64,000 nt of DNA, from NCBI GenBank assembly GCA_032250835.1, contig JAVVEA010000006.1:86049-150048 (forward strand), read 5' to 3'. This stretch comes from a bacterium. Its GTDB lineage: Bacteria; SAR324; XYD2-FULL-50-16. Numbering within the stretch: position 1 is the stretch's first letter; each line of letters starts with the position of its first letter. A model generated the notes under the pieces. That model saw only the letters and a program-made list of their open reading frames with translations, did no database searches and was not told the origin of the DNA. A program made the translations under genes and the position numbers. Positions 1 through 64,000 of this stretch are shown piece by piece.

Positions 1-1
1 T

Positions 2-751
2 AAAACTAAGCCCGAGCCCATCAGGCCCCAACGCCCGATTCCTGGCCGCCTGCCCAGCCCGCCGCTTGAGACGACCCCAACCCAAGCTCCCGAACCCGAA
101 GAATCCGCCTTTAGCTTTAATTCAGGCAGCGACTTCGCCCGGCCCCAGCCGACCCACTTGGGGGCCGGGGCACCGGTCTATTCGGCCATTGGTCAATTGG
201 GGAAAAAATACATCCTCGCCCAGGGGGCCGAGCGGCTGATTCTGGTGGACCAACACTCAGCCCATGAGCGGATTCGTTTTGAGGAAATCCGGGGCGACTT
301 TTACGCTAAAAAACTGGAAAGCCACAGCCTGATCATCCCCTTGCTGGTCGAGCTACCGCCCCAAGACGGCCTGTTGTTGGAGCAACACTTGCCCCAGTTC
401 GCCCAGTTGGGCTTTGTGATCGAGCCCTTTGGCGGCAATGATTATTCGGTAAAAGAGGTGCCCAGCATCCTCAAGGACAAAGACGTAGGTGCGCTGCTCA
501 AGGAGGTGCTCGACGAAATGAGCCAATTCGGGCGCAGCGGCAAGATGGAGATTTTTTTTAACGAGGTCTTCGAAAAAATCGCCTGCCACTCCGCCATCCG
601 CGCCGGGCAGTCCTTAAGCCTACCAGAGATGCAGTCTTTGCTCAACCAGCTGGCCAGCCTGGACCTACAAATCCACTGCCCCCACGGCCGCCCGGTCCTA
701 GTCGAAATCAGCCTCACCGAACTGGACAAGCGCTTTAAGCGGATTGTATGA
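2..751 (+). CDS. mutL: DNA mismatch repair protein MutL, C-terminal part (5' truncated by window edge)
   Basis: Endonuclease motif DQHSAHERIRFE, plus ACHSAIRAG and CPHGRP; frame is open back to the window start. Confidence 0.95.
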   Translation, partial: KTKPEPIRPQRPIPGRLPSPPLETTPTQAPEPEESAFSFNSGSDFARPQPTHLGAGAPVYSAIGQLGKKYILAQGAERLILVDQHSAHERIRFEEIRGDFYAKKLESHSLIIPLLVELPPQDGLLLEQHLPQFAQLGFVIEPFGGNDYSVKEVPSILKDKDVGALLKEVLDEMSQFGRSGKMEIFFNEVFEKIACHSAIRAGQSLSLPEMQSLLNQLASLDLQIHCPHGRPVLVEISLTELDKRFKRIV

Positions 752-845
752 CTTAAAAATCCCAGGATTGATTTCCAAACCACCAAGATCCTGGTCAGCT
801 AGTTGTATTTGGTATTTATGATTAATTTGGGTATAGGTGTATTCA

Positions 846-1493
846 ATGAGAAGGGTTAATTGGTTGGTAGGCTATTTTTTGCTTTCCTGTTTGCTCGTCG
901 TGCCGGTCGCAAAGTCGGAGCCGATAGACGAATACATTAAGACCTTGGACTATTATGTGGGGTTTCCAGGTCTACCTTGTATTGGTCAAATCGGGATGTT
1001 TTACAATCAAGGCTCACGGCTGATTCGATACGAGTACTGTAGCTGGGGAAATTCCTGGAGCCAAGAACACAATCCAACCAATGGTAACGGTGTCTTGCTT
1101 AGTCGTGGTTTGGATTGGTTTTTCATAAATAAAAGGGCACGAATTTTCAGTTTCATGTTGTCTTACCGAAACGAAACATTCACGGGCTCACTCTCTAAGA
1201 CCATGGACGATGGAACGGGAAATCAGGTCGAGTTATCCAATGACTTGATGGTTGGCACCAAGTCTCTCTCTGCAGGCTTTTCGTTGATGGTGGCATTTTC
1301 GGGCTGGACCGGATTCATGGAATTGAAGCCCTTGCTGCTCTGGAAATCTGAGCAGGACCAGCGATTGGCTTCAACCTCAACTTCGCCAACCTATTCGACC
1401 AGCGATATTGACCGCGAATTTGACGCAGAGGTGTCTGATATGCATTCGAATCAAAGATATCCTGGAGCCATATCGATGGGCTTTAGTTTTTAG
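846..1493 (+). CDS. Secreted/outer-membrane hypothetical protein
   Basis: N-terminal signal peptide (MRRVNWLVGYFLLSCLLVVPVAKS); C-terminal ISMGFSF resembles a beta-barrel terminal signal. Confidence 0.6.
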   Translation: MRRVNWLVGYFLLSCLLVVPVAKSEPIDEYIKTLDYYVGFPGLPCIGQIGMFYNQGSRLIRYEYCSWGNSWSQEHNPTNGNGVLLSRGLDWFFINKRARIFSFMLSYRNETFTGSLSKTMDDGTGNQVELSNDLMVGTKSLSAGFSLMVAFSGWTGFMELKPLLLWKSEQDQRLASTSTSPTYSTSDIDREFDAEVSDMHSNQRYPGAISMGFSF

Positions 1494-1571
1494 TATCCAG
1501 CTCAGCGCCCTGCTCCGCCTAAGCCGCTAAAAGGATAGACTTGACTAATTCAAGGCTATTTCTTGGACCCC

Positions 1572-2078
1572 TTACCCCGGCCACTCCAAGCTACCCTCGG
1601 GCCAAAAGGCGGCGGGGTTTTCTTCGCCGGCCCAATAGTCTACCGGCTGGGTCATTTCCCAGCGCTGGTCGGGGCCCAGTTTGTAGTCGATCACCTTGCC
1701 GGTGTCGGGGTAATAGCCCCGCTCCGTCTCGGTTTGGTTAGAGCAGGAGAAATACAGGCAGGGCTCTGGGCCGGGGTTGTAGAGTTGGTGCGCCAGGGCT
1801 TCGCCGGTGGGGCAAAAGACCAAATCCCCGGCGACCAAGGGTTTTACGCCCTCAGGTCCGCGCAGTAGCGCCCGCCCCTCTAAGATCAAAAACAATTCCT
1901 CTTGGTTTTGGTGCCCATGATAGGGGCAGGCAAAGTGCCCTACCGCCAAGCGTTGGACTTGGAAACCTAAGTGCTGGGCCCCGGCCTGGGCCGAAAGGCG
2001 GTTTTTCTCTACCCTATAGGCCCCTTGGTCCAAGAGGGTAAAGGGCCCTTCGGCGGTTTTGAATATCTTTTCGCTCAT
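1572..2078 (-). CDS. Cupin domain protein
   Basis: PYHGHQNQEELFLILEG...GDLVFCPTG..AHQLYN cupin metal motifs. Confidence 0.85.
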   Translation of the reverse strand: MSEKIFKTAEGPFTLLDQGAYRVEKNRLSAQAGAQHLGFQVQRLAVGHFACPYHGHQNQEELFLILEGRALLRGPEGVKPLVAGDLVFCPTGEALAHQLYNPGPEPCLYFSCSNQTETERGYYPDTGKVIDYKLGPDQRWEMTQPVDYWAGEENPAAFWPEGSLEWPG

Positions 2079-2094
2079 GGGATTACCTGAAACC

Positions 2095-2604
2095 TTAGGC
2101 CAGCGGCAAAACCAGCCGGGTTTTTAGTTGGTCCGTTGGGGTTTCCTTTGGGTCATTTAAATAAAACTCAAAGCTTTGTTGTGCCAAGGTTAGTCCCTGG
2201 TCCTCGGCCCAGCGGTTCAGTTCCTTGTATGAGGCCCCTACCATCGCGTAAGAGCCGGTATGGACCGCCGTCAAGGCTGGACCCCCGGCGAAGGACGCGG
2301 TCTTTAAAACGCCTTGTTCTTTGGCTCCATCAACGGGAAAACCTAACTGGTAATGCCAGCGCTTAAAAACCATTTGTAGTAGGTTTTTGAGGGCTCCCGC
2401 CTGGTTCAAAGCCGCCCAATCCAAGTCCAGATAGACCGTAAAGGGAAACCCGCTGGCACTAAGTTCTTGGTCTTGCAACGCGTCCTTTAGCTGAGTAAAG
2501 CCTTGCTTCATTAGGGCAGGCATGGCTAACATTTTTGCATGTTGTTCCAAAACCAGCGCGTCAAAAGGCTCGATGGTTTCTTGTTGGATATCTGAAAGGC
2601 TCAT
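2095..2604 (-). CDS. GyrI-like small-molecule-binding domain protein
   Basis: AVHTGSY...YKELNRWAE...FEFYLNDP...LKTRL; start moved to ATG at 2604. Confidence 0.8.
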   Translation of the reverse strand: MSLSDIQQETIEPFDALVLEQHAKMLAMPALMKQGFTQLKDALQDQELSASGFPFTVYLDLDWAALNQAGALKNLLQMVFKRWHYQLGFPVDGAKEQGVLKTASFAGGPALTAVHTGSYAMVGASYKELNRWAEDQGLTLAQQSFEFYLNDPKETPTDQLKTRLVLPLA

Positions 2605-2704
2605 GTGGAACTCCCTTGGGTTGATTGCTTGGGATTTGAATATAACCGATAGCGCCTCAGATTCCAACGCCTGAGCAAACAGTAAATTAATATAGTGAAT
2701 TCAG

Positions 2705-3088
2705 ATGATTAAGATATACGGGATTGAAGAAATTTTAGAACCCAAGATCCCCTCCATGAGCGACGTGATCCAAGGCTGCATGCAAGACGCCCTGGGCTAC
2801 CCTGCCAACAAGAGGGCCCAACGGTTTTTGCCGGTCAAGCGGGGGCACTTTTTTTCGCCCGAAGGCCGCACCGAAGCCTACACGATTTTAGAGATTTCCC
2901 TGCTTTCGGGCCGCAGCAAAGAGGCCAAAAAGACGCTGATTTATTTGCTTTTCGAGCGCTTTGAACGGGAATTGGGCATTAAGCCGGTAGATCTAGAGAT
3001 CACCCTTTTTGATTCGCCCGGCGAAAACTGGGGCTTTCGGGGCATTACCGGCGACGAAGCCCAATTGGATTACAAAATCAACGTCTAA
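2705..3088 (+). CDS. Tautomerase family protein
   Basis: YTILEISLLSGRSKEAKKTLI...DLEITLFDSPGENWGFRG pattern. Confidence 0.8.
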   Translation: MIKIYGIEEILEPKIPSMSDVIQGCMQDALGYPANKRAQRFLPVKRGHFFSPEGRTEAYTILEISLLSGRSKEAKKTLIYLLFERFERELGIKPVDLEITLFDSPGENWGFRGITGDEAQLDYKINV

Positions 3089-4026
3089 TCCCAGGTTAAG
3101 ACCAACTTACCGGCCACGTGCCCCTCTTCGCTAGCCTGGACGGCTTGGAGCACCTCGGTAAAGGGGTAGACCTGCGCGATTACTGGGCGCAAAGTTCCTT
3201 CTTCAACCCAAAGGGCTAGTTGGTTTAAATCCTTTAAGCGCGATTCGACCATCACCTGCAACCGTTTTTTGGCGAAGACCAAATTGCGCGGCGGCAGCCA
3301 CAACATCCCCAACAACCCCGCTTGGGTGCTCACATACCGGCCCCCGTGGGCGAGGTGCTTTTGGGCTGGGCCAAAGGGTAGGTTGCCGATGCAGTCGAAG
3401 ATCAAGTCATACTCGGCCAGCAGGCTGGGTAAGGGACCTTTTTGGTAGTCGATCAAGTCAGCGGCCCCTAGGCTGCGCGCCAGCTCAAATTTACCTTGGC
3501 TGCATACCCCCGAGATCATAGAACCGTACGCTTTGGCCACTTGCAGTGCCATCACGCCGACCCCACCCCCACAGCCGTTGACCAGCACCCGCTCCCCATG
3601 CTTGATTTTCGCCTGAGAAACCAGCGCTTGTAGGGCCGTTTGCCCGGTGAGCGGAAGCGCGGCGGCTTCGGCGAAGCTAAGGTTTTTGGGCTTAAGGGCG
3701 ACCATCTCGGGCCCGGCAACCAGTTGCTGGGCGAAGGCACCGCCTTTAAAATAGTTGGTTAGACCGAAGACCTCGTCTCCGGGTTGCAGCCCGGCCTGGG
3801 GCCCCGCGTCGATAACCACCCCGGCAAAGTCACCGCCCAAAATGGCGGGCGGTTGTTTGCCGGTCAGCATCTTAAAATCGCCTTGGCGGATTTTGTTGTC
3901 TACCGGATTGATGGAGCTGGCTTTGACCTCAACCAAGACTTGGTCGGCTCCGGGGCGGGGTGCTTCGGTTTCTTCTAACGACAACACTTCAGGTCCGCCA
4001 TATTGGCGGGAAATTACAGCTAACAT
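3085..4026 (-). CDS. NAD(P)-dependent oxidoreductase (MDR/quinone reductase family)
   Basis: YGGPEVL, SINPVD, GGDFAGVV, VNGCGGGVG, GKLVL. Confidence 0.9.
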   Translation of the reverse strand: MLAVISRQYGGPEVLSLEETEAPRPGADQVLVEVKASSINPVDNKIRQGDFKMLTGKQPPAILGGDFAGVVIDAGPQAGLQPGDEVFGLTNYFKGGAFAQQLVAGPEMVALKPKNLSFAEAAALPLTGQTALQALVSQAKIKHGERVLVNGCGGGVGVMALQVAKAYGSMISGVCSQGKFELARSLGAADLIDYQKGPLPSLLAEYDLIFDCIGNLPFGPAQKHLAHGGRYVSTQAGLLGMLWLPPRNLVFAKKRLQVMVESRLKDLNQLALWVEEGTLRPVIAQVYPFTEVLQAVQASEEGHVAGKLVLTWD

Positions 4027-4155
4027 TTGAACTCCTTAGAAATTTCAGACCAGACTAGGCCAAATTTAGGCGAGATTCAAGGGGTAGGTTGTACTCTAGA
4101 CAAAGGTGGGCCTGAAAAGATATTCTAATCGATAACCTTAAGCCCTTGGCCCTGC

Positions 4156-5481
4156 ATGAAATTGATCGCCCTAGTCGGCAAACCCAACGTGGGTAAATCG
4201 ACGCTCTTCAACCGCTTGGTTGGCCGCCGCTATGCGATTGTCGGGGCCCAGCCGGGCGTCACCCGCGACCGCAACATTGCCCCAGTGGACCGCAAGGGGT
4301 ACCGATACCTTTTGATGGACACCGGCGGCTTCGAGCCCGAGGCGGTCGAAGGGATTCCCGCGAAGATGAAGGAACAGAGCCGCTTGGCGGTCGAAGAGGC
4401 GGACATCATCTTGTTTGTGATGGACCGCAGTTCGGGCCTGACGGTTAACGATAAGGACATCTACCGCTACCTAAGCCAGTCGGAAAAGCCGGTTTATGTG
4501 GTCGTCAACAAGGTGGACAGCGACAAACACGAAGAAGGCCTAGGCGAGTTTTACGAGCTTGGGGCCGAGACGCTCTTTGACGTCAGCGCCGAACATGGCC
4601 GCGGCATCAGCGAGCTGTTGGAGTTTTTGGGCGAACAGCACCCCGAGATCCTCAACCCCGACGACCCCCGCGAAGACGACGCCCTGTCCATCGCGCTGCT
4701 GGGCCGCCCTAATGCAGGCAAATCCAGTCTGGCCAACGCCTTTTTGGGCGAGAACAAACAAATTGTCCACGACGAACCGGGCACCACCCGCGACCCGGTG
4801 GACAACTACTTCCAGTTTCAGGGCCAGCGCATCCGCCTGATTGATACCGCAGGCCTCAAACGTAAGGCCAGGGTTAGCCAGAAGGTGGATCAATATTCCA
4901 TGGCCGGTTCGATCCGCAGCATCGAGCGTTGCGACGTCGGCCTTTTGGTGATCGACGCCACCGAAGGGGTGGTGGAGCAAGACGCACGTATCGGCGGGTA
5001 TATTTTGGAGCGGGGCCGGGGCGTGGTGATTGTGGTCAATAAGTGGGACTTAGTGGCCAAAGACAGCAAAACGCTACAAAAAATGGAGCGCGACATCCGC
5101 GACCGCTTGGAATTCCTCGCCTTTGCGCCGATCCTCTTTGTCTCGGCTATGACCCAGCAACGGGTGCCTAAAATCTTAGAAGCAGCCATGGCCGTTTTTG
5201 AACAATACCAAAAACGGGTCCGCACCGCCGACTTCAACAAGGTCTTAGAAGAGGTCACCCTGCGACACCAGCCGCCGGGCCGCGCGGGCAAAAAACCCCG
5301 GCTTTATTACGGGGCTCAAGTTTCTATCAAGCCGCCCAGCTTCGTGATCCACACCAACGAGCCAGACCTCTTGAGCGAAAGCTATCGCCGGTTTATGGTG
5401 AATCAGTTACGCTATTACTTCGGCTTCGAGGGGACGCCGATCAATGTCTTTTGGCGAGCAAAAAACAAAAAACAAGAATAG
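4156..5481 (+). CDS. der: Ribosome biogenesis GTPase Der (EngA)
   Basis: Two GTPase domains (GKPNVGKS/DTGG/NKVD and GRPNAGKS/DTAG/NKWD) and C-terminal FEGTPI. Confidence 0.97.
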   Translation: MKLIALVGKPNVGKSTLFNRLVGRRYAIVGAQPGVTRDRNIAPVDRKGYRYLLMDTGGFEPEAVEGIPAKMKEQSRLAVEEADIILFVMDRSSGLTVNDKDIYRYLSQSEKPVYVVVNKVDSDKHEEGLGEFYELGAETLFDVSAEHGRGISELLEFLGEQHPEILNPDDPREDDALSIALLGRPNAGKSSLANAFLGENKQIVHDEPGTTRDPVDNYFQFQGQRIRLIDTAGLKRKARVSQKVDQYSMAGSIRSIERCDVGLLVIDATEGVVEQDARIGGYILERGRGVVIVVNKWDLVAKDSKTLQKMERDIRDRLEFLAFAPILFVSAMTQQRVPKILEAAMAVFEQYQKRVRTADFNKVLEEVTLRHQPPGRAGKKPRLYYGAQVSIKPPSFVIHTNEPDLLSESYRRFMVNQLRYYFGFEGTPINVFWRAKNKKQE

Positions 5482-5485
5482 CCCC

Positions 5486-6103
5486 ATGAACTTCTTAAAC
5501 CCCGAAATGCTGTCCCACGGCGGGCCGGTACTTCTGATCCAATTGATTTGTAGCATCGTCGCTCTGGGCGTAGTCTTAGAGCGTTTTATGTATCTGCGGC
5601 ACGACAAGGTGGTGCGGGTCGATCTGTACCAAACCATCTTACGACAGGTCCGCGGAGGCGAGTTGAACTCGGCCTTATCCTCGGCCCAGAGCGATCCGGG
5701 GCCGATGATGCGCATCTGCGCCACCGCCTTGTCCCACGCTGAACAGGGCCCCCGCGAACTACGCGAAACCATCGAAGACGCAGGTAGGCTCGAAGTGCCC
5801 CGCCTGGAACGTTACCTAGGCATATTGCATACCATTGCGGTGATCAGCCCACTCTTAGGTCTCTTGGGCACCGTCTTCGGCATGATGCGTGTCTTTGATA
5901 CCATCGTCACCGAAGGGGCGGGCAACACCCAGCTACTCGCCGGGGGCATCAGCGAAGCCTTGGTGACCACCGCTGCCGGTCTTTGCGTGGCGATCCCCAC
6001 CTTGGTCTTTTACAATTATCTTTCCAAGCGCACCGACAACCTTTTGGTGGAGATGGAAGGCTTGGCGATTGAGCTGCACCGCGCCTTGAAGGGACGGGCA
6101 TGA
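5486..6103 (+). CDS. exbB: MotA/TolQ/ExbB proton channel protein
   Basis: ISPLLGLLGTVFGM...LAGGISEALVTTAAGL. Confidence 0.9.
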   Translation: MNFLNPEMLSHGGPVLLIQLICSIVALGVVLERFMYLRHDKVVRVDLYQTILRQVRGGELNSALSSAQSDPGPMMRICATALSHAEQGPRELRETIEDAGRLEVPRLERYLGILHTIAVISPLLGLLGTVFGMMRVFDTIVTEGAGNTQLLAGGISEALVTTAAGLCVAIPTLVFYNYLSKRTDNLLVEMEGLAIELHRALKGRA

Positions 6104-6504
6104 AATTCCGACAGAAGACCAAACCGAGCTTGGGGATTGAGATCACCCCGCTGATCGACGTGGTCTTTTTGCTGTTGATTTTCTTTATGATCAGCACCAC
6201 CTTTGTGGCCCAACCGGGCATCCAGGTGGACCTGCCCCAAGCCAGCGCCCGGCCCGACGCCCAAAAGCCCGAATCTTTAGACCTGACGCTCACCAAAGAA
6301 CACCGCATCTACTTAAACGGACAGGAACTTGCCCCAGACCAACTGTTAGCCCGCCTCAAGGCGGCACCGGGCGGAAAAGACCGCTCTTTGGTGATCCGCG
6401 CCGACGGACTGGCCCAACACCGGATGGTGGTTTTTGTGATGGACCAAGCCCACCAAGCAGGCATCGGCAAACTGTCGGTGGCGACCATCGAACGGGAGCG
6501 CTAA
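6100..6504 (+). CDS. exbD: ExbD/TolR biopolymer transport protein
   Basis: ITPLIDVVFLLLIFFMI, VIRAD. Confidence 0.9.
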   Translation: MKFRQKTKPSLGIEITPLIDVVFLLLIFFMISTTFVAQPGIQVDLPQASARPDAQKPESLDLTLTKEHRIYLNGQELAPDQLLARLKAAPGGKDRSLVIRADGLAQHRMVVFVMDQAHQAGIGKLSVATIERER

Positions 6505-7281
6505 ATGAAGCTCTCGGCGGCGATCATCACGCTGAACGAGGAGCGCAATCTGGCGGCCTGTCTGGACAGCCTGGACTTTTGTGATGAATGGGTGGTGGTG
6601 GACTCGCTCAGCCAAGACGCCACCTGCGAAATCGCTCGTTCCAAGGGGGCCAAGGTCATCGACCAAGCCTTTTTGGGCCATGTGCGGCAAAAGCAACTGG
6701 CCGTGGATTCCTGTAGCCACGACTGGGTTTTGTGTCTCGACGCCGACGAACGGATCAGCCCCGAATTGCGGGCCAGTATCTTAGCCTTAAAAAATCAAGA
6801 AGAGCCTGAATTGGCAGGTTATCAGGTCAACCGGCTGAGCTGGCATCTGGGCCGCTGGATCCGCCACGGCGGCTGGTACCCGGACCGCAATATTCGGCTC
6901 TTTGACCGCCGGCGCGGCCATTGGGCGGGCTATGACCCCCACGACAAGGTGGAGGTTGAGGGGCCGGTGGGCCTGCTAACCGGCGACCTGCACCATTATG
7001 TGTTCAAAGACTTGGCCCACAACGTGGCGACCAATAATTCTTATTCGGGCATCATGGCCAAAGACTTGGCCCAGGCGGGCAAAGGTCCTAGTTTACTCAA
7101 GCTGCTCTTTAAGCCGCCCTGGAAATTTGTGGAATGTTATGTTCTTAAGGCAGGCTTTTTGGACGGCATGGCGGGCTTCATCATCGCCGTAGGGGCGGCT
7201 TATTCGCTCTTTTTAAAATTCGCTAAGCTTTGGGAACAGCAGACCCTTGATCCGGGGGACAGTGAACAGCCCCGAAAGTAA
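6505..7281 (+). CDS. Glycosyltransferase family 2 (LPS beta-1,4-glucosyltransferase-like)
   Basis: IITLNEERN, VVDSLSQD, LDADE, GGWYPD. Confidence 0.9.
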   Translation: MKLSAAIITLNEERNLAACLDSLDFCDEWVVVDSLSQDATCEIARSKGAKVIDQAFLGHVRQKQLAVDSCSHDWVLCLDADERISPELRASILALKNQEEPELAGYQVNRLSWHLGRWIRHGGWYPDRNIRLFDRRRGHWAGYDPHDKVEVEGPVGLLTGDLHHYVFKDLAHNVATNNSYSGIMAKDLAQAGKGPSLLKLLFKPPWKFVECYVLKAGFLDGMAGFIIAVGAAYSLFLKFAKLWEQQTLDPGDSEQPRK

Positions 7282-8332
7282 AGCCCAGGCGCTCTGCCGC
7301 TGGTTTGACCAAACCCAACGTCCGCTGCCCTGGCGGGCCGAATATGCCCCCTATCAGGTCTGGATTAGCGAGATCATGGCCCAGCAGACCCGCATGGACC
7401 AGCTGATTCCCTATTACTTGCGGTGGATGAAAGCGCTGCCCGACATAGCCGCCCTGGCGGAGGTGCCTGAAGACCAACTGCTTAAGCTTTGGGAGGGTTT
7501 GGGTTACTACAACCGGGCCCGCAACTTAAAGCTAGCCGCCCAAAAGGTGATGGCCCAGGGCGGCAAATTGCCCATGGGCCGCAAGGAGCTTTTGGACCTG
7601 CCGGGCATCGGCCCCTATACCGCCGGAGCGATTCTTTCGATTGCCTTTAACCAGCCCGAACCCTTGATCGACGGGAATATCGAGCGGGTCTTGGCGCGGC
7701 TCTTGGACCTGGATATAAACCCCAAGACCGCCGCCGGCAAGCGCTACTTTGAAGCCGAAGTGGCGGCCCTGATGCGCGGCTTTGAGCCCCGTAAAGTGGC
7801 CCAGGGGTTGATGGAGCTAGGCGCGCTGGTCTGCTCGCCCACTAACCCCAACTGCGGCGAATGCCCCTGGGGCGGTGACTGCTTGGCCCGCCAAAAGGGA
7901 ACCATCGAGGCCCGCCCAGTCCTGCCGCCGCGCCCTGAAGGGATCAAAGAAAAGCGCTTGGTCTTGGTTTTAGAAGAGTCCGGCCAGTTTTACCTGCTGC
8001 CCCAACCCAAGGGAGCCCGCTGGGGCGGTATGGAATTGTTTTTGATGCCCTTGGTTGAACGCTGGCCCCAAGCCGAGGGCCTAACCGCCCACCTCCCCGA
8101 AGGCGTCGCGTTAGCCGGAACGCCCCAATATCTAGGCGAATTCAGGTATACGGTCACCAAATACCGCGTCCAAGCCCAAGCCTGGCGTATCCCCATAGAC
8201 CGCCGCCCCTCTGGTGGCCTCTGGCTGAGTCTAGAAGAACTAGAAGCCCGCGCCCTACCCCGGCCCGGCGTAAAGACCCGGGAGTTGTTGCGGGGTGCGC
8301 TTAAGCCCCGCAATGCTGTTGCTGCGCTATAG
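7262..8332 (+). CDS. mutY: A/G-specific adenine glycosylase MutY
   Basis: LPWR, WISEIMAQQT, WEGLGYYNRARNL, HhH LPGIGPYTA, Fe-S C-x6-C-x2-C-x5-C. Confidence 0.95.
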   Translation: MNSPESKAQALCRWFDQTQRPLPWRAEYAPYQVWISEIMAQQTRMDQLIPYYLRWMKALPDIAALAEVPEDQLLKLWEGLGYYNRARNLKLAAQKVMAQGGKLPMGRKELLDLPGIGPYTAGAILSIAFNQPEPLIDGNIERVLARLLDLDINPKTAAGKRYFEAEVAALMRGFEPRKVAQGLMELGALVCSPTNPNCGECPWGGDCLARQKGTIEARPVLPPRPEGIKEKRLVLVLEESGQFYLLPQPKGARWGGMELFLMPLVERWPQAEGLTAHLPEGVALAGTPQYLGEFRYTVTKYRVQAQAWRIPIDRRPSGGLWLSLEELEARALPRPGVKTRELLRGALKPRNAVAAL

Positions 8333-8541
8333 GGGTATCGAGAGATTGTCGCGCATAACCTGGGCCCATTTCGGAGCGCCGGGAACCTAATTTCTTCACA
8401 ATCATCTTAAAATCACAATTTATTTTGCGATTTTCTACATTGCGTTGCTTTGTCATTAGATTTTGAATTCTCTATTTATTGCGAAATTCATGGTTTCAAG
8501 GGCAGGCGACTCGAATCAAACACTATTTTTATCTCAGCAGC

Positions 8542-8572
8542 TTGACAATAAAATATCCCTGTGAAATAAGAT
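8542..8572 (+). promoter_or_regulatory. Possible sigma70 promoter for the island operon
   Basis: Perfect TTGACA at 8542-8547; best -10 is TAAGAT at 8567-8572 (19-nt spacer, suboptimal). Confidence 0.3.
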
Positions 8573-8641
8573 AACCGCCTGCGGGATGATTCGATTCCCA
8601 TGGGTTTTTATTGTTTCATTTAACTTTTCAAAAGAGGAAAT

Positions 8642-8677
8642 ATGTACCCACCTGTGATTAAGCCTGAGGCTAAATAA
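8642..8677 (+). CDS. Putative 11-aa precursor/leader peptide MYPPVIKPEAK
   Basis: AAGAGGA immediately upstream, ATG at 8642, TAA at 8675-8677, in-frame stop upstream at 8621; followed by a hairpin and modifying enzymes. Confidence 0.5.
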   Translation: MYPPVIKPEAK

Positions 8678-8688
8678 ATAACCAATAG

Positions 8689-8716
8689 CGTTTAGAGGCA
8701 GTTCCGCCTCTAAACG
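8689..8716 (+). terminator. Perfect 11-bp stem-loop (attenuator/stabiliser) between the small ORF and the oxygenase
   Basis: CGTTTAGAGGC-agttcc-GCCTCTAAACG. Confidence 0.7.
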
Positions 8717-8740
8717 TCTTAATACATTAAAATTCGTGAA

Positions 8741-9358
8741 ATGAACAAGTTGTATGCAGATTTGCAGCACAGGTTCGATGCCGCTGGTTTTTTGATATTG
8801 AAGGGTTCCGAGTTTTATTCCGACGCCCAATGGGAAATTATTGACGGCTATTCAAATCAAGTCAGCTACGAATCAGTCCAGAAGGGGCTGCAGAAAGACT
8901 CCGAATACGCGGCACATGTTGGCCGTATTGTCCTTGATGGGCCCACACCATCGGGAGAATACCTTCAGATCAACGAACCCGAAAACCTAGCCGATTGCAG
9001 CACAGAGCTTTTATGGACGATACTCAATCCTCGAGTACTCGCCGTTACCAGCGCCATTGCCTCCATTGACATCCCCAAGGTTCAAAGGTGCCAATACAAC
9101 CTATTGAGATCTGGGGACCATATCGGAAAACATATCGATGCGCTGCACGGTATTCCCTATGACCTTACCTTTGTACTCGGTCTAGAAGGAGACTACCAAG
9201 GTGGGATTTTTCAGCTTTATGGCCAAACCAACAGTGAGGTCTTTTTCCATAAAATTTCAGAAAAAGACCTAATAATTTTTAAAAGCCCTTTGCTGCATTC
9301 TGTTACCAAAGTATCAAGCGGCAAGAGGAAAACTCTTTGCTTATTTTTGAAAAAATAA
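8741..9358 (+). CDS. 2OG-Fe(II) oxygenase (prolyl-hydroxylase-like)
   Basis: HxD (KHIDA), YQGGIF, distal His and Arg (LLHSVTKVSSGKRKTL). Confidence 0.85.
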   Translation: MNKLYADLQHRFDAAGFLILKGSEFYSDAQWEIIDGYSNQVSYESVQKGLQKDSEYAAHVGRIVLDGPTPSGEYLQINEPENLADCSTELLWTILNPRVLAVTSAIASIDIPKVQRCQYNLLRSGDHIGKHIDALHGIPYDLTFVLGLEGDYQGGIFQLYGQTNSEVFFHKISEKDLIIFKSPLLHSVTKVSSGKRKTLCLFLKK

Positions 9359-9374
9359 ACTGTACGAGGAACCC

Positions 9375-10709
9375 TTGGACTTTATAATTTTTGTTCCCTT
9401 CCCTGACTATTGCTTTAGTCAAGACCCCCCTTGTTTAGGCGCCGGAAGTATCTCTGGTTATTTGAGCAGCAAAGGCTATGAAGCTTCCGTGGTGCCGGTG
9501 ACTAGTGCAGACCTCCCCAATATTTCTCAAAATCAATGTGATATTATCGGGATCAGTATTCTTGAGGATTCTTGGGAACTGGCGCAAAATATCGCCGCAA
9601 TTTATCAAGCTCAAGGTAGCAAGGTAATCGCAGGCGGCGTATTCACCTCAGTTTGCCCAGAGGAGGTACTGCAAAGCGGTCTTTTTGATGCAGTCTGTAT
9701 TGGAGATGGGGAATTAATCGCTCAAGTGTTCATTGAGCAAATTATGTCTGGCAGGCACGAGAACCTTAAAGGTTTGGTCTGGAACGATAAATATTTGGTT
9801 TCTGAGGCTCAGGATTTTTCCTACAACATACAAGAGGATCTTTCGTTATTCCAAAGTTCGGATTTTGGCTACAAATCATTTTTACCCATTAGTTCCTATT
9901 CAGATACTTCTCGAGTCATCTTAACGCCCCCTTCAGGCGACGAAACCGGTGCGACCTGCGAATTTATGTTTTCGCGGGGCTGTGGTTATCGTTGTACCTA
10001 TTGTCACAACTCAAATGAGGCGGTTCAAGACGTTCAATGGCTTCGATTTTACGACCTACGTTGCGTTATTGCTGATATTGAAAGAATCCACCAACAACAC
10101 AATTTGAGTAGAATTTGCATCTTAGACGATGATATTATTTCAAATTATCCCTATTTCCGGCAGTTTGTTGAACTCTATTCTAGCCGGATTCATCTCCCCT
10201 ATAGAGCATTTACTCGACCAGAAAAAATCAATGCCAGAACCGTAAAAATGCTCAAGGACTCGGGGTGCTATTTGATTTCCATGGGTCTGGAATCAGCAAA
10301 TCAAATGATCCGGGAGAAGGTGTTAAACCGGAAGATGTCTACCGAGCGCATAGCAAAAGCAATGCGGTTGTGCCGTGAAAATGGAATCCAAACGATCATC
10401 AACGTAATGATCGGCATTCCAGGTGAAACTGAAGAAGAGATTGAAGAGACGATTTCTTTTTTAGAAGAGAATCGACCTGATTTTGTGTTTGCTTCCATAT
10501 TCACTCCCTATAGGGGAACGAAAATCTACAATATTTGCAAAGAAGCGGGCTGGGATTTGCGAGCTTCAAATACCGGAGGAGTGCAGTACGGGAGCTCAAA
10601 AAATCCCTACTTTGTAGGCAAAGAATCTTATTTGCGGGCCTCTCTTCAGCGGTTGCAACAGCTTTCGCAAGTTCAGCCAATGGTAAGTAGCTGCAAAAGC
10701 ATAAAGTAA
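9375..10709 (+). CDS. Cobalamin-binding radical SAM protein (class B-like)
   Basis: N-terminal B12 domain (PPCLG..ISGYL, IAGGVF, CIGDGE); SRGCGYRCTYC CxxxCxxC; GLES, MIGIPGET, TPYRGT; TTG start with GAGGA SD. Confidence 0.9.
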   Translation: MDFIIFVPFPDYCFSQDPPCLGAGSISGYLSSKGYEASVVPVTSADLPNISQNQCDIIGISILEDSWELAQNIAAIYQAQGSKVIAGGVFTSVCPEEVLQSGLFDAVCIGDGELIAQVFIEQIMSGRHENLKGLVWNDKYLVSEAQDFSYNIQEDLSLFQSSDFGYKSFLPISSYSDTSRVILTPPSGDETGATCEFMFSRGCGYRCTYCHNSNEAVQDVQWLRFYDLRCVIADIERIHQQHNLSRICILDDDIISNYPYFRQFVELYSSRIHLPYRAFTRPEKINARTVKMLKDSGCYLISMGLESANQMIREKVLNRKMSTERIAKAMRLCRENGIQTIINVMIGIPGETEEEIEETISFLEENRPDFVFASIFTPYRGTKIYNICKEAGWDLRASNTGGVQYGSSKNPYFVGKESYLRASLQRLQQLSQVQPMVSSCKSIK

Positions 10710-10833
10710 TCAGTTTGTTGGCTCATCTTGTTTGTATTGTGAAAGGAGCACCAAAAGAGCTATTGGCAAATTTGATAATGCGCCCAAAAACCCATATTAT
10801 ACGGAATCAAAACACCTGTCGGAGCGGTTTCCA

Positions 10834-11574
10834 ATGAATACTTTGGAGTATATATCCTTGAATGAAAGTGACACCATTGATGGTTATCAGTTTTACCAGA
10901 ACTCGTTGGCGGCCGCCAATTGGGGGGAGGAGTTTGTGTGGTCGGGCGATGAACAACTGCCCGAGGAGTTGTTGCAATTTAGCATCGAAGTGGCAAGCCA
11001 GTCTTTTTATGCCGAACAGCTAGGAATGCTTGGGGCCATCAGGTTGACCGAGCGCTGTCAGGACGTGGGCATGCGCATGCATTTGGCCAGCGCGATCATG
11101 GACGAAGCCCGCCACACAAAAGTGTTTTTTGACTATCTTAAAAGTAAAAAATCGACGCCCCAGCCCCCCGCAACACACTGGAATGAGATTAATGGGGAAA
11201 TGGGCTCCGGCAAATCTCATTTGTACGGGTTTTATGCTCATACCATGCTTGAAAACCAAGCCCTTGTCTCCTTTGAATTGTTGCAAAACATATTTTTTCC
11301 ATTTGATTTAGGCAGTGTGTACAAAAAGGTGAAAAATGACGAGGCACGGCACGTAAAAATGGGGATCGAGTTTATCCAGAAACTCTCCTTGGAAACTCCA
11401 AAGCCAAGAGAAACCCTGGTACAAATACATGGAGAGGTTATGGAAAATTGCGGAATTAGTGACGAGGCCTGTCGATACTACGCCAAATATTCAGAGCTAA
11501 GTGATGCGCAAATTAAAGAGAAATTCGTGCACCGTCAGTCTTCAATGCTTAAAGCTGTAACCGGTCTCCCCTAA
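10834..11574 (+). CDS. Ferritin-like diiron protein
   Basis: Repeated E...DEARH / E...DEARH carboxylate-His ligand pattern; ATG at 10834 after GGAG. Confidence 0.8.
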   Translation: MNTLEYISLNESDTIDGYQFYQNSLAAANWGEEFVWSGDEQLPEELLQFSIEVASQSFYAEQLGMLGAIRLTERCQDVGMRMHLASAIMDEARHTKVFFDYLKSKKSTPQPPATHWNEINGEMGSGKSHLYGFYAHTMLENQALVSFELLQNIFFPFDLGSVYKKVKNDEARHVKMGIEFIQKLSLETPKPRETLVQIHGEVMENCGISDEACRYYAKYSELSDAQIKEKFVHRQSSMLKAVTGLP

Positions 11575-12045
11575 ATTTCGGTGACAATCGTTGGGAACCG
11601 CATGGTGCTCCATCTGGCTCTCATCGCAAAACCTATCCGATGTGGGGTCCCGAGAAAGGGCAAAATGTAGTTTGCGCTGGGTCCTTAGTTAGGTGTACCC
11701 TGCTGCAAAAATAAAAGTCTGTGCGGTTCTGGAGGACTCGAAGTTATCTGAGTTGCCCGGAATGATTTGGGCGGTTCCTGTGGATCTTAAGGCCCTGAAG
11801 TTAAAGGAGGTTGTGCGGGTGAAGGACGAGTAACCCAGCCTATAGCCGGTCAGGCCGATTTTCTCAAATGGCGCGGACGAACCCGAAGGCGGCATCCAAT
11901 TCGCATTCATCCTCGCGGCCAGCAAAACCGCCCCCACCTTGCAGCCTGAGACCGGCACTTCTCCTGGGCTGGTATTAGTGGGGGAAGTCGAATTAGCGGA
12001 GAGGATGTCCTTTACTGCTTGCGGTTAGGTGTCTAAAAGCAGTCG

Positions 12046-12318
12046 CTACAATTCCTGCCCGGTCACATGCTTGTGCAAAATCATGCTGATGTATGTTTGG
12101 TAGCCGAGGCCTGCGCGAGCGGCCTTGGCCTTGATCGCTTCTAGGTCGTTTGGGGCCAGGCGGAGATTGACTTTGGCGGACTTCTTTAGGGCTTCGGTGG
12201 CTAGCTTCTTCCAAGTGGCCTTTGAAAATTGAGGGTCCGAAACCCATTCTTCGGTTTCAAGGGATTCCATCAGTTCCGCTTCTTCGGCGTCGAAGGGCTT
12301 TTGATTGGTGTCACTCAT
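12046..12318 (-). CDS. CopG/BrnA-like antitoxin
   Basis: VNLRL..NDLEAIKAKAARAGLGYQTYISMILH ribbon-helix-helix; 4-nt overlap with the toxin gene. Confidence 0.8.
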   Translation of the reverse strand: MSDTNQKPFDAEEAELMESLETEEWVSDPQFSKATWKKLATEALKKSAKVNLRLAPNDLEAIKAKAARAGLGYQTYISMILHKHVTGQEL

Positions 12319-12581
12319 TCTTTAAACCTCTGGTTGTACTTTCGGCTTTTAAAGGCGGTCTTCAGGAAAATCCCCTGGCCGTCTTTTACGTAGGGCACGG
12401 CCCACACGTAGTTTTGACACCAAACCAGCAGAATACGCTGATGGTCCTTGGTAGGATGTTTGATGTCATCTATGGCCGCGTCCAATTGGACTGCTTGGGC
12501 TAATTCCTCAAAGGAAATCCCTCGTTCGGCGATCAACCACTCGTTTTTGTCTTCAGCCCATCGTAGGCAATCGTAGTCCAT
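12315..12581 (-). CDS. BrnT-like (DUF497-type) toxin
   Basis: W.EDKNEWLIAERGISFEE...YVWAVPYV...IFLKTAFKSRK. Confidence 0.8.
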   Translation of the reverse strand: MDYDCLRWAEDKNEWLIAERGISFEELAQAVQLDAAIDDIKHPTKDHQRILLVWCQNYVWAVPYVKDGQGIFLKTAFKSRKYNQRFKE

Positions 12582-12863
12582 GCCTAAATCGTAGGACAAA
12601 AGATAGACATTATCAAGTGGAAACCTAGAGCCCATGTCAGGCGAGTGTCCCAAAGTCTACTCGCTCAATTCGTTTGCCCCTTGCCCAGAGTTCCCGCCCA
12701 AAAGCCGCAGCCTTGCTCGATTTCTTCAGGGTTGCGCCACCCGCAACCTGACCCCCTTACCCGAGCCCCCACCAAACCCCAAAAAGGGTTGTCAAGCCCG
12801 GCGGGTTCTGGTATCAAGGTGGATACTCAAGCCAACAATAACCCTCCTCACCTCTTAGGCCCC

Positions 12864-14102
12864 ATGAAGTTACAGGTCGTCAAGGGAATGCGCGATTTGA
12901 GCGGTCCCGAGGCACGCGCTTTCAGTTATTTGGAAGCCGAAGCCCGGCGTATCTTTGGGCTTTATGGCTTTGAAGAGCTGCGTACGCCGCTGATGGAGTT
13001 CGTGGAACTCTTCACCAAGGGCATCGGCGAAGAGACGGATATTGTGGGCAAGGAAATGTATCTGCTCGAAGACCGCAAGGGGCAGAAGCTGGCCCTGCGG
13101 CCCGAAGGCACCGCTTCGGTGGTGCGGCATGTGGCGGTTTCGCAGGTGCTCAAACAAAAGAAGCAGGCCAAGTATTTTTACATGGGCCCCATGTTCCGTT
13201 ACGAACGCCCCCAAAAGGGCCGCTTCCGCCAGTTCCACCAGATTGGGGTGGAATCCTTCGGCGTTGAAGGGCCCGATGCGGACCTGGAAATGTTCTTGAT
13301 GCTGCGCCAATACTTTGCGGCCATCGAACTGACCGACGTGAGCTTCCAGATCAACAGCATCGGCTGCCAAGACCCTGGCTGCCGCCCGACCTTCAAACAG
13401 AAGCTGGTTGAGTACCTAAGCGCGCATAAAGAAGCGCTTTGCGAGGACTGCAACCGGCGCATGGAAACCAATCCCTTACGGGTCTTAGACTGCAAGGTGC
13501 CCGGCTGCATAGAAGTGACCCAGTCGGCCCCCAAGGCTATCGACTGGCTATGCGAGCCCTGTGACAGCCACTTTAAGGAATTGACGGCGCTGCTCGAAGA
13601 CAACGGCATCCAATTTGAATTAAACCACCGGCTGGTTCGGGGTTTGGATTATTATTCGCGCACCGTTTTTGAGGTCTATTCGGCCAACCTGGGGGCCCAA
13701 AGTGCGGCCGGAGGTGGCGGGCGTTTTGATGGGCTCTTTGAGCAATATGGTCAAGAATCGGTGCCCAGTATCGGTTTTGCGCTGGGCCTCGACCGCTTGG
13801 CGCTGCTCGCACCCGAGCCGCCCGCCGGGGAGGCACCGGTTTTTGTGATTGGCTTTGAGCGGGCCGCTACGGTAAAATTAGTGGCCGCCGTAAGAAATGC
13901 CGGTAAGGGCTGTTTTTATGATCCGGGATTTGCTAGCATGAAAAGTCAGTTCAAGCAGGCCGACAAGGCAGGGGCCCGGTTTGTGATGATTTTAGGCGAA
14001 GAAGAGGTTAAGTCGGGCCAAGTGGCCTTAAAGGATTTGTCTACCGGTGAACAGGATCGGGTGGACATAGCAACGGCCCTGGCAAGGGTAACGGAGGCTT
14101 AA
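12864..14102 (+). CDS. hisS: Histidyl-tRNA synthetase
   Basis: KGMRD, LRPEGTA, FRYERPQKGRFRQFHQ, LVRGLDYY, GGGGRFDGL. Confidence 0.97.
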   Translation: MKLQVVKGMRDLSGPEARAFSYLEAEARRIFGLYGFEELRTPLMEFVELFTKGIGEETDIVGKEMYLLEDRKGQKLALRPEGTASVVRHVAVSQVLKQKKQAKYFYMGPMFRYERPQKGRFRQFHQIGVESFGVEGPDADLEMFLMLRQYFAAIELTDVSFQINSIGCQDPGCRPTFKQKLVEYLSAHKEALCEDCNRRMETNPLRVLDCKVPGCIEVTQSAPKAIDWLCEPCDSHFKELTALLEDNGIQFELNHRLVRGLDYYSRTVFEVYSANLGAQSAAGGGGRFDGLFEQYGQESVPSIGFALGLDRLALLAPEPPAGEAPVFVIGFERAATVKLVAAVRNAGKGCFYDPGFASMKSQFKQADKAGARFVMILGEEEVKSGQVALKDLSTGEQDRVDIATALARVTEA

Positions 14103-15419
14103 ATGAAATTGGGCGTACTCAGTTCCAACTACAAACATACCGCCGTCGAAGTCCGCGAACAATTGGCGGTGCCTCAAGATCAGGTCAAAGACCTCATCGC
14201 CTACCTCAAGCGGGCCGCTGGGCTCAACGAGGTGATGGTGCTTTCCACCTGCAACCGCGTGGAAATCTACTTTGAGGCCGACAACCCGATCAAGGTGATC
14301 GACATTGTCGAGCAGTCCTTTTTCGACTTCTTAAGCCTCGATCCGGGCTTGGAGACGGGCGTGCACATGAGCCGCGCCTTGGGGCGCGATGCCTTGGAAC
14401 ATATCTACCGGGTGACTTCCTCTTTAGAATCCATGGTCATCGGCGAGCCGCAGATTACCGGCCAAGTCAAAGATTTCTTCCACCTCAGCGTGGAAGCCGG
14501 GGGCTGTGGGTTTACGCTCAATCAGGTCTTCAACCGCGCCTTGATGACCGCCAAGCGGGTCCGCAACGAAACCCAAATCGCCAAGTACGCCGTTTCCATC
14601 AGCTTCGCGGCGGTAGAACTAGCCAAGCGCATCTTCGACGACCTCTCGGACAAAACCATCTTGATCATCGGTGCCGGAGAGATGGCCGAATTGGCGGTGG
14701 CCAACCTGCTTAAGGCGGGATGCTCGCACGTTCTGGTCACCAACCGGACCTTCAGCCGCGCGGTCAGTCTGGCCGAACAGTTCAACGGCTCGGCGGTGCG
14801 CTTTGAGCAGATGGACAAAAACCTAGAGGCCGCCGACATTGTGATCAGCTCCACCGGGGCCAAGGGTTTTATCTTAAAGCCCGATATGGTTTCCAAGGCG
14901 ATCAAGAAGCGCAAACAGCGCCCCATGTTCTTGATCGACATCGCCGTTCCGCGCGACATCGACCCCGAAATCAACGAGGTGAACGGTGCCTTTGTCTACG
15001 ACATCGACGACCTGCAAAACGTGGTGGATGCCAACCTGAAAGAGCGCGAAAAAGAAGCGGCCCGCGCCCAGGTGATCATCGAAGAAGAACTGAACCGTAC
15101 CGACGAATGGCGGGCGACCCTAGACGTGGTCCCGACCATCAAAAACCTGCGCGACAGCATCTTGGCATTGGCCCAAGAGGAGCTTGATAAGGCTTTTGCC
15201 CAGATGGGCGAGCTTTCGGACAAGCAAGAACGCGCCCTGCGCGGAGCCCTAAACGGCTTGGCCTATAAAGTTTTGCACCAACCGACGGTGATGCTCAAAC
15301 AAGCCGCCAAGGAATCGACCCAAAAGGGGCAGGAATTCTCGGGGGTGCTCAACGAACTCTTTAATCTCCAGCCCACCGAAGAGCAGCAAAGCCCCAAAAA
15401 GGTGCTGCAGCTAAAATAA
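14103..15419 (+). CDS. hemA: Glutamyl-tRNA reductase
   Basis: LSTCNRVE, SMVIGEPQITGQVK, GAGEM, DIAVPRDI. Confidence 0.97.
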   Translation: MKLGVLSSNYKHTAVEVREQLAVPQDQVKDLIAYLKRAAGLNEVMVLSTCNRVEIYFEADNPIKVIDIVEQSFFDFLSLDPGLETGVHMSRALGRDALEHIYRVTSSLESMVIGEPQITGQVKDFFHLSVEAGGCGFTLNQVFNRALMTAKRVRNETQIAKYAVSISFAAVELAKRIFDDLSDKTILIIGAGEMAELAVANLLKAGCSHVLVTNRTFSRAVSLAEQFNGSAVRFEQMDKNLEAADIVISSTGAKGFILKPDMVSKAIKKRKQRPMFLIDIAVPRDIDPEINEVNGAFVYDIDDLQNVVDANLKEREKEAARAQVIIEEELNRTDEWRATLDVVPTIKNLRDSILALAQEELDKAFAQMGELSDKQERALRGALNGLAYKVLHQPTVMLKQAAKESTQKGQEFSGVLNELFNLQPTEEQQSPKKVLQLK

Positions 15420-15423
15420 TCTT

Positions 15424-16359
15424 ATGAAAAAGTTGCTGACCATTGCCACCCGCGACAGCCTTCTGGCGCTTTGGCAAGCCGAATGGGTCAAGGCCCAGAT
15501 CCTCAAGAATTTTCCGGGCGTCGAAGTCCGGCTAGAAAAAATCAAAACCCAGGGCGACAAAATCCTAGACACCCCGCTTTCGAAGATCGGCGGCAAGGGG
15601 TTGTTTGTCAAAGAACTGGAAGTGGCCATGCTCGAAGGCCGCGCCGATATTGCGGTGCATTCCATGAAAGACGTGCCCGCCGAACTACCCGAAGGGTTGG
15701 AAATTTCGGTGATCACCGAACGGGAAACGCCGGACGATGCCTTTGTCTCGAACCGCTATAAAAGCTTTAAGGACCTGCCCCCAGGTGCGGTCTTGGGCAC
15801 CAGTTCCCTGCGGCGCGGGGCCCAGGCCCTGGCGGCTAGGCCGGACCTGAAGGTAGAAAGCCTGCGCGGTAACGTGCAGACCCGGTTGCGCAAGCTCGAC
15901 GAAAACCAATTTGACGGGATCATGCTGGCGGCGGCCGGTTTGGTCCGTTTGGAGTTACAAGAGCGCATTGCGGAGCTGATGGACCACCAGACCTGCCTAC
16001 CGGCCCTGTGCCAGGGGATTGTGGGGATTGAGTCTCGGGTCGGTGATTTGGAAACTTTAGAACTGATCACCGCACTGCGCCACCAGCCGACCGAAGTGGT
16101 CACCGCCGCCGAGCGGGGCCTGCTCAAGCGGCTTAATGGCGGCTGCCAAGTGCCTTTTGCCGGTGAGGCGATTCTGCTCGATAATGGCCGGATCAAGATG
16201 GAAGCGCTGGTGGCCACACCAGACGGAACCCAGGTGATCCGCCTGCAAGATGAAGACGACCAAGCCAACGCCGCCCAATTGGGTCTGCGGTTGGCCGAAA
16301 GACTGCTGGAATCGGGGGCGCGCGAAATCCTCTCGGCCTTAGGGATCGAGACGCACTAG
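15424..16359 (+). CDS. hemC: Hydroxymethylbilane synthase
   Basis: ATRDSLLALWQA, GGKGLFVKELE, VHSMKDVP, GTSSLRR, LRGNVQTRL, GGCQVP. Confidence 0.97.
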   Translation: MKKLLTIATRDSLLALWQAEWVKAQILKNFPGVEVRLEKIKTQGDKILDTPLSKIGGKGLFVKELEVAMLEGRADIAVHSMKDVPAELPEGLEISVITERETPDDAFVSNRYKSFKDLPPGAVLGTSSLRRGAQALAARPDLKVESLRGNVQTRLRKLDENQFDGIMLAAAGLVRLELQERIAELMDHQTCLPALCQGIVGIESRVGDLETLELITALRHQPTEVVTAAERGLLKRLNGGCQVPFAGEAILLDNGRIKMEALVATPDGTQVIRLQDEDDQANAAQLGLRLAERLLESGAREILSALGIETH

Positions 16360-16366
16360 GAGCTTT

Positions 16367-17137
16367 ATGGAACTGGCAGGCCTGCATGTCCTGACCACCC
16401 GCGAATCCTTAGGGCCCGACCAACTCTCGGACCTCTTGGCGGCCCAAGGGGCTAGGGTGACCTCTATCCCTACCATCTCACTACTTCCCCCCGAAGATTG
16501 GGGCCCCTTCGACCAAGGGGCGGCCCAGTTGGACCAATATGCCTGGATGGTCTTCACTAGCATCAACGCGGTGCTGATGGCCAAACAGCGGATGGACCAA
16601 TTGGGGATCACCCAGTTGCCGCCGGGGCTTAAGGTGGCTGCGGTAGGCTCGAAAACCGCCGCCGAAATCAAGCGGGCTGGTTGGCCGCTGAACTTGGTGC
16701 CCAAAGACTTCCAGGCCGAAGGGCTGATCCGCGAGTTTGAAAAATTGCGCCTAGGCGGCCTGAAGATATTTTTCCCCCGCGCCGAAGAGGGCCGCGAAAC
16801 GCTGGTCGCCGGGTTGGGCTTTTTAGGGGCCCAGGTAACTTTGGCCCCGGTCTACCGCAACGAGCCCGCTTGGGAAAATCAGGAAGCCCTAGAAAACTGC
16901 CTTGCCAACGACCCCCCGCACTGGATCACCTTCACCAGCGGCTCTACGGTACGCAATTTCTTTTCTATTGTAGAGCGCCTCCCCAACCAACTCCCGCGCC
17001 TCGCCTCGATCGGCAAAGTGACCACCGCCGAACTACGCAAGGAACACTGCATCCCCGATTTCACCGCCCACCCCCAAACCTTAGAGGGGCTGGTGCAAGG
17101 GATGATCGACAAAGAGAATCATGACCCCTCGCTTTAG
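16367..17137 (+). CDS. hemD: Uroporphyrinogen-III synthase
   Basis: VFTSINAV, AVGSKTA, FTSGSTV, IGKVT; directly follows hemC. Confidence 0.92.
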   Translation: MELAGLHVLTTRESLGPDQLSDLLAAQGARVTSIPTISLLPPEDWGPFDQGAAQLDQYAWMVFTSINAVLMAKQRMDQLGITQLPPGLKVAAVGSKTAAEIKRAGWPLNLVPKDFQAEGLIREFEKLRLGGLKIFFPRAEEGRETLVAGLGFLGAQVTLAPVYRNEPAWENQEALENCLANDPPHWITFTSGSTVRNFFSIVERLPNQLPRLASIGKVTTAELRKEHCIPDFTAHPQTLEGLVQGMIDKENHDPSL

Positions 17138-18134
17138 CGACGATCCGCGCGCCGCCTTGAAAGCTCTGCCCAAGGCGGAGCTGCATGTGCACCTCGAAGG
17201 GTTTATGGATTTGGAAGCTTGGGCACAGATGACCCAGCGACAAGCGAGCTGGACGCCTCAGCGGCAGTTGGAGATGGAAGGGCACTTTGCCTTTAAGACC
17301 TTCCCCTTTTTTCTTAAGTGTTTTGGCGCGGTGATCTTCTCCTTTGAAGGGCCTGAAGATTTTTACCAATTGACCCAAAGGGCGCTGTCCCAGCTGATCG
17401 AGCAGGGGGTGGTCTATGCGGAAGTGATGCTGACGCCCGCCTTTTTTGTGAACCGGGGGATTGATTTTTTTGACCTAATGGCCGAGATCCACCGGGCGGC
17501 AAAAGAGGTAGCTGACCGTATCGAGTTGAAGTTGATCTTTGACGGAGCCCGCAACTTTGGCCCTGAGTCGGTGGCCCAAAACTTCAAGCTCGCCGCCCAG
17601 GACCGTACCGGGCTGGTGATCGGCGCAGGACTCGGCGGCGATGAAGCCAACTTCCCGGCCCGGTTGTTTAAAGATCAGTTTGACTGGGCCAAGGCCCAGG
17701 GCCTTCGCCTGACCTGCCACGCCGGCGAAGCGGCAGGCGAAGGTTCAATGATTGAGGCCGTGGAGTTGCTGGGCGCGGACCGCCTGGGTCATGCTTTGGG
17801 GCTGGTCCCAGGCAGCCGGGCCGAGGCCTTGGTGTTGGAACGCCAAGTCACCTTAGACCTTTGCCCCCATTCAAACCTAACCACTGGCGTGATCAGCAGC
17901 CTCAAGGTCCACCCGCTCCCGAGTTATTTATTGCGCGGCTACCGGGTAACTCTAAACTCCGACGACCCTGGCTTCTTCGGCAGCAACCTGTTGGACCAAT
18001 ATTTTTGGGCCGCCGAAGATTTGGGGCTGGATTGGGAGGTTTTAAAGGGCTTGGCGCGGAGCTCTTTTGAGGGCAGTTTCTTATCCCCGGCCCAGCGCCA
18101 AATTTGGCTCGATTCGCCTGCATTACAGGGCTGA
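17121..18134 (+). CDS. add: Adenosine/adenine deaminase
   Basis: LPKAELHVHLEG, HAGE, RLGHA, CPHSN, NSDDP. Confidence 0.9.
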   Translation: MTPRFSDDPRAALKALPKAELHVHLEGFMDLEAWAQMTQRQASWTPQRQLEMEGHFAFKTFPFFLKCFGAVIFSFEGPEDFYQLTQRALSQLIEQGVVYAEVMLTPAFFVNRGIDFFDLMAEIHRAAKEVADRIELKLIFDGARNFGPESVAQNFKLAAQDRTGLVIGAGLGGDEANFPARLFKDQFDWAKAQGLRLTCHAGEAAGEGSMIEAVELLGADRLGHALGLVPGSRAEALVLERQVTLDLCPHSNLTTGVISSLKVHPLPSYLLRGYRVTLNSDDPGFFGSNLLDQYFWAAEDLGLDWEVLKGLARSSFEGSFLSPAQRQIWLDSPALQG

Positions 18135-18209
18135 TTAGAGCGGCCTTTTGCGCTGTGTTGGGGGGTCGAACTTTCCGGTAAAAGATCCGGATTGACTCTC
18201 TTCGGGGAC

Positions 18210-18725
18210 TTAGCCCTCGCGGCCCTGTTCTTCGTCTATGTAGAAATAGAGCATGTCCAATTCGGGCGGCTGGGCATAGGTGCCCGAAAGTTGGTCGTGG
18301 ACCTGACCTCGGTGGTGGGTTTGGTGGTTGAAGACATGGCTCAACAGCTCGACCAACAACCGCCGTCCCACGATGTCGGGCCGGGTAACTGAATGGTATT
18401 CAATATGCTGGGTTAGCTGGGCCTCGGTGACGCCGTTCAGCCATTCGAGCCAATGTTCGTCGGCAACGCTACGGGCCGCTTTGAGGCTAGCTAGGTCAGG
18501 GTAGAGCACCTGATCCATACCGGCCGGTTGGAACTCACGTCCCATGGCGCGGGCTTTCCAGAGCTGATCGACCAAGAGGATGTGGTTGAGGCAAGCGTGG
18601 ATGGAGCCAAAAAACATCGGGCGGCTCATCAGATAATCCTCTTCGCTCAAGAAACTGCAACTACGATAAATCCGCCGGTTGGCCCAGCGGTTATACCGGG
18701 CAAGCGTTCGGAAGTATTCGATCAT
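18210..18725 (-). CDS. DinB/YfiT family protein
   Basis: YNRWAN, FGSIHACLNHI, HVFNHQTHHRGQ. Confidence 0.9.
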   Translation of the reverse strand: MIEYFRTLARYNRWANRRIYRSCSFLSEEDYLMSRPMFFGSIHACLNHILLVDQLWKARAMGREFQPAGMDQVLYPDLASLKAARSVADEHWLEWLNGVTEAQLTQHIEYHSVTRPDIVGRRLLVELLSHVFNHQTHHRGQVHDQLSGTYAQPPELDMLYFYIDEEQGREG

Positions 18726-19300
18726 TTGAGGCCCTCTAGTTTTTTGATGGCCAGCCATTGAAGTGCCACGATGCTTTTGGAGTCTGTTAGCTTACCCTGT
18801 TTGATTTGGTCCAATAGGTCCGTAAAGGGCACTTCAAGAACCCGCAAATCTTCATGTTCGTGGGCCAAACCGCCGCCTAATTCCATTTTGTCTGCGTCGC
18901 CCACTTCTCCATAATAGAGATGGATCAACTCGTCGGAGACGCCCACGCTGGCGTAAAAGGAGGTCCAATGTTGGAGTTCTTTAACTTGGTAACCGGTTTC
19001 TTCCATCGACTCGCGTACACCGCAGTCTTGCGGTGACTCGCCGGGATCAATCAGCCCGCCGATGACTTCGGTGGTCCAGCCGTCGCCGGTTTTGGTGGAA
19101 GAATAGCGGAATTGTTCGACCATCACACAGGTGCCCCGGTCGCGGTTTTCCAGCAATACGGCCACCACCTCGGGCCGTTCGAGGTGGTAACGCCGCACCT
19201 TCATCGGCGGCCCGTTGAAGCAGTCGTGGGTGACCTCTACCCGGTCAACCCGGAAGAATTCGCCAAAGATGCGGTCTTTGGTGTGGATTTCATAGTTCAT
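18722..19300 (-). CDS. NUDIX hydrolase (ADP-ribose pyrophosphatase-like)
   Basis: GGLIDPGESPQDCGVRESMEETG Nudix box; EQFRY. Confidence 0.9.
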   Translation of the reverse strand: MNYEIHTKDRIFGEFFRVDRVEVTHDCFNGPPMKVRRYHLERPEVVAVLLENRDRGTCVMVEQFRYSSTKTGDGWTTEVIGGLIDPGESPQDCGVRESMEETGYQVKELQHWTSFYASVGVSDELIHLYYGEVGDADKMELGGGLAHEHEDLRVLEVPFTDLLDQIKQGKLTDSKSIVALQWLAIKKLEGLK

Positions 19301-20730
19301 AAGGAATTGGCCCCCTGCATTTGGCCGCGTACCACTAGGCTTTCTTCGTAACAATGTTTGCTGCCCTCTTGGTCGCCTTGATCGTACAACAATTTGCCTA
19401 GATCATCGAGCAACGCCAATTGGCCGCTAAAGTCTTTTAGTTGTTTTTTGACCCCCAGATGGTTCTGGAAACACTGGGCCAGCGCCTTGCCGTCGCCTTG
19501 CTGCTTATAGGCCCGCTCCAGCGTTTCATAGGTCTGGTCCATGCGGATCCAGTCTTCTTGGGTTTGGTAGCTGCTGAGGGCGGTCAACAAAAAGGGGACT
19601 GCTTGGTCTTCACGGCCCAAGTCGGCGTAGGTGTAGATGCGTTCTTCTAAGAGCGGCAGGTAGTCAGGATCTTTTTTAGGCACCACCGCGCCAAAGATGG
19701 ATTGCCACAGTTTCAGGTCTTGTTTGAGTTGTCCTTGGGCCACAAAGGCCCTTGACGCTAGCTGGACAAATTGCAGGATCAAAGGCTTGTCCTTCGATTT
19801 GCGCCCGTCTTGTTCTAGCCAGCCCAAGGCCAACTTGGCGCACTCGGCGTAGTTTTCGCTGTCCATCGCCTTTTGGGCCGCTTTGAGTTGCAAACTCGCC
19901 AAGTCGGCTTCGTCGGCTTTGGCCTCTGCTTCTAGGGCCCCAAAATCGAGGGTTTCGCTAGACGCTAAGGGGACCCCCTGGGCCGGTTGGGTGTCCTTTT
20001 GGGGGCGGCGCGGCTTGGGCTTGATCTTCTTGCCTGCGGTTTTGGGGGCTTCGGCCTGGGCTTCGTCGTCGAAGAGATTGCCCAAAGGTTCGGCGGGGAT
20101 TTTGTCTAGGAGTTGGTTGTCCTCCTGGTCTTTGCCCCGTTTGTTTTCGTGTAATTTGACCTGGGCCGGATCGTCGTTCGGTTCGCGGTCCTTTTCCTCG
20201 GCTGCTTGCGGCGGTCCAGAGGGGAGGTAGGGATTACGCGGCGGGGCCGCTGTCCGGGGTTTGTTCGAGAGCTTGACCACCACTTCCTGGTTGGGCTCGT
20301 CTAGCGCCGGGGCAGGCTTCTGGGCCGGGCGTTCCTCGCGCTGCTGGGCCGACTGGTCTAAATTTTGTTGGAATCGGCTGAATACGTTGGGATCGATTTC
20401 GGCCGGTTGGTCTTCGGGAATCTGCTCTGGGGCGGGAGCCGGGGCTTTGCGGACCACGGCTTTTTGCCGTGATGCCGTCTCGGCCTGCATGCTTTTGAGC
20501 AGAGCAGCGGCCCGTTTGGGGTCGGCTAGGTTGACGGGTTTTTGCCTAGGCTGGGCTGGGCGGTTGCCTGGAACCGGTTTGATGCGTTTGGCTAAAAAAG
20601 CCAACTGAGCAACCAGCAACAAGAGCAAAAGCGACAAGCCCGCAGCCGTCTCCAAGGCGAAACTATAAAAAAACAGCCCCACCAAGAGGGAAAAGAGCAG
20701 GATTTGGGCAAGTAGGGTCAAAAGCTTCAT
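19297..20730 (-). CDS. Membrane-anchored protein with Pro/Gln-rich linker and C-terminal TPR-like helices
   Basis: Two N-terminal TM helices, low-complexity linker, helical repeats (LDDLGKLLYDQGDQEGSKHCYEESL). Confidence 0.65.
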   Translation of the reverse strand: MKLLTLLAQILLFSLLVGLFFYSFALETAAGLSLLLLLLVAQLAFLAKRIKPVPGNRPAQPRQKPVNLADPKRAAALLKSMQAETASRQKAVVRKAPAPAPEQIPEDQPAEIDPNVFSRFQQNLDQSAQQREERPAQKPAPALDEPNQEVVVKLSNKPRTAAPPRNPYLPSGPPQAAEEKDREPNDDPAQVKLHENKRGKDQEDNQLLDKIPAEPLGNLFDDEAQAEAPKTAGKKIKPKPRRPQKDTQPAQGVPLASSETLDFGALEAEAKADEADLASLQLKAAQKAMDSENYAECAKLALGWLEQDGRKSKDKPLILQFVQLASRAFVAQGQLKQDLKLWQSIFGAVVPKKDPDYLPLLEERIYTYADLGREDQAVPFLLTALSSYQTQEDWIRMDQTYETLERAYKQQGDGKALAQCFQNHLGVKKQLKDFSGQLALLDDLGKLLYDQGDQEGSKHCYEESLVVRGQMQGANSL

Positions 20731-21228
20731 CTAGTTGATCCGTTGGGCCTCAAGGTCAACCACTTTCTGGTTGGTGTCGCGCAGTCGCCCGGCCAGCACG
20801 TTCGCAAAGTTACGGAAGAGCCGGTAGCTTAAAAAGGCATACTTGGGGTTGCGGGAGATTTTTTCTAGTTTTTCGGTGCTGATCGAAAAGACCAGCGAAT
20901 TGGCCGTTGCTCTGGCCGTCGCCGAACGGGGGCGGTGGTCGATCAAGCCCAACTCGCCGAAGCAGTCGCCGGGGATTAACTTGGCGATCACCGTCTCATG
21001 GACCGTGCCTTCATGTCGGTTGACGCGTTTGGTGATGTCGATTCCGCCCGAAAAAAGGATATACATTTTGTCACCCTGGTCATACTCGCGGAAGACGATC
21101 TTGCCCAGGGGCACATGTTCGGCCTGCATGAGGCGCAAAAAGGCAAGCATCTCTTCCTCGGAGAAGTCATGGAAAAACTGGATCTCCGACTTGAGCCGGA
21201 GAAAGATGTCCTTGCGGATCGAAACCAT
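20731..21228 (-). CDS. Cyclic nucleotide-binding domain protein
   Basis: FREYDQGDKMYIL, GDCFGELGLIDHRPRSATARA. Confidence 0.9.
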   Translation of the reverse strand: MVSIRKDIFLRLKSEIQFFHDFSEEEMLAFLRLMQAEHVPLGKIVFREYDQGDKMYILFSGGIDITKRVNRHEGTVHETVIAKLIPGDCFGELGLIDHRPRSATARATANSLVFSISTEKLEKISRNPKYAFLSYRLFRNFANVLAGRLRDTNQKVVDLEAQRIN

Positions 21229-21324
21229 CGACGAATCCTGGGTGTAGGGATACCTTACTCAGTTCGCATTATGGTACGAATTGCCTTAAAAGTAAAATTG
21301 GGAATTCAAGATTTCTTCGGTGGG

Positions 21325-21354
21325 AACAGAAGCCCCCCAAGGGAGGCTTCTGTT
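21325..21354 (-). terminator. Stem-loop terminator after the DUF2892 gene
   Basis: AACAGAAGCCCCCC-aa-GGGAGGCTTCTGTT inverted repeat. Confidence 0.6.
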
Positions 21355-21363
21355 TGAAATCCT

Positions 21364-21567
21364 TTAGGCTTCTGCGCTGCCTTCTTCGGATGAGCGGGTA
21401 GACATGCCCAAGGGAAGGTACAAGGGGCAAATGCTGATCGCCGCAGTACCCAAGGGGATCAGTGCGATCAAGCCGAACCAGCTTTGGTAAACCACGCCAG
21501 CCGCGGCGATAGCGATTCCGATGATCAGACGAAGGACGCGGTCGATACCGCCCATATTTTTCTTCAT
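21364..21567 (-). CDS. DUF2892 (YgaP-like) membrane protein
   Basis: MKKNMGGIDRVLR...CPLYLPLGMST. Confidence 0.9.
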   Translation of the reverse strand: MKKNMGGIDRVLRLIIGIAIAAAGVVYQSWFGLIALIPLGTAAISICPLYLPLGMSTRSSEEGSAEA

Positions 21568-21656
21568 GACGACTCCTGTTGTTTGCGAGGGCTATTCCAA
21601 AGTGGAATGTTTTTATCCTATCTGAAAACAGCCTACCGGTTCAAGTAAAAGTTCAC

Positions 21657-21671
21657 GGTGACATAGTCACC
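21657..21671. promoter_or_regulatory. Palindromic operator, probably for the adjacent Crp/Fnr regulator
   Basis: GGTGAC-ata-GTCACC about 90 nt upstream of the DUF2892 start. Confidence 0.5.
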
Positions 21672-21693
21672 AAGAGCTTCTATTTATTTATCT

Positions 21694-22329
21694 CTAGGGC
21701 TCTAAAAGCTTCAATTGCCCGCGCCCTAAGGATACACGACCTTTGTGCTCGAAGTCCTTTAAAATGCGGCTAACCACTTCGCGGCTGCTGCCTAATTCGA
21801 CGGCAATCTGTTGGTGGGTCAAAAAGACTTCGCCGGCCTCATCGGCCCGCTCTTCGATCAACTCCATAATCCGCTCGTCCATACGGCGGAAGGCCACCTC
21901 GTCCACGGTGGTGATCACCGAGGCGAGCAATTGGGTCATCAGGGCGTAGGCGAACTTGCGGATTGGAGCGTAGTTTTCCATCCAATGATGGAACTGTGGT
22001 GCCGGGACCACCAGGGCGCTGATCTCTTCTTCTACCTGAGCGATGGCGGGGATCGCCGACTGGCTCATGAGGCTGCTGATCGAAAGGATGCAGCTCTCAC
22101 CGGGGCGGATGCGGTAGAGGGTCATCTCCCGCCCGTTTTCTCCTAAAGTGAAGACCCGAATTTCGCCTTGCAGTAAAAAGGGGATGATGCGGCAGGGGTC
22201 CCCGGCCTCGAAGATCACTTGGCCTTTGGGCAGACGCGCGATTTGGGGGCGGTTGGGGCGGTCCGTCTCGATCTCTGATTTAAGCGAGGTCAAGAAGGGA
22301 AATAAGCGGTAAAGTTGATCGTCAGGCAT
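21694..22329 (-). CDS. Crp/Fnr family transcriptional regulator
   Basis: GREMTLYRIRPGESCILS; HTH THQQIAVELGSSREVVSRILK. Confidence 0.92.
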   Translation of the reverse strand: MPDDQLYRLFPFLTSLKSEIETDRPNRPQIARLPKGQVIFEAGDPCRIIPFLLQGEIRVFTLGENGREMTLYRIRPGESCILSISSLMSQSAIPAIAQVEEEISALVVPAPQFHHWMENYAPIRKFAYALMTQLLASVITTVDEVAFRRMDERIMELIEERADEAGEVFLTHQQIAVELGSSREVVSRILKDFEHKGRVSLGRGQLKLLEP

Positions 22330-22481
22330 AATATAAGACTCCGGTTGGCCCTTTATTACCGCATTTTGGCCTCTGCTGGCAAGAATCTTTGTGCCCGCGC
22401 CCATTGCTAAGGCAGTTGAAATTGGCTAGGATAGCCAGACTAAAACTTTAAACTTTGAAACCACCTGTGCCCGTAATGCCC

Positions 22482-24562
<2,081 letters not shown>

Positions 24563-24563
24563 C

Positions 24564-25163
24564 GTGAAGCTGTTAGTGCTCAGCCAGCCTGAGTGGATCG
24601 ATGGGGAAAGCGAGATTTTGAGCCACCTTTTGAGCCTGCCCGGCTTTGAGTTGCTCTTGCGTAAGCCCGAGGCCAGCGAGGCACAGCAATCAGCGTTGAT
24701 CGAGGCGCTCGACCCGAAGCATTACCCACGTCTTTGGCTGCGGGGTGCGCCTATCTTGACGCTGGAATATGGCTTGGCGGGGCACCATTTTCCGCAAAAC
24801 CAACGGCCCCAAGCGGTATGCTGGCGGCGGCGTTTGCGCAAGGCAGGCTGCCGCTTGAGTACTGGGGTGCATGATCCGCGTGAGTTGGTCCAGCTCGAAG
24901 GTTATGACCGGGCGCTGTTTAGCCCTGTTTTTGATTCGATCAGCAAGCCCGGCCACCGGCCTAACTATAAGCCAGCCGAATTAGAGGCCGGGCTGCGCAA
25001 GCTTCCCTTTGAGGTTTTTGGGATGGGTGGAGTGCGGGCCGATAAATTGGGGCAACTGAAATCCAAGGGCTTTAAGGGCGCGGCAATACTCGGAGCCCTC
25101 TGGGAGGCTACCGACGCCTTTGAGGCATTAAAACAAATCATCAAACAAGCACAGACCCCGTGA
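24564..25163 (+). CDS. thiE: Thiamine phosphate synthase-like (ThiE/TenI family)
   Basis: [30 protein letters not shown]; lies within the thi operon; GTG start. Confidence 0.7.
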
Positions 25164-25942
25164 GCCAAGATTTTTTGAACATTGCAGGACGTGAATTCAC
25201 TTCCCGCCTCTTTTTGGGTACTGGGAAGTTTTCGGGCAATCAGGCGATGGCCAGCGCGATTGCCGCTTCGGGCAGCCAACTGGTGACCTTGGCGCTCAAA
25301 CGCTTCGACCCCGAAAATCCTGGCGACCAGATGGTTGCCCATGTCCGCCAAGAAGGGGTTCACCTGTTGCCCAATACCTCCGGGGTGCGCGACGCGGCCG
25401 AGGCGGTCTTGGCTGCCCAGTTGGCTCGTGAGGCTTTAGAAACCAATTGGGTCAAGTTGGAAATCCACCCAGACCCACGTTATCTGTTGCCGGATCACAA
25501 AGAGACCTTATTGGCCACCGAGCAGTTGGCCAAGTTGGGGTTTGTGGTTTTGCCCTACATCAACGCCGACCCGGTCTTTTGTAAGCAGTTGGAGTCTGCC
25601 GGGGCGGCCGCCGTGATGCCCTTGGCCGCACCGATTGGCTCGAATCGGGGTTTGGCTACCCTGGCGATGCTCGAAATCATCATCAAAGAATCGAAGCTTC
25701 CGGTGGTCATCGACGCCGGGTTGGGCGCGCCGAGCCATGCGGCGGCGGCCATGGAGTTGGGGGCCGATGCGGTATTGGTCAATACGGCGATTGCCGTAGC
25801 CGAAGACCCGATCTTGATGGCCCAGGCCTTTAAATTGGCTGTAGAAGCCGGACGGATGGGCTATCTGGCCAAACTGGGGGCGGTCAGTGAACTGGCCCAA
25901 GCTTCTAGCCCCTTGACGGCCTTTTTGCAGGGGACCCCGTGA
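25160..25942 (+). CDS. thiG: Thiazole synthase
   Basis: [42 protein letters not shown]. Confidence 0.97.
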
Positions 25943-27084
25943 ACATGGGCACCAAACCGGCCAGTTTTACCGAGGTTTTCAGAAAAACCGACTGGGCCCA
26001 AACCAAAGCAATGATCGAGGCTTGCGGTCCTCGCGAGGTGGAACGGGCCTTGAGCCGCGCCGGAGCGGGCCGACCCGAAGACTTCGCCGCGCTGATCAGC
26101 CCCGCCGCCGCGCCCTATTTAGAGCAAATGGCCCAATTGAGCCAGTCCTTAACCCGCAAACGCTTTGGCAAGTGCGTGCAACTCTATGCGCCGCTCTATT
26201 TAAGCAATGAATGCCTCAATAGCTGTACTTACTGTGGTTTTTCTCGGGAGGTTCAAATCCCTCGGGTCCGCTTGAACGAAGAGGCCGTCTTAAAAGAAGT
26301 GGCAGTCTTAAAAGAGATGGGCATCGAGCATATCTTGCTGGTGACCGGAGATTTTTCCGACAAAGTAGGCGTTGAATACCTTAGCCAAGCCATCGACTGG
26401 GTCCGTCCTCACTTTGCCCAGGTCAGCATGGAGGTTCAGCCGCTGGCCGAAGAGGTCTACCGGGAGTTAGCCGAACGAGGCTTGCATGGGGTAATGGTCT
26501 ACCAAGAAACCTACGGACCCCGCTACGCCGAGTTCCACCCCCGGGGCAGCAAAAAAGACTTTTTCTGGCGTCTGGAGACACCCGACCGGTTGGGGCGCGC
26601 GGGTATCCATAAAATCGGTTTGGGCGCGCTGTTGGGGCTCGACGACTGGCGGGCGGATAGTTATTTTGTGGCTTTGCACCTGATCTATTTGGAACGCCAA
26701 TATTGGCAGAGCAAGTTTTCCTTGTCCTTTCCCCGGCTGCGTCCTGCCCAAGGCGGCTTCCAACCGGCGATGCCGATGAGTGATAAGGAATTGGTGCAGT
26801 TGGTACTGGCTTACCGCATTTTCAACGAAAACTTAGAGCTGTCTCTTTCGACCCGAGAATCCAGCGCGCTACGGAACGGCCTGATCCCCTTGGGGATCAC
26901 CAGCATCAGCGCCGGAAGCCGGACCGAACCGGGCGGCTACGCCAACCCCAAGGCGGAGTTGGAACAATTTGAAATTGACGACGACCGCAGTCCGGAGCAG
27001 ATGCGCCGGGCGATGGCCCAAATGGGGCTAGAAACGGTCAACCGGGACTGGGACCCCCGCTTTGGTCTGAACCTCAATCCTTAA
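25939..27084 (+). CDS. thiH: 2-iminoacetate synthase (radical SAM tyrosine lyase)
   Basis: [39 protein letters not shown]. Confidence 0.95.
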
Positions 27085-27090
27085 GGCTAG

Positions 27091-27888
27091 ATGCCCAAAA
27101 AGACGCTGATTCACCCGATGGCCTTGGTAGATAAAAAGGCCGAATTAGGAAAAGATGTTGAAATTGGCCCCTTTAGCGTCATCGGCCCCGATGTGGTGAT
27201 TGGGGACGGCACGGTGGTTGGCAATCATGTGACGGTCCAGGGGCGCACGACGATCGGCAAAAAAAATCGGATCGGTGCCTACACCAGTATCGGGATGCCC
27301 GCCCAGGACAAGGAACACTGGCCCGACGATTGTCTGGTGGAAATCGGGGATGAAAACGACATCCGCGAATACGTATCGGTGCACCGGGGCACCTTCAAAC
27401 ACGACGAGCCCGGTGTGACCCGCATCGGCAACAAAAACCAGATCATGGTTTATTCCCACTTCGCCCATGATACCGAAGTGGGCAGTTATTGCATGATGGC
27501 CAACGCCACCACCTTAGGCGGCCACGTGCGTTTTGGTTCTTATGTGGTGACCGGCGGCCTTTCGGCTTACCATCAGTTTACCCGAGTGGGCGACTATGCT
27601 ATGGTCGGCGGTATGTCAGCCTGTTTCCAAGATGTTCCCCCTTACTGTGTTTGTTCGGGGCCGAGGGGGCATATCTACGGGATCAACCGCGTTGGGCTTC
27701 AGCGCAATGGCTTTAGCGGCGAAGAGGTGGAGCAGGTCCAGCGCCTGTTTGATCAATATTTTAAGAGTGGAAAGGTCCCTAGTCAGGCCTTTAAGGCGAT
27801 TGAAGCGGCCAGTGACGGGTCTTTGTTGATGACCAGATTTATTGAGTTTATTCGTAATTCCAAGCGGGGCATCGCCTCAAAGGGATAA
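27091..27888 (+). CDS. lpxA: Acyl-ACP--UDP-GlcNAc O-acyltransferase
   Basis: Hexapeptide repeats, IREYVSVHRGT, HFAHD, LGGHV, HQFTRVG, DVPPY. Confidence 0.93.
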   Translation: MPKKTLIHPMALVDKKAELGKDVEIGPFSVIGPDVVIGDGTVVGNHVTVQGRTTIGKKNRIGAYTSIGMPAQDKEHWPDDCLVEIGDENDIREYVSVHRGTFKHDEPGVTRIGNKNQIMVYSHFAHDTEVGSYCMMANATTLGGHVRFGSYVVTGGLSAYHQFTRVGDYAMVGGMSACFQDVPPYCVCSGPRGHIYGINRVGLQRNGFSGEEVEQVQRLFDQYFKSGKVPSQAFKAIEAASDGSLLMTRFIEFIRNSKRGIASKG

Positions 27889-27908
27889 TCCAGCCACCGG
27901 GGGCAAGG

Positions 27909-29975
27909 ATGGACCATCCAGAGTTGGCGTTGAAGGCGCTGCTCGCGTCGCGGCCCTTTGGGCAAGCCGACGCACAACTGCTTGAGGCGCTGCTGCGGCT
28001 CTGCAGTGAAGCCTCATTCCAGTCGGGCCAACAGGTGCTCGAACATGGCATCCGCAACGATCGGATTTATTTGATCGTCAAAGGCCGTGCCTCGGTCTTG
28101 GTTGACGGCGAAGAGATCCTCACCTTAAGCCCCGGCGAGTTGATTGGCGAAATGAGCGTGATCAGCGGTGGCCCCACCACCGCCGAAGTGGTCGCGCTCG
28201 GTCCGCTACAGATCCTCTGGTTCACCGAAGCGCAGATTAGAGACAGCGGCAGGCAAGACCTACAACACTTGCTGGACCGCGTCTTTTTGCGGATCTTAAC
28301 GGACAAGTTGATCCGCACTACCTCCAAGGCCCAACAGTATGAAGGGGCCCGCAAGGAACTGAACCGCTCCCAAGCGGCACTCAAGCAAAATGAATCTAAC
28401 CTGCAAGCCCAGCGGGACATTCTCGACTCGGTCTTGCGTAGCCTCAACGAAGGGGTGGTGGTGTTGGACCCGGCCCAGGGGTTGCTGCATGTCAACGCCG
28501 GGTTTTTACGGCTCATGGGCCGTGAATTTGTGCCTACCGATCTCTTCTCTTGGCCCGAGGAATTGGGCCTCTACCTGCCTGACGGCAAGACGCTGATCCC
28601 TGCGGTAAGTTTGCCGATGGTGACGGCGCTACGCGGGGAGATGGTGGAAAACTTAGAAATTTTTGTCCAAAACGAACAGCTCCCCGAAGGCCGCTGGCTC
28701 TTGGCTAGTAGTCGCCCGTTACGTACCGGGCATGACCCTAAAGTGCGCGGATCGGTGGTCACTTTTTTTGACTACACCCAAAAAAAGGCCGAAGAAGAAG
28801 CGCTGCGCCGGGCCAAGGAACTCGCCGAGGCCCAAGCCAGGGCGCAGGCCAACTTTTTGAGCATGATCACCCATGAGTTGGGCACGCCCCTCAATGCGGT
28901 GATCGGCATGACCGACCTTTTGTTGCAGCGCGACCAAATTGCCGAAGACGTCGAAGATGCGCTGTTGACCATCAAAGACAGCGGCGAAGGGCTCTTGACC
29001 ATGATCCGCAACCTGTTGGAGTTCCAACAAATCGAGGCCGGGAAGGTGCAACTGCGTCGCGAGTTAGTGGGGTTGCGGCGGTTCTTGGAGTCTAGCGCAG
29101 AGTTGATCCGGCCAGCGCTGCGCGAAAAGGGTCTGGAGCTTCGCCTGGAACTAGACGAGGGCGACTTGGGAGCTTTGAACCTGGACCGCCGCCGTTTTGG
29201 CTTGGTGCTGTTTAACCTGCTGGGCAACGCCCTAAAATTTACCCACCAGGGGGCGGTCACCTTGGGTTGCCGCCGTGAAGGGGAGGAAGTCCATATCTGG
29301 GTTGCCGATACGGGCATTGGGATCACCCCGGAGGCTCAAAAACAACTTTTCCAGCCCTTCACACAGGCTCAATCTGGGCTGGCGCGCAAGTATCCGGGCT
29401 TGGGGCTGGGGTTGATCTTGGTGCGGATGATGACCCGCGCCATGGGCGGCGAGGTGGAACTGCAAAGCCAAGCGGGCCAAGGCACCCAGGTGACCTTAAA
29501 GCTGCGCGGGGACTGGTCCGAAGACCGTAGTGAGATCAAGAAGGAAGCGGCCAATGCCCTAAAGATTGGGCTCGAATTTGCCCAGCGCTACCCGGCCCGA
29601 ATCTTGGTGGCCGAAGACAACCGGGGTAACGCCAAGTTGGTCTTGCGGGTTTTGGAATTGTTGGGTTATCCGCACGATTGGGCCCAAGACGGCAAGGAAG
29701 CCCTGGAAATGGCGCGCCAGGGGAACTATCAGTTGATCTTAATGGATATCCAGATGCCCGAGATGGACGGCTTAGAGGCAACTGAGGCGATTTTGCGGGA
29801 GTTAGGCGAGGCGGCTCCGCGCATTTTGGCGCTGACCGCCAACAGTGAAGACCAAGTGCGCGAGCGTTGTTTTGATCTAGGGATGGTTGGCTACCTAACC
29901 AAACCCCTACGGATCGAGCAGTTGGCCGAACACTTGATCTGCTTCTTCGCCCCGCCGCAAGCTGAGGAACTTTAA
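27909..29975 (+). CDS. Hybrid sensor histidine kinase (cNMP-binding, PAS, HisKA, HATPase, receiver)
   Basis: GELIGEMS; THELGTPLN; NLLGNALKFT; DTGIGI; GLGLGL; AEDN/MDIQMP/TKP. Confidence 0.92.
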   Translation: MDHPELALKALLASRPFGQADAQLLEALLRLCSEASFQSGQQVLEHGIRNDRIYLIVKGRASVLVDGEEILTLSPGELIGEMSVISGGPTTAEVVALGPLQILWFTEAQIRDSGRQDLQHLLDRVFLRILTDKLIRTTSKAQQYEGARKELNRSQAALKQNESNLQAQRDILDSVLRSLNEGVVVLDPAQGLLHVNAGFLRLMGREFVPTDLFSWPEELGLYLPDGKTLIPAVSLPMVTALRGEMVENLEIFVQNEQLPEGRWLLASSRPLRTGHDPKVRGSVVTFFDYTQKKAEEEALRRAKELAEAQARAQANFLSMITHELGTPLNAVIGMTDLLLQRDQIAEDVEDALLTIKDSGEGLLTMIRNLLEFQQIEAGKVQLRRELVGLRRFLESSAELIRPALREKGLELRLELDEGDLGALNLDRRRFGLVLFNLLGNALKFTHQGAVTLGCRREGEEVHIWVADTGIGITPEAQKQLFQPFTQAQSGLARKYPGLGLGLILVRMMTRAMGGEVELQSQAGQGTQVTLKLRGDWSEDRSEIKKEAANALKIGLEFAQRYPARILVAEDNRGNAKLVLRVLELLGYPHDWAQDGKEALEMARQGNYQLILMDIQMPEMDGLEATEAILRELGEAAPRILALTANSEDQVRERCFDLGMVGYLTKPLRIEQLAEHLICFFAPPQAEEL

Positions 29976-30784
29976 GTGCTTAGTTCCTGGCGCAGGATCT
30001 CTAAGATTTCCACTACGCCCCCTGCTTGGGGTTCTTTAACTTGGTAGCGGGCCACTTCGGCTAAGGATTTGTGCCCATTGCCGACGCGGATGCCTAACCC
30101 GAAAAGCCGTAACATATCAAAGTCGTTTTCTTGATCGCCTACGGTGACCACCTTCTGGGGGTCTAATTCCAGCGCTTGGATCAACTTCAGCAGCGCCAAG
30201 CCCTTGCTGGTCTTACCGTTGACCATTTCTAGGTAATAGGGCTGGCTTTGGAACAGCTTGGCTGGGGCCCGGTTGCCCAAGATGGCCAATAGCTTGGTCT
30301 TAAACTCCATCAGCCGCAATTCGGGCCCAAAGAAAACGATCTTGATCGGATCGTCTAACAAGGCGGCCTTGATGTTTTCGCAGACCTCCCCAGCGGCAAA
30401 GTGGGTCCCCTCGTGGGGCCAGACGGTTGCATTGGATTTGAGCACCTCCCCGCCTAACATATGCGCCTTGGCGGAGATGTCTGGGTATAGGTCCAATAAC
30501 ATCATAGCGATCAATGCGGATTCCAGCGGCACCCCGGCGATCACCTCCCGTTCGCCCGTTTCAGGGTTGTCGAAGACCGCGCCATTGGAAAAAACCATTG
30601 GCTCGATGATGCCCAAGCGCTCTAAAAAAGGTTCGGCACTGCCGTAGCCCCGTCCGGTGGCCACACTGACCCGCAGCCCCAATTCTCGAAGCCCGTGGAC
30701 TGCTCCAATAGTCTCTTCGGTGAGTTCGAAATTAGAGTCCAGCAGGGTTCCGTCGAGGTCAAAGACCACCATCTCGTATTTCAT
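29972..30784 (-). CDS. Cof-type HAD hydrolase
   Basis: [24 protein letters not shown]. Confidence 0.92.
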
Positions 30785-31386
30785 GGCTTACCTGACTGGT
30801 AAATCGCCGGATTCAGCCGGGGGTCGTTGTACATCTTAAACTGGCGGTAGAGCTTAAACTGACGGGTGCCCGCCTGGATGTCGCGGACCAGTTGCCGCAA
30901 ACAAGACAATAGGTCGGCTCGTTGCAGCGTTAAGATGGCTACCTTCTGGACTGCTTGGTCGCGGTGCTCTTGTTCCACTTCAGTCCGCTGGGTCTGTTCG
31001 GCCATGTGGTAGATTTTTAAGGAAAGGATCGAGCACCGGTCAATCATGCTGCCCGGCGTTTCGGAGTTGAGCGGGGCCTGATTGGGCAACCGAACTCCTT
31101 GCTCCGCTAGGGCTTCTAAGATGGCTTCGTCGAGGCGCTCGATCAGGTCGTTGCGCCGTTGGTTGTGCCCATCAATGTTGCGTTTAACCTGGGCAATGGC
31201 GCTGTCCGGGGCCTTGGGATCGCGGGCTAGGTCTTCTTGGTGCCAGAGGCTAAAGTTTTCTAGATGTTGGCGCGCCACCAGGCCCAGAAAATCGTCGCTC
31301 AAGGCGGCGGGTTCTGCTTGGTGCCACTGGGCTACCAGTTGCGTCTGGAGTTCGTCGATTTGGTCTAATTGGTCCAGCATAATCAC
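30781..31386 (-). CDS. DUF4254-like protein
   Basis: [54 protein letters not shown]. Confidence 0.8.
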
Positions 31387-31546
31387 TTGGGGTTGTATGT
31401 TTGCCTTGAGCCTAGTAAAGCCCCGCCACTTGGGCCAGCAAAAAATCCAGCCCTTTAGGCTCCAGCTTTGGCGTCATTCTTGTATCTCCATGGGGATAAC
31501 AAGTGGGTTTTGGCCCCTTTTGTAGAACCAGTTCAGGAGAACCCGC

Positions 31547-32107
31547 ATGGGAAACCAATTCAAACAGCTTTTAATCACCGCCCTGCTAGTCTTGGGTTTG
31601 GCGGCTCCTGCCTCGGCGGATATGATGGGCGTCTATGCCGATATTCCGCTTAGCCACAGCTTAAACGGAACGCAGTCTGATGGCAGCACCATTGAATCGG
31701 ACGGAGCCCCTTCGGGTTATATGCTGGGCCTGACCTTGCCCTTTTTTATGGGCCTAGGTTACGAGGCTTATAATACGGGCATCAAGGACGATTTAATCTC
31801 GGATATCCAGTTGGAAACCAAGATGTACAACCTCTTCCTAGACATCCCCTTCCCCATGTTAAACTTGGTGGTTGGCGTAGGTGCTGGCAAACACAACATC
31901 ACTTGCACCGGCTGCGAAGGGGCTTTTAACGAAGGAAATGCCAGCCAAACCTTCGTCAACCTCGGTTGGCCTGTCGTGTTGGGTCTTTTTGATGTCCATT
32001 TGGGCTACCATATGGTCAAGGGCAAGATTGCCTATAGTGCCGATACGTCCCAGGAAATCGATACTCAGGGTACCGTAACCAGCTTGGGTGTTAAATTCGG
32101 CTTTTAG
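31547..32107 (+). CDS. Small outer-membrane beta-barrel protein
   Basis: Signal peptide (ASA), amphipathic strands, CxxC loop, C-terminal LGVKFGF; GGAG SD. Confidence 0.75.
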   Translation: MGNQFKQLLITALLVLGLAAPASADMMGVYADIPLSHSLNGTQSDGSTIESDGAPSGYMLGLTLPFFMGLGYEAYNTGIKDDLISDIQLETKMYNLFLDIPFPMLNLVVGVGAGKHNITCTGCEGAFNEGNASQTFVNLGWPVVLGLFDVHLGYHMVKGKIAYSADTSQEIDTQGTVTSLGVKFGF

Positions 32108-32252
32108 GGCTCCTTTTTTTGCGGGTTGACGGCCCAAAGGGTCGCTCAATCCGTCCCCCCTCCGCGCGGTTTTGGCCTCTACTCGGATGATTCTAGGGGT
32201 ACCAGAAGGGTTCCAGTTTCTCTAACCAGAACCTAATCTAAAGAGAGCTTCC

Positions 32253-32774
32253 ATGACGAACCAGCCCATGAAGCTTCTACTGACAGGTCTTTTGGCCATG
32301 GGGCTTACTGCACCGGTCTCGGCCGATATGTTGGGGTTCTATGCCGACGCCCCGGTCAAGCAGGTCTTCACCAGCAAGGACCTGTCTTCTGATGGGAATC
32401 CTTCGGGCTATAGGGCCGGCGTGACAAGGCCCTTCTTTTTTTGGCTCAGGGTATAAGGCCTATGCCACCCCTATCAAGGCAACTGTTTTGGACCTGACCC
32501 TGAACACCGAGATGTACAATCTTTATTTAGGCCTCCCCTTCCCCATGTTAAACGTGGCGTTGGGCGGCGGTGTGGGCAATCGTAGCCTCGTTTGCTCTAC
32601 CTGTGACGGACTTTATACCGAAGAAAGTGCCAGCCAGACCTTTCTCAACTTGGGTTGGCCCTTGGTCTTAGGCATCTTTGATGTGCCTGTTGGCTACCAC
32701 CAAGTAGCGGGCAAGGTGCGGGTGCCGAGACCAAAAGCGAAGTGGCCAACCAAGGCATTAAGATCGGTTTCTAG
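32253..32774 (+). pseudogene. Frameshifted tandem paralogue of the 31547-32107 barrel
   Basis: Homologous segments in three frames: +1 shift at the T7 run 32436-32442, a second shift near 32719, ending GIKIGF-TAG. Confidence 0.8.
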
Positions 32775-32778
32775 GCCC

Positions 32779-34116
32779 CTATTGGGCCGGCTGCCCGACT
32801 AAGATGGTCGCTTCAATCCGCCCGCCGCTACGCCGCACCAATTCCATTGAGCCGCCATGCCGTACAAAGGCCCCGGCGATTAAGTGATGCATCAGGACTG
32901 GTGACAAAAATCCCGGCTCTAAGGTATCAAATAGATCCTTAGGACGGTACAAGAGCCGCTCTCCCTCCTCAGACAATTCCAATCCCTCGACCGTAAAGTT
33001 GATTTCCAGGAATCCCTCTTTGTTTTTGCCTTTGGCGGTAAAAACCAGAGTGCCCGTTTTGGCTTCAAATTCTTGTAGCGAAGCGATCAGGCCATAAAAA
33101 CGTGCTAAAGCCGAAGACAAAAGCTGCGGGTCCCCTTGACCAATCAGCTTGCCTAGGTTGCTGGCGAAGCTGAACAGACAGGTGCGGGCCTCTTCGCTTT
33201 TGGAGAAGAGGCTTAAGCTTTGGTGCATCAGCTCTAAGGCATTGAAGCTCTGGTAGCGCAGCGGAGCGCGGTGGGCTAAGCCGTCGAGGTTTTCCACCAA
33301 GGCCTCGCAGAGCACTTGCAGCCCTTCGAGCCGGCCTAAAACCAGCAATCCGGGCCTAAACTCTGCGGGTCCACGCATTAGGTCTAAGGGAAAGAGGTCC
33401 ATCAGCCCTAAGCTGATGCGTAGTTTGTCGGCCAACTCATCGATCAACTTGCCAAAAAAGAGCATCATCTTCGCCGCCCGGTTGCGCTCTTCGAGGGCCT
33501 GGGCTCGGCTAGATTCCAGTTCGCTGAGCAATTGGTTCTGGAAGTTGATGATCTCTTGCTCTAGCTCGGGCATCTCGCGCAGGTCTTTGAGCAATCCTGC
33601 CCCTAGGCTCTGTTGTTTGCGCGCGAATCGCTCGATGGCGATGATCACTTCTTTTTGTTTGCGGTATTTGGACTGGAGGTGTTGGGCCTGCTGGCGGCGT
33701 TGCTGTTGGTGTGCCTCACCTTCAAGCTGGCTGAGGCATTTGTTTAGCTCGGGGCCGTAGACCCGCTGGATCAGCTCAAAGTAGCGTAGCTTGTTGTCCG
33801 TCAGTTTTGCCGGTGGGAAGAAGAGGCGGTGGGGGATATCACCGCCCGATTCGGTACAAAGCAACAATTCCGCTTCGGTCTCTAGGGCCTCGGGCGGATT
33901 TTTTTCTTTTTTGTGTTTGAGCTTTTTTTGGTCCAGTTCGTAGCGGACCTGACCGCGATAATAGCGCAGGTCACGGGGCGGCAGTACTTCTTTGAGGGCC
34001 CTCAAAAAAGCGTGGATCAGCTCCTCAGGGGTCTTGGGCCCTGGTGCTAGGATAGATTCGGAATATTTTAGGAAACGCTTGGATACATCCCAGCGCTTGT
34101 GCCGGTTAGTGCTCAT
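32779..34116 (-). CDS. Degenerate histidine-kinase-like protein
   Basis: Coiled coil followed by a HisKA/HATPase-like skeleton (GDPQLL, RHGGSMEL) lacking the H/N/G-box residues. Confidence 0.6.
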   Translation of the reverse strand: MSTNRHKRWDVSKRFLKYSESILAPGPKTPEELIHAFLRALKEVLPPRDLRYYRGQVRYELDQKKLKHKKEKNPPEALETEAELLLCTESGGDIPHRLFFPPAKLTDNKLRYFELIQRVYGPELNKCLSQLEGEAHQQQRRQQAQHLQSKYRKQKEVIIAIERFARKQQSLGAGLLKDLREMPELEQEIINFQNQLLSELESSRAQALEERNRAAKMMLFFGKLIDELADKLRISLGLMDLFPLDLMRGPAEFRPGLLVLGRLEGLQVLCEALVENLDGLAHRAPLRYQSFNALELMHQSLSLFSKSEEARTCLFSFASNLGKLIGQGDPQLLSSALARFYGLIASLQEFEAKTGTLVFTAKGKNKEGFLEINFTVEGLELSEEGERLLYRPKDLFDTLEPGFLSPVLMHHLIAGAFVRHGGSMELVRRSGGRIEATILVGQPAQ

Positions 34117-34179
34117 AAAGGGCCACAGGGGTTTGGGCCTATCATAGCCCGGCCTGTGTGTAATGGGCAAGGTGGGGCC

Positions 34180-34210
34180 AAAAAAAAGCCCCTCAAAGAG
34201 GGGCTTTTTT
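34180..34210 (-). terminator. Rho-independent (bidirectional) terminator after rplT
   Basis: A8-GCCCCTC-aaa-GAGGGGC-T6. Confidence 0.85.
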
Positions 34211-34234
34211 ATCCAACCTAAGACCCAAGTGGCT

Positions 34235-34594
34235 TTAAGCAGCCAGCTTGGCCTTGGCTTGCTCGGCAATCGCGGCGAAAGCGCTGAAGTCACTAATAGC
34301 CAATTCAGCCAGCGACTTGCGGTCGATTTCGATTTGAGCGAGCTTCAATCCGTGGATCAACTTCGAATAGGTAGTCCCGCAGACGCGAGACGCCGCGTTG
34401 ATGCGCACGATCCAAAGCTTGCGGAAGTCACGCTTCTTAACCTTACGGTCACGGTATGCGTAGACTCTTGCGCGGTCAACGGCCTCTTTGACGGTCCGTA
34501 ATAGACGGCTACGCCCACCACGGAAACCTTTGGCCGCTTTAAAATAAGCGTTCTTTTTCTTTCTGGCGTGTACCGCCCTTTTTACTCGTGCCAT
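34235..34594 (-). CDS. rplT: 50S ribosomal protein L20
   Basis: MARVKR...[23 protein letters not shown]. Confidence 0.98.
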
Positions 34595-34619
34595 TGCTCG
34601 TTCCTTAGGTCCTTATGCG

Positions 34620-34823
34620 TTAGCCGTAGGGCATCATGCGCTTGATGCTGGGTGCATCGGCTGCGGAAATGAGGCCAGCCTTGCGCAAATGCCGCTTTTT
34701 GTTGGCGCTGTGCTTGGTCAAAATGTGGCGCAAATTTGCTTTTTTGCGCTTGATTTTGCCGTTAGCGGTAATCTTAAAGCGCCGCTTCGCGGAGCTTTTG
34801 GTCTTCATCTTATATTTAGCCAT
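34620..34823 (-). CDS. rpmI: 50S ribosomal protein L35
   Basis: KMKTKSSAKRRFKITANGKIKR...RHILTK. Confidence 0.97.
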   Translation of the reverse strand: MAKYKMKTKSSAKRRFKITANGKIKRKKANLRHILTKHSANKKRHLRKAGLISAADAPSIKRMMPYG

Positions 34824-34826
34824 ATC

Positions 34827-35387
34827 TTAGCCCTTTTTGTTCGGGGACAAGATGGTGTGAGCGGTACGCCCTTCGGCCCTGGGGGCCGACTCCATCTGGC
34901 CCAGGTCTTGGCAGTCTTCGGTAAAACGCCTGATCAATGTCAGGCCTAACTCTTGATACGCCATTTCGCGGCCACGGAACTGTATGGTTACCTTGACCTT
35001 ATTTCCTTCTTCTAGGAACTCACGAGCGTGTTTGAGCTTGAACAGATAGTCATGCTCTTCCGTCTTGGGTCGGAGTTTGATCTCCTTAACCTTGATGACG
35101 GTTTGTTTCTTCTTCGCCTCGTGTTGCTTCTTACTGGCCTCATATTTAAACTTACCATAGTCCATGATCCGACAAACCGGCGGATCGGACTTAGCGGCAA
35201 CTTCAACAAGGTCCAGACCTCTTTCTTCCGCGATTCGGCGGGCATCGTCGGTGACGACAATACCCATCTGTTCACCGTTTTCGTCGATCAGACGAACCTC
35301 GGGGACCCGAATGCCCCGGTTAATTCTAGTTTGATCTTCTTTGCGAGGCGGTTGTACTGGCCGCTTCTTCCTGATCGGTGCGATAAT
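34827..35387 (-). CDS. infC: Translation initiation factor IF-3 (non-canonical ATT/ATC start)
   Basis: EVRLID, LDLVEV, PPVCRIMDYGKFKYE, FRGRE; AGGAGG followed by ATT ATC. Confidence 0.95.
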   Translation of the reverse strand: MIAPIRKKRPVQPPRKEDQTRINRGIRVPEVRLIDENGEQMGIVVTDDARRIAEERGLDLVEVAAKSDPPVCRIMDYGKFKYEASKKQHEAKKKQTVIKVKEIKLRPKTEEHDYLFKLKHAREFLEEGNKVKVTIQFRGREMAYQELGLTLIRRFTEDCQDLGQMESAPRAEGRTAHTILSPNKKG

Positions 35388-35416
35388 CCCTCCTGAAACC
35401 GTGAAGAAAGGGGTTA

Positions 35417-35488
35417 TAGGCGCGGACGGGATTGAACCGTCGACCACTACCGTGTCGGGGTAGTGCTCTCCCACTGAGCTACGCGCCT
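35417..35488 (-). tRNA. tRNA-Val(GAC), CCA not encoded
   Basis: Cloverleaf AGGCGCG/CGCGCCT; anticodon arm CTACC-CCGACAC-GGTAG; GGTTCAATC T-loop. Confidence 0.9.
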
Positions 35489-35506
35489 ATAAAGAACTGA
35501 TATGAC

Positions 35507-35582
35507 TGGTGGAGGATAGCGGGGTCGAACCGCTGACCTCCTGCTTGCAAGGCAGGCGCTCTACCAACTGAGCTAATCCCCC
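35507..35582 (-). tRNA. tRNA-Ala(TGC)
   Basis: GGGGGAT acceptor with G3-U70; CCTGC-CTTGCAA-GCAGG; CCA end. Confidence 0.95.
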
Positions 35583-35618
35583 AGCTTTTATCAGCAAACC
35601 CTTGCGGGCTAAAGCGTC

Positions 35619-35695
35619 TGGTGGGCCAGGGTGGATTCGAACCACCGACCCCGTCCTTATCAGGGACGTACTCTAACCAACTGAGCTACTGGCCC
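35619..35695 (-). tRNA. tRNA-Ile(GAT)
   Basis: GGGCCAG acceptor; CGTCC-CTGATAA-GGACG; CCA end. Confidence 0.95.
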
Positions 35696-35921
35696 AGACA
35701 AGCTTTCGCCTTTAAAAGAGCTTTTTTATCGAGCTGGCGGCGGAATGTCAAAGGAAAACTTTTAGAACCTCCCGATTTTTGGTCGAGGAATCCTTTGCTT
35801 GTCCTAAGGCATCCAATCTTTGGCTTGATCAAAAAGCCCTTTAGTTGATAGTTTTTCGAAGTAGGAAAAGCAACCCCCCAATACCAAAAAAAAATCACCA
35901 CCAGGGCATTTAGGAGGAGAC

Positions 35922-37829
35922 TTGTCGAGATTACCTGTGATCGCCGGATTCGGCGGGATCAACCCTGCGGGGCGCAGCTCCGGCTACCGCTCCTTCGGGC
36001 GCATGGTCGCCGAGGCTTTACCGGAGGCAAAACGGCAAGAAACCTATCTGTCCTTGGCCAGCTTGATGGGTTTGGTGGCTTATTCAGAAGGCCGCTGGAG
36101 CCGCCCTGACGGCTCTAGCGTAGACCCGCAAAACCTCCCTTCGGACCTGATCGCGCTAGCTAATGAGGGGACGTTGCTGCGCCGTATCGAGTCCAACCAC
36201 TTCGACCCCGACCGGGTTCCCTGCAATAAATCGCTTCAATTGGGCGCCCAGGAGATTCGCTTCGAGTTGGCCCAGCGCGACCTCCCCAACGAACTGCCGA
36301 AGGGCTGGCAAGTGCGGGATATAGCGGGCGGCCGGGTTGAGGTGACGCTCACTGAAGCGACCGAATTTTTTGCGCCTGACCGCCGCAAGGCAGCGGTCAG
36401 TACCGCCGGCCAACTGCCCCGGGGCTTTGATCCCGCCGCACTCTATGCTAGCAACCACCACCCCAGGGGCTTGGCCATGGCGGTCTATGGGGCTTCGGAT
36501 GCGCTAGGTAGCTCTGGCTTTGGTGCCGACGAACTCAAACAATATGTAAAGCCCGACCAAATCGCTATCTACTCGGGCGCGGCCATGGGCCAGCTGGATG
36601 ATATGGGCTTAGGCGGCTACATGAAGGCACCTTACCTAGGCAAGCGGACCAGTACCAAGCAAATGCCCTTTTCGTTGGCTGAGATGTCCGCAGACTTCCT
36701 TAATGCCTATGTGTTTGGCAGTGTCGGACGCACTGGCGGGATTTTGGGGGCCTGCGCCAGCACCTTGTATAATATAGATGCTGCCGCCCAGGACATCCGT
36801 TCAGGGCGCATCCGTTTGGCACTGGTGGGGATGGCCGAGTCGCCTCTGGTGCCCGAAGCAATGGAAGGGTACCGGGTGATGAGCGCTCTGGCCGAAGACG
36901 ACCAAATCTTGGCTTTAGACAAGCACTTGGGCCTCACCTCACCGGACCACCGCCGCGCCTGCCGCCCCTTTGGCTACAACGCGGGCTTCACTATGTCCGA
37001 ATCGGCCCAATACTTCCTGATCATGGACGACGAACTGGCTGCCGAGTTGGGGGCCGTGGTCTATGGTGCGGTCGCTGGGGTTTTTGTGAACGCCGACGGA
37101 ATCAAAAAATCCATCACCGCACCGGGCGTGGGCAATTACCTGAGCATCGCCCAGGCTGCCGCCTTGGGCCGTTCGATCTTAGGTGAAGCCGGTTTGCGCC
37201 ACCGCACCTTTGTCCATGCCCACGGCACCGGCACCCCGCAAAACCGGGTGACCGAAAGCCAGGGCTTAAACGAAGTGGCCAAGGTCTTCGGGATCGAAAA
37301 TTGGCCCATCGCTGCCGTAAAATGTTACCTGGGCCACAGCATCGGGGCCGCCTCGGGGGACCAAGTGATGGCCGCTTTGGGGCATTGGGACGAGGGCATC
37401 TTGCCCGGTATCTTCACGCTCGACCAAATTGCCGACGACGTACACCACAGCCACCTTTCCCTCTCCCAGGCCCACCGCCAGTTAGGCGTGGACTCGATGG
37501 ATGCGGCGTTGGTTAACTCCAAGGGCTTCGGCGGCAACAACGCCACGGGCCTGATCCTCTCGCCGGACCTCTCTCGCCGCATGATGGCCAAGAAGCTAGG
37601 TCCAACGGCCTTCCATGCCTATCTAGATAAAGCCGTCGCCACCGCCGAGCGCGCCGCCGCCTATGATCAAGCTGCCACCCAGGGCTTAGCCAAACCGATC
37701 TACCGTTTCGGGGAGCCGGTCTTGGATGGGCCGGACCTGGATATGAACGACCAGCAGATTGCGGTGCCCGGCTTTAAGATCCCCATGGACCTAAATCTGG
37801 CCAACCCCTTTGAGGATATGACTCCTTAA
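35922..37829 (+). CDS. fabY: FabY-like beta-ketoacyl synthase
   Basis: MSRLPVIAGFGGINPAGRSS, HPRGL, GACAS (catalytic Cys), HAHGTGTPQNRVTES, GHS, NSKGFGGNNA; 635 aa. Confidence 0.8.
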   Translation: MSRLPVIAGFGGINPAGRSSGYRSFGRMVAEALPEAKRQETYLSLASLMGLVAYSEGRWSRPDGSSVDPQNLPSDLIALANEGTLLRRIESNHFDPDRVPCNKSLQLGAQEIRFELAQRDLPNELPKGWQVRDIAGGRVEVTLTEATEFFAPDRRKAAVSTAGQLPRGFDPAALYASNHHPRGLAMAVYGASDALGSSGFGADELKQYVKPDQIAIYSGAAMGQLDDMGLGGYMKAPYLGKRTSTKQMPFSLAEMSADFLNAYVFGSVGRTGGILGACASTLYNIDAAAQDIRSGRIRLALVGMAESPLVPEAMEGYRVMSALAEDDQILALDKHLGLTSPDHRRACRPFGYNAGFTMSESAQYFLIMDDELAAELGAVVYGAVAGVFVNADGIKKSITAPGVGNYLSIAQAAALGRSILGEAGLRHRTFVHAHGTGTPQNRVTESQGLNEVAKVFGIENWPIAAVKCYLGHSIGAASGDQVMAALGHWDEGILPGIFTLDQIADDVHHSHLSLSQAHRQLGVDSMDAALVNSKGFGGNNATGLILSPDLSRRMMAKKLGPTAFHAYLDKAVATAERAAAYDQAATQGLAKPIYRFGEPVLDGPDLDMNDQQIAVPGFKIPMDLNLANPFEDMTP

Positions 37830-37830
37830 G

Positions 37831-38739
37831 GTGGACGCTATTATCAACCTCAACAAGCCTTCGGGAATCACCTCCAACGGGGCGATAGGGCAGCTCAAAC
37901 GTTTGACCGGAGAAAAGAAGATGGGCCATTTGGGGACCCTCGACCCCATGGCCAATGGTGTCTTGCCGATTTTTACGGGCAAGATGACCAAGTTGATCCC
38001 CTACTTCAACCAAAACGACAAAGCCTACCGAGCCGAGGTGACGTTGGGAGCGGTCTCGGATACCCTGGACGCCGAAGGGGTTTTGAGTCCCGTGCCCATA
38101 CCTGCGGGGATTACCTTGGGGGCCGTTGAGGCCGCTTTGGCTCGTTTCACCGGCGAAATCACCCAGGTCCCACCCATCTATTCGGCGCTCAAGCAGGACG
38201 GACGTCGGCTCTATGACCTTGCCCGCAAGGGTGTGGCGGTGGAACCCGAAGCCCGGCAAGTGACGGTCTATTGGATTCGAGAGGTCGAATGGGAATCGCC
38301 GAAGATCCGCTTTGAGGTTTTTGTCTCCAAAGGCACCTACATCCGCTCTCTGGCAAGGGACTTGGGTGAGGCCTTAGGCAGCGGGGCGCATTTGAGTGCT
38401 CTGACCCGGACTCGGGTGGGCGAAGTCTTTGAACTACAAGATTCCATCATGCTTGACCAAATTGAAAAAACCGAGCAGGTTGATATATTCTTGCGCGCTT
38501 TGCGCCCGGCGTCCCTCTTGAGCGACTGGAATCAGTTGACAGCGCTCGACGAAGCCGAGGAACGGGCCCTTCGCAACGGAAACCGAATTCCCGTAGAACC
38601 CCAACGAATCCGGCAACAACAGCCCTTGGAGCGGCGTTGTTACATCACGGACCGACAGGGTCAACTACTTTGTGCAGGCTTTCTTGAATTCAGCCAGGAT
38701 AGCCTGCTTTGGTTCCAACCCGAAAAGGTGTTGGTATAA
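37831..38739 (+). CDS. truB: tRNA pseudouridine(55) synthase
   Basis: NKPSGITS, GHLGTLDPMA, QVPPIYSALK, SKGTYIRSL. Confidence 0.96.
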   Translation: MDAIINLNKPSGITSNGAIGQLKRLTGEKKMGHLGTLDPMANGVLPIFTGKMTKLIPYFNQNDKAYRAEVTLGAVSDTLDAEGVLSPVPIPAGITLGAVEAALARFTGEITQVPPIYSALKQDGRRLYDLARKGVAVEPEARQVTVYWIREVEWESPKIRFEVFVSKGTYIRSLARDLGEALGSGAHLSALTRTRVGEVFELQDSIMLDQIEKTEQVDIFLRALRPASLLSDWNQLTALDEAEERALRNGNRIPVEPQRIRQQQPLERRCYITDRQGQLLCAGFLEFSQDSLLWFQPEKVLV

Positions 38740-38760
38740 TCGCTGGATACTAGGAGAACA

Positions 38761-39027
38761 ATGCTGACCAAAGAAACAAAGGCGGAAATCGTCAAAAAGT
38801 TCGGACAAAACGAAACCGACACCGGTTCCACCAAGGTCCAAATCGCTCTTTTGACCGCGAGGATCATCTACCTTACCGAACACTTCAAAGAACATACGCA
38901 CGACCACCACTCTCGTCGGGGTCTGCTCAAATTGGTCGGTAGCCGCAGGCATCTTCTCAATTACTTGAAGAAAAATGACATCAACGAGTATCGCGAATTG
39001 ATCAAAGAACTGGGTATCCGTAAGTAA
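38761..39027 (+). CDS. rpsO: 30S ribosomal protein S15
   Basis: [29 protein letters not shown]. Confidence 0.98.
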
Positions 39028-39074
39028 GCCCGGCTGATCGACCACTTGAAACCCTAGACCCCTAGACATAGACT

Positions 39075-41156
39075 ATGAAGACACTGGAAATCGATTACCT
39101 GGGCAAGAAACTGTCCATTGAGACAGGCCGCATCGCCAAACAGGCCAACGCATCGGTTATCGTAACCTACGGTGAGACCGTGGTTATGGTGAACGCAACG
39201 GCCACCAAGGAACGAGCCGACATGGGCTTTTTCCCCCTGACGGTGATGTATCAGGTCAAGACCTATTCTCAAGGCCGCATCTTAGGTGGATTCATCAAGC
39301 GCGAGCGTCAGCCCAGCGAGATGGAAACCCTGATCAGCCGCATGATTGACCGCCCGATCCGCCCGCTTTTTGCTGAGGGCTTCTCTAACGAGACCCAGGT
39401 GATCGCTACCGTCTTGAGCTATGACGAAGACTCCAACCCGGCCATTGCGGCTATGTTGGGTGCTTCTTGTGCTCTTTGCATCTCCGACATCCCCTACAAT
39501 ACCCCCATCGCGGGTATCAACGTAGGCCGCGTCAACGGCGAGTTCGTCGCCAACCTCTCGCACGCCGATCTGGCCGAGAGCAGCGAATTAGACCTGTTGA
39601 TGGTCGCTAAAGAAGACGCCATCGTGATGGTGGAAGCCGGTGCCCAAGAGCTTTCTGAGCAGGACATGCTTGACGCTTTGGAGTGGGGCCACGCCAACAT
39701 CCAGCCGCTGATCAAACTGCAAAAGCAGTTCATGAAAGAAGTGGGCAAAGAAGAGATGGAATACGAAGTCCCCGAAATTCCCGAGGACGTCAAAAAGGCT
39801 GTGGTTAAGGCTGCTGATAAAGGCCTTAAGGCCGCTTTGGAAATCCCCACTAAAATGGAGCGCTACGCAGCGGTCGATAAGGTGAAGGCCGAAGTCAAAG
39901 AAGCGTTGGTTACCGAAGAAAGCGGCATCACCTCTAAGATGGTGTCTGAAGTCTTTGGCCACCGTAAAGCCGAGATCATGCGCGAATGGATCTTGAAGAA
40001 AGGCAAGCGTGTGGATGGCCGTGCCCCCACCGATATCCGCCCGATCAGCTGCGAGTTGGGCCTGTTGCCCCGGACCCACGGTTCGGCACTCTTTACCCGT
40101 GGCGAGACCCAGGCTATCGTGGTGACCACCTTAGGCACCAAAGACGATGAGCAGATGGTCGAAGACCCCAGTGGCTTGTATTTCAAAAACTTCTACCTGC
40201 ACTATAACTTCCCTCCCTACTCGGTTGGTGAAGTCAAGCGGATTGGCCCTCCCGGCCGCCGCGAGATTGGGCATGGTAACTTAGCCGAGCGGGGCTTGCG
40301 CCCCATGTTGCCCGCCAAGGACAACTTCCCTTACACCATCCGCATCGTCTCGGAAATCACCGAATCTAACGGTTCTAGCTCCATGGCTTCGGTCTGCGGC
40401 GGTTCCTTGTCGATGATGGACGCCGGTGTGCCCATGAAGTCCCCCGTTGCGGGCGTGGCGATGGGTCTGGTGACCGAAGGGAAAAACTACACCGTCTTGA
40501 GTGATATCTTGGGCGACGAAGACCATGTCGGCGACATGGACTTTAAAGTAGTGGGTACCGAAAACGGGATCACTGCTTTGCAGATGGACATCAAGATCGA
40601 CGGTTTGTCCATGAAGATGCTCGACGACGCCTTGATGCAGGCTCGCCAGGGCCGTTTGCACATCTTAGGCGAGATGGCCAAGGCCATTGGTGCTGCCCGC
40701 GAGCGTTTGGCCGATACGGCTCCGCGCTTTATCCAGTGCAAGATCCCCCAAACCAAAATCCGCGACCTGATCGGCCCCGGTGGTAAGGTGATCAAGGCTC
40801 TACAGGCCGAAACGGGGACCAAGATCGACATCGACGATTCGGGTACCGTCAACATTGCTTCGAGCAGCCAGGAAGCGGCAGAAAAGGCCTTGGCCTTGAT
40901 CCGCGAACTGACCTTGGAAGTGGAGATCGGCGCAACCTACGAAGGGGAAATCAAGAAGATCGTCGACTTCGGCGCTTTTGTTGAGATCCTGCCCAACACC
41001 CAGGGCTTGGTCCACGTCTCTGAAATCTCTGTTGAGCGGGTTGAGCGCGTTGAAGACGTCTTGAGCGAAGGGCAGATGGTGATGGTTAAGGCCATCGGCC
41101 GCGACAAGCGCGGCAAGCTGAAGCTCTCGATGAAGGCTGTCGAAAACGCCGAATAA
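39075..41156 (+). CDS. pnp: Polyribonucleotide nucleotidyltransferase
   Basis: FFPLTV, IDRPIRPLF, RREIGHG, ESNGSSSMAS, GDMDFKV; KH and S1 domains. Confidence 0.98.
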   Translation: MKTLEIDYLGKKLSIETGRIAKQANASVIVTYGETVVMVNATATKERADMGFFPLTVMYQVKTYSQGRILGGFIKRERQPSEMETLISRMIDRPIRPLFAEGFSNETQVIATVLSYDEDSNPAIAAMLGASCALCISDIPYNTPIAGINVGRVNGEFVANLSHADLAESSELDLLMVAKEDAIVMVEAGAQELSEQDMLDALEWGHANIQPLIKLQKQFMKEVGKEEMEYEVPEIPEDVKKAVVKAADKGLKAALEIPTKMERYAAVDKVKAEVKEALVTEESGITSKMVSEVFGHRKAEIMREWILKKGKRVDGRAPTDIRPISCELGLLPRTHGSALFTRGETQAIVVTTLGTKDDEQMVEDPSGLYFKNFYLHYNFPPYSVGEVKRIGPPGRREIGHGNLAERGLRPMLPAKDNFPYTIRIVSEITESNGSSSMASVCGGSLSMMDAGVPMKSPVAGVAMGLVTEGKNYTVLSDILGDEDHVGDMDFKVVGTENGITALQMDIKIDGLSMKMLDDALMQARQGRLHILGEMAKAIGAARERLADTAPRFIQCKIPQTKIRDLIGPGGKVIKALQAETGTKIDIDDSGTVNIASSSQEAAEKALALIRELTLEVEIGATYEGEIKKIVDFGAFVEILPNTQGLVHVSEISVERVERVEDVLSEGQMVMVKAIGRDKRGKLKLSMKAVENAE

Positions 41157-41192
41157 GTCACTTAGGGCCTCGCGCCCTTGGCTGACACCTTG

Positions 41193-41221
41193 AGGGACCT
41201 TGGCTAACGTCAGGGTCCCTT
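41193..41221 (+). terminator. Stem-loop after pnp
   Basis: AGGGACCTTG...CAGGGTCCCT inverted repeat. Confidence 0.5.
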
Positions 41222-41249
41222 CCCCTCCCTTCTTATATACTCCCAAATT

Positions 41250-41325
41250 GACCCCATAGTTCAACTGGATAGAACGGGGGATTCCTAATCCCCAGATAGA
41301 GGTTCAAGTCCTCTTGGGGTCACCA
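41250..41325 (+). tRNA. tRNA-Arg(CCT)
   Basis: GACCCCA/TGGGGTC acceptor; GGGGA-TTCCTAA-TCCCC; CCA end. Confidence 0.93.
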
Positions 41326-41711
41326 TGCTTTGTGGACGCCAGGGTTTCCGCCAGCTTGCTCAAGGCCAGCAACCTGTTTACCGCCCTTGACGGTCGGAAA
41401 ATCCTGATCTCTTATCCTTGGCTTTAGTGCAAGTGCTTCTTACTGCCAGATAGCTGCGCTATCCATTGGTTCTTCTTTCGGCTTGGCACACCAACAGCTG
41501 CGCATCCCTTTAAGGCCTCAACCTACCAGACCCTGTCAGCCTGAGCTCAATTGGGAGCGTCGGCTTTGGGGGTACTTAAAGTATTTCAGGTCCACATAGA
41601 AGGCCCTTTTAGGTTAAGGTTCCCCTAGTGATTTGGCGGGAGGTCCATGGTTCCCTCTGGCTAGCTTAAACCCACCTACCTGCCCTTTTCCTCACCTAAA
41701 TCAGCTTGGAC

Positions 41712-42323
41712 TTACTTAAAGTCCTTTTTGGCCACATGGGCTCCGTTGCAGAAGGGTTTGTTTTTGGAGCGGCCACAGCGGCAGAGGGCGCTTCGGTTGT
41801 TGGGTTGGCCCGGGCGGAGTTCAAATCCCAGGGCCTCATATTCTTGATGCACCCGGATTTCGGCTCCCTCAAAGATTTCTAATGCCGGCGACTTGATCCT
41901 CTGCGGAGGGGGCAATATCTCCTCCTTAGCTTCAAAGCGCAAGGCCCCAGAGGGGCAATTCATCACCACCTGGGCGATTTCGGCGGCAGTGGCCTGGGTG
42001 TTGTCTTCGGGCTCGCGTAGGCGTAGTTCATCTAGCGGGCGGCAGTAGAGCACATGGGTGCAGATGTTGGGGTCGAAGGTGGTGGAAATCCCTTTGCCTT
42101 GCCAGACTTTGAGCGGCTTGGGTTCTGTTTGGCTGGCGCTGCCGTCAAAGCCAACTTTTTTGTGGGTGCCGTCGCAGTAAGGCGGGGTCGAGGTTTCGCC
42201 GCAGCGGCAAAGAAAGACTTCTTCAGCCGGTTCTAAGCTCTGGCCAGCAAAACTTAGGCTCTTTAGGTGGGTTACCTTGAAAGGGCCATTTTTAAAGGCT
42301 TCAATGGTTAGTTTTTTAGACAT
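41712..42323 (-). CDS. CDGSH iron-sulfur domain protein with central ferredoxin-like domain
   Basis: LCRCGETSTPPYCDGTH; CTHVLYC...CPSGAL; LCRCGRSKNKPFCNGAH. Confidence 0.88.
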   Translation of the reverse strand: MSKKLTIEAFKNGPFKVTHLKSLSFAGQSLEPAEEVFLCRCGETSTPPYCDGTHKKVGFDGSASQTEPKPLKVWQGKGISTTFDPNICTHVLYCRPLDELRLREPEDNTQATAAEIAQVVMNCPSGALRFEAKEEILPPPQRIKSPALEIFEGAEIRVHQEYEALGFELRPGQPNNRSALCRCGRSKNKPFCNGAHVAKKDFK

Positions 42324-42464
42324 CGGGACTCCAAAGGAAAAGGTCAAAAGCAGAGCCTTTAGATTAACCTATCCGGTCAGGACTTTACAAGTTTGTTTTT
42401 GGCTTTCCGGCGAGCACAGAGGGCGGGAACCCTACCCGGAAGCCGCCGGGCAGGGGAAGGAGAG

Positions 42465-42908
42465 TTAAACCATGGTTTCCATGGCCTTCATCTTGTCGAA
42501 GTGGGTCTGCTTGAGCAAAACAAGGTCGCTCAAGTCGGTGCCCAACATCTCTTGCAAGACTTCACAGCGGTCGATGGTTTCTTGCTCAAAGGCTTCGGAA
42601 AGATGGATCACTTCGGCTCGGTTGGCCCCGTGTCCCGTGCGGATGCCCATCAGTTCGGCAGGGACTGGGCGGACCCAACGTTCATAAAGGGTTTCGGACA
42701 TAGCGATCTTCTTGCCAGCGCTGTAAAAGTCACGCAAACCCGAAAGGCGGGTGCGCGCATGGAGCTCATCTTCGCGGAAAAGTTCCAGGTAGTCGTGCAT
42801 CGGCGATTCTACATCCCAGTTCCGGGCACTGCTGGCGTAGAACTCGATGCCTGTCTGTTCCAAGTCGATCGCTTTACGGAGGATCTCGTCAATCATCAGG
42901 GATTTCAT
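42465..42908 (-). CDS. Ferritin/rubrerythrin-like hypothetical protein
   Basis: ILRKAIDLEQTGIEFY...EDELHA first half-site; second half degenerate. Confidence 0.6.
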   Translation of the reverse strand: MKSLMIDEILRKAIDLEQTGIEFYASSARNWDVESPMHDYLELFREDELHARTRLSGLRDFYSAGKKIAMSETLYERWVRPVPAELMGIRTGHGANRAEVIHLSEAFEQETIDRCEVLQEMLGTDLSDLVLLKQTHFDKMKAMETMV

Positions 42909-43284
42909 GGATGTTCCTTGGTTGCCTCCATGAGGTGGGGCCAAAAGGGCAGAACCGGCGGAGGCGGTTGGTATAGGGGGCTTTTAAGGCCAGTGGGCAA
43001 GCGCCCACAAAGTGGAGGTCTCAAAGCCTGTCTATCTCGGACTTTCAGTATAACAGCTTTGCTGGTCGGATTCAAAAGATTCTTTGGATTGAGAGCCCAG
43101 TGCGGGAGTTATCTCGCCTAGGCGACCCGCAAGCTGGGCAAGCGAGGGTAAGTGGGGGAGGTCGGGGCTAGAACCGTCAATCAAGCGGTTTTTTCGAGAA
43201 GCTTTTCCGGGCGCAGCGGATTTCTGGTTTTACACCCGCTCAAGACAATAACTTAGAGCTACAGGAGCCACCAACCAGAACCTC

Positions 43285-44388
43285 CTATTTTTTAGGGCTA
43301 TTGATGGGCGTCAAAGCCATACTGGCTTCTTCGAAGAGTTGATCCAGTTGGTCTAACCCTAAAGTTAGGTCCGACACCGTGGGGTCAAATTTCTGGATCA
43401 CGGCTAGTTGAAGTTCTTCTAAATCCATCCCTGGGCGGTATAGTCCATGTCTCTTGGCTTCTCGTTCGATCCTCTTGCGTCGGCCATCGCGTTTGAGAAG
43501 TAGGTATTGGTGCCAAATCCACTGTGGCAGCGGCAGCAACAAAGTGCCTACCAAATTGCGTTCAAAGGATAGCCAAAGAAATAATAAAAACCAAAAAAGG
43601 GCGTCGAAGGCTTGTTCAATCCAATATTGTTTAGCCCAACCTTCGGTTTGGGCGTCCACTTGGGCCTGCAAGGCGCGGATGTCTTGATGGGTCAAGGGGT
43701 GATCAAAAAAGGCTGCGAGCGGGACCACCGCTTCAGCGGAGGTCTCCGGCTTTTGTCCTTTGCCAAGAGCAATGTGAACCGAGGGCTGGTATAGGCCCGC
43801 AGGGATAAAATCGGATTCTTTGACCAGCTGAGCATCAAGGTAGAACCTGTGCTTACGTTGGGCTGCGTCGACGACCGAGGCGATCCAAAGATCATTCGAA
43901 ACCGACAAACTTTGGTCCGGTGCCCAAAATCCACCAGTGCTTCCAGAGTAATGCAAAGTCATCCGGTCTGAATTGAACCACAATGAATTTGAGGGGCCCG
44001 TTCCTTCTGTGTTGGGAGCAAACATTAAGTTGTGGAAGGACACCGTCGAGAGCCCCAGCAACTGCCGCCTGGCGTCCAGCAGACGGATTTTCATCAAGAT
44101 GGTTTCCCCGGCTGGTTCGGGCTTCGGCTCGGCGATCAGGGGGAAGTGATTTTTTTCCGATTGCGAGTCAAGATAGATCCCCTGAACTCCATCCAATTGC
44201 ACGATACTTTGCGCGTTCTGGGTTCCTGTGTGGTTTGAACCGGACCAAGAATAGTAGGCGGCCTGTTTTAACCGAGGCGGGACTTCTAGGGGAGCCACAG
44301 GAAAAAACAGCGGCAGCCAATTGGGGGATAGCTTGAATAGGGCGACAAGTACCAGCAGAGCAGGCAAAAAGATTCTAATTAACTTCAT
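43285..44388 (-). CDS. Membrane protein with LamG/ConA-like domain
   Basis: N-terminal TM; beta-rich region with WIASVVD..RFYLDAQLV..FFDHPLT.QDI; C-terminal TM. Confidence 0.55.
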   Translation of the reverse strand: MKLIRIFLPALLVLVALFKLSPNWLPLFFPVAPLEVPPRLKQAAYYSWSGSNHTGTQNAQSIVQLDGVQGIYLDSQSEKNHFPLIAEPKPEPAGETILMKIRLLDARRQLLGLSTVSFHNLMFAPNTEGTGPSNSLWFNSDRMTLHYSGSTGGFWAPDQSLSVSNDLWIASVVDAAQRKHRFYLDAQLVKESDFIPAGLYQPSVHIALGKGQKPETSAEAVVPLAAFFDHPLTHQDIRALQAQVDAQTEGWAKQYWIEQAFDALFWFLLFLWLSFERNLVGTLLLPLPQWIWHQYLLLKRDGRRKRIEREAKRHGLYRPGMDLEELQLAVIQKFDPTVSDLTLGLDQLDQLFEEASMALTPINSPKK

Positions 44389-46373
44389 GGTTGGTCTAGG
44401 AGAGGTTGTTCACGTACCCATAAGACGCAGCATTCGGTATCAGCGATTTTTCGGTAACCTTGGGGGTCCAGCAGGCTTCCACTACCCGGGTGCAAGCGCT
44501 TGATACTTAATATGGCGGCCACTTGGTTCTCCTCCAAAAAACGTTGGCTTTCTGCTGGTGCCAACTGCCCGCTATAAAAGGCGTTGGCCTCGTCAATTTT
44601 CTGGTGATAAAGTTCAGGGGCTTGGTTGATGGCACCCAACTCATATAGACTGGAAACTACAGCGCGCCGCGCCGCCAAGGACCCGAAAGACCACATATCC
44701 CGAACCAAATAATAGTCATGCAACACAACAGCATCGCGAGGAGTCCTCTGCCGGATTAATTCGTAGATTTTTAGTTCATCTGGAGAGGGACGCGTCGAAT
44801 TTGGTGAGCCCTTATAAACGGCTAGGTCATGGTATCCGTAAAGGCTGTACGCACCCAGGGTCAACGTTGCTAAAAATAAGGAGGTCCCCAACCGGGTGCC
44901 TCCTCGATAGGCCTGAGACAGCCTACGCAGGGCCAATACGGTAAAAACCCAAGAACCAAAGATCAAAAAATAGATGATCGATCCTTGGGAAAGATCAAAT
45001 TCATAGAGCGTGAAGACCAGCGTTCCAACCAAGCCGATAAAGATGAGGCTGGCCTGTAGCCGATTGGTTTCTAGCTCGCGTGGCAGTCGGCGGGTGAGCG
45101 ACCAACCCAATAGGAAGAGCAAGATCGGTTCTAAGTGAAACAGCCATGGGAACCACAAAACATAAATCCTTTCCCAGCCATCACCGTCAAACCAGGTCAT
45201 CCCGTATTGGGTCGTGATTCTGTGGGCATATTCCGCTATGAACCAATGGCTTGGGTTGAAGTGTAAACTGGCCTGGGCGTGGGGGTTGGGGTTGTAAATG
45301 TTGATGTAATACCAAAACAGGACGCTCGAGGCACTTAGAACACCGGCAAAACCCAATTGTTTGAAAGGGATGCGGCCTTTAATCCAATGGTCAATGCCTG
45401 CAACCGGGATAGCGGCCATTAGGGGCAAAAAAGCGACCAACTTGATTCCCGCCACTAAGGACCCCGTCAAAATGGCCAAAATGAAATAGCTGTACCGATT
45501 GGTCGTATAAAAACGGAAGATGGCCCAAAGGCCAAAAAATAACATGGCCAGGGCAAAGCTATTTTGCAGCAGACCCAAGTTGCCCATTTTTTGCGCTCCA
45601 CCAATCCCCTGAGCGGTGCCAAAAAAAATGAAGGCCAATAGGCTAAACCATCCCGGTGCCTTGCGCGGTTCGTTGATCAAGATCCAAAGACCGATAAAGA
45701 TCAAGACCCAGTTGAGCAAAAAGACATGGTGGAAGTAGGTCACCAGCGTATCGATGCCCGACAATTCCGAAAGGTTGGCAGCCAGCAACTCGGTCAGGTT
45801 GTAGTAGCGGTAATGGTCGTCTGTAAAGACGTGGAATTCTGGGGGCGGATAGGCGACCTTGATCAGCTGGGCGATGGTGGCGCGCTGGTTGTCGTCGTTG
45901 TAATAGTTATCTAGCGGACGGTAGTTGTAGCCGTAAAAAACAGCCAGTACCAAGAGGAAACCCAAAAGGGTGAATAGGTAGCGGATACGGGCGAATTGAG
46001 CAATGAAACGGCCCCACTGCTGCTTAGAAGGACTTGACCGCCAGAGCTGGACCAACCCCAAAACCAAAAAGGCCCCCGGAACCGACCAATAGACCACAAA
46101 GGGCACTCCTAGGGGCTGCAAGGTCATCCGGAAGAAGGCGCTGCTGAATAGATGCCACACCATCCCCCCCGCCAGCCAAGCCGGTAGGTTTTCGATCCTC
46201 CACCAGCGTGGCCCGCAAACATAGGGGGCCAGCAGCATACCTGGGAGCATTACGCTAAGCCAAAAGGTGGCCAGTAGAAGCGCAGAAAAGTCGATTTCTA
46301 GATTCAAGGAATTTAAAATGGCTGAGAAATTTACCGTTTTGCCTCGTTGGAAGCATCGACGAAGTACCGCCAA
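44385..46373 (-). CDS. Polytopic membrane protein, GT-C glycosyltransferase-like
   Basis: About 12 or more TM segments, acidic loop YYNDDN after the first TMs, soluble C-terminal domain TPRDAVVL; start uncertain. Confidence 0.55.
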   Translation of the reverse strand: MAVLRRCFQRGKTVNFSAILNSLNLEIDFSALLLATFWLSVMLPGMLLAPYVCGPRWWRIENLPAWLAGGMVWHLFSSAFFRMTLQPLGVPFVVYWSVPGAFLVLGLVQLWRSSPSKQQWGRFIAQFARIRYLFTLLGFLLVLAVFYGYNYRPLDNYYNDDNQRATIAQLIKVAYPPPEFHVFTDDHYRYYNLTELLAANLSELSGIDTLVTYFHHVFLLNWVLIFIGLWILINEPRKAPGWFSLLAFIFFGTAQGIGGAQKMGNLGLLQNSFALAMLFFGLWAIFRFYTTNRYSYFILAILTGSLVAGIKLVAFLPLMAAIPVAGIDHWIKGRIPFKQLGFAGVLSASSVLFWYYINIYNPNPHAQASLHFNPSHWFIAEYAHRITTQYGMTWFDGDGWERIYVLWFPWLFHLEPILLFLLGWSLTRRLPRELETNRLQASLIFIGLVGTLVFTLYEFDLSQGSIIYFLIFGSWVFTVLALRRLSQAYRGGTRLGTSLFLATLTLGAYSLYGYHDLAVYKGSPNSTRPSPDELKIYELIRQRTPRDAVVLHDYYLVRDMWSFGSLAARRAVVSSLYELGAINQAPELYHQKIDEANAFYSGQLAPAESQRFLEENQVAAILSIKRLHPGSGSLLDPQGYRKIADTECCVLWVREQPLLDQP

Positions 46374-46736
46374 ATGTCAATTGATCACCCTCCTTGAGGG
46401 CCTCTTGGCCGGGTTGTAACCGGCTTTTTAGTGCCTGTTTTCTTATGCTTTTTTTTGGTTATTAAACGCGGAATAGTCTGAAGGGGTCGTTGTTCTGCAG
46501 GATTGGTTGGGGTTTTGAGGGGCATCGTTGGGGTTCTTCTCCTGCCGATCAATCAACGGCACTAGACTATGGGAGACTAGGGAGGGCGCGCTTGAAGGGT
46601 GCGACGGATGGCGCAAAAGGGACCTGAGTGCCCGCAACTACTTGGCTGGGCATTCGGGGGCAGTTTCGCTGGGCGGGGAACTCTCGAATCAAACCCAAAA
46701 GGGTTTAGGTCGGGAGTTGGGACTAGGTTTTAACCG

Positions 46737-46925
46737 TCAGTTAGCCGCCGTGCCTCGCTTGGAGGCGATCAGCTTTTTGCGGACGGCGATCATTTTTTCA
46801 ATCCCTTGCTTGATCTGGGCGCTGCCCAAACCGGCGAGGTCTTGTAAAATCCGCTTCAGACGGTTGATTTCGTCGGATAGTGAATTGGAGCTATCCATTT
46901 GAGGGGAGTTCGCAGGATCATTCAT
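46737..46925 (-). CDS. Small hypothetical coiled-coil protein
   Basis: 62-aa ORF with AAAGG upstream and helical heptads; no family recognised. Confidence 0.35.
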   Translation of the reverse strand: MNDPANSPQMDSSNSLSDEINRLKRILQDLAGLGSAQIKQGIEKMIAVRKKLIASKRGTAAN

Positions 46926-47421
46926 CGGTACCTTTCAACCATTCAGGTGATTCCAACGGGCGCTTATTGAAGCAATAGGGCCAAAGTCTCGGGTGGAGGA
47001 AACTTCCAAAGGAATGAATTTGAGGAGGTTTGGGCGATAAAGTTCGCGGTTTTTACCCAAGGCTTAGTCAAATAATAACTTTCCTAAACCTCAATTTCAA
47101 ATAAAAAATGAAACTATAATCTCCCTACATCCAATAGGGATAGTTGCTTAGACGGGATGGTCTGGGTTTTATTGGGCTATTGCTAAGCGGAGGAAAATGA
47201 TATCAAGCTTTAAGGTTGACCTTGCCGACTTTTTTTACGCGGGCAGCTTGAGCGGCTTTTGGCTCCATCGCAGGTCCATCTAGCGGGGCCGTAGAAGGCA
47301 CTAAGGTAAGTGCGGCCTTAGTTTTTGCTGGTTGAGGTAAATAGACCGGTGGGGCAGCAGCGCTTGGTCGAGCCAGGCTGAATTAAGAACTCTGGCAGGA
47401 ACCGCAGCGGCAAGCCTAGAC

Positions 47422-50160
47422 CTAGGGCCAAGGAACCTGTACTTCAGACACCCAGACTTGGTTGGATTCGATTTTAATCTTAAAGGGTTTCGGCGGTTTT
47501 TTGCGGTCCACTAGCTCCAATAAGTAATCCCCGGCCGCTAGCTTTTCAAAAACAAAAAATCCGTCTGACTCAACTTCGACCCGTTCTACTTCGATTTGCT
47601 CCGGCAGCTGCAACGCGCGGATCTGAGTGTTTTCTGGGATCACTTGGTTAGAGACCACCATGCCGTCCAGGCCGACGGTAGGCACCAGCTTGGGGTTGTA
47701 TTGGATCTGGGTACTGGGCCTAAAGACTACCCAGGTACCGCTAGACTTTGGTGCCATCCCCACGTCTAAGGAGCTAGGGTCCACCTCGACCCGAATCCGT
47801 TGGTGTACCGGCAAGCCGGTGATCATAAACTCCCCCTTTGAGTCGGTGACCCCCGATTGACCGCCCGCCTTTACCGAAACGGCCTCGACCGGTACCGGTT
47901 CGCCGCCGTCAACGGGTTCGGTGGTGACCTTTCCGCTTAAGGTGCCCTTGGCAAAGTCCTGGTAGCGGATCGGGCCATTTTCTGGGGCCCAGACCCCGCC
48001 GTAACGTGCGCGCAGTGAGCCGCCCTGACTGCTAGATTGCGCGACAGTGGTGACACCCTGGTAGGGGCGGTAGGTCAACTGCGCGGTAAACCATAAATCC
48101 CCGGAGTCTTTGTAGGTAGAAGAGGCAGAAAAGTCCAAGGGGAGGTCGAACCACAAGGGGTAGCGGTAACTCAGGTTGGTTTCTGGGTCGGTTTGGTTCC
48201 AGTTATGCTCAAGGTGCAGGTTGTGTTTTCCCGAAAGCACATCTGCCCCTAGACCAAAACTTTCGATCCGCTGCCCCAACTTGAAGACTTCAAGTTGGCG
48301 GTTGTAGGTGAGCGATAAGATGGGGTTTACATGCCTTCTTAAGCTCATGCTTTTGAGGTTCGAGAAGTCGTTGTCCCTTATCTCGCCGCGCCAATACCAA
48401 CGGCCCCAGCCGAATTGATGCAAAAGAGACTGGTACCCAACGCTTTGGTCTTCGGGCCGGTAGAAGTAATGAAAGGGGCTGCCTTCTTCTATATTACGCC
48501 AAATCATGCGGAAATAATGGGGTTGCAGCTGGGTGAAGTCCGCCTGAACGCCTAAGTTGGAGGCTTGGTTTGCCTGGGCCCATTCGGTGGTCAGCGTCAA
48601 TCCGTAGGTCGGCTTCCAAGAGAAATGAGGCATCAGTACCGGTTCGGCGGTGGCCTCCTCGGGCAGGCTAAAGGCGGTTCCCCCTATGGTTAGGTTGGAC
48701 AAAAGCCCATAGTCTAATTGTAATTTACTGTAGCGGCCATAGGTGGTTTCACCAGAAAAAAGGGCGGCGTCCCAGTCTCGGTTTAACAAAAGGGCCCCCT
48801 CGTCGTCAGCAATCTGGCGCACTTCTTCGCGGCTCGAACCGTCGGGGTAATAAAAGACCAGTCTCAACTGGTCTCCCCCCTTATAGGTGACCTGTTCAAA
48901 GGTATAAGAGCCGTCCGCTCCAACCTGGGTGTGGGCGATAAAAAAACCGTTGATCAAAAGATCTACCTCGCTGCCCGGTAGGCTTTGCCCGCGGATCGAG
49001 CTTTGCTCTTGGGCCGACTGGCCTTCGGGCTTGTGTTTTAGGTGTAGCGATTTGGTGGATAAGAGGTTGGGGAACAAAATCCCGCCTTTAGCGAGCAGGT
49101 CGCCGCCTTCAATCAGGCCCAACGGCTCCTCACTCTGCCTCCGGTAGCTCCAAACCAACTGGTTGCTGTCTTGGGCCGGAATCGTCCCGGTGGCTTCTTC
49201 TTGTTGATAACTACCGGAAACCAAAAACTGACCCTTTAATAGATCGCTGCTTAATTCGTAGCCAAACTGGTTGATTCCGCGCTCTTCACGGGTGAAGTAC
49301 TCGCGGTTTAGGTCGTAACGAAACTCGGTCCGGCCATAAGATTCGGGCGTCAGAGCCGGAGCTTCGGCGGCCGCTTCTCGCTGTTGGCGTTCTTGCTCTT
49401 GGACGGTCCGCAAGCGTTTTCGATTTGCCGTTTGCTCGGCAATGAGGGGGTAATCGGGGTTTATGTTGAGTTGATACGTTTCTAGGTTCCAGGCTGCATT
49501 GAGCGGCAGCCACAAAGGGAGTTGGTCGTATCGCAGCCAAAGCTTATCTTCTTTTACCGCTAAGGTTTTTGGTGCCAAGCGGACGGGCTCGCCCAGTGAA
49601 CCGCCCATTTTTAGACTATCCCCGTCGATAAAAAAGGATTGGTTGAGTACATGTAACTTAGCTTGGCATCGTCTCGGGCCGGGCTGGCAAGCGGGGACCA
49701 AATCTAACCAGTCCTTCATCAATCCTTCAAGCTCCAGATAGGGGCGTTCGTCCGGGCCAAACATCACCCGGTAAAAGGAACTGCCCTTACTTTTTTTGAT
49801 CTTTAGGGCGATGAATCCTTCGGTTAATTCGGGGTCGCTATAAGAAAGCCCGACCTGAAAGTCGATCCGCCCACGCGCCGGCTCACCTGAAGCGTCTTGG
49901 GCTTCAAAAATAAGGTAGTCCGTTCCTTGGAAGCCGGGGTCTGGCTGGTAGATAAGGTCTGGGAGGGTTCCGCTGATTTGCCCGCGCTGGGGGGCTTCGA
50001 CTACGCTAAACCGGAGTGGAGCCCCGGTGGACGAACTGGCCTTTAAGCTGAACCGGGTCGCTTCATTGGCGCGGGTGAGGTAGTGGCCATTTTCGGTTAA
50101 CGTTTCGGCCTGAAGGGTCATCGAGAAAAGGCAACAAAACCCGATCAGGAGCCACCGCAT
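47422..50160 (-). CDS. Usher-like outer-membrane fimbrial assembly protein with N-terminal Ig-like domain
   Basis: Signal peptide; PQRGQISG...YQPDPGFQGTD Ig-like motif; plug-like GQSLPGSEVDLLING...GSYTF; barrel strands; C-terminal TDSKGEF/ESDGFFVF modules. Confidence 0.7.
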   Translation of the reverse strand: MRWLLIGFCCLFSMTLQAETLTENGHYLTRANEATRFSLKASSSTGAPLRFSVVEAPQRGQISGTLPDLIYQPDPGFQGTDYLIFEAQDASGEPARGRIDFQVGLSYSDPELTEGFIALKIKKSKGSSFYRVMFGPDERPYLELEGLMKDWLDLVPACQPGPRRCQAKLHVLNQSFFIDGDSLKMGGSLGEPVRLAPKTLAVKEDKLWLRYDQLPLWLPLNAAWNLETYQLNINPDYPLIAEQTANRKRLRTVQEQERQQREAAAEAPALTPESYGRTEFRYDLNREYFTREERGINQFGYELSSDLLKGQFLVSGSYQQEEATGTIPAQDSNQLVWSYRRQSEEPLGLIEGGDLLAKGGILFPNLLSTKSLHLKHKPEGQSAQEQSSIRGQSLPGSEVDLLINGFFIAHTQVGADGSYTFEQVTYKGGDQLRLVFYYPDGSSREEVRQIADDEGALLLNRDWDAALFSGETTYGRYSKLQLDYGLLSNLTIGGTAFSLPEEATAEPVLMPHFSWKPTYGLTLTTEWAQANQASNLGVQADFTQLQPHYFRMIWRNIEEGSPFHYFYRPEDQSVGYQSLLHQFGWGRWYWRGEIRDNDFSNLKSMSLRRHVNPILSLTYNRQLEVFKLGQRIESFGLGADVLSGKHNLHLEHNWNQTDPETNLSYRYPLWFDLPLDFSASSTYKDSGDLWFTAQLTYRPYQGVTTVAQSSSQGGSLRARYGGVWAPENGPIRYQDFAKGTLSGKVTTEPVDGGEPVPVEAVSVKAGGQSGVTDSKGEFMITGLPVHQRIRVEVDPSSLDVGMAPKSSGTWVVFRPSTQIQYNPKLVPTVGLDGMVVSNQVIPENTQIRALQLPEQIEVERVEVESDGFFVFEKLAAGDYLLELVDRKKPPKPFKIKIESNQVWVSEVQVPWP

Positions 50161-50946
50161 TTAGGGAACCTGACAGCTGGCCGAACCGTCGGTTAGTTGA
50201 TCCTGTTGGGGACCCCATTGGAGGGTGATGGATTGAGGATATGGGGGGTTCAAGATCAGTTCTTTGACGCTTTCTCGCTGGGCAACTAGCCGCATGAAAA
50301 AGGGCTTGGCCGTCCCGGATGGATCGATCAATCCGGCCCACCCATTATAACGCCAAGGGGTTGGGTTCTTTAGGTTGATCACCAGTTGGCCCTGGGCGTT
50401 TTTGGCGCAAGTCCAGGCTAATTCGGGTTTGGCCTTGCCCCGCCGTGCGTAGACCGCTAGGGCGCTTTCTAGGCTGGTGGTCAGTTTGATTTGGACCCCC
50501 TGGCCCGCACCGCCGCCCTCTTCGGGCCCCTCAGCACTGCCTAAAGTTTGCACCAGCAGGTGGGCGCGGTAGTCGCCCGGAGCGTCGCCCGCCCCTTTTT
50601 TAAGGGAGACTCGAACGTTACGCTTCTGGCCTGGTTTTAAAGAGAATACCCTGGGGCTGGCCAAGATGAACTTGGTTAGGTTGTCGTCGGTAATCTGGGC
50701 GGCGTCGATCGGCTTACCGGCCGCTAAAAAGCGGGAGTCCACCGCATAGTATACGGGACGAACGATCAGGCGAATCCGCTGATCCCCGTCGTTGGTGACT
50801 AAAAAAGTTTGGGTTTGTATATTCTCTAGGTCAAACTCAATCACCCCCGGTGCCACCGCAAAGTGTGCTGCGCTAAAGGCCTGCCAAGGAAACAGCAATA
50901 GAAATAATAAGCTAAGCCATAGGGGAGACCATTTAATCGTCTTCAA
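50161..50946 (-). CDS. Periplasmic pilus chaperone-like protein
   Basis: Signal peptide; VAPGVIEF, VTNDGD, SPRVFSLKPGQKRNVRV, GDYRAHLLV, NPTP. Confidence 0.8.
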   Translation of the reverse strand: MKTIKWSPLWLSLLFLLLFPWQAFSAAHFAVAPGVIEFDLENIQTQTFLVTNDGDQRIRLIVRPVYYAVDSRFLAAGKPIDAAQITDDNLTKFILASPRVFSLKPGQKRNVRVSLKKGAGDAPGDYRAHLLVQTLGSAEGPEEGGGAGQGVQIKLTTSLESALAVYARRGKAKPELAWTCAKNAQGQLVINLKNPTPWRYNGWAGLIDPSGTAKPFFMRLVAQRESVKELILNPPYPQSITLQWGPQQDQLTDGSASCQVP

Positions 50947-51415
50947 CTTCTACCTCTAAACGCAACTGCCCCACATAGGTTCCGCTAGCACTTAGAGGGG
51001 GAATGGCCACCGTCCCGCCAATGCGGACATTGTTTAGCTCGCCTTTGGCGTCTAGCCGGGCGGTAGCTTGGCCGCCTCGGTCGGTGACCGAACCACCGAA
51101 AACCACTTGGTTGAGCTCAATGCGCGCCCCGCCATTTTTCAGTTGGACCTCACTCCGGGGCTTTACGCTCAAGGCTACCAATCGATTCGGTTCGCCCGTC
51201 ACGATGAAGACTGCGGCCCCTGAATCTTCGGCAGAGATGGTAACGGTTTGGGCGGTGCTAGCGGCCATCACGTTGCCGAACCTCAGCGAGGCTTGCTCTT
51301 CGATTTGACTCTTTTTACTCCCGGCAAAAATGTCCGCAGGCAACAAGAGGAGCGCCGCGAACAAAGAAAGGCCAAGGAAAAGGGAGAATCGAAACAGAGA
51401 TAGGTCAAACTTCAT
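50933..51415 (-). CDS. DUF4402-like pilin subunit (minor)
   Basis: Signal peptide; LRFGNV, VTGEPN, IGGTV, SGTYVGQL.LEV. Confidence 0.75.
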   Translation of the reverse strand: MKFDLSLFRFSLFLGLSLFAALLLLPADIFAGSKKSQIEEQASLRFGNVMAASTAQTVTISAEDSGAAVFIVTGEPNRLVALSVKPRSEVQLKNGGARIELNQVVFGGSVTDRGGQATARLDAKGELNNVRIGGTVAIPPLSASGTYVGQLRLEVEVEDD

Positions 51416-51453
51416 CGGGAGTCCGAGCGTGAAGTTTTGGGGAGGGGCCAATC

Positions 51454-51483
51454 GGCCGTCCGGGGAGCATGCCCCGGACGGCC
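51454..51483 (-). terminator. 12-bp GC-rich hairpin between the two pilin genes
   Basis: GGCCGTCCGGGG-agcatg-CCCCGGACGGCC. Confidence 0.7.
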
Positions 51484-51506
51484 TTTTAGTCGGTTCTACA
51501 CTGCGG

Positions 51507-51977
51507 TTACTGATAGACCACACGCAGGGTCAGGTTGCCCGAATAGGTACCTGACGTAGGGTTGGCCGGTACGGCGGCGGTAGCGCCTACGGTTGCGGCG
51601 TTCAGTTTACCTAAGGCACCCAAGTTAGCGGTACCGTTAGAGGCCAAGGCACCACCGAAAGTGAAGCCGTTTACGGTGATGGTAGTGGCCCCATTGACCA
51701 AAGCCAAGCTGGGTTCAACAATCGTGGCCGTAACAGCCAAGTTGGATTCACCGGCCAGGTTGAAGCTGGCGGCCCCCGGGTCGCTCGGCGCAACCACCAC
51801 GTTTTGGTTGGTCGCCGCGCCGGAGACGGAACCGAAGCTCAAGGCCGAGGTTTCAGTGATGGTGATCGGTGAGAAGATCGTGATCGAGGCCAAGAAAGGC
51901 TCGTCGGTGGCGTAAGCACTCGGTGCCATCACCATCGCAGCCATAAGACCCATCAACAAAGATTTTGAAAAAGTCAT
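51507..51977 (-). CDS. DUF4402-like pilin subunit (major)
   Basis: Signal peptide (AYA); LSFGSV, VGATA, SGTYSGNLTLRVVYQ C-terminal pilin-type strand. Confidence 0.8.
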   Translation of the reverse strand: MTFSKSLLMGLMAAMVMAPSAYATDEPFLASITIFSPITITETSALSFGSVSGAATNQNVVVAPSDPGAASFNLAGESNLAVTATIVEPSLALVNGATTITVNGFTFGGALASNGTANLGALGKLNAATVGATAAVPANPTSGTYSGNLTLRVVYQ

Positions 51978-52286
51978 GATTTCCAAACTCCAAAAATTTT
52001 GAATCAGCAGGGTCCAGGACTTAACAGACCTAAAGGCCCATGCTGCGGTTCTTACACCGATAATAAACTGTATACTTAAGATCCCGCAATCCGCAGTTTT
52101 ACTGCCTCTTGAGGGCCATAAAAACACCCTAGATGCCCTAGGGACGGCCACTAGGTACGGCAGTTAGGTTGGCAAATAGCCTGCTAGTGTGGGCTTGGGG
52201 TAGGTTGCTTGATTCTAGTGCGGGTAGGAAGGTTCCTGCGCAGAGGCATTTTGTCTCCTGTTGTTTGCAGTGAATGCATATACCGT

Positions 52287-52302
52287 AGCAAGCGTTGTGC
52301 CC
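52287..52302 (-). promoter_or_regulatory. Possible sigma54 promoter facing the pilus operon
   Basis: GGGCAC-AACGC-TTGCT (-24/-12 spacing) about 310 nt upstream of the major pilin. Confidence 0.3.
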
Positions 52303-52686
52303 TAATGTCCCGCAACCGCTCCCAAGCCAAATAATTTCTAGTCTTGGGGTCCGGTTTTTCCGTTATTGCTGGGTTTCAGAGGATTTTAGGGTTGCCTTAC
52401 AAGGGGGCCTCGGAAGACTCGCAAGGGATTGGTTGAGCCCGAAAGCCACCCAGAGCAAAGGATTCTTGGGAGCTCAAAGTATCTGGGCATTTGGTGGGCT
52501 AGACTGCGCCGCCGGTATAATTAGGAGGACCAATTATCGAGCGGGCCTACCAGATATGTAGGAATGCTGCCGGGCAAAGCGACGAAAGACGTAGGTTCTC
52601 TTTTTTGGCCAGCGGGCCGAATCCAACGGGCCTGCTCGAAGGTAAAACAGGCTAGCGTTGGCTAGCCAGCAGAGGCGGCTTGGGCG

Positions 52687-53754
52687 CTAGTCCACCAGCG
52701 CCACCGACTTGACTAGGCCAAAGACCTGAGCGCCGGGGCGCAGGCCCAACTGCTCCTGCGAGCGGCGGGTGATCCGCGCTAAGATGGTCGTTCCACCGGC
52801 GTTGAGCTTGACCATCACGCGCGCGGCGTTCTGCATCGGGGCGATTTCTTCGACCACCGCCGGGAAACAGTTTAAGATGCTGGTCTCCTCTGGCGGTTTG
52901 AGCGCCAGGGCTAGATCACGGGCCATGATCCGCACCCGCACCGATTGCCCTAGGGGAAAGGGGAGTTGGGTCGTGTGGATGGACCCGCCCGGAAAATCCA
53001 ACCGGGTTAGGTGGAAGGCCTCGTCATGGGCGGCTACCTGGGTGTCTAAAATGGATTCGGCCTCTTCGTCGTGGGCTAGCCCCAAGTCTAACCGGGTGGA
53101 CATTTCGCGGTAAGGCCCCGCCGCCTCAATCCGGCCCGGCTGCATCAAAACCAGATAGTCCGCCAAGCGGGCCACCTCTTGGGCGCTGTGGCTTACGTAA
53201 ATCACGGGGATGGAAAGTTCGCGGTGCAGCCGCTCTAAGAAGGGCAAGATCTCTTTGCGGCTGGACTGGTCCAGCGCCGCCAGGGGCTCGTCCATCAGCA
53301 ACATGCGCGGCTCGGTTAAGAGCGCACGGGCCATGGCCACCCGCTGGCTCTCGCCGCCCGAAAGACCGCGGGGCGCGCGCTCTAGCAAAGGGGCAACGCC
53401 CAAAAGCTCCACGATCTCGTCCCACAGCTGATCGTTGGCCGAAGGGCCCTTGAGCTTGAGGCCATAAGTCAGGTTTTCGCGAACGCTCAGGTGGGGGAAT
53501 AGAGCGGCCTGCTGGAAAACGTAGCCGATCTGCCGCCGGTGCGCGGGCACGAAAAAACGGCCGTCTTGCCAACAGTCACCCTTAAAGTGCAACCGACCCA
53601 GGGCCGGGTCGAGCCCCGCCAAAGCCCGGAGCAAGCTAGTCTTTCCGCAGCCCGAAGGACCGAATAGGGCGGTGACGCCTTGGCCGGGCAGCACCAAGTT
53701 GGCTTCTAGCGAAAAGTCGCCGCGGCGGATGGAAAGGTCCAGATGGATGTTCAT
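52687..53754 (-). CDS. modC: Molybdate ABC transporter ATPase
   Basis: GPSGCGKT, LSGGESQRVA, MDEP; C-terminal TOBE domain. Confidence 0.95.
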   Translation of the reverse strand: MNIHLDLSIRRGDFSLEANLVLPGQGVTALFGPSGCGKTSLLRALAGLDPALGRLHFKGDCWQDGRFFVPAHRRQIGYVFQQAALFPHLSVRENLTYGLKLKGPSANDQLWDEIVELLGVAPLLERAPRGLSGGESQRVAMARALLTEPRMLLMDEPLAALDQSSRKEILPFLERLHRELSIPVIYVSHSAQEVARLADYLVLMQPGRIEAAGPYREMSTRLDLGLAHDEEAESILDTQVAAHDEAFHLTRLDFPGGSIHTTQLPFPLGQSVRVRIMARDLALALKPPEETSILNCFPAVVEEIAPMQNAARVMVKLNAGGTTILARITRRSQEQLGLRPGAQVFGLVKSVALVD

Positions 53755-54428
53755 GGGTGCACCACATTAAACCGGCGGTTGAGCGAATAAACCAACAACA
53801 GCAATGCAAAAGAAAAGACCAGCAACGCCGCCGACAGCCCATGGGCCGCGCCGTATTCCATCGCCTCTACGTGATCGTAGATGGCGATAGACAGCACCTG
53901 GGTCTTTCCGGGAATATTCCCGCCGATCATCAAAACCACGCCAAACTCGCCTAACGTATGGGCGAAGGAGAGCACCGAAGCGGTCAACAGACCCGACCGC
54001 GACAGGGGCAGCACGACCGTAAAAAAGCGCCGTAGCGGGCTGGCCCCTAAGGTTGAGGCGGCTTCTAGTAAGGTTTCGTCCAGCGAGGCGAAGGAGTCGC
54101 GCAACGGTTGCAGCGCAAAGGGCATGGAATAAAGCACCGACCCGATCAACAGACCGCCGAAGGTGAAGGCCAGGGGGCGTCCGGTCCAAAGGATCGAAAG
54201 CGCCCCTAAGGGCCCGTTGGGGCCCAGGGTGATCAGCAGATAAAAGCCCAACACCGTAGGCGGCAAAACCAGCGGCAAGGCGATCACCGCCTCAAACACC
54301 ACCTTAATGCGCCCGCGACAACGGGCCAACCACCAAGCGATGGGCATGCCCAACAAGACGAGGATCAGGGTGGTCAGGCTGGCTAGGCGGAGGGTTAGCC
54401 AAAGTGCGTTTAGGTCCAAGGATGACAT
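53751..54428 (-). CDS. modB: Molybdate ABC transporter permease
   Basis: LPLVLPPTVLGFYLL, FAHTLGEFGVVLMIGGNIPG. Confidence 0.96.
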   Translation of the reverse strand: MSSLDLNALWLTLRLASLTTLILVLLGMPIAWWLARCRGRIKVVFEAVIALPLVLPPTVLGFYLLITLGPNGPLGALSILWTGRPLAFTFGGLLIGSVLYSMPFALQPLRDSFASLDETLLEAASTLGASPLRRFFTVVLPLSRSGLLTASVLSFAHTLGEFGVVLMIGGNIPGKTQVLSIAIYDHVEAMEYGAAHGLSAALLVFSFALLLLVYSLNRRFNVVHP

Positions 54429-54442
54429 GAGGGCTCCAATCG

Positions 54443-55213
54443 TTAAGGGGCGTCGTAACCGTAACGGGCCAAGACGCGGCGCGCCTCTGGGCTTTCCTGA
54501 AGAAATTTAAGGAACGAACGGGCCACCGGGTCTTCCTTGAGCAGCGCCGCCCCTTGTTGGATCGGGTCATGCAATTCTTGGGGCACTACCCAAAAGGAAC
54601 CGCTCGGCTCGTTGCCCTGGTTCTGTTTTAGGTTCTTGACCTGCGAAAGCGCCACGAAGCCTAACTGGGCGTTTCCGCTGAACACGAACTGGAAGGTTTG
54701 GGCGATGTTTTCTCCGCGTACCACCTTCGGCTCTAGGGTGCTCCACAGCCCCTTTTTCTGCAATGCTTGGACCGCCGCCGCGCCATAGGGGGCTAATTTA
54801 GGGTTGGCGAGGGAAAGGTGGTGGAACTCCCCTTGGCTTAAGACCGCCCCTTGCTCGTCCACAAAGCCCGGCCGGGGGCTCCAAAGAGCTAATCGACCCT
54901 GGGCATAAACGAAGACGCTCCCTTTGAGGGCCCTACCTTCCCGCTCCAGCAGGAGCGGGCGTTTCATGTCCGCCGCCAAAAAAGCCGCGAAGGGCGCTCC
55001 GTTTTTGATTTGGGCATAGTGTTTTCCGGTGGAGCCGAAGGAGAGATGGACCTTGTGCCCCCTTTTTGCTTCGAAGGCCTGGGCGATTTCAAGGGCGGCG
55101 TCGGCGAAGTTTGAAGCCACCGCTACGTGGGTCTCCCCGGCCTGGAGGGTTTGGGGACCCACCAGCGACAGAAAAAACCAAGCAGCGGCGAGAGCGAAGG
55201 AGATGCGTTTCAT
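54443..55213 (-). CDS. modA: Molybdate ABC transporter substrate-binding protein
   Basis: AVASNF, FGSTGKHYAQIKNGAP, NPKLAPYG, GENIAQ. Confidence 0.96.
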   Translation of the reverse strand: MKRISFALAAAWFFLSLVGPQTLQAGETHVAVASNFADAALEIAQAFEAKRGHKVHLSFGSTGKHYAQIKNGAPFAAFLAADMKRPLLLEREGRALKGSVFVYAQGRLALWSPRPGFVDEQGAVLSQGEFHHLSLANPKLAPYGAAAVQALQKKGLWSTLEPKVVRGENIAQTFQFVFSGNAQLGFVALSQVKNLKQNQGNEPSGSFWVVPQELHDPIQQGAALLKEDPVARSFLKFLQESPEARRVLARYGYDAP

Positions 55214-55237
55214 AGGGTGTTTAAGGGTTGAGCCTAC

Positions 55238-56023
55238 TTAAAGGGTGATCAAGATAACGTCCGAAGGCTGGAACAAGACCCAAAGCTTATCGCCGATGCG
55301 CGGAGCTAGCTCGGTCAGGGCTTGGACGGGCAAGGTGGCGCAGACATGGTTGCCTCCTTCTAAAGAGAGGATCACCTCATAATGCACCTGCCCCTCAAAG
55401 AGCTCGACGACCTGCCCTTCCAGTTGGTTGCCGGTGGAAATGTTTAGAGGCGCGTCGGACTTGGCTAGAATCACGTTGCTGGCCTTGATCGCGGCGAAGA
55501 CCTCTTTATTTAAGCTTAGGTGGAGGTCTTCGAGGGCGTGGTGGGTGATGGTCGCCGTGATTTGGGTTTTGCCGCTTAGTTGGAGGGTCACCTGCACAAA
55601 GATCGGGCCTTCGTCGAGGGCGATGATTTTTCCGCTGAACTGGTTGCGGGTGCTGATCTTCATGGAAAGTCCCTGAAGGAAATGTTGCGGGGCCGAAAGG
55701 TCCCCGCCGAAGGAGTCGAGCAGGTTGTTGGCTAGTTGGTCGATGCTTTCAAAAACTTGGATCAGCCGTTGCCCCAGCGGCGTCAGGCGGCTGCCCCCAC
55801 CCTGGGCCCCGCCTTTGAACCGCTCCACCAAGGGAGCGGGCGAAAGGTTGTTGACCCGCTCAATCAGCAACCAAGCCTTTTTGTAGCTTATGCCGATGGC
55901 CAGGGCCGCTTGGCGCAGTTGCCCCCTTCGGTCGACTTCTTTAAGTAAGTCGATTTCTTCGCGGCTCAAGAGCTTTTGCTCTTGGTCTTGCAGTATTAAC
56001 TGAGCAATGAAGCGGTAGTTCAT
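55238..56023 (-). CDS. modE: Molybdate-responsive regulator
   Basis: wHTH (ISYKKAW...GGAQGGGSRLT) plus two TOBE/Mop repeats (STRNQF, STGNQL). Confidence 0.92.
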   Translation of the reverse strand: MNYRFIAQLILQDQEQKLLSREEIDLLKEVDRRGQLRQAALAIGISYKKAWLLIERVNNLSPAPLVERFKGGAQGGGSRLTPLGQRLIQVFESIDQLANNLLDSFGGDLSAPQHFLQGLSMKISTRNQFSGKIIALDEGPIFVQVTLQLSGKTQITATITHHALEDLHLSLNKEVFAAIKASNVILAKSDAPLNISTGNQLEGQVVELFEGQVHYEVILSLEGGNHVCATLPVQALTELAPRIGDKLWVLFQPSDVILITL

Positions 56024-56087
56024 GGCTGCTTAAGCGGTCTTTCGGCTCGTTCCCCGCCTAGCTTGGTTGGGAGGGGTTAGAAATATC

Positions 56088-56111
56088 CGATTGGTAACCC
56101 ATTACCAATCG
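56088..56111. promoter_or_regulatory. Perfect 10-bp inverted repeat upstream of modE
   Basis: CGATTGGTAA-ccca-TTACCAATCG. Confidence 0.45.
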
Positions 56112-56696
56112 CTATTCAACCTACTGCATCCCCTATGCCAGCGTCTAGAAATATCCTCCCTACCGCCCTGGGGTAAGGGGCCTGATTTTTCCGCAATAAC
56201 TTGGTATTAAAAGGATAGTGTTGGCCGCTACCGCTGCCTGAGGGCCGCCAATGGGCCACCCTTTTGGGGGTGTCTAGCCTTGTCTTGATTGCGACATTTT
56301 GTCGCAAATATTCCCGCCTTTGGTGTGCTTTCAACTCACTCCCCGTAAGAAAAACACTCCGGCCCGCTGCTCCGGCCCCCGTGGGGCCTCTAGCTGCAGG
56401 CATCGAAGGAATCCGGGACGGAGAATTTCTCTCCCGATCAGTTCCTTTAACTCAAACAAGTCTGTTGTTTGGGGCCTGGATTTGATATACTAAGCAACAA
56501 CGCTCGCTTTGCGGCGGCTTCAGGGCCAAAGACGCTGGGCGAGAAAGAGCAGGGCTCAGCGCCTAATGCCGCAAATCAAGGCCGCTCCCGCCTGGGGACC
56601 CGGACCTGATTTAAGCGTAGATTGGGCCAAGCGGCTGGCTGGGGCGGGTGGGCCTGTTTTTAGTTTTATGGACCGCAAGATAACCAAAGAGGGTTT

Positions 56697-58076
56697 ATGT
56701 ATCCCTTTAGAGAGTTGGAAGATTCGCTAGGGAAGGTCTTGGTGCCGCGAGAGGCGCTTTATGCGGCCCAGACCCAGCGGGCGGTAGAGAATTTCCCCAT
56801 CGGCCACGGCCCCTTGCCGAAGCCCTTGATCTACGCTTTAGCTCAAATCAAACAGGCCGCCGCCTCGGTTGCCCGAAAAATGGGGCTTCAGGGTTCCGAG
56901 AAGTGTTTGGCCATTGAGAAGGCGGCTGCTGAGGTTTTGCAAGGTAAGTGGGATGACCAGTTTCCGGTGGACCTCTTCCAAACCGGATCGGGCACTTCTT
57001 CTAACATGAACGTGAACGAAGTGATCGCCCACCGGGCCGCACAGATTACGGGCATCCACATCCATCCGAACGACAACGTAAACTTTGGCCAAAGCTCCAA
57101 TGACGTAGTGCCTACGGCGATCCATTTGGCGGTGTTAGGCCAAGCGGCGGAGCTTTTAGAGCCCGCTTTGGCGGAACTGACCGCGCAGTTAGACCAAGCC
57201 GCCCAGCGGTGGGGATCGGTGGTGAAAACCGGACGGACCCACTTGATGGACGCCCTCCCGGTAACTCTGGGGCAGGTGTTCGGCGGCTTTGCCCAGCAGC
57301 TGCGGACCCGCCAAGCGGCCTTGGAAAAAAGCCTGAGCGGGCTATACGCTTTGCCGCTGGGGGGTACCGCCGTAGGTAGCGGGCTAAACGCCCCGCCGGG
57401 CTTCGCCGCCCAGGTGGCGGCGGTCTTGGGCCAGCAACTGGACCGACCGCTTTACGAGGCCGAAAACCACTTTGCCCAGGCAGGCAACCTGGACGCCTTA
57501 GCCGAGGTGATGGGCCAGCTCAAGGGGCTTGCGCTGGCGCTTTTGAAGCTATGCAACGATCTGCGCTGGATGAATTCGGGGCCCCAGGCCGGTCTGGGTG
57601 AGATTAGGCTGGCCGAGCTACAGCCCGGTTCTTCGATCATGCCCGGCAAGGTGAACCCGGTGGTCGAGGAATCCACGGCGATGATCTGCGTTCAGGTGGT
57701 GGGTTTTGAGGCGGCCTTTACGCTGGCGGCGAGCCAAAGCAACTTCGAACTGAGCGTGATGCTGCCCCTGGCGGGTTATAACCTACTGGAATCAATCCGC
57801 CTGCTCTCGGCGGGGATCAGCAACCTAGCCAGACGCTCAATCGCCCAACTGCAACCGAACCTGACGCACTTGGCCGAACAAGCAGGCAAAAACCCCCTTT
57901 TGGCGACGGTACTCAACCCTTTGGTGGGCTATGATAAAGCCGCCGAGATCGTCAAAGAAGCCTACCGCACCGGCCAAAGCGTCAAAGCCGTAGCCTTGCA
58001 ACTGACGGACTTAAAACCCGAAGAACTCGACCAAGCCCTAAACCCGCTCTATTTGACCGGATACCAACCTAAATAA
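56697..58076 (+). CDS. fumC: Class II fumarate hydratase
   Basis: QTGSGTSSNMN, QSSND, GRTHLMDA, GSSIMPGKVNP. Confidence 0.92.
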   Translation: MYPFRELEDSLGKVLVPREALYAAQTQRAVENFPIGHGPLPKPLIYALAQIKQAAASVARKMGLQGSEKCLAIEKAAAEVLQGKWDDQFPVDLFQTGSGTSSNMNVNEVIAHRAAQITGIHIHPNDNVNFGQSSNDVVPTAIHLAVLGQAAELLEPALAELTAQLDQAAQRWGSVVKTGRTHLMDALPVTLGQVFGGFAQQLRTRQAALEKSLSGLYALPLGGTAVGSGLNAPPGFAAQVAAVLGQQLDRPLYEAENHFAQAGNLDALAEVMGQLKGLALALLKLCNDLRWMNSGPQAGLGEIRLAELQPGSSIMPGKVNPVVEESTAMICVQVVGFEAAFTLAASQSNFELSVMLPLAGYNLLESIRLLSAGISNLARRSIAQLQPNLTHLAEQAGKNPLLATVLNPLVGYDKAAEIVKEAYRTGQSVKAVALQLTDLKPEELDQALNPLYLTGYQPK

Positions 58077-58109
58077 CTCTGCTGGCTGGGGGGGCGAATC
58101 GGGACAGCC

Positions 58110-58385
58110 TTGGAACTAACCCCGCTGGCCACCGCATCAAAGCAGTCTTTTTCAGACGACTTCTTCTCGGGTCACGGCTTCGGTCGTGTTTTTGCGTCCC
58201 TGCTGGTCAGCAAAGGCGTTCTGCTCTATACGGTGCAGCACCTACTCACCCACAAGGACCAGCGCATGACCCAGCGGTATGCGCATTTGAGTGATGAGAG
58301 TTTGAGGGAGGGCAGCGAAATGATTGAGCAGGCCATTTCAGCGCTGGGGTTGGATAAAAGTAAAGACTCCTTCGAACTGTTTTAA
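58110..58385 (+). pseudogene. Tyrosine recombinase (integrase) C-terminal remnant
   Basis: H.FGRVFASLLV..G..LYTVQHLLTHKDQRMTQRYAHL is box II with the catalytic Tyr; H-x-x-R is degenerate; no N-terminal part. Confidence 0.75.
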
Positions 58386-58507
58386 TGGTCTTTTCATGTG
58401 ACGCTCATGATGCATAGATGAAAGCACTAGAAAGAAAGCCTTTAACCCGTTATTTTCCTTAAAAATGTTGGCGAGTTTAGCCAGCAAGGCTTAGATCAAA
58501 GGTAACA

Positions 58508-59680
58508 ATGGCTCCTACTTTTATCAGTCTTTTCTCTGGCTGCGGTGGTCTTGACCTTGGATTCCTCCAAGCTGGATATCAGTCTATCGGTGCTTTTGAC
58601 ATAAATCCAAATGCTTTAGCCGTTCTGCATCAAAACACGAGTAGCCCGGTTTTTGAAACGGATTTGTCAGTATCTCAGCCACCCGCAGTCCTGCTTAAAC
58701 AAGCGGACGTATTTCTATCTGGGTCGCCTTGCCAAGGGTTTTCAACTATTGGGAAACGCCAGTTAAATGATCCGAGGAATCAACTACTTTTGGTTGGTGG
58801 CGATTTGGTACGAAAATATAAACCAAAAATATACGTTTCGGAAAACGTCCCAGGTGCCATAGTCGGGAAGCATCGAGTATATTGGGACCAATTGCACCAA
58901 ATGCTTAAAAGTGCTGGGTACCAGACATACGACTTAAAAGTTAAAGCATCTGATTTCGGGGTTGCACAAGAAAGAAAACGGATTTTTCTGGTGGCTTGGC
59001 GACAAAAAGTCAATTGGAGTTTTCACCTCCCTCAAAACTTAGTAAGCAAGCTTTCTGATGTTCTTTCGAATCTTGAGGGTCTTCCTAACCACGATCCAAA
59101 ACATTTGGCTGAAAACTCGAAACAACATATAATCGCAACAAAAATTCGGCCAGGGCAGAAACTGTGCAACGTGCGTGGAGGGGATAGGGCAGTCCACACG
59201 TGGGATATTCCGGAGGTCTTCGGTAGCGTCACCATGGAGGAAAGGTCCGTACTTGAATCGATGATTCAACTACGAAGGCGTATTCGAGTACGAGATTTTG
59301 GTGATGCAGACCCTGTCCCGACAGAACTGCTTGCAGAAAAATTTGGAGCTTCGGTAATAGAGTCTTTGGAGCAAAAAGAGTACCTTAGGAAGATCGGCAA
59401 AAATCACGACATTACCAGAGCATTTAACGGGAAATTCCGCAGGCTCGACGGGGAAAAACTTTCATACACTGTCGATACGAGGTTCGGAAACCCTAATTTT
59501 TTTTTACACCCTCAAGAGCACAGGGGCCTTACGGTACGTGAAGCCGCTCGAATACAGGGATTCCCTGATGACTTTATCTTTTCCGGTGGCATCAGTGAAC
59601 AATACTCGATTATAGGAAATGCAGTACCGCCTCCGATGGCTAAGTATATTGCAGATTATTTGAAAAACATATTGTTGTAG
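58508..59680 (+). CDS. dcm: DNA (cytosine-5)-methyltransferase
   Basis: Motifs I FSGCGG, IV GSPCQGFS, VI ENV, VIII QERKR, IX REAARIQGFPD, X IGNAVPP. Confidence 0.95.
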   Translation: MAPTFISLFSGCGGLDLGFLQAGYQSIGAFDINPNALAVLHQNTSSPVFETDLSVSQPPAVLLKQADVFLSGSPCQGFSTIGKRQLNDPRNQLLLVGGDLVRKYKPKIYVSENVPGAIVGKHRVYWDQLHQMLKSAGYQTYDLKVKASDFGVAQERKRIFLVAWRQKVNWSFHLPQNLVSKLSDVLSNLEGLPNHDPKHLAENSKQHIIATKIRPGQKLCNVRGGDRAVHTWDIPEVFGSVTMEERSVLESMIQLRRRIRVRDFGDADPVPTELLAEKFGASVIESLEQKEYLRKIGKNHDITRAFNGKFRRLDGEKLSYTVDTRFGNPNFFLHPQEHRGLTVREAARIQGFPDDFIFSGGISEQYSIIGNAVPPPMAKYIADYLKNILL

Positions 59681-59686
59681 ACTCAG

Positions 59687-60646
59687 ATGACAAGCAAACT
59701 TGAAAAATTGCTGCTTTCAGCCGATCCTGAGTTGATTTTAGCTTCCCATCAGGTGGAATTTCTTCAAAACATGCTGTTCGAGGCATATGAACCATGTTTG
59801 CCGCCAAACGCGAGCTTCTCGCATCGGCTTCAAACATGGATAGAAAACTTCAGTCCTACCGATAGTGTTACAATGTACAAGTTCTTAAATAAGCTGTTTT
59901 TTGTGGGGCAGCGTGAGTTTGAAGAGCTTTACAGATACGCCTATAACGGTCCGATAGCTAGGTGGCTGATCGACAAATATTGTATAAAGCTTGATGATCC
60001 TGATGGAGCACGAAAGCTATCAACTGCTGCTCAAGAAACGTGGTTTTGCCCAATTTCCGACAGCTTGAGGATCAATGCATTTTTCCATATTAATAAAATT
60101 TCGGCTTTTGCCGATTTCAGGCCGGATTGGCGTTCTTTAGCGAAATTTTCTGATTTAGAGCGAGTTCAAAGCTATATATCCCAAAAAGGCGTGAAAAATA
60201 TTGTCCTTCTTGAAGATTTTGTTGGTGGCGGTAGTCAGTTGTCAGAAGTGCAAGACGCTCTTTTGGACTATTCTCGTAGTCTCAATATTTTAATTTGCCC
60301 GCTGATTATTTGTCCAGAAGGAGCAAAAAACGTCTCAAAATTATCTAAACGAATATACGTGGATTTTGAGCCTGTACTTATACTAAATGAGCGTGCGTTT
60401 GTTTTCCCCAACCAACACACTAACGAGCTTCCTGAAGCAGCTGAGGTACGAAAGATTATTCTGAAAACTTATCCTAAAGTTAGCTTTGGAAGCCTGCCTG
60501 AGGCTAAACCATACACTGCATTTGGGTTTCAGGAAACAGGCGGGCTAGTAGTAATGTACTCGAATACTCCCGACAATACGCTACCCTGTATTCATCATCT
60601 CTCAGACGAATGGGCCCCTTTGTTTCTTCGTCACAGCCGGGTTTGA
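59687..60646 (+). CDS. Phosphoribosyltransferase-fold protein of conflict-system type
   Basis: PRPP loop IVLLEDFVGGGSQ; C-terminal GF..TGGLVVMYSNTPDNTLP.I....W.PLF.R. Confidence 0.7.
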   Translation: MTSKLEKLLLSADPELILASHQVEFLQNMLFEAYEPCLPPNASFSHRLQTWIENFSPTDSVTMYKFLNKLFFVGQREFEELYRYAYNGPIARWLIDKYCIKLDDPDGARKLSTAAQETWFCPISDSLRINAFFHINKISAFADFRPDWRSLAKFSDLERVQSYISQKGVKNIVLLEDFVGGGSQLSEVQDALLDYSRSLNILICPLIICPEGAKNVSKLSKRIYVDFEPVLILNERAFVFPNQHTNELPEAAEVRKIILKTYPKVSFGSLPEAKPYTAFGFQETGGLVVMYSNTPDNTLPCIHHLSDEWAPLFLRHSRV

Positions 60647-60649
60647 GCT

Positions 60650-62650
60650 ATGATTAATAGAGTAAATCCTTTCCATGATCTATATGCTGGCGACTCAGTC
60701 GATGAAGCAAGTTTTGTAGACTTATTTTCACCGATTTTGGTTGATGATGCTCTTCCATTGTATCAATCGGGCAATGTGGTCTTGCAGGGGCTGCAAGGTA
60801 GCGGGAAAACCATGCTTTTACAGCTTTTACGCCCCAAAGTTAGAATTGCTTACAGTCAAGCAGAAGTACCATTTCCGGTCCCAGGGGAACTTGCCAAGTT
60901 TATCTCTGGGGGAATCAACCTTTCAAAGGCTGGTGTTATCGAGTTCTGTCAGAAAATACAAAGGGAAAGCCCTCCGCGGGATATTGAACTATTAGCTCAG
61001 TATTTCGGGGATTTTATGAATTTTTGGATTGTATATGACATTATCACAACAGTAGAAAAATACTATTCCGCTGATAACCAACAACTGCTGGAAGAAATCG
61101 GCTTGTCTGCTAACGCTCAATGCCTTTCTGCATTTTCCAGACTACTCTCCGCGCATCCCTGTTGGCTTGCCTCGATAAAAAAGACGGATTCACTTCTGGA
61201 TTTGAAGAGCGCTTTGGAATCGCATATTAAAAAGTATCGAAAATTTCTTAACGATCCGTTTAGTGAACTTGATGAATTTGAAGGGGCATTAACAACTATC
61301 GGGATTCCGATTGCGGCGGCGGCAGACTGTTTAAAGCAATCAAAGGTAATATCCAACGATGTTAATGTGCTTGTGAGAATCGACCAATATGAGACGCTTG
61401 GGACGATGAATATTTTAGGGCATAAATTGGGCGATTTATGCCAGGAAGTGGTCCATAAAGCCTTAGCGACCCGCGACACAAAAGTATCTTATCGAGTAGG
61501 TGCAAGACAATATGCTTGGCCCAAGAAACCCAAAATATTTAAATCAGAGGGAAACTTGGAGCACAAGAGGGAGTACTCGATTGTTAGCATCGACGAAATA
61601 GTTCGCCGTTCTGAGAATAGCAAAAGTTGGATATTCCCAAAGCTAGCTGAAGATATTGCCCATAGGCGCTTGCGTTTGAACGGGCTTCAAGACCCATGTA
61701 AAGGCCTACTTGCGAAAATATTCGCAAGCACACCCAGAGCTGGCGAGAAAGCTAAAAAAATAATAAAAGACAAGTCAAAACGACCGGGCATTATTAAGTT
61801 TGATCAAAATTGGCCTGACAAATGGAGTCATTTTTTGTTCGATCTTGCGCAGGAGGATATTCTTGCGGCTAAATTTGCTGACGCGTGGGTAAGGCAGAAA
61901 AGTGGAAAGGCGAAGAAACAAGAAGTTCTTGAGAAAATACCTTATCAAAAACCGTATCCTTGGGATGCTCGGTACTGGCAAAAAGAACGTGTAAATCAGG
62001 CTCTAGTCCAAATTGCATCCAGGCACAAGCAAAGACCCTTGTGGTACGGCAAGGAAGACGTTTTGGGTGTTAGCGGTGGTTGTATTTTAACTTTCATTTT
62101 GCTTTGCAAACATATTTGGGACCGTTGGCTTCAGCTCAATAGGCTAAGAGAGGCATCTGAATTGGAATTTCCAATTCCATCAAATATCCAAAATTTGGGG
62201 ATACTTTCTGCAAGTGAAGAATCATTGGCTAGACTTCCAGAAGGACAAAATGCAACCATGAGGCAGCAGTTTATTAAATTCCTCGGAAATCGATATTACC
62301 AACATCTAACAAATGACAGCTCGATGTCCAATCCTGGACACACGGGTTTTTCTATTTATCCAGAAGACTTGGCCGGCGAAGACAGGATAAGACGTTTTCT
62401 TGAGCATGCTGTGGATTGTGGAGACCTCTATTCTGCGGAACACGCGTGTAAAAGAATAAAAGGTAGGAAACGATTGAAATATTACTTGGCACCTATTTTT
62501 TGTCCTTCGTTTAAAATCCCATACCAGCGGACGAAAGAACCAGAATATATTAGAATTGGCGAGTTGGACGCATGGCTGGAAGCCGCTTCCAATAACATAT
62601 TATATGACAATGAGCGTACGAACCCCAATCAGCTTTCATTTTTTGACTAA
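60650..62650 (+). CDS. Large P-loop ATPase (ORC/CDC6/STAND-like)
   Basis: N-terminal NPF; Walker A GLQGSGKT; Walker B-like VLVRIDQYE; long helical C-terminal region. Confidence 0.75.
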   Translation: MINRVNPFHDLYAGDSVDEASFVDLFSPILVDDALPLYQSGNVVLQGLQGSGKTMLLQLLRPKVRIAYSQAEVPFPVPGELAKFISGGINLSKAGVIEFCQKIQRESPPRDIELLAQYFGDFMNFWIVYDIITTVEKYYSADNQQLLEEIGLSANAQCLSAFSRLLSAHPCWLASIKKTDSLLDLKSALESHIKKYRKFLNDPFSELDEFEGALTTIGIPIAAAADCLKQSKVISNDVNVLVRIDQYETLGTMNILGHKLGDLCQEVVHKALATRDTKVSYRVGARQYAWPKKPKIFKSEGNLEHKREYSIVSIDEIVRRSENSKSWIFPKLAEDIAHRRLRLNGLQDPCKGLLAKIFASTPRAGEKAKKIIKDKSKRPGIIKFDQNWPDKWSHFLFDLAQEDILAAKFADAWVRQKSGKAKKQEVLEKIPYQKPYPWDARYWQKERVNQALVQIASRHKQRPLWYGKEDVLGVSGGCILTFILLCKHIWDRWLQLNRLREASELEFPIPSNIQNLGILSASEESLARLPEGQNATMRQQFIKFLGNRYYQHLTNDSSMSNPGHTGFSIYPEDLAGEDRIRRFLEHAVDCGDLYSAEHACKRIKGRKRLKYYLAPIFCPSFKIPYQRTKEPEYIRIGELDAWLEAASNNILYDNERTNPNQLSFFD

Positions 62651-62658
62651 CTAGGCAA

Positions 62659-63675
62659 ATGCTCAACTATGGATTCAGGCCATGGGGATTACTTCCATGG
62701 GTCGCAGGAAGACTTTCAAATAAGAACTGGGACCTTATTGGGTGCCTAAGCGCGGAGGACCGCTGTAAAGGGGTGCTTGACAGTTGCAATGAGGCGACAT
62801 TGAAGGTTTGTGCAAATTTCATTGAGGTGACAAATCCAGACACAAAATACGAAGAGAAAGCTGAGGTGAAGCGAAATGGACTAAGATCGGAAATGATCAA
62901 CTCATATGATGTGGCTAGTTCTTCATTTTCATCAATGCAACTATTCGAATCACCACAGAAACTAACTCTGTGGTTTAAAGACTTTATAAGAAAGACAAAT
63001 GGAAGCGTATTGATTGATATATCTTGTTTTCCTAAACGTTACTTTTTCCCTTTGGTAAAATGGTTAGTGGAAAATGACGCAGTTGAAAACTTGATTGTCT
63101 CATATACGATCCCAAAAGACTATCCGGAGCCTAGTTTAGCATTCGATTCCGGTTCAAAACATTTCCTTCCCGCGTTCCAAAATGTTGATCATCCAGTATT
63201 GGAGGAAGTTGGAATTTTAAGTGTTGGCTTTCTTTCATTCGATTTGGCGAACCTGCTCAAAGGAAGCTTTCCTAATACAAAGCCAAAAAACTTCTATCTC
63301 TTATTTCCATTTCCTCCCGGACCGCCAAACTATCAAAAAAACTGGGAATTTGTTCGAGATATAGAAAGTTCAGGCAAACTACAAAATTCGAAACAAATTA
63401 TTCGAATAGCCACAAAAGACGTTCCAGGTTGCTTTGAGCATATCAAAAATATTGCATCAGGAATGGAAAACAGGACGTTTTTTTTGCCTTTCGGGCCTAA
63501 AACGCATTCATTAGCAATCTGCCTTTATTCCATACTCCACGGCAACTCAGTCTATTATACTCAGCCGAAGTACTATCACCCGGACTATAGCGTTGGTATC
63601 AATTCCAAAGAGGGGTTCACCGAGACGTATGGGTATTGTTTGAAACTTGCGGGCAATAACCTCTACGGGGATTAG
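62659..63675 (+). CDS. Hypothetical protein with duplicated CARF-like Rossmann motifs
   Basis: VLIDISCFPK and FFLPFGPK..SLA, each followed by a helix and a YT strand. Confidence 0.6.
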   Translation: MLNYGFRPWGLLPWVAGRLSNKNWDLIGCLSAEDRCKGVLDSCNEATLKVCANFIEVTNPDTKYEEKAEVKRNGLRSEMINSYDVASSSFSSMQLFESPQKLTLWFKDFIRKTNGSVLIDISCFPKRYFFPLVKWLVENDAVENLIVSYTIPKDYPEPSLAFDSGSKHFLPAFQNVDHPVLEEVGILSVGFLSFDLANLLKGSFPNTKPKNFYLLFPFPPGPPNYQKNWEFVRDIESSGKLQNSKQIIRIATKDVPGCFEHIKNIASGMENRTFFLPFGPKTHSLAICLYSILHGNSVYYTQPKYYHPDYSVGINSKEGFTETYGYCLKLAGNNLYGD

Positions 63676-63679
63676 GAAG

Positions 63680-63707
63680 TCCGGTGACAGAATAAATCCG
63701 GTGACAG
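63680..63707 (+). repeat. 11-bp direct repeat at the island right edge
   Basis: TCCGGTGACAG-aataaa-TCCGGTGACAG, starting 4 nt after the last stop codon. Confidence 0.6.
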
Positions 63708-64000
63708 TACTCCTATTTTTCTCTCCCGAAAGCAGCAACGCTGGAAAATCGGTCTTGGGGCATTATAGCTATTTGCTGCTAGTCTTCTGGTTGCCTGTTT
63801 AAGGCCAGAGCAGTTTCCTGAATAGGCGCGAAGACTCAAAAGCGAAAATCGCGCAATTCCCGCCTTTACTCAACGTGTAGATAAACCATCCAACCTAGGT
63901 TGCCTTAACTTTTTCGCTTGAAGTATAGTGGACCCACTTGTCCAGACAACTTTTTGATTAGACGATCTTCCTGATCTTTTTTTCTAAGCAATCTTCAGTC

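Follow-up and report, generated by a model that had tools for sequence, protein, structure and literature searches.

A horizontally acquired island encoding a 2OG oxygenase, a B12-binding-domain radical SAM enzyme and a ferritin-like diiron protein: a possible peptide-tailoring cassette

Described peptide-tailoring systems and the window

Among the closest described systems is the clavusporin mpc cluster. In its preprint (bioRxiv 10.1101/2024.01.23.576971), the cluster comprises the precursor MpcA, the B12 radical SAM beta-C-methyltransferase MpcB, MpcC (DUF5825), an MFS transporter and an S9 peptidase, and the MpcB/MpcC pair C-methylates Pro, Val, Ile and Thr residues in a ribosomally made peptide. 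The word 'ferritin' has no occurrence in the paper, which places a diiron partner outside the clavusporin system as described there. The window, meaning the whole 64,000-nt stretch of DNA analysed here, resembles what this source describes in that a short candidate peptide, in which Pro, Val, Ile and Lys are frequent, lies upstream of gene B, a radical SAM enzyme with a B12-binding domain. Clusters of exactly the clavusporin type, with TIGR03975, DUF5825 and MFS genes and, in L043, an S9 peptidase, occur at four loci (L042-L045) that encode relatives of another island enzyme, the ferritin-like gene C. Gene B itself is unlike MpcB, with a TIGR03975 score of 56 bits (cut-off 282), carrying CX3CX2C instead of CX7CX2C and measuring 444 aa instead of about 610-640 aa; the island that holds it also differs from the clavusporin cluster in being without DUF5825, MFS and S9 peptidase genes.

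Microcin C is another ribosomal peptide with a minimal precursor. Biarylitides are credited with 'the smallest reported precursor peptide' in PMC12951456, and pantocin A, according to PMC13684122, is made with the 2OG oxidase PaaB from a 30-aa precursor that has both leader and follower. With all three systems the window shares a very short or tiny-core peptide, here a candidate one, a set of one to three enzymes and a compact mobile cluster. Their enzymes are different: biarylitides, pantocin A and microcin C use a P450, PaaA and MccB, and none of the three is known to use a ferritin-like diiron or B12 radical SAM enzyme.

For gene C, the nearest described proteins are R2lox and other ferritin-like diiron-carboxylate oxygenases (AurF/CmlI, PaaA, ADO and RNR R2), with which its predicted model shares a four-helix bundle (Foldseek TM 0.71-0.78 to R2lox chains, probability 1.00). 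Its ligand set of E, ExxH, E and ExxH is invariant, as in ferritin-like diiron oxygenases. In contrast, its identity to R2lox and other diiron-carboxylate oxygenases is 13-16%, it is shorter (246 aa), and its family has short ORFs and RiPP radical SAM enzymes for genomic partners, a company in which neither R2lox, AurF/CmlI, PaaA, ADO nor RNR R2 is found. A functional parallel exists with MNIO (DUF692) and heme-oxygenase-like RiPP enzymes, which are likewise non-heme multi-iron catalysts of O2-dependent tailoring of ribosomal peptides; some of them co-occur with the B12 radical SAM and DUF5825 pair, as PMC12257519 reports. Gene C is nevertheless a ferritin-like bundle, with no sequence or fold match to the TIM-barrel MNIO or to the heme-oxygenase-like enzymes. 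In the literature outside subscription journals and supplements, searches found no paper that joins a ferritin-like enzyme, a RiPP, radical SAM chemistry and cobalamin, and none with the three tiny peptides. The 15 papers listed for diiron enzymes and RiPPs deal, judged by title and abstract, mostly with MNIO (DUF692) and heme-oxygenase-like proteins, and no ferritin-like RiPP tailoring enzyme is named among them.

An AT-rich island and its three enzymes

The island spans approximately 8390..11600 of the window and is defined by a drop in GC content, which is 0.41-0.48 in 500-nt windows from 8250 to 11749 and 0.54-0.62 in both flanks. To its left lies mutY (7247-8332). The right flank carries a BrnA/CopG antitoxin with a weak BrnT match on the minus strand (12046-12653), and this BrnTA pair is followed by hisS and hemA. 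Among four related genomes with the junction examined, two, from two related genera (G003 and G007), have hisS-hemA directly after mutY; the adjacency identifies the island as an insertion. Neither direct repeats nor a tRNA gene were found at its edges. Inside, a tiny ORF, a hairpin and then genes A, B and C follow one another in the same orientation, and the ORF list holds no further gene beyond these and small ORFs. The earlier note had described such an AT-rich island between mutY and the toxin-antitoxin/hisS region, with three co-oriented enzymes behind a small ORF and a hairpin, and the composition, ORF and fold data agree with that description. Both the enzyme trio and the composition shift lie far beyond chance, and the island is a foreign, horizontally acquired, compact cassette.

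In the 40 relatives surveyed, no orthologues of the three genes were found: matches to B reach at most 29% identity, A has none, and C has matches of 22-29% in longer frames only. No search returned a locus with the window's own gene set. Scans of genome contigs found nothing with P0002, P0003 or an alignment of the window's C with P0002 as query, and gene B as query recovered only relatives of 22-26%. PADLOC and PHROGs gave generic matches only on the island, in the case of PADLOC to broad models of the 2OG and radical SAM classes. Neither Pfam nor NCBIfam recognises an RRE, DUF5825-like partner, protease or exporter among A, B and C, so that the earlier caveat about a lacking peptidase, transporter and RRE stands. 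Such functions are dispensable for leaderless minimal precursors.

Gene A (8741-9358, plus strand, 205 aa) is a 2OG-Fe(II) oxygenase that exceeds the PF13640 gathering threshold (31.9 bits against a cut-off of 27). Its H131-x-D133...H186...R196 aligns with 6n1f and 3dkq, both solved 2OG oxygenases, and supplies the HxD...H iron triad and the 2OG-binding Arg. The protein resembles prolyl and PKHD-type hydroxylases, and this family membership suggests Pro hydroxylation as its putative reaction. A word-based protein search returned only gene A itself, and when A and B were compared with plasmids by tblastn, only matches of 23-30% appeared, with no common context. Small PF13640 enzymes include protein prolyl hydroxylases, and the Atlas look-alikes of gene A are PF13640 clusters that include phage auxiliary 2OG oxygenases. 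Both observations would suit enzymes acting on a protein or nucleic acid of the host, for example a translation factor, a ribosomal protein or a tRNA, and the generic PADLOC matches would suit either this or an inert remnant of transfer. We give these readings only a very slim chance, given that none of the three ORFs is disrupted and each keeps its full set of catalytic residues, that no defence, tRNA-modification or ribosome-modification family scores above threshold, and that the family context of gene C, described below, points to small peptides.

Gene B (9375-10709, plus strand, 444 aa) starts at a TTG codon behind GAGGAA. It combines PF02310 (51.2 bits against a cut-off of 32.1) with PF04055 (78.3 against 29.5), and its N-terminal B12-binding domain and CX3CX2C core, read from the sequence as C203-x3-C207-x2-C210, correspond to a class B radical SAM enzyme. 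The best homologue in a word-based protein search is 30% identical. NCBIfam places TIGR04072, HpnJ (lipid/hopanoid), PhpK (phosphinate) and BchE-type models first, all far below their cut-offs, and hence these matches name no substrate; TIGR03975 gives 56.4 bits against a cut-off of 281.85. The nearest solved chain by sequence is AprD4 (6fd2, E 1.8e-14), by its NCBIfam name a diol dehydratase acting on a small molecule. Since AprD4 is a dehydratase, methylation by B is not assured. Cobalamin binding and methyl transfer are predictions, and C-methylation is suggested by family membership.

Gene C (10834-11574, plus strand, 246 aa) encodes a ferritin-like diiron-carboxylate protein of a rare unnamed family. 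Its ligands E61, E91, H94, E140, E170 and H173 show no variation across 45 sequences. In an AlphaFold2 model with pLDDT 92.5 they sit in a predicted four-helix bundle and follow the order E, ExxH, E, ExxH of diiron-carboxylate proteins. The best Foldseek folds are R2lox, Chlamydia R2, PaaA and ADO. Curated models place it far below their cut-offs (AurF PF11583, 12.5 against 29.6 bits; R2lox NF006200, 21.4 against 194), and only 12 of 45 family members match AurF at E<=0.01. The three class assignments of the earlier note, for A, B and C alike, were correct.

An exhaustive search of 1.84 billion representatives recovered 128 clusters of the C family at E<=1e-3, and a word-based protein search found gene C alone. 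Its closest relatives are P0002 (41% identity, on a Trichormus variabilis NIES-23 plasmid), P0003 (Amycolatopsis) and P0004. Among 88 genomes of the window's phylum, only longer, distant ferritin-like proteins match. Searches for relatives returned the centre genome only from 401 Bacillota genomes and none from 401 Bacteroidota genomes. The 26 weak metagenome matches L046-L071 align at 24-28% over part of the query and have no tblastn match to the window's C. A quick tree places the window's C in the half that holds an enterobacterial clade (SH-aLRT 88-92). With intact ORFs and complete catalytic motifs, A, B and C all look active.

The enzymes themselves raise the possibility that the cassette tailors a host small molecule or lipid, such as a hopanoid-like compound, a quinone or a tetrapyrrole, with the tiny ORF and hairpin arising by chance or acting as a regulatory leader. 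R2lox binds a fatty-acid ligand, and R2lox, PaaA and aldehyde-deformylating oxygenase are the best folds of C; lipid/hopanoid, phosphinate and BchE-type models and AprD4 lie nearest to B, with the reservation that the NCBIfam scores name no substrate. The host genome holds 12 matches to B, itself included, so that radical SAM chemistry is common there, and the lack of an RRE, protease and exporter would also fit. Against it, the island carries no scaffold-forming, carrier or activating gene. With three enzymes and no scaffold synthase, the substrate is either self-encoded or a universal host molecule. We consider tailoring of a small molecule unlikely, yet a serious alternative.

Short reading frames, hairpins and the relatives of gene C

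Upstream of gene A, an 11-codon ORF in AT-rich DNA (8642-8677, plus strand) would encode MYPPVIKPEAK, the candidate leaderless precursor, behind the Shine-Dalgarno sequence AGAGGA at 8633-8638. A 12-bp hairpin (8688-8717, plus strand) follows 11 nt past its stop and ends 24 nt before gene A. It has a folding energy of -19.8 kcal/mol, with z = -5.0 when the 63-nt gap is shuffled for comparison, is present as a single copy in the genome, and has no Rfam match. The same hairpin was also reported as a minus-strand site (8716-8689). A second, terminator-like hairpin at 8577-8605, with a U-run at 8606-8617, lies upstream of the tiny ORF on the plus strand and could mark the end of mutY transcription or form a leader element; the RNA fold of 8560-8760 has z = -2.77. 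Position 8542, where the earlier note began, is a TTGACA hexamer, and the promoter scan reported none at that position.

Taken alone, an 11-codon ORF with a Shine-Dalgarno sequence would be no great surprise in an AT-rich spacer of 400 nt, where a rough estimate puts the chance expectation of a short ORF so equipped at about 0.25-0.5. A rival small ORF occupies 10763..10837 on the plus strand, starting at TTG 10763 or ATG 10778 (...RPKTHIIRNQNTCRSGFQ), and its TGA stop shares bases with the start codon ATG of gene C. It has poor Shine-Dalgarno spacing and no hairpin after it, and it resembles the precursors of the relatives no more closely than random ORFs do.

The relatives of gene C supply the context. 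Seven family loci were read, from three lineages, comprising L042-L045 and three enterobacterial plasmids; P0002, P0003 and P0004 are not among them. All seven contain a short ORF of 8-33 aa with a Shine-Dalgarno sequence and a hairpin. The RiPP radical SAM C-methyltransferase TIGR03975 and DUF5825 occur in four, where C relatives stand beside a B12 radical SAM enzyme, and in two (L044 and L045) a PF13640 oxygenase is present as well. At the loci read, the C family is linked to short ORFs with hairpins, and some of its members also to recognised RiPP radical SAM maturases. The window has the same layout, with a Shine-Dalgarno sequence, an 11-aa ORF and a 12-bp hairpin before the enzymes.

L042 and L043 come from Alicyclobacillus shizuokensis and A. 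ferrooxydans, and L044 and L045 are metagenome contigs. Their order is ferritin-like gene, short ORF, hairpin, B12 radical SAM gene, DUF5825 and MFS transporter. The short ORFs have 21-33 aa and strong Shine-Dalgarno sequences, the hairpins 9-12 bp and the radical SAM enzymes 624-640 aa; the two of these enzymes that were scored, from L042 and L044, reach 588-596 bits on TIGR03975 (cut-off 282). Pairs of the short ORFs differ by 7 and 11 synonymous against 8 and 16 non-synonymous codons, start and stop counted, and the changes in the first 19 codons are mostly synonymous or conservative when the codon list is judged by eye. The enterobacterial plasmids, one from Xenorhabdus and two from Pantoea, encode MDYQPLA(S/V) behind a Shine-Dalgarno sequence, with three synonymous changes and one replacement over its 8 codons. 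These substitution patterns indicate that the relatives' short ORFs evolve as coding sequence. None of the seven loci is orthologous to A or B; the L044 oxygenase has no detectable BLASTP similarity to gene A, and the L044 radical SAM enzyme is 23% identical to gene B.

In the enterobacterial loci, the tiny ORF is followed by a hairpin with one compensatory pair, an MFS gene, the ferritin-like gene and a 200-aa protein. That protein was considered as a 2OG oxygenase like gene A, but neither BLASTP nor hhalign nor a profile search of the PDB supported the idea; an HxD...H...R-like spacing visible by eye is a lead only. An assignment of the cluster to the Pantoea antibiotic cluster PNP-2 was rejected, as the gene lists differ. 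Neighbouring genes encode a sterol-desaturase-family protein and a Gfo/Idh/MocA oxidoreductase, with ACP and condensation-domain genes in Xenorhabdus, and this neighbourhood would favour a small-molecule substrate. Such a substrate alone hardly explains, however, the link of C to coding short ORFs at every locus read and to peptide methyltransferases at four.

A short ORF and hairpin upstream of genes are also the layout of a leader-peptide attenuator, and PP motifs such as that of the window's peptide stall ribosomes. Pro-Pro stalling could then control the downstream genes, with the enzymes' substrate encoded or made elsewhere. The terminator-like hairpin with its U-run (8577-8617) and the enterobacterial tiny ORF and hairpin directly before an MFS gene, a classic efflux-leader site, are in keeping with this. 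Conversely, the 12-bp hairpin is without a U-run and leaves the start region of A uncovered, and Rfam finds no leader or riboswitch. In addition, the short ORFs of L042-L045 stand immediately before an MpcB-type methyltransferase, the position of the precursor in clavusporin according to the preprint (bioRxiv 10.1101/2024.01.23.576971). Attenuation is in our estimation quite improbable.

Scored against the precursors of the relatives, the window's small ORFs show no resemblance, since 7-38% of random small ORFs do equally well; the test is powerless because even genuine precursor pairs fall short of the random mean. The window and enterobacterial peptides share an N-terminal Tyr with a Pro within one further residue (M-Y-P-P and M-D-Y-Q-P), a motif present in 1.4% of 346 random window ORFs of 8-14 aa and picked after the peptides were known.

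A putative pathway and its meaning

Our preferred reading, held tentatively and at a little below an even chance, is that the island arrived by horizontal transfer as a self-contained cassette of RiPP type for tailoring a peptide. It is supported by analogy, through the short ORFs, hairpins and partly RiPP radical SAM maturases of the C-family context. The 11-codon ORF would provide a leaderless substrate, and the 12-bp hairpin would fix how much message is made for the peptide relative to the enzymes. Gene A would hydroxylate a side chain of the peptide, with Pro as the most likely target. Gene B would abstract hydrogen from an unactivated carbon and, if cobalamin is bound, probably methylate it. 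Gene C would oxidise the peptide through its diiron-oxygen centre, with the single Tyr as a guessed target.

The earlier proposal of a peptide-modification pathway is supported in part. It would have been refuted had homologues never co-occurred, and at family level they do: relatives of C have a short ORF and a hairpin beside them at all seven loci, B12 radical SAM genes at four and the added PF13640 oxygenase at two. None of these loci is orthologous to the window's, and gene B is not of clavusporin type.

A broader interpretation, which we regard as doubtful, is that this rare ferritin-like diiron family marks ribosomal peptides across phyla, built on ultrashort precursors of 8-33 aa with a single Tyr and served by varied partners (MpcB/DUF5825, PF13640 hydroxylases, membrane desaturase-like proteins). 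The window would then be its most stripped-down form, with an 11-aa leaderless precursor and three enzymes, and the diiron enzyme would oxidise or cross-link the Tyr.

Genome mining keyed on RREs and on precursors of at least 20 aa would probably miss such clusters. The C family offers tractable systems in cultured bacteria, namely Alicyclobacillus and the plasmids of Pantoea and Xenorhabdus. If the proposal is true, the genes for precursors of 8-11 aa would rank with those for biarylitides and microcin C as some of the smallest known, and ferritin-like (R2-type) diiron enzymes would form a new class of RiPP tailoring enzymes beside the MNIO and heme-oxygenase-like iron enzymes.

The mutY-hisS insertion

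The island lies between mutY (7247-8332) and a BrnA/BrnT-like pair, beyond which hisS and then hemA follow. Its GC content (0.41-0.48 vs 0.54-0.62 around), open reading frames and domains bear out the earlier description of an AT-rich island carrying three co-oriented enzyme genes (A, B and C), a small ORF and a hairpin. A TTGACA hexamer (8542) and a terminator-like hairpin with a U-run (8577-8617) stand upstream of the tiny ORF, MYPPVIKPEAK (8642-8677, plus strand), which sits in AT-rich DNA behind an AGAGGA Shine-Dalgarno site. A 12-bp hairpin follows (8688-8717; -19.8 kcal/mol, z = -5.0), present as a single copy in the genome. Rfam returned no match. A rival small ORF (10763-10837, plus strand) overlaps the start codon of C.

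The junction was compared across four related genomes belonging to the same family (G003, G006, G007 and G010). In G003 and G007, hisS-hemA occurs within about 220-330 nt after mutY. G006, from a related genus, carries another 4-kb insert (L090:2463-6464) with a TetR regulator, an alpha/beta hydrolase, two unknown ORFs and GC dips to 0.34. In G010, hisS was not found within 5.7 kb. The island is an insertion between mutY and hisS, at a junction where insertions seem to recur. Across 41 genomes, the window's own included, A matched only in that genome, the best foreign match of B was 29% identical, and for C the foreign matches came from three genomes, 22-29% identical and lying in frames of 368-451 aa. 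Neither flanking repeats nor a tRNA were found at the island.

In the adjacent pair, on the minus strand (12046-12653), the antitoxin is of BrnA/CopG type (36.6 bits) and the toxin is weakly BrnT-like, its 22.3 bits falling below cut-off. The pair is absent at the junction of G003 and G007; hence, it probably belongs to the same or a second insertion. As listed (12645-14102), the hisS ORF has a GTG start that overlaps the BrnT-like gene and includes some 70 extra Pro/Gln-rich residues. The Met of MKLQVVKG... near 12861 is probably where hisS truly begins.

The island enzymes

Gene A (8741-9358, plus strand; 205 aa) encodes a PF13640 2OG-Fe(II) oxygenase (31.9 bits; cut-off 27), whose residues H131-x-D133, H186 and R196 align with the solved 2OG oxygenases 6n1f and 3dkq. 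In a word-indexed search of 5.8 billion proteins, A found nothing but itself (1 of 123 candidates), and its look-alikes in the Atlas are PF13640 clusters of Pseudomonadota and phages. Gene B (9375-10709, plus strand; 444 aa) begins with TTG behind GAGGAA, 16 nt past the stop of A. Both its B12-binding domain and its radical SAM core exceed Pfam cut-offs, and the cluster motif is C203-x3-C207-x2-C210. The same search gave 122 proteins for B, the best non-self one at 30% identity. A and B are thus near-orphans.

The NCBIfam matches of B (among them ladderane-type lipid radical SAM, PhpK, HpnJ and BchE) all fall far under cut-off; the RiPP methyltransferase model TIGR03975 gives 56 bits against a cut-off of 282. 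Since these matches are all sub-cut-off and the dehydratase AprD4 is the closest chain of solved structure, we can only infer a C-methyltransferase activity for B. The host genome yields 12 matches to B, one being B itself, and seven of the 12 lie close together on contig C22 (about 8-65 kb).

Gene C (10834-11574, plus strand; 246 aa) encodes a ferritin-like diiron protein whose family is rare and unnamed. No Pfam family claims it, and its AurF and R2lox matches are sub-threshold only; AurF and DUF455 are each matched by 12 of 45 family members (E<=0.01). When 1.84 billion representatives were searched exhaustively with HMMER, 128 proteins reached E<=1e-3, 50 reached 1e-10 and 2 reached 1e-30, C itself being counted. 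About 55 of the 128 share its length of about 250 aa. Residues E61, E91, H94, E140, E170 and H173, together with G64, A143, D169 and V174, are invariant in the 45 aligned members. The confident AlphaFold2 model (pLDDT 92.5, pTM 0.90) has R2lox (TM 0.71-0.78), Chlamydia R2, PaaA and aldehyde-deformylating oxygenase as its best PDB folds.

The closest relative of C, at 41% identity, is the hypothetical protein BAY73528.1 (NIES23_63800) on a Trichormus variabilis NIES-23 plasmid, followed by a protein of Amycolatopsis sp. WAC 04197 (WP_125734605.1). Further close relatives, P0004-P0013, come from metagenome contigs. The family was seen in 1 of 401 sampled Bacillota genomes, namely the centre genome of the sample, and in none of 401 sampled Bacteroidota genomes. 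In a quick maximum-likelihood tree, C clusters with its relatives P0002, P0003 and P0004 (SH-aLRT 96). This group shares one half of the tree with the enterobacterial clade (SH-aLRT 88-92), and the mpc-like loci occupy the other. Longer ferritin-like proteins (L014-L039; 366-451 aa), distant kin of C scoring at most 105 bits against the family profile, are found in 10 of 19 genomes of family f7, from the same phylum as the window, often in two copies.

Short ORFs at C-family loci

The genomic context of the family was drawn from seven loci in three lineages. Two come from Alicyclobacillus shizuokensis (L042:5030-10577) and A. ferrooxydans (L043:9989-17387), and two from metagenome contigs (L044:4956-11364; L045:9986-17930). 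Their common order is a ferritin-like gene, a short ORF, a hairpin of 9-12 bp, a B12 radical SAM gene, DUF5825 and an MFS transporter, with an SDR gene between the last two in Alicyclobacillus. The short ORFs, each behind a strong Shine-Dalgarno site, encode MKKVQIPRKVKQGTCHYMIGS, MKKVKIPKRVKPGTCHYMITQS, MKTRKISHTTKVCTQYIQPPENNISRAQRSKR and MKTRKLQHSTKVCTKYLQPQNLVRPKSARSKSK, and many synonymous codon differences separate those within each pair. The radical SAM enzymes measure 624-640 aa and reach 588-596 bits on TIGR03975 (L042 and L044 scored; cut-off 282). A PF13640 oxygenase is also present in L044 and L045, together with a methyltransferase in L044; L043 has an S9 prolyl oligopeptidase.

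These loci resemble clavusporin clusters, in which MpcB/MpcC (B12 radical SAM/DUF5825) is described as beta-methylating Pro, Val, Ile and Thr of the precursor; a ferritin-like gene is not mentioned there (bioRxiv 10.1101/2024.01.23.576971). The four loci have the TIGR03975 radical SAM, DUF5825 and MFS genes, lie outside Actinobacteria and, unlike described mpc clusters, carry an additional ferritin-like diiron gene. Their precursors are Lys-rich with one Cys and one Tyr each, whereas described mpc cores are hydrophobic (Val/Ile/Pro).

The remaining three loci (L040, L041 and L092) are on plasmids of Xenorhabdus sp. TH1, Pantoea ananatis TZ39 and P. agglomerans FC61912-B. Each has an MFS gene, a ferritin-like gene and an overlapping gene for a 200-aa hypothetical protein, followed in Pantoea by a nucleoside-phosphorylase-like gene and a Gfo/Idh/MocA oxidoreductase; a sterol-desaturase-family gene lies further on in all three. 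Every plasmid has, some 60-75 nt ahead of the MFS gene, an unannotated 8-codon ORF with a Shine-Dalgarno site, MDYQPLAS or MDYQPLAV (L040:7676-7702; L041:7686-7712; L092:4685-4711), in DNA that is otherwise poorly conserved. Between Xenorhabdus and Pantoea this ORF differs by three synonymous changes and one replacement, and the downstream hairpin keeps its pairing through one compensatory change. The locus is a candidate ultrashort RiPP cluster. Its gene list does not match PNP-2. By eye, the 200-aa protein (L040:9698-10300; L041:9700-10302) has a spacing resembling the HxD...H...R of small 2OG oxygenases; this resemblance found no backing in BLASTP, hhalign, Pfam or a PDB profile search.

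A candidate peptide-tailoring cassette

All seven loci combine a short ORF with a hairpin, four carry a RiPP radical SAM maturase of an established type, and two contain the full trio of enzyme classes singled out in the earlier note. The window repeats this layout: Shine-Dalgarno site, tiny ORF, strong hairpin, then enzymes. The leading reading, at slightly under an even chance, is that the island is a minimal cassette for peptide tailoring, acquired by horizontal transfer. The 11-mer would be its substrate; the ORF at 10763 is a less likely candidate. On this view A would hydroxylate the peptide, B would attack one of its unactivated carbons (methylation being the probable outcome), and C would oxidise it, perhaps at Tyr. 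Each of the eight peptides has exactly one Tyr on our own inspection, and the 11-mer shares with the enterobacterial peptide an N-terminal Tyr with Pro within one residue, a motif picked after the peptides were seen and present in 1.4% of 346 random 8-14-aa ORFs of the window.

Several observations count against the peptide reading. B is not MpcB-like and the island lacks DUF5825, which also rules it out as a clavusporin/mpc-type member. Moreover, BLASTP found no relationship between A and the L044 oxygenase, no RRE, protease or exporter is present in the island, and a second small ORF (10763-10837) sits at the start of C. The chief rival, with a fair though smaller chance, is that the enzymes act on a small molecule or lipid, the short ORF and hairpin being fortuitous or a regulatory leader. 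A short ORF with a hairpin fits regulatory leaders too, a further point against the peptide reading; a leader-peptide attenuator as the main explanation seems unlikely. That the enzymes modify protein or RNA, or that the island is an inert remnant, is more improbable still. None of the window's small ORFs is closer to a relative's precursor than 7-38% of random ORFs are; since true precursor pairs are mutually dissimilar by the same measure, this comparison has no power. Set against the literature outside supplements and subscription papers, the diiron family of C looks like an undescribed tailoring class.

Follow-up and report, generated by a model that had tools for sequence, protein, structure and literature searches.

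A candidate leaderless RiPP precursor gene heading a three-enzyme cluster with a predicted ferritin-like dimetal-carboxylate enzyme

Introduction

Among ferritin-like dimetal enzymes, class I RNR R2 is associated with tyrosyl-radical chemistry and R2lox with the formation of a Tyr–Val ether; we know of no R2lox, R2 or other ferritin-like diiron oxygenase that acts on a separate ribosomal peptide. The microcin C precursor, MccA, ends in a C-terminal Asn, and its very short, leaderless gene comes first, followed by a hairpin and then by the enzyme genes. The short mccA transcript is in about 20-fold excess (PMC4231749). In the biarylitides, with which the RiPP arm of rufomycin biosynthesis is considered here, an ultra-short precursor with a Tyr near its N-terminus (BytA, MxYxH) is paired with one class-defining metalloenzyme, a P450, and for rufomycin the release of a modified Tyr is described (PMC12002111). 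The clavusporin precursor is beta-methylated by a B12 radical SAM enzyme and its DUF5825 partner (MpcB and MpcC, TIGR03975); mpc clusters have an S9 peptidase, and the words ferritin and diiron have no occurrence in the main text of the preprint (bioRxiv 10.1101/2024.01.23.576971). The helical-bundle oxidase VarO of thiovarsolin biosynthesis is genetically linked to RiPP tailoring, as FL described below appears to be, but is HO-like rather than ferritin-like, acts as an Arg desaturase, belongs to a YcaO/TfuA cluster and is accessory rather than class-defining (PMC6511847). A 2026 review cites the paper on HO-like VarO for the modification of ribosomal peptides by such enzymes.

It is the signature enzyme that defines a RiPP class, and in the searchable literature (most subscription journals and supplements lie outside it) no paper was found that reports a ferritin-like, R2-type dimetal enzyme as a RiPP maturase.

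The DNA analysed here, referred to as the window, is a stretch of 64 000 nt from a bacterium of the SAR324 lineage (contig JAVVEA010000006.1, positions 86 049 to 150 048). Within it, a candidate peptide gene encoding MYPPVIKPEAK heads three co-directional genes for a 2OG-Fe(II) oxygenase, a B12-binding radical SAM enzyme and a ferritin-like protein, hereafter FL (table 1). The layout is that of microcin C, a very short leaderless gene, a hairpin and then the enzymes; unlike that system, the cluster has neither a peptide with a C-terminal Asn nor an MccB-type adenylyltransferase, and relies on metalloenzymes of oxidative and radical kinds. When the three genes were scanned against Pfam and NCBIfam, neither an adenylyltransferase of this type nor a P450 was detected. 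The peptide resembles the biarylitide precursors in its extreme shortness and early Tyr but contains no His, and it has no second aromatic residue, so that a biaryl link is not expected; the enzyme shared among the related clusters is FL. With the clavusporin clusters the window has in common a B12 radical SAM enzyme and a peptide rich in Pro, Val and Ile. Its radical SAM enzyme, however, scores far below the TIGR03975 cut-off (56.4 against 281.85 bits), and it has no DUF5825 partner.

Table 1. Positions in the window of the candidate peptide gene, its signals and the genes that follow.
Feature	Coordinates	Strand	Remarks
Possible sigma-70-type promoter	TTGACA 8542–8547, TAAGAT 8567–8572	+	19-nt spacer; weak, read by eye
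Shine–Dalgarno AAGAGGA	8632–8638	+	after an A/U-rich stretch; GAGG 8634–8637, 4 nt before ATG
Candidate leaderless RiPP precursor MYPPVIKPEAK	8642–8677	+	ATG 8642, TAA ends 8677; single Tyr at position 2
Stem-loop	8688–8717	+	11 Watson–Crick pairs, 8689–8699/8706–8716; 6-nt loop
2OG-Fe(II) oxygenase, candidate accessory tailoring enzyme	8741–9358	+	PF13640, 31.9 bits (cut-off 27); HID at 131, H-x9-R from 186
B12-binding radical SAM enzyme, candidate C-methyltransferase	9375–10709	+	PF02310 and PF04055; CxxxCxxC at 203
Predicted ferritin-like dimetal-carboxylate enzyme (FL)	10834–11574	+	start may be TTG 10858; no Pfam match over cut-off
BrnT/BrnA-like type II toxin–antitoxin pair	12046–12653	−	BrnT match below cut-off (E = 1.7e-4); CopG antitoxin match at E = 8e-9

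The candidate peptide gene and its hairpin

An initial annotation of this DNA had described an AAGAGGA motif, an 11-codon ORF and, 24 nt 5' of the oxygenase start, a perfect 11-bp stem that lacked a long U-tract; motif, ORF and stem were all recovered at the same positions (table 1). It had also noted a Shine–Dalgarno spacing of about 4 nt as being short. The gap is indeed 4 nt, and this proved no cause for concern, since no other GAGG–ATG gap is as frequent among the long ORFs of this genome (70 of 325 starts, chosen by a rough rule). No in-frame start was found 5' of the ATG. As in RiPP systems, a short ORF with a ribosome-binding site is clustered with putative modifying enzymes; the leader that is usual, though not universal, in RiPP precursors is missing from a peptide of 11 residues with its Tyr at position 2. 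No ORF for a protease or transporter was found within 8333–12650 of the window. The possible promoter was not called by the promoter scanner, which accepts spacers of 16–18 nt. Just 3' of it lies a second, weaker stem-loop (8577–8605, + strand), which could serve as a 5' stabiliser of a short transcript.

The stem begins 11 nt after the stop codon and is lengthened by a G–U pair to 12 bp (−19.1 kcal/mol); the sequence that follows it is TCTTAATACA. The surrounding 221-nt region folds with z = −3.71, and none of 200 shuffles was equally stable. By itself the hairpin is unremarkable, because the 3.66-Mb genome holds 79 perfect hairpins of at least 11 bp. When the 408-nt intergenic region was shuffled 1000 times with its dinucleotide composition kept, a hairpin alone arose in 53 of the shuffles and the combination of a Shine–Dalgarno sequence, an ORF of 5–60 aa and a hairpin in 3. 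With the hairpin required within 60 nt, 225 occurrences of this cassette were counted on the 7.3 Mb of both strands, or 0.12 per 4 kb; two of the 225 were ATG-started, at most 15 aa long and with a Tyr within the first four residues, a filter chosen after the peptides of the relatives had been seen.

Since the U-tract is missing, the hairpin is proposed to act as a leaky terminator or as a 3' stabiliser and exonuclease barrier, either of which would give excess precursor mRNA. No Rfam match was obtained in 8200–12800 at E values up to 1. The hairpin does not belong to a genomic repeat: two matches of 14–15 nt on contig C17 lie in coding or non-hairpin context. On the − strand the same hairpin (8689–8716) was scored as terminator-like and might also halt antisense transcription. 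Separately, a single REP-like palindromic element, one arm T-rich and the other A-rich, accounts for 13 of the 79 perfect hairpins; its copies, frequently arranged as inverted pairs, are located on host-genome contigs C10, C13, C15, C22, C33 and C38.

The ferritin-like enzyme and its family

The structure of FL was predicted with a pLDDT of 93.9 and has an R2/R2lox-like four-helix ferritin fold. Foldseek gave a TM score of 0.76 to R2lox, and structural alignment gave Z scores of 22.6 for R2, 22.2 for R2lox and 21.9 for ToMO, with an rmsd to R2 of 3.1 over 238 residues. The top structural matches listed are ferritin-superfamily proteins, with no HO-like protein among them; kinship to such proteins may nonetheless exist. 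A ligand set of four Glu and two His (E...ExxH...E...ExxH; E53, E83, H86, E132, E162 and H165, numbered from TTG 10858) is invariant in 40 of 40 aligned sequences. By its modelled fold and this ligand set, FL is predicted to be a ferritin-like dimetal-carboxylate enzyme, sharing both with R2, R2lox and other ferritin-like diiron oxygenases. It differs from them in sequence: identity to the structural matches is only 12–17%, the NCBIfam R2lox model scores 21.9 bits against a cut-off of 194, and no Pfam or NCBIfam cut-off is passed.

An exhaustive phmmer search returned 128 matches to this family of proteins of approximately 250 aa, 50 of them at E ≤ 1e-10. The nearest, P0108 from a plasmid of Trichormus variabilis NIES-23, is about 40% identical. 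When a profile built from 40 members was run against fetched loci, 25 scored 204–294 bits and 152 scored below 110; the 25 include the window's own locus, leaving 24 non-self, and three of the family loci are themselves in the profile. A contig-end fragment (L104, 122 bits) was kept out of both sets, and ferritin-like proteins of approximately 375 aa from PKS/NRPS clusters (L180 and L181), which are without the cassette, were used as the outgroup. In a tree of 60 rows (54 family and 6 outgroup, with 4 of 10 streptomycete loci and one of a duplicate pair), the window's FL has a long branch (1.18) and falls in a supported 14-row clade (100/96) with three FLs from clusters whose peptides begin MDYQPLA and with no FL of the leader type described below; DNA context within this clade covers the window and these three members only.

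Word-indexed homologue searches returned only the window's own oxygenase and FL. Viral contigs yielded only distant ferritin-like genes, phages and Escherichia coli genomes yielded no match, and a search that took L090 as the centre of the family led to proteins of an unrelated group (0 of 27). FL was found neither in 30 relatives nor in 87 other genomes of the phylum that were searched.

Conservation of the cassette across FL loci

Of the 24 non-self FL-family loci, all at 200 bits or more, 21 had a cassette, and in every one of these the ORF contained a Tyr; the rule had been loosened after a stricter first pass gave 20 of 24, and the loci are redundant (10 are streptomycete loci, one pair is a duplicate and two of the Pantoea plasmids are close to each other), so that they represent approximately 10 independent peptide types. 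The scan reached from 2600 nt 5' of FL to 600 nt 3' of it. Three loci were misses: in L067 and L070 a Tyr ORF led by a Shine–Dalgarno sequence can be made out by eye with an imperfect hairpin, and at L097 the contig ends 160 nt upstream of FL. Among the 152 outgroup loci, 15 had a cassette, 6 of them with a Tyr, and the count was 9 of 92 for those with full flanks. Where two short ORFs competed, the peptide with the better Shine–Dalgarno sequence was taken, and starts were chosen by the same measure. On this basis each of the 24 candidate peptides, MYPPVIKPEAK among them, has exactly one Tyr; for ten unrelated peptides the chance of this is 1e-5, a rough and post hoc figure. What follows the Tyr differs in composition from peptide to peptide and is 4 to 33 residues long, and Y-x-P or Y-x-x-P recurs in several peptides.

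The oxygenase does not behave in this way. No homologue of it was found in 18 FL-family loci searched, no close homologue was found at all, and its three distant homologues on plasmids, which lie in small-molecule-type clusters, had a cassette in none of three cases. The sequence comparisons thus indicate that the cassette travels with FL and not with the oxygenase, and that Tyr is the one invariant residue. The initial annotation had matched the three prolines to the prolyl-hydroxylase-like neighbour, and had proposed conservation upstream of oxygenase homologues as a check; these counts do not support prolines and oxygenase as the core of the system, and the check as it was worded fails. Its proposal of a very short RiPP precursor, a hairpin and then enzymes fared better, being supported by the same layout and by codon-level conservation of the peptide in related clusters.

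A leaderless branch is found in plasmid clusters of Pantoea agglomerans, P. ananatis and Xenorhabdus, which encode an MFS protein, FL, a hypothetical protein of 200 aa that matches a hydroxylase weakly, a fatty-acid-hydroxylase-family protein and a reductase. In these, a Shine–Dalgarno sequence, MDYQPLAV or MDYQPLAS, and a hairpin of 13–14 bp stand immediately 5' of the first gene, as in the window. Between the Xenorhabdus and Pantoea peptide genes three codons are identical, three differ synonymously and one non-synonymously; identity is 21 of 27 positions in the ORF against 7 of 27 upstream, and the hairpin shows one clear compensatory change, C–G to U–A, among only three sequences. Twenty viral matches to the MDYQPLA pattern were set aside as chance by the look of their starts and read-through. 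For four motifs taken from the peptides of the family, the searchable literature (supplements lie outside it) yielded no paper that contains them, and literature searches gave no link to the Pantoea Natural Product clusters, which had also been considered. The MDYQPLA-type clusters L064 and L065 adjoin an integrative conjugative element (Pantoea) or lie amid transposase genes (Xenorhabdus), from which the family is judged to be mobile.

In the other 20 loci the cassette is placed just 3' of FL and the peptides are of leader type, with 21–50 aa, a Lys-rich start, a variable tail and the Tyr at position 16–18 in 20 of 20. Like the clavusporin clusters, these loci encode a TIGR03975-like B12 radical SAM enzyme (14 of 14 examined) and a DUF5825-like partner (11 of 14), and the radical SAM enzymes of L068 and L101, both of which also have the DUF5825 partner, pass the curated cut-off of this RiPP-maturase model (596 and 572 against 282 bits). 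Synonymous changes outnumber non-synonymous ones in further peptide-gene pairs (7 to 4, 8 to 5, and 4–5 to 1–2 in four of five streptomycete pairs); one streptomycete pair is reversed (2 to 6), the one exception among seven pairs. A predicted complex of the L101 FL with its 33-aa peptide and two Fe scored 0.11 against a mark of 0.32 and weighs neither way. Most relatives have an exporter and a reductase, both of which the window's island lacks. Individual loci have features of their own: in L102 the FL frame (3101–4021) overruns the whole peptide ORF (3897–4010) in another frame; downstream in L069 and L101 is a beta-lactamase-fold hydrolase, a candidate peptidase (Pfam-scored for L101 only); and upstream in L099 (4239–6846) are a class III aminotransferase and a GNAT acetyltransferase.

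Across the FL family the precursor is therefore conserved as a protein. MYPPVIKPEAK itself shares with the others only the layout, the single Tyr and the clade of its FL, and the likeness of MYPPV to MDYQPL extends only to Y-x-P plus a hydrophobic residue. The exact peptide was seen once, a second copy being absent from the collections searched, and no second example of the same three-gene combination was found. Because its FL shares a clade with the MDYQPLA-type FLs and with no leader-type FL, the window most plausibly represents a second type of leaderless cluster, one that has tailoring enzymes of its own.

Interpretation of the cluster

From these comparisons MYPPVIKPEAK is very likely a RiPP precursor, a judgement that includes the possibility, weighed below, that it serves as a disposable carrier. 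The best single reading, and in our view a probable one, is that it is the leaderless precursor of the three-enzyme cluster and that FL oxidises Tyr2. One transcript would begin upstream of the peptide gene, and the hairpin would end or protect most transcripts just past it, so that peptide would exceed enzyme, by analogy with mccA. FL is proposed to act on the Tyr because it is the only enzyme common to all clusters and Tyr is the only invariant residue; this class-defining step would most likely be an O2-dependent oxidation of the ring or side chain, through a tyrosyl radical or a peroxo-dimetal species. The B12 radical SAM enzyme, whose matches are generic and at most 32% identical, would then most likely C-methylate, and the 2OG oxygenase would hydroxylate unactivated carbons, either at the beta position of Tyr or in Pro, Val, Ile or Lys, as judged from the chemistry of their families. 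Host peptidases are proposed to trim the product, since the island has neither a protease nor an exporter. The reductase of most relatives hints at a carbonyl product.

The peptide could instead be a disposable carrier from which FL and the other enzymes modify and excise the Tyr or its side chain, giving a small Tyr-derived product. That only the Tyr is invariant while the sequence after it varies would suit such a role, as would the make-up of most clusters, which have no dedicated protease but do have an SDR or Gfo/Idh/MocA reductase, suggestive of a carbonyl intermediate. There are precedents as well: RufO nitrates the Tyr of MRYLH and RufB frees 3-nitrotyrosine (PMC12002111), and CADD, a dimetal enzyme, removes the side chain of a Tyr within a protein (PMC13108848). 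However, the window has no reductase, and the recurrence of Y-x-P and Y-x-x-P together with widely differing tailoring sets fits decoration borne on the peptide, and we consider a carrier rather unlikely. It is improbable that the window's ORF is a chance or decayed remnant, beside enzymes acting on a free amino acid or small molecule or in a dead cluster. The single occurrence of the exact peptide, the appearance of cassettes by chance in about one-tenth of outgroup loci, the absence of an exporter and the small-molecule-type setting of the oxygenase homologues would all be explained in this way. The ORF nevertheless forms the only cassette near the window's FL, with a modal Shine–Dalgarno gap and a single Tyr, in the same place as the Pantoea and Xenorhabdus peptides directly before the first gene, and the frames of all three enzymes are intact with their catalytic motifs present.

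A regulatory leader containing Pro-Pro had been offered in the initial annotation as the alternative to a substrate. Stalling at the Pro-Pro or Tyr codons would then control read-through of the hairpin, which lies 11 nt past the stop, and ribosome binding does control termination after mccA (PMC4231749). Such a role without a substrate function is very unlikely here: Pro-Pro is missing from most of the related peptides, most of them sit mid-operon, and those of the leader type have an enzyme gene on either side and members of a known RiPP methyltransferase family as neighbours. One Tyr codon would also make a poor amino-acid sensor, the folds computed contain no antiterminator that rivals the hairpin, and ribosome-coupled control would in any case be compatible with a substrate role. 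Least credible, and scarcely to be entertained, is the reading in which the oxygenase is the defining enzyme, hydroxylating the three prolines, with FL incidental. It takes its appeal from the PF13640 match, the three Pro in 11 residues and the adjacency of the two genes. PF13640 is nevertheless a broad family, the HxD...H...R motif is common to 2OG oxygenases in general, and the best matches among solved structures, a hydroxylase of PKHD type and an uncharacterised oxidoreductase (6N1F, E 0.0016), are weak; a model of the oxygenase predicted from its sequence alone (pLDDT 34.5) was unusable. It is FL, moreover, that the cassette tracks. Hydroxylation of Pro could occur as an accessory step, with nothing that singles Pro out.

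Returning to the leaderless precursor whose Tyr2 is oxidised by FL, we lean, somewhat less firmly, towards a wider proposal in which the window carries the minimal form of an undescribed RiPP class. Its R2-like ferritin dimetal enzyme would oxidise, cross-link or excise a single Tyr, and its members would fall into a leaderless branch (8–11 aa) and a leader-type branch (21–50 aa) in Actinomycetota, Bacillota, Pseudomonadota and the window's lineage. FL with a tiny one-Tyr peptide gene and a hairpin apparently constitutes an undescribed family of bacterial clusters and may amount to a new RiPP class. Annotation overlooks it, since its peptides have 8–50 aa and FL lies under every Pfam and NCBIfam cut-off. 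The family is sparse yet taxonomically wide and mobile, occurring on plasmids, at the flank of an integrative conjugative element and in a chromosomal island. If the proposal is true, the post-translational modification of peptides would join the known reactions of ferritin-like diiron oxygenases, and a new bioactive compound derived from Tyr could result. Substrate and target residue are sharply predicted, and with small clusters and several hosts in culture the chemistry is directly testable by co-expression.

Genomic setting of the island

The GC content of the island is 0.43–0.46, against 0.56–0.61 in mutY, hisS and hemA. Since mutY is followed by hisS within about 220–330 nt in two of seven relatives' loci examined, the 4.5-kb stretch between these genes in the window, which includes the BrnT/BrnA-like pair, is taken to be an insertion. 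No att-like repeat was found flanking it. The toxin–antitoxin pair is not regarded as part of the peptide cluster and may stabilise the island.

Elsewhere in the host genome, six B12-radical-SAM homologues occur within approximately 57 kb of contig C22 (about 8000–65200), which looks like a large radical-SAM biosynthetic region. A second low-GC stretch of the window (0.42–0.46, positions 58508–63675), possibly a defence island, starts with a putative DNA cytosine methyltransferase ORF, judged from its motif, ahead of three long unannotated ORFs. At 22404–22688 of the window, a long leader precedes a gene presumed from its translation to be thiC-like, and a TPP riboswitch is likely there.
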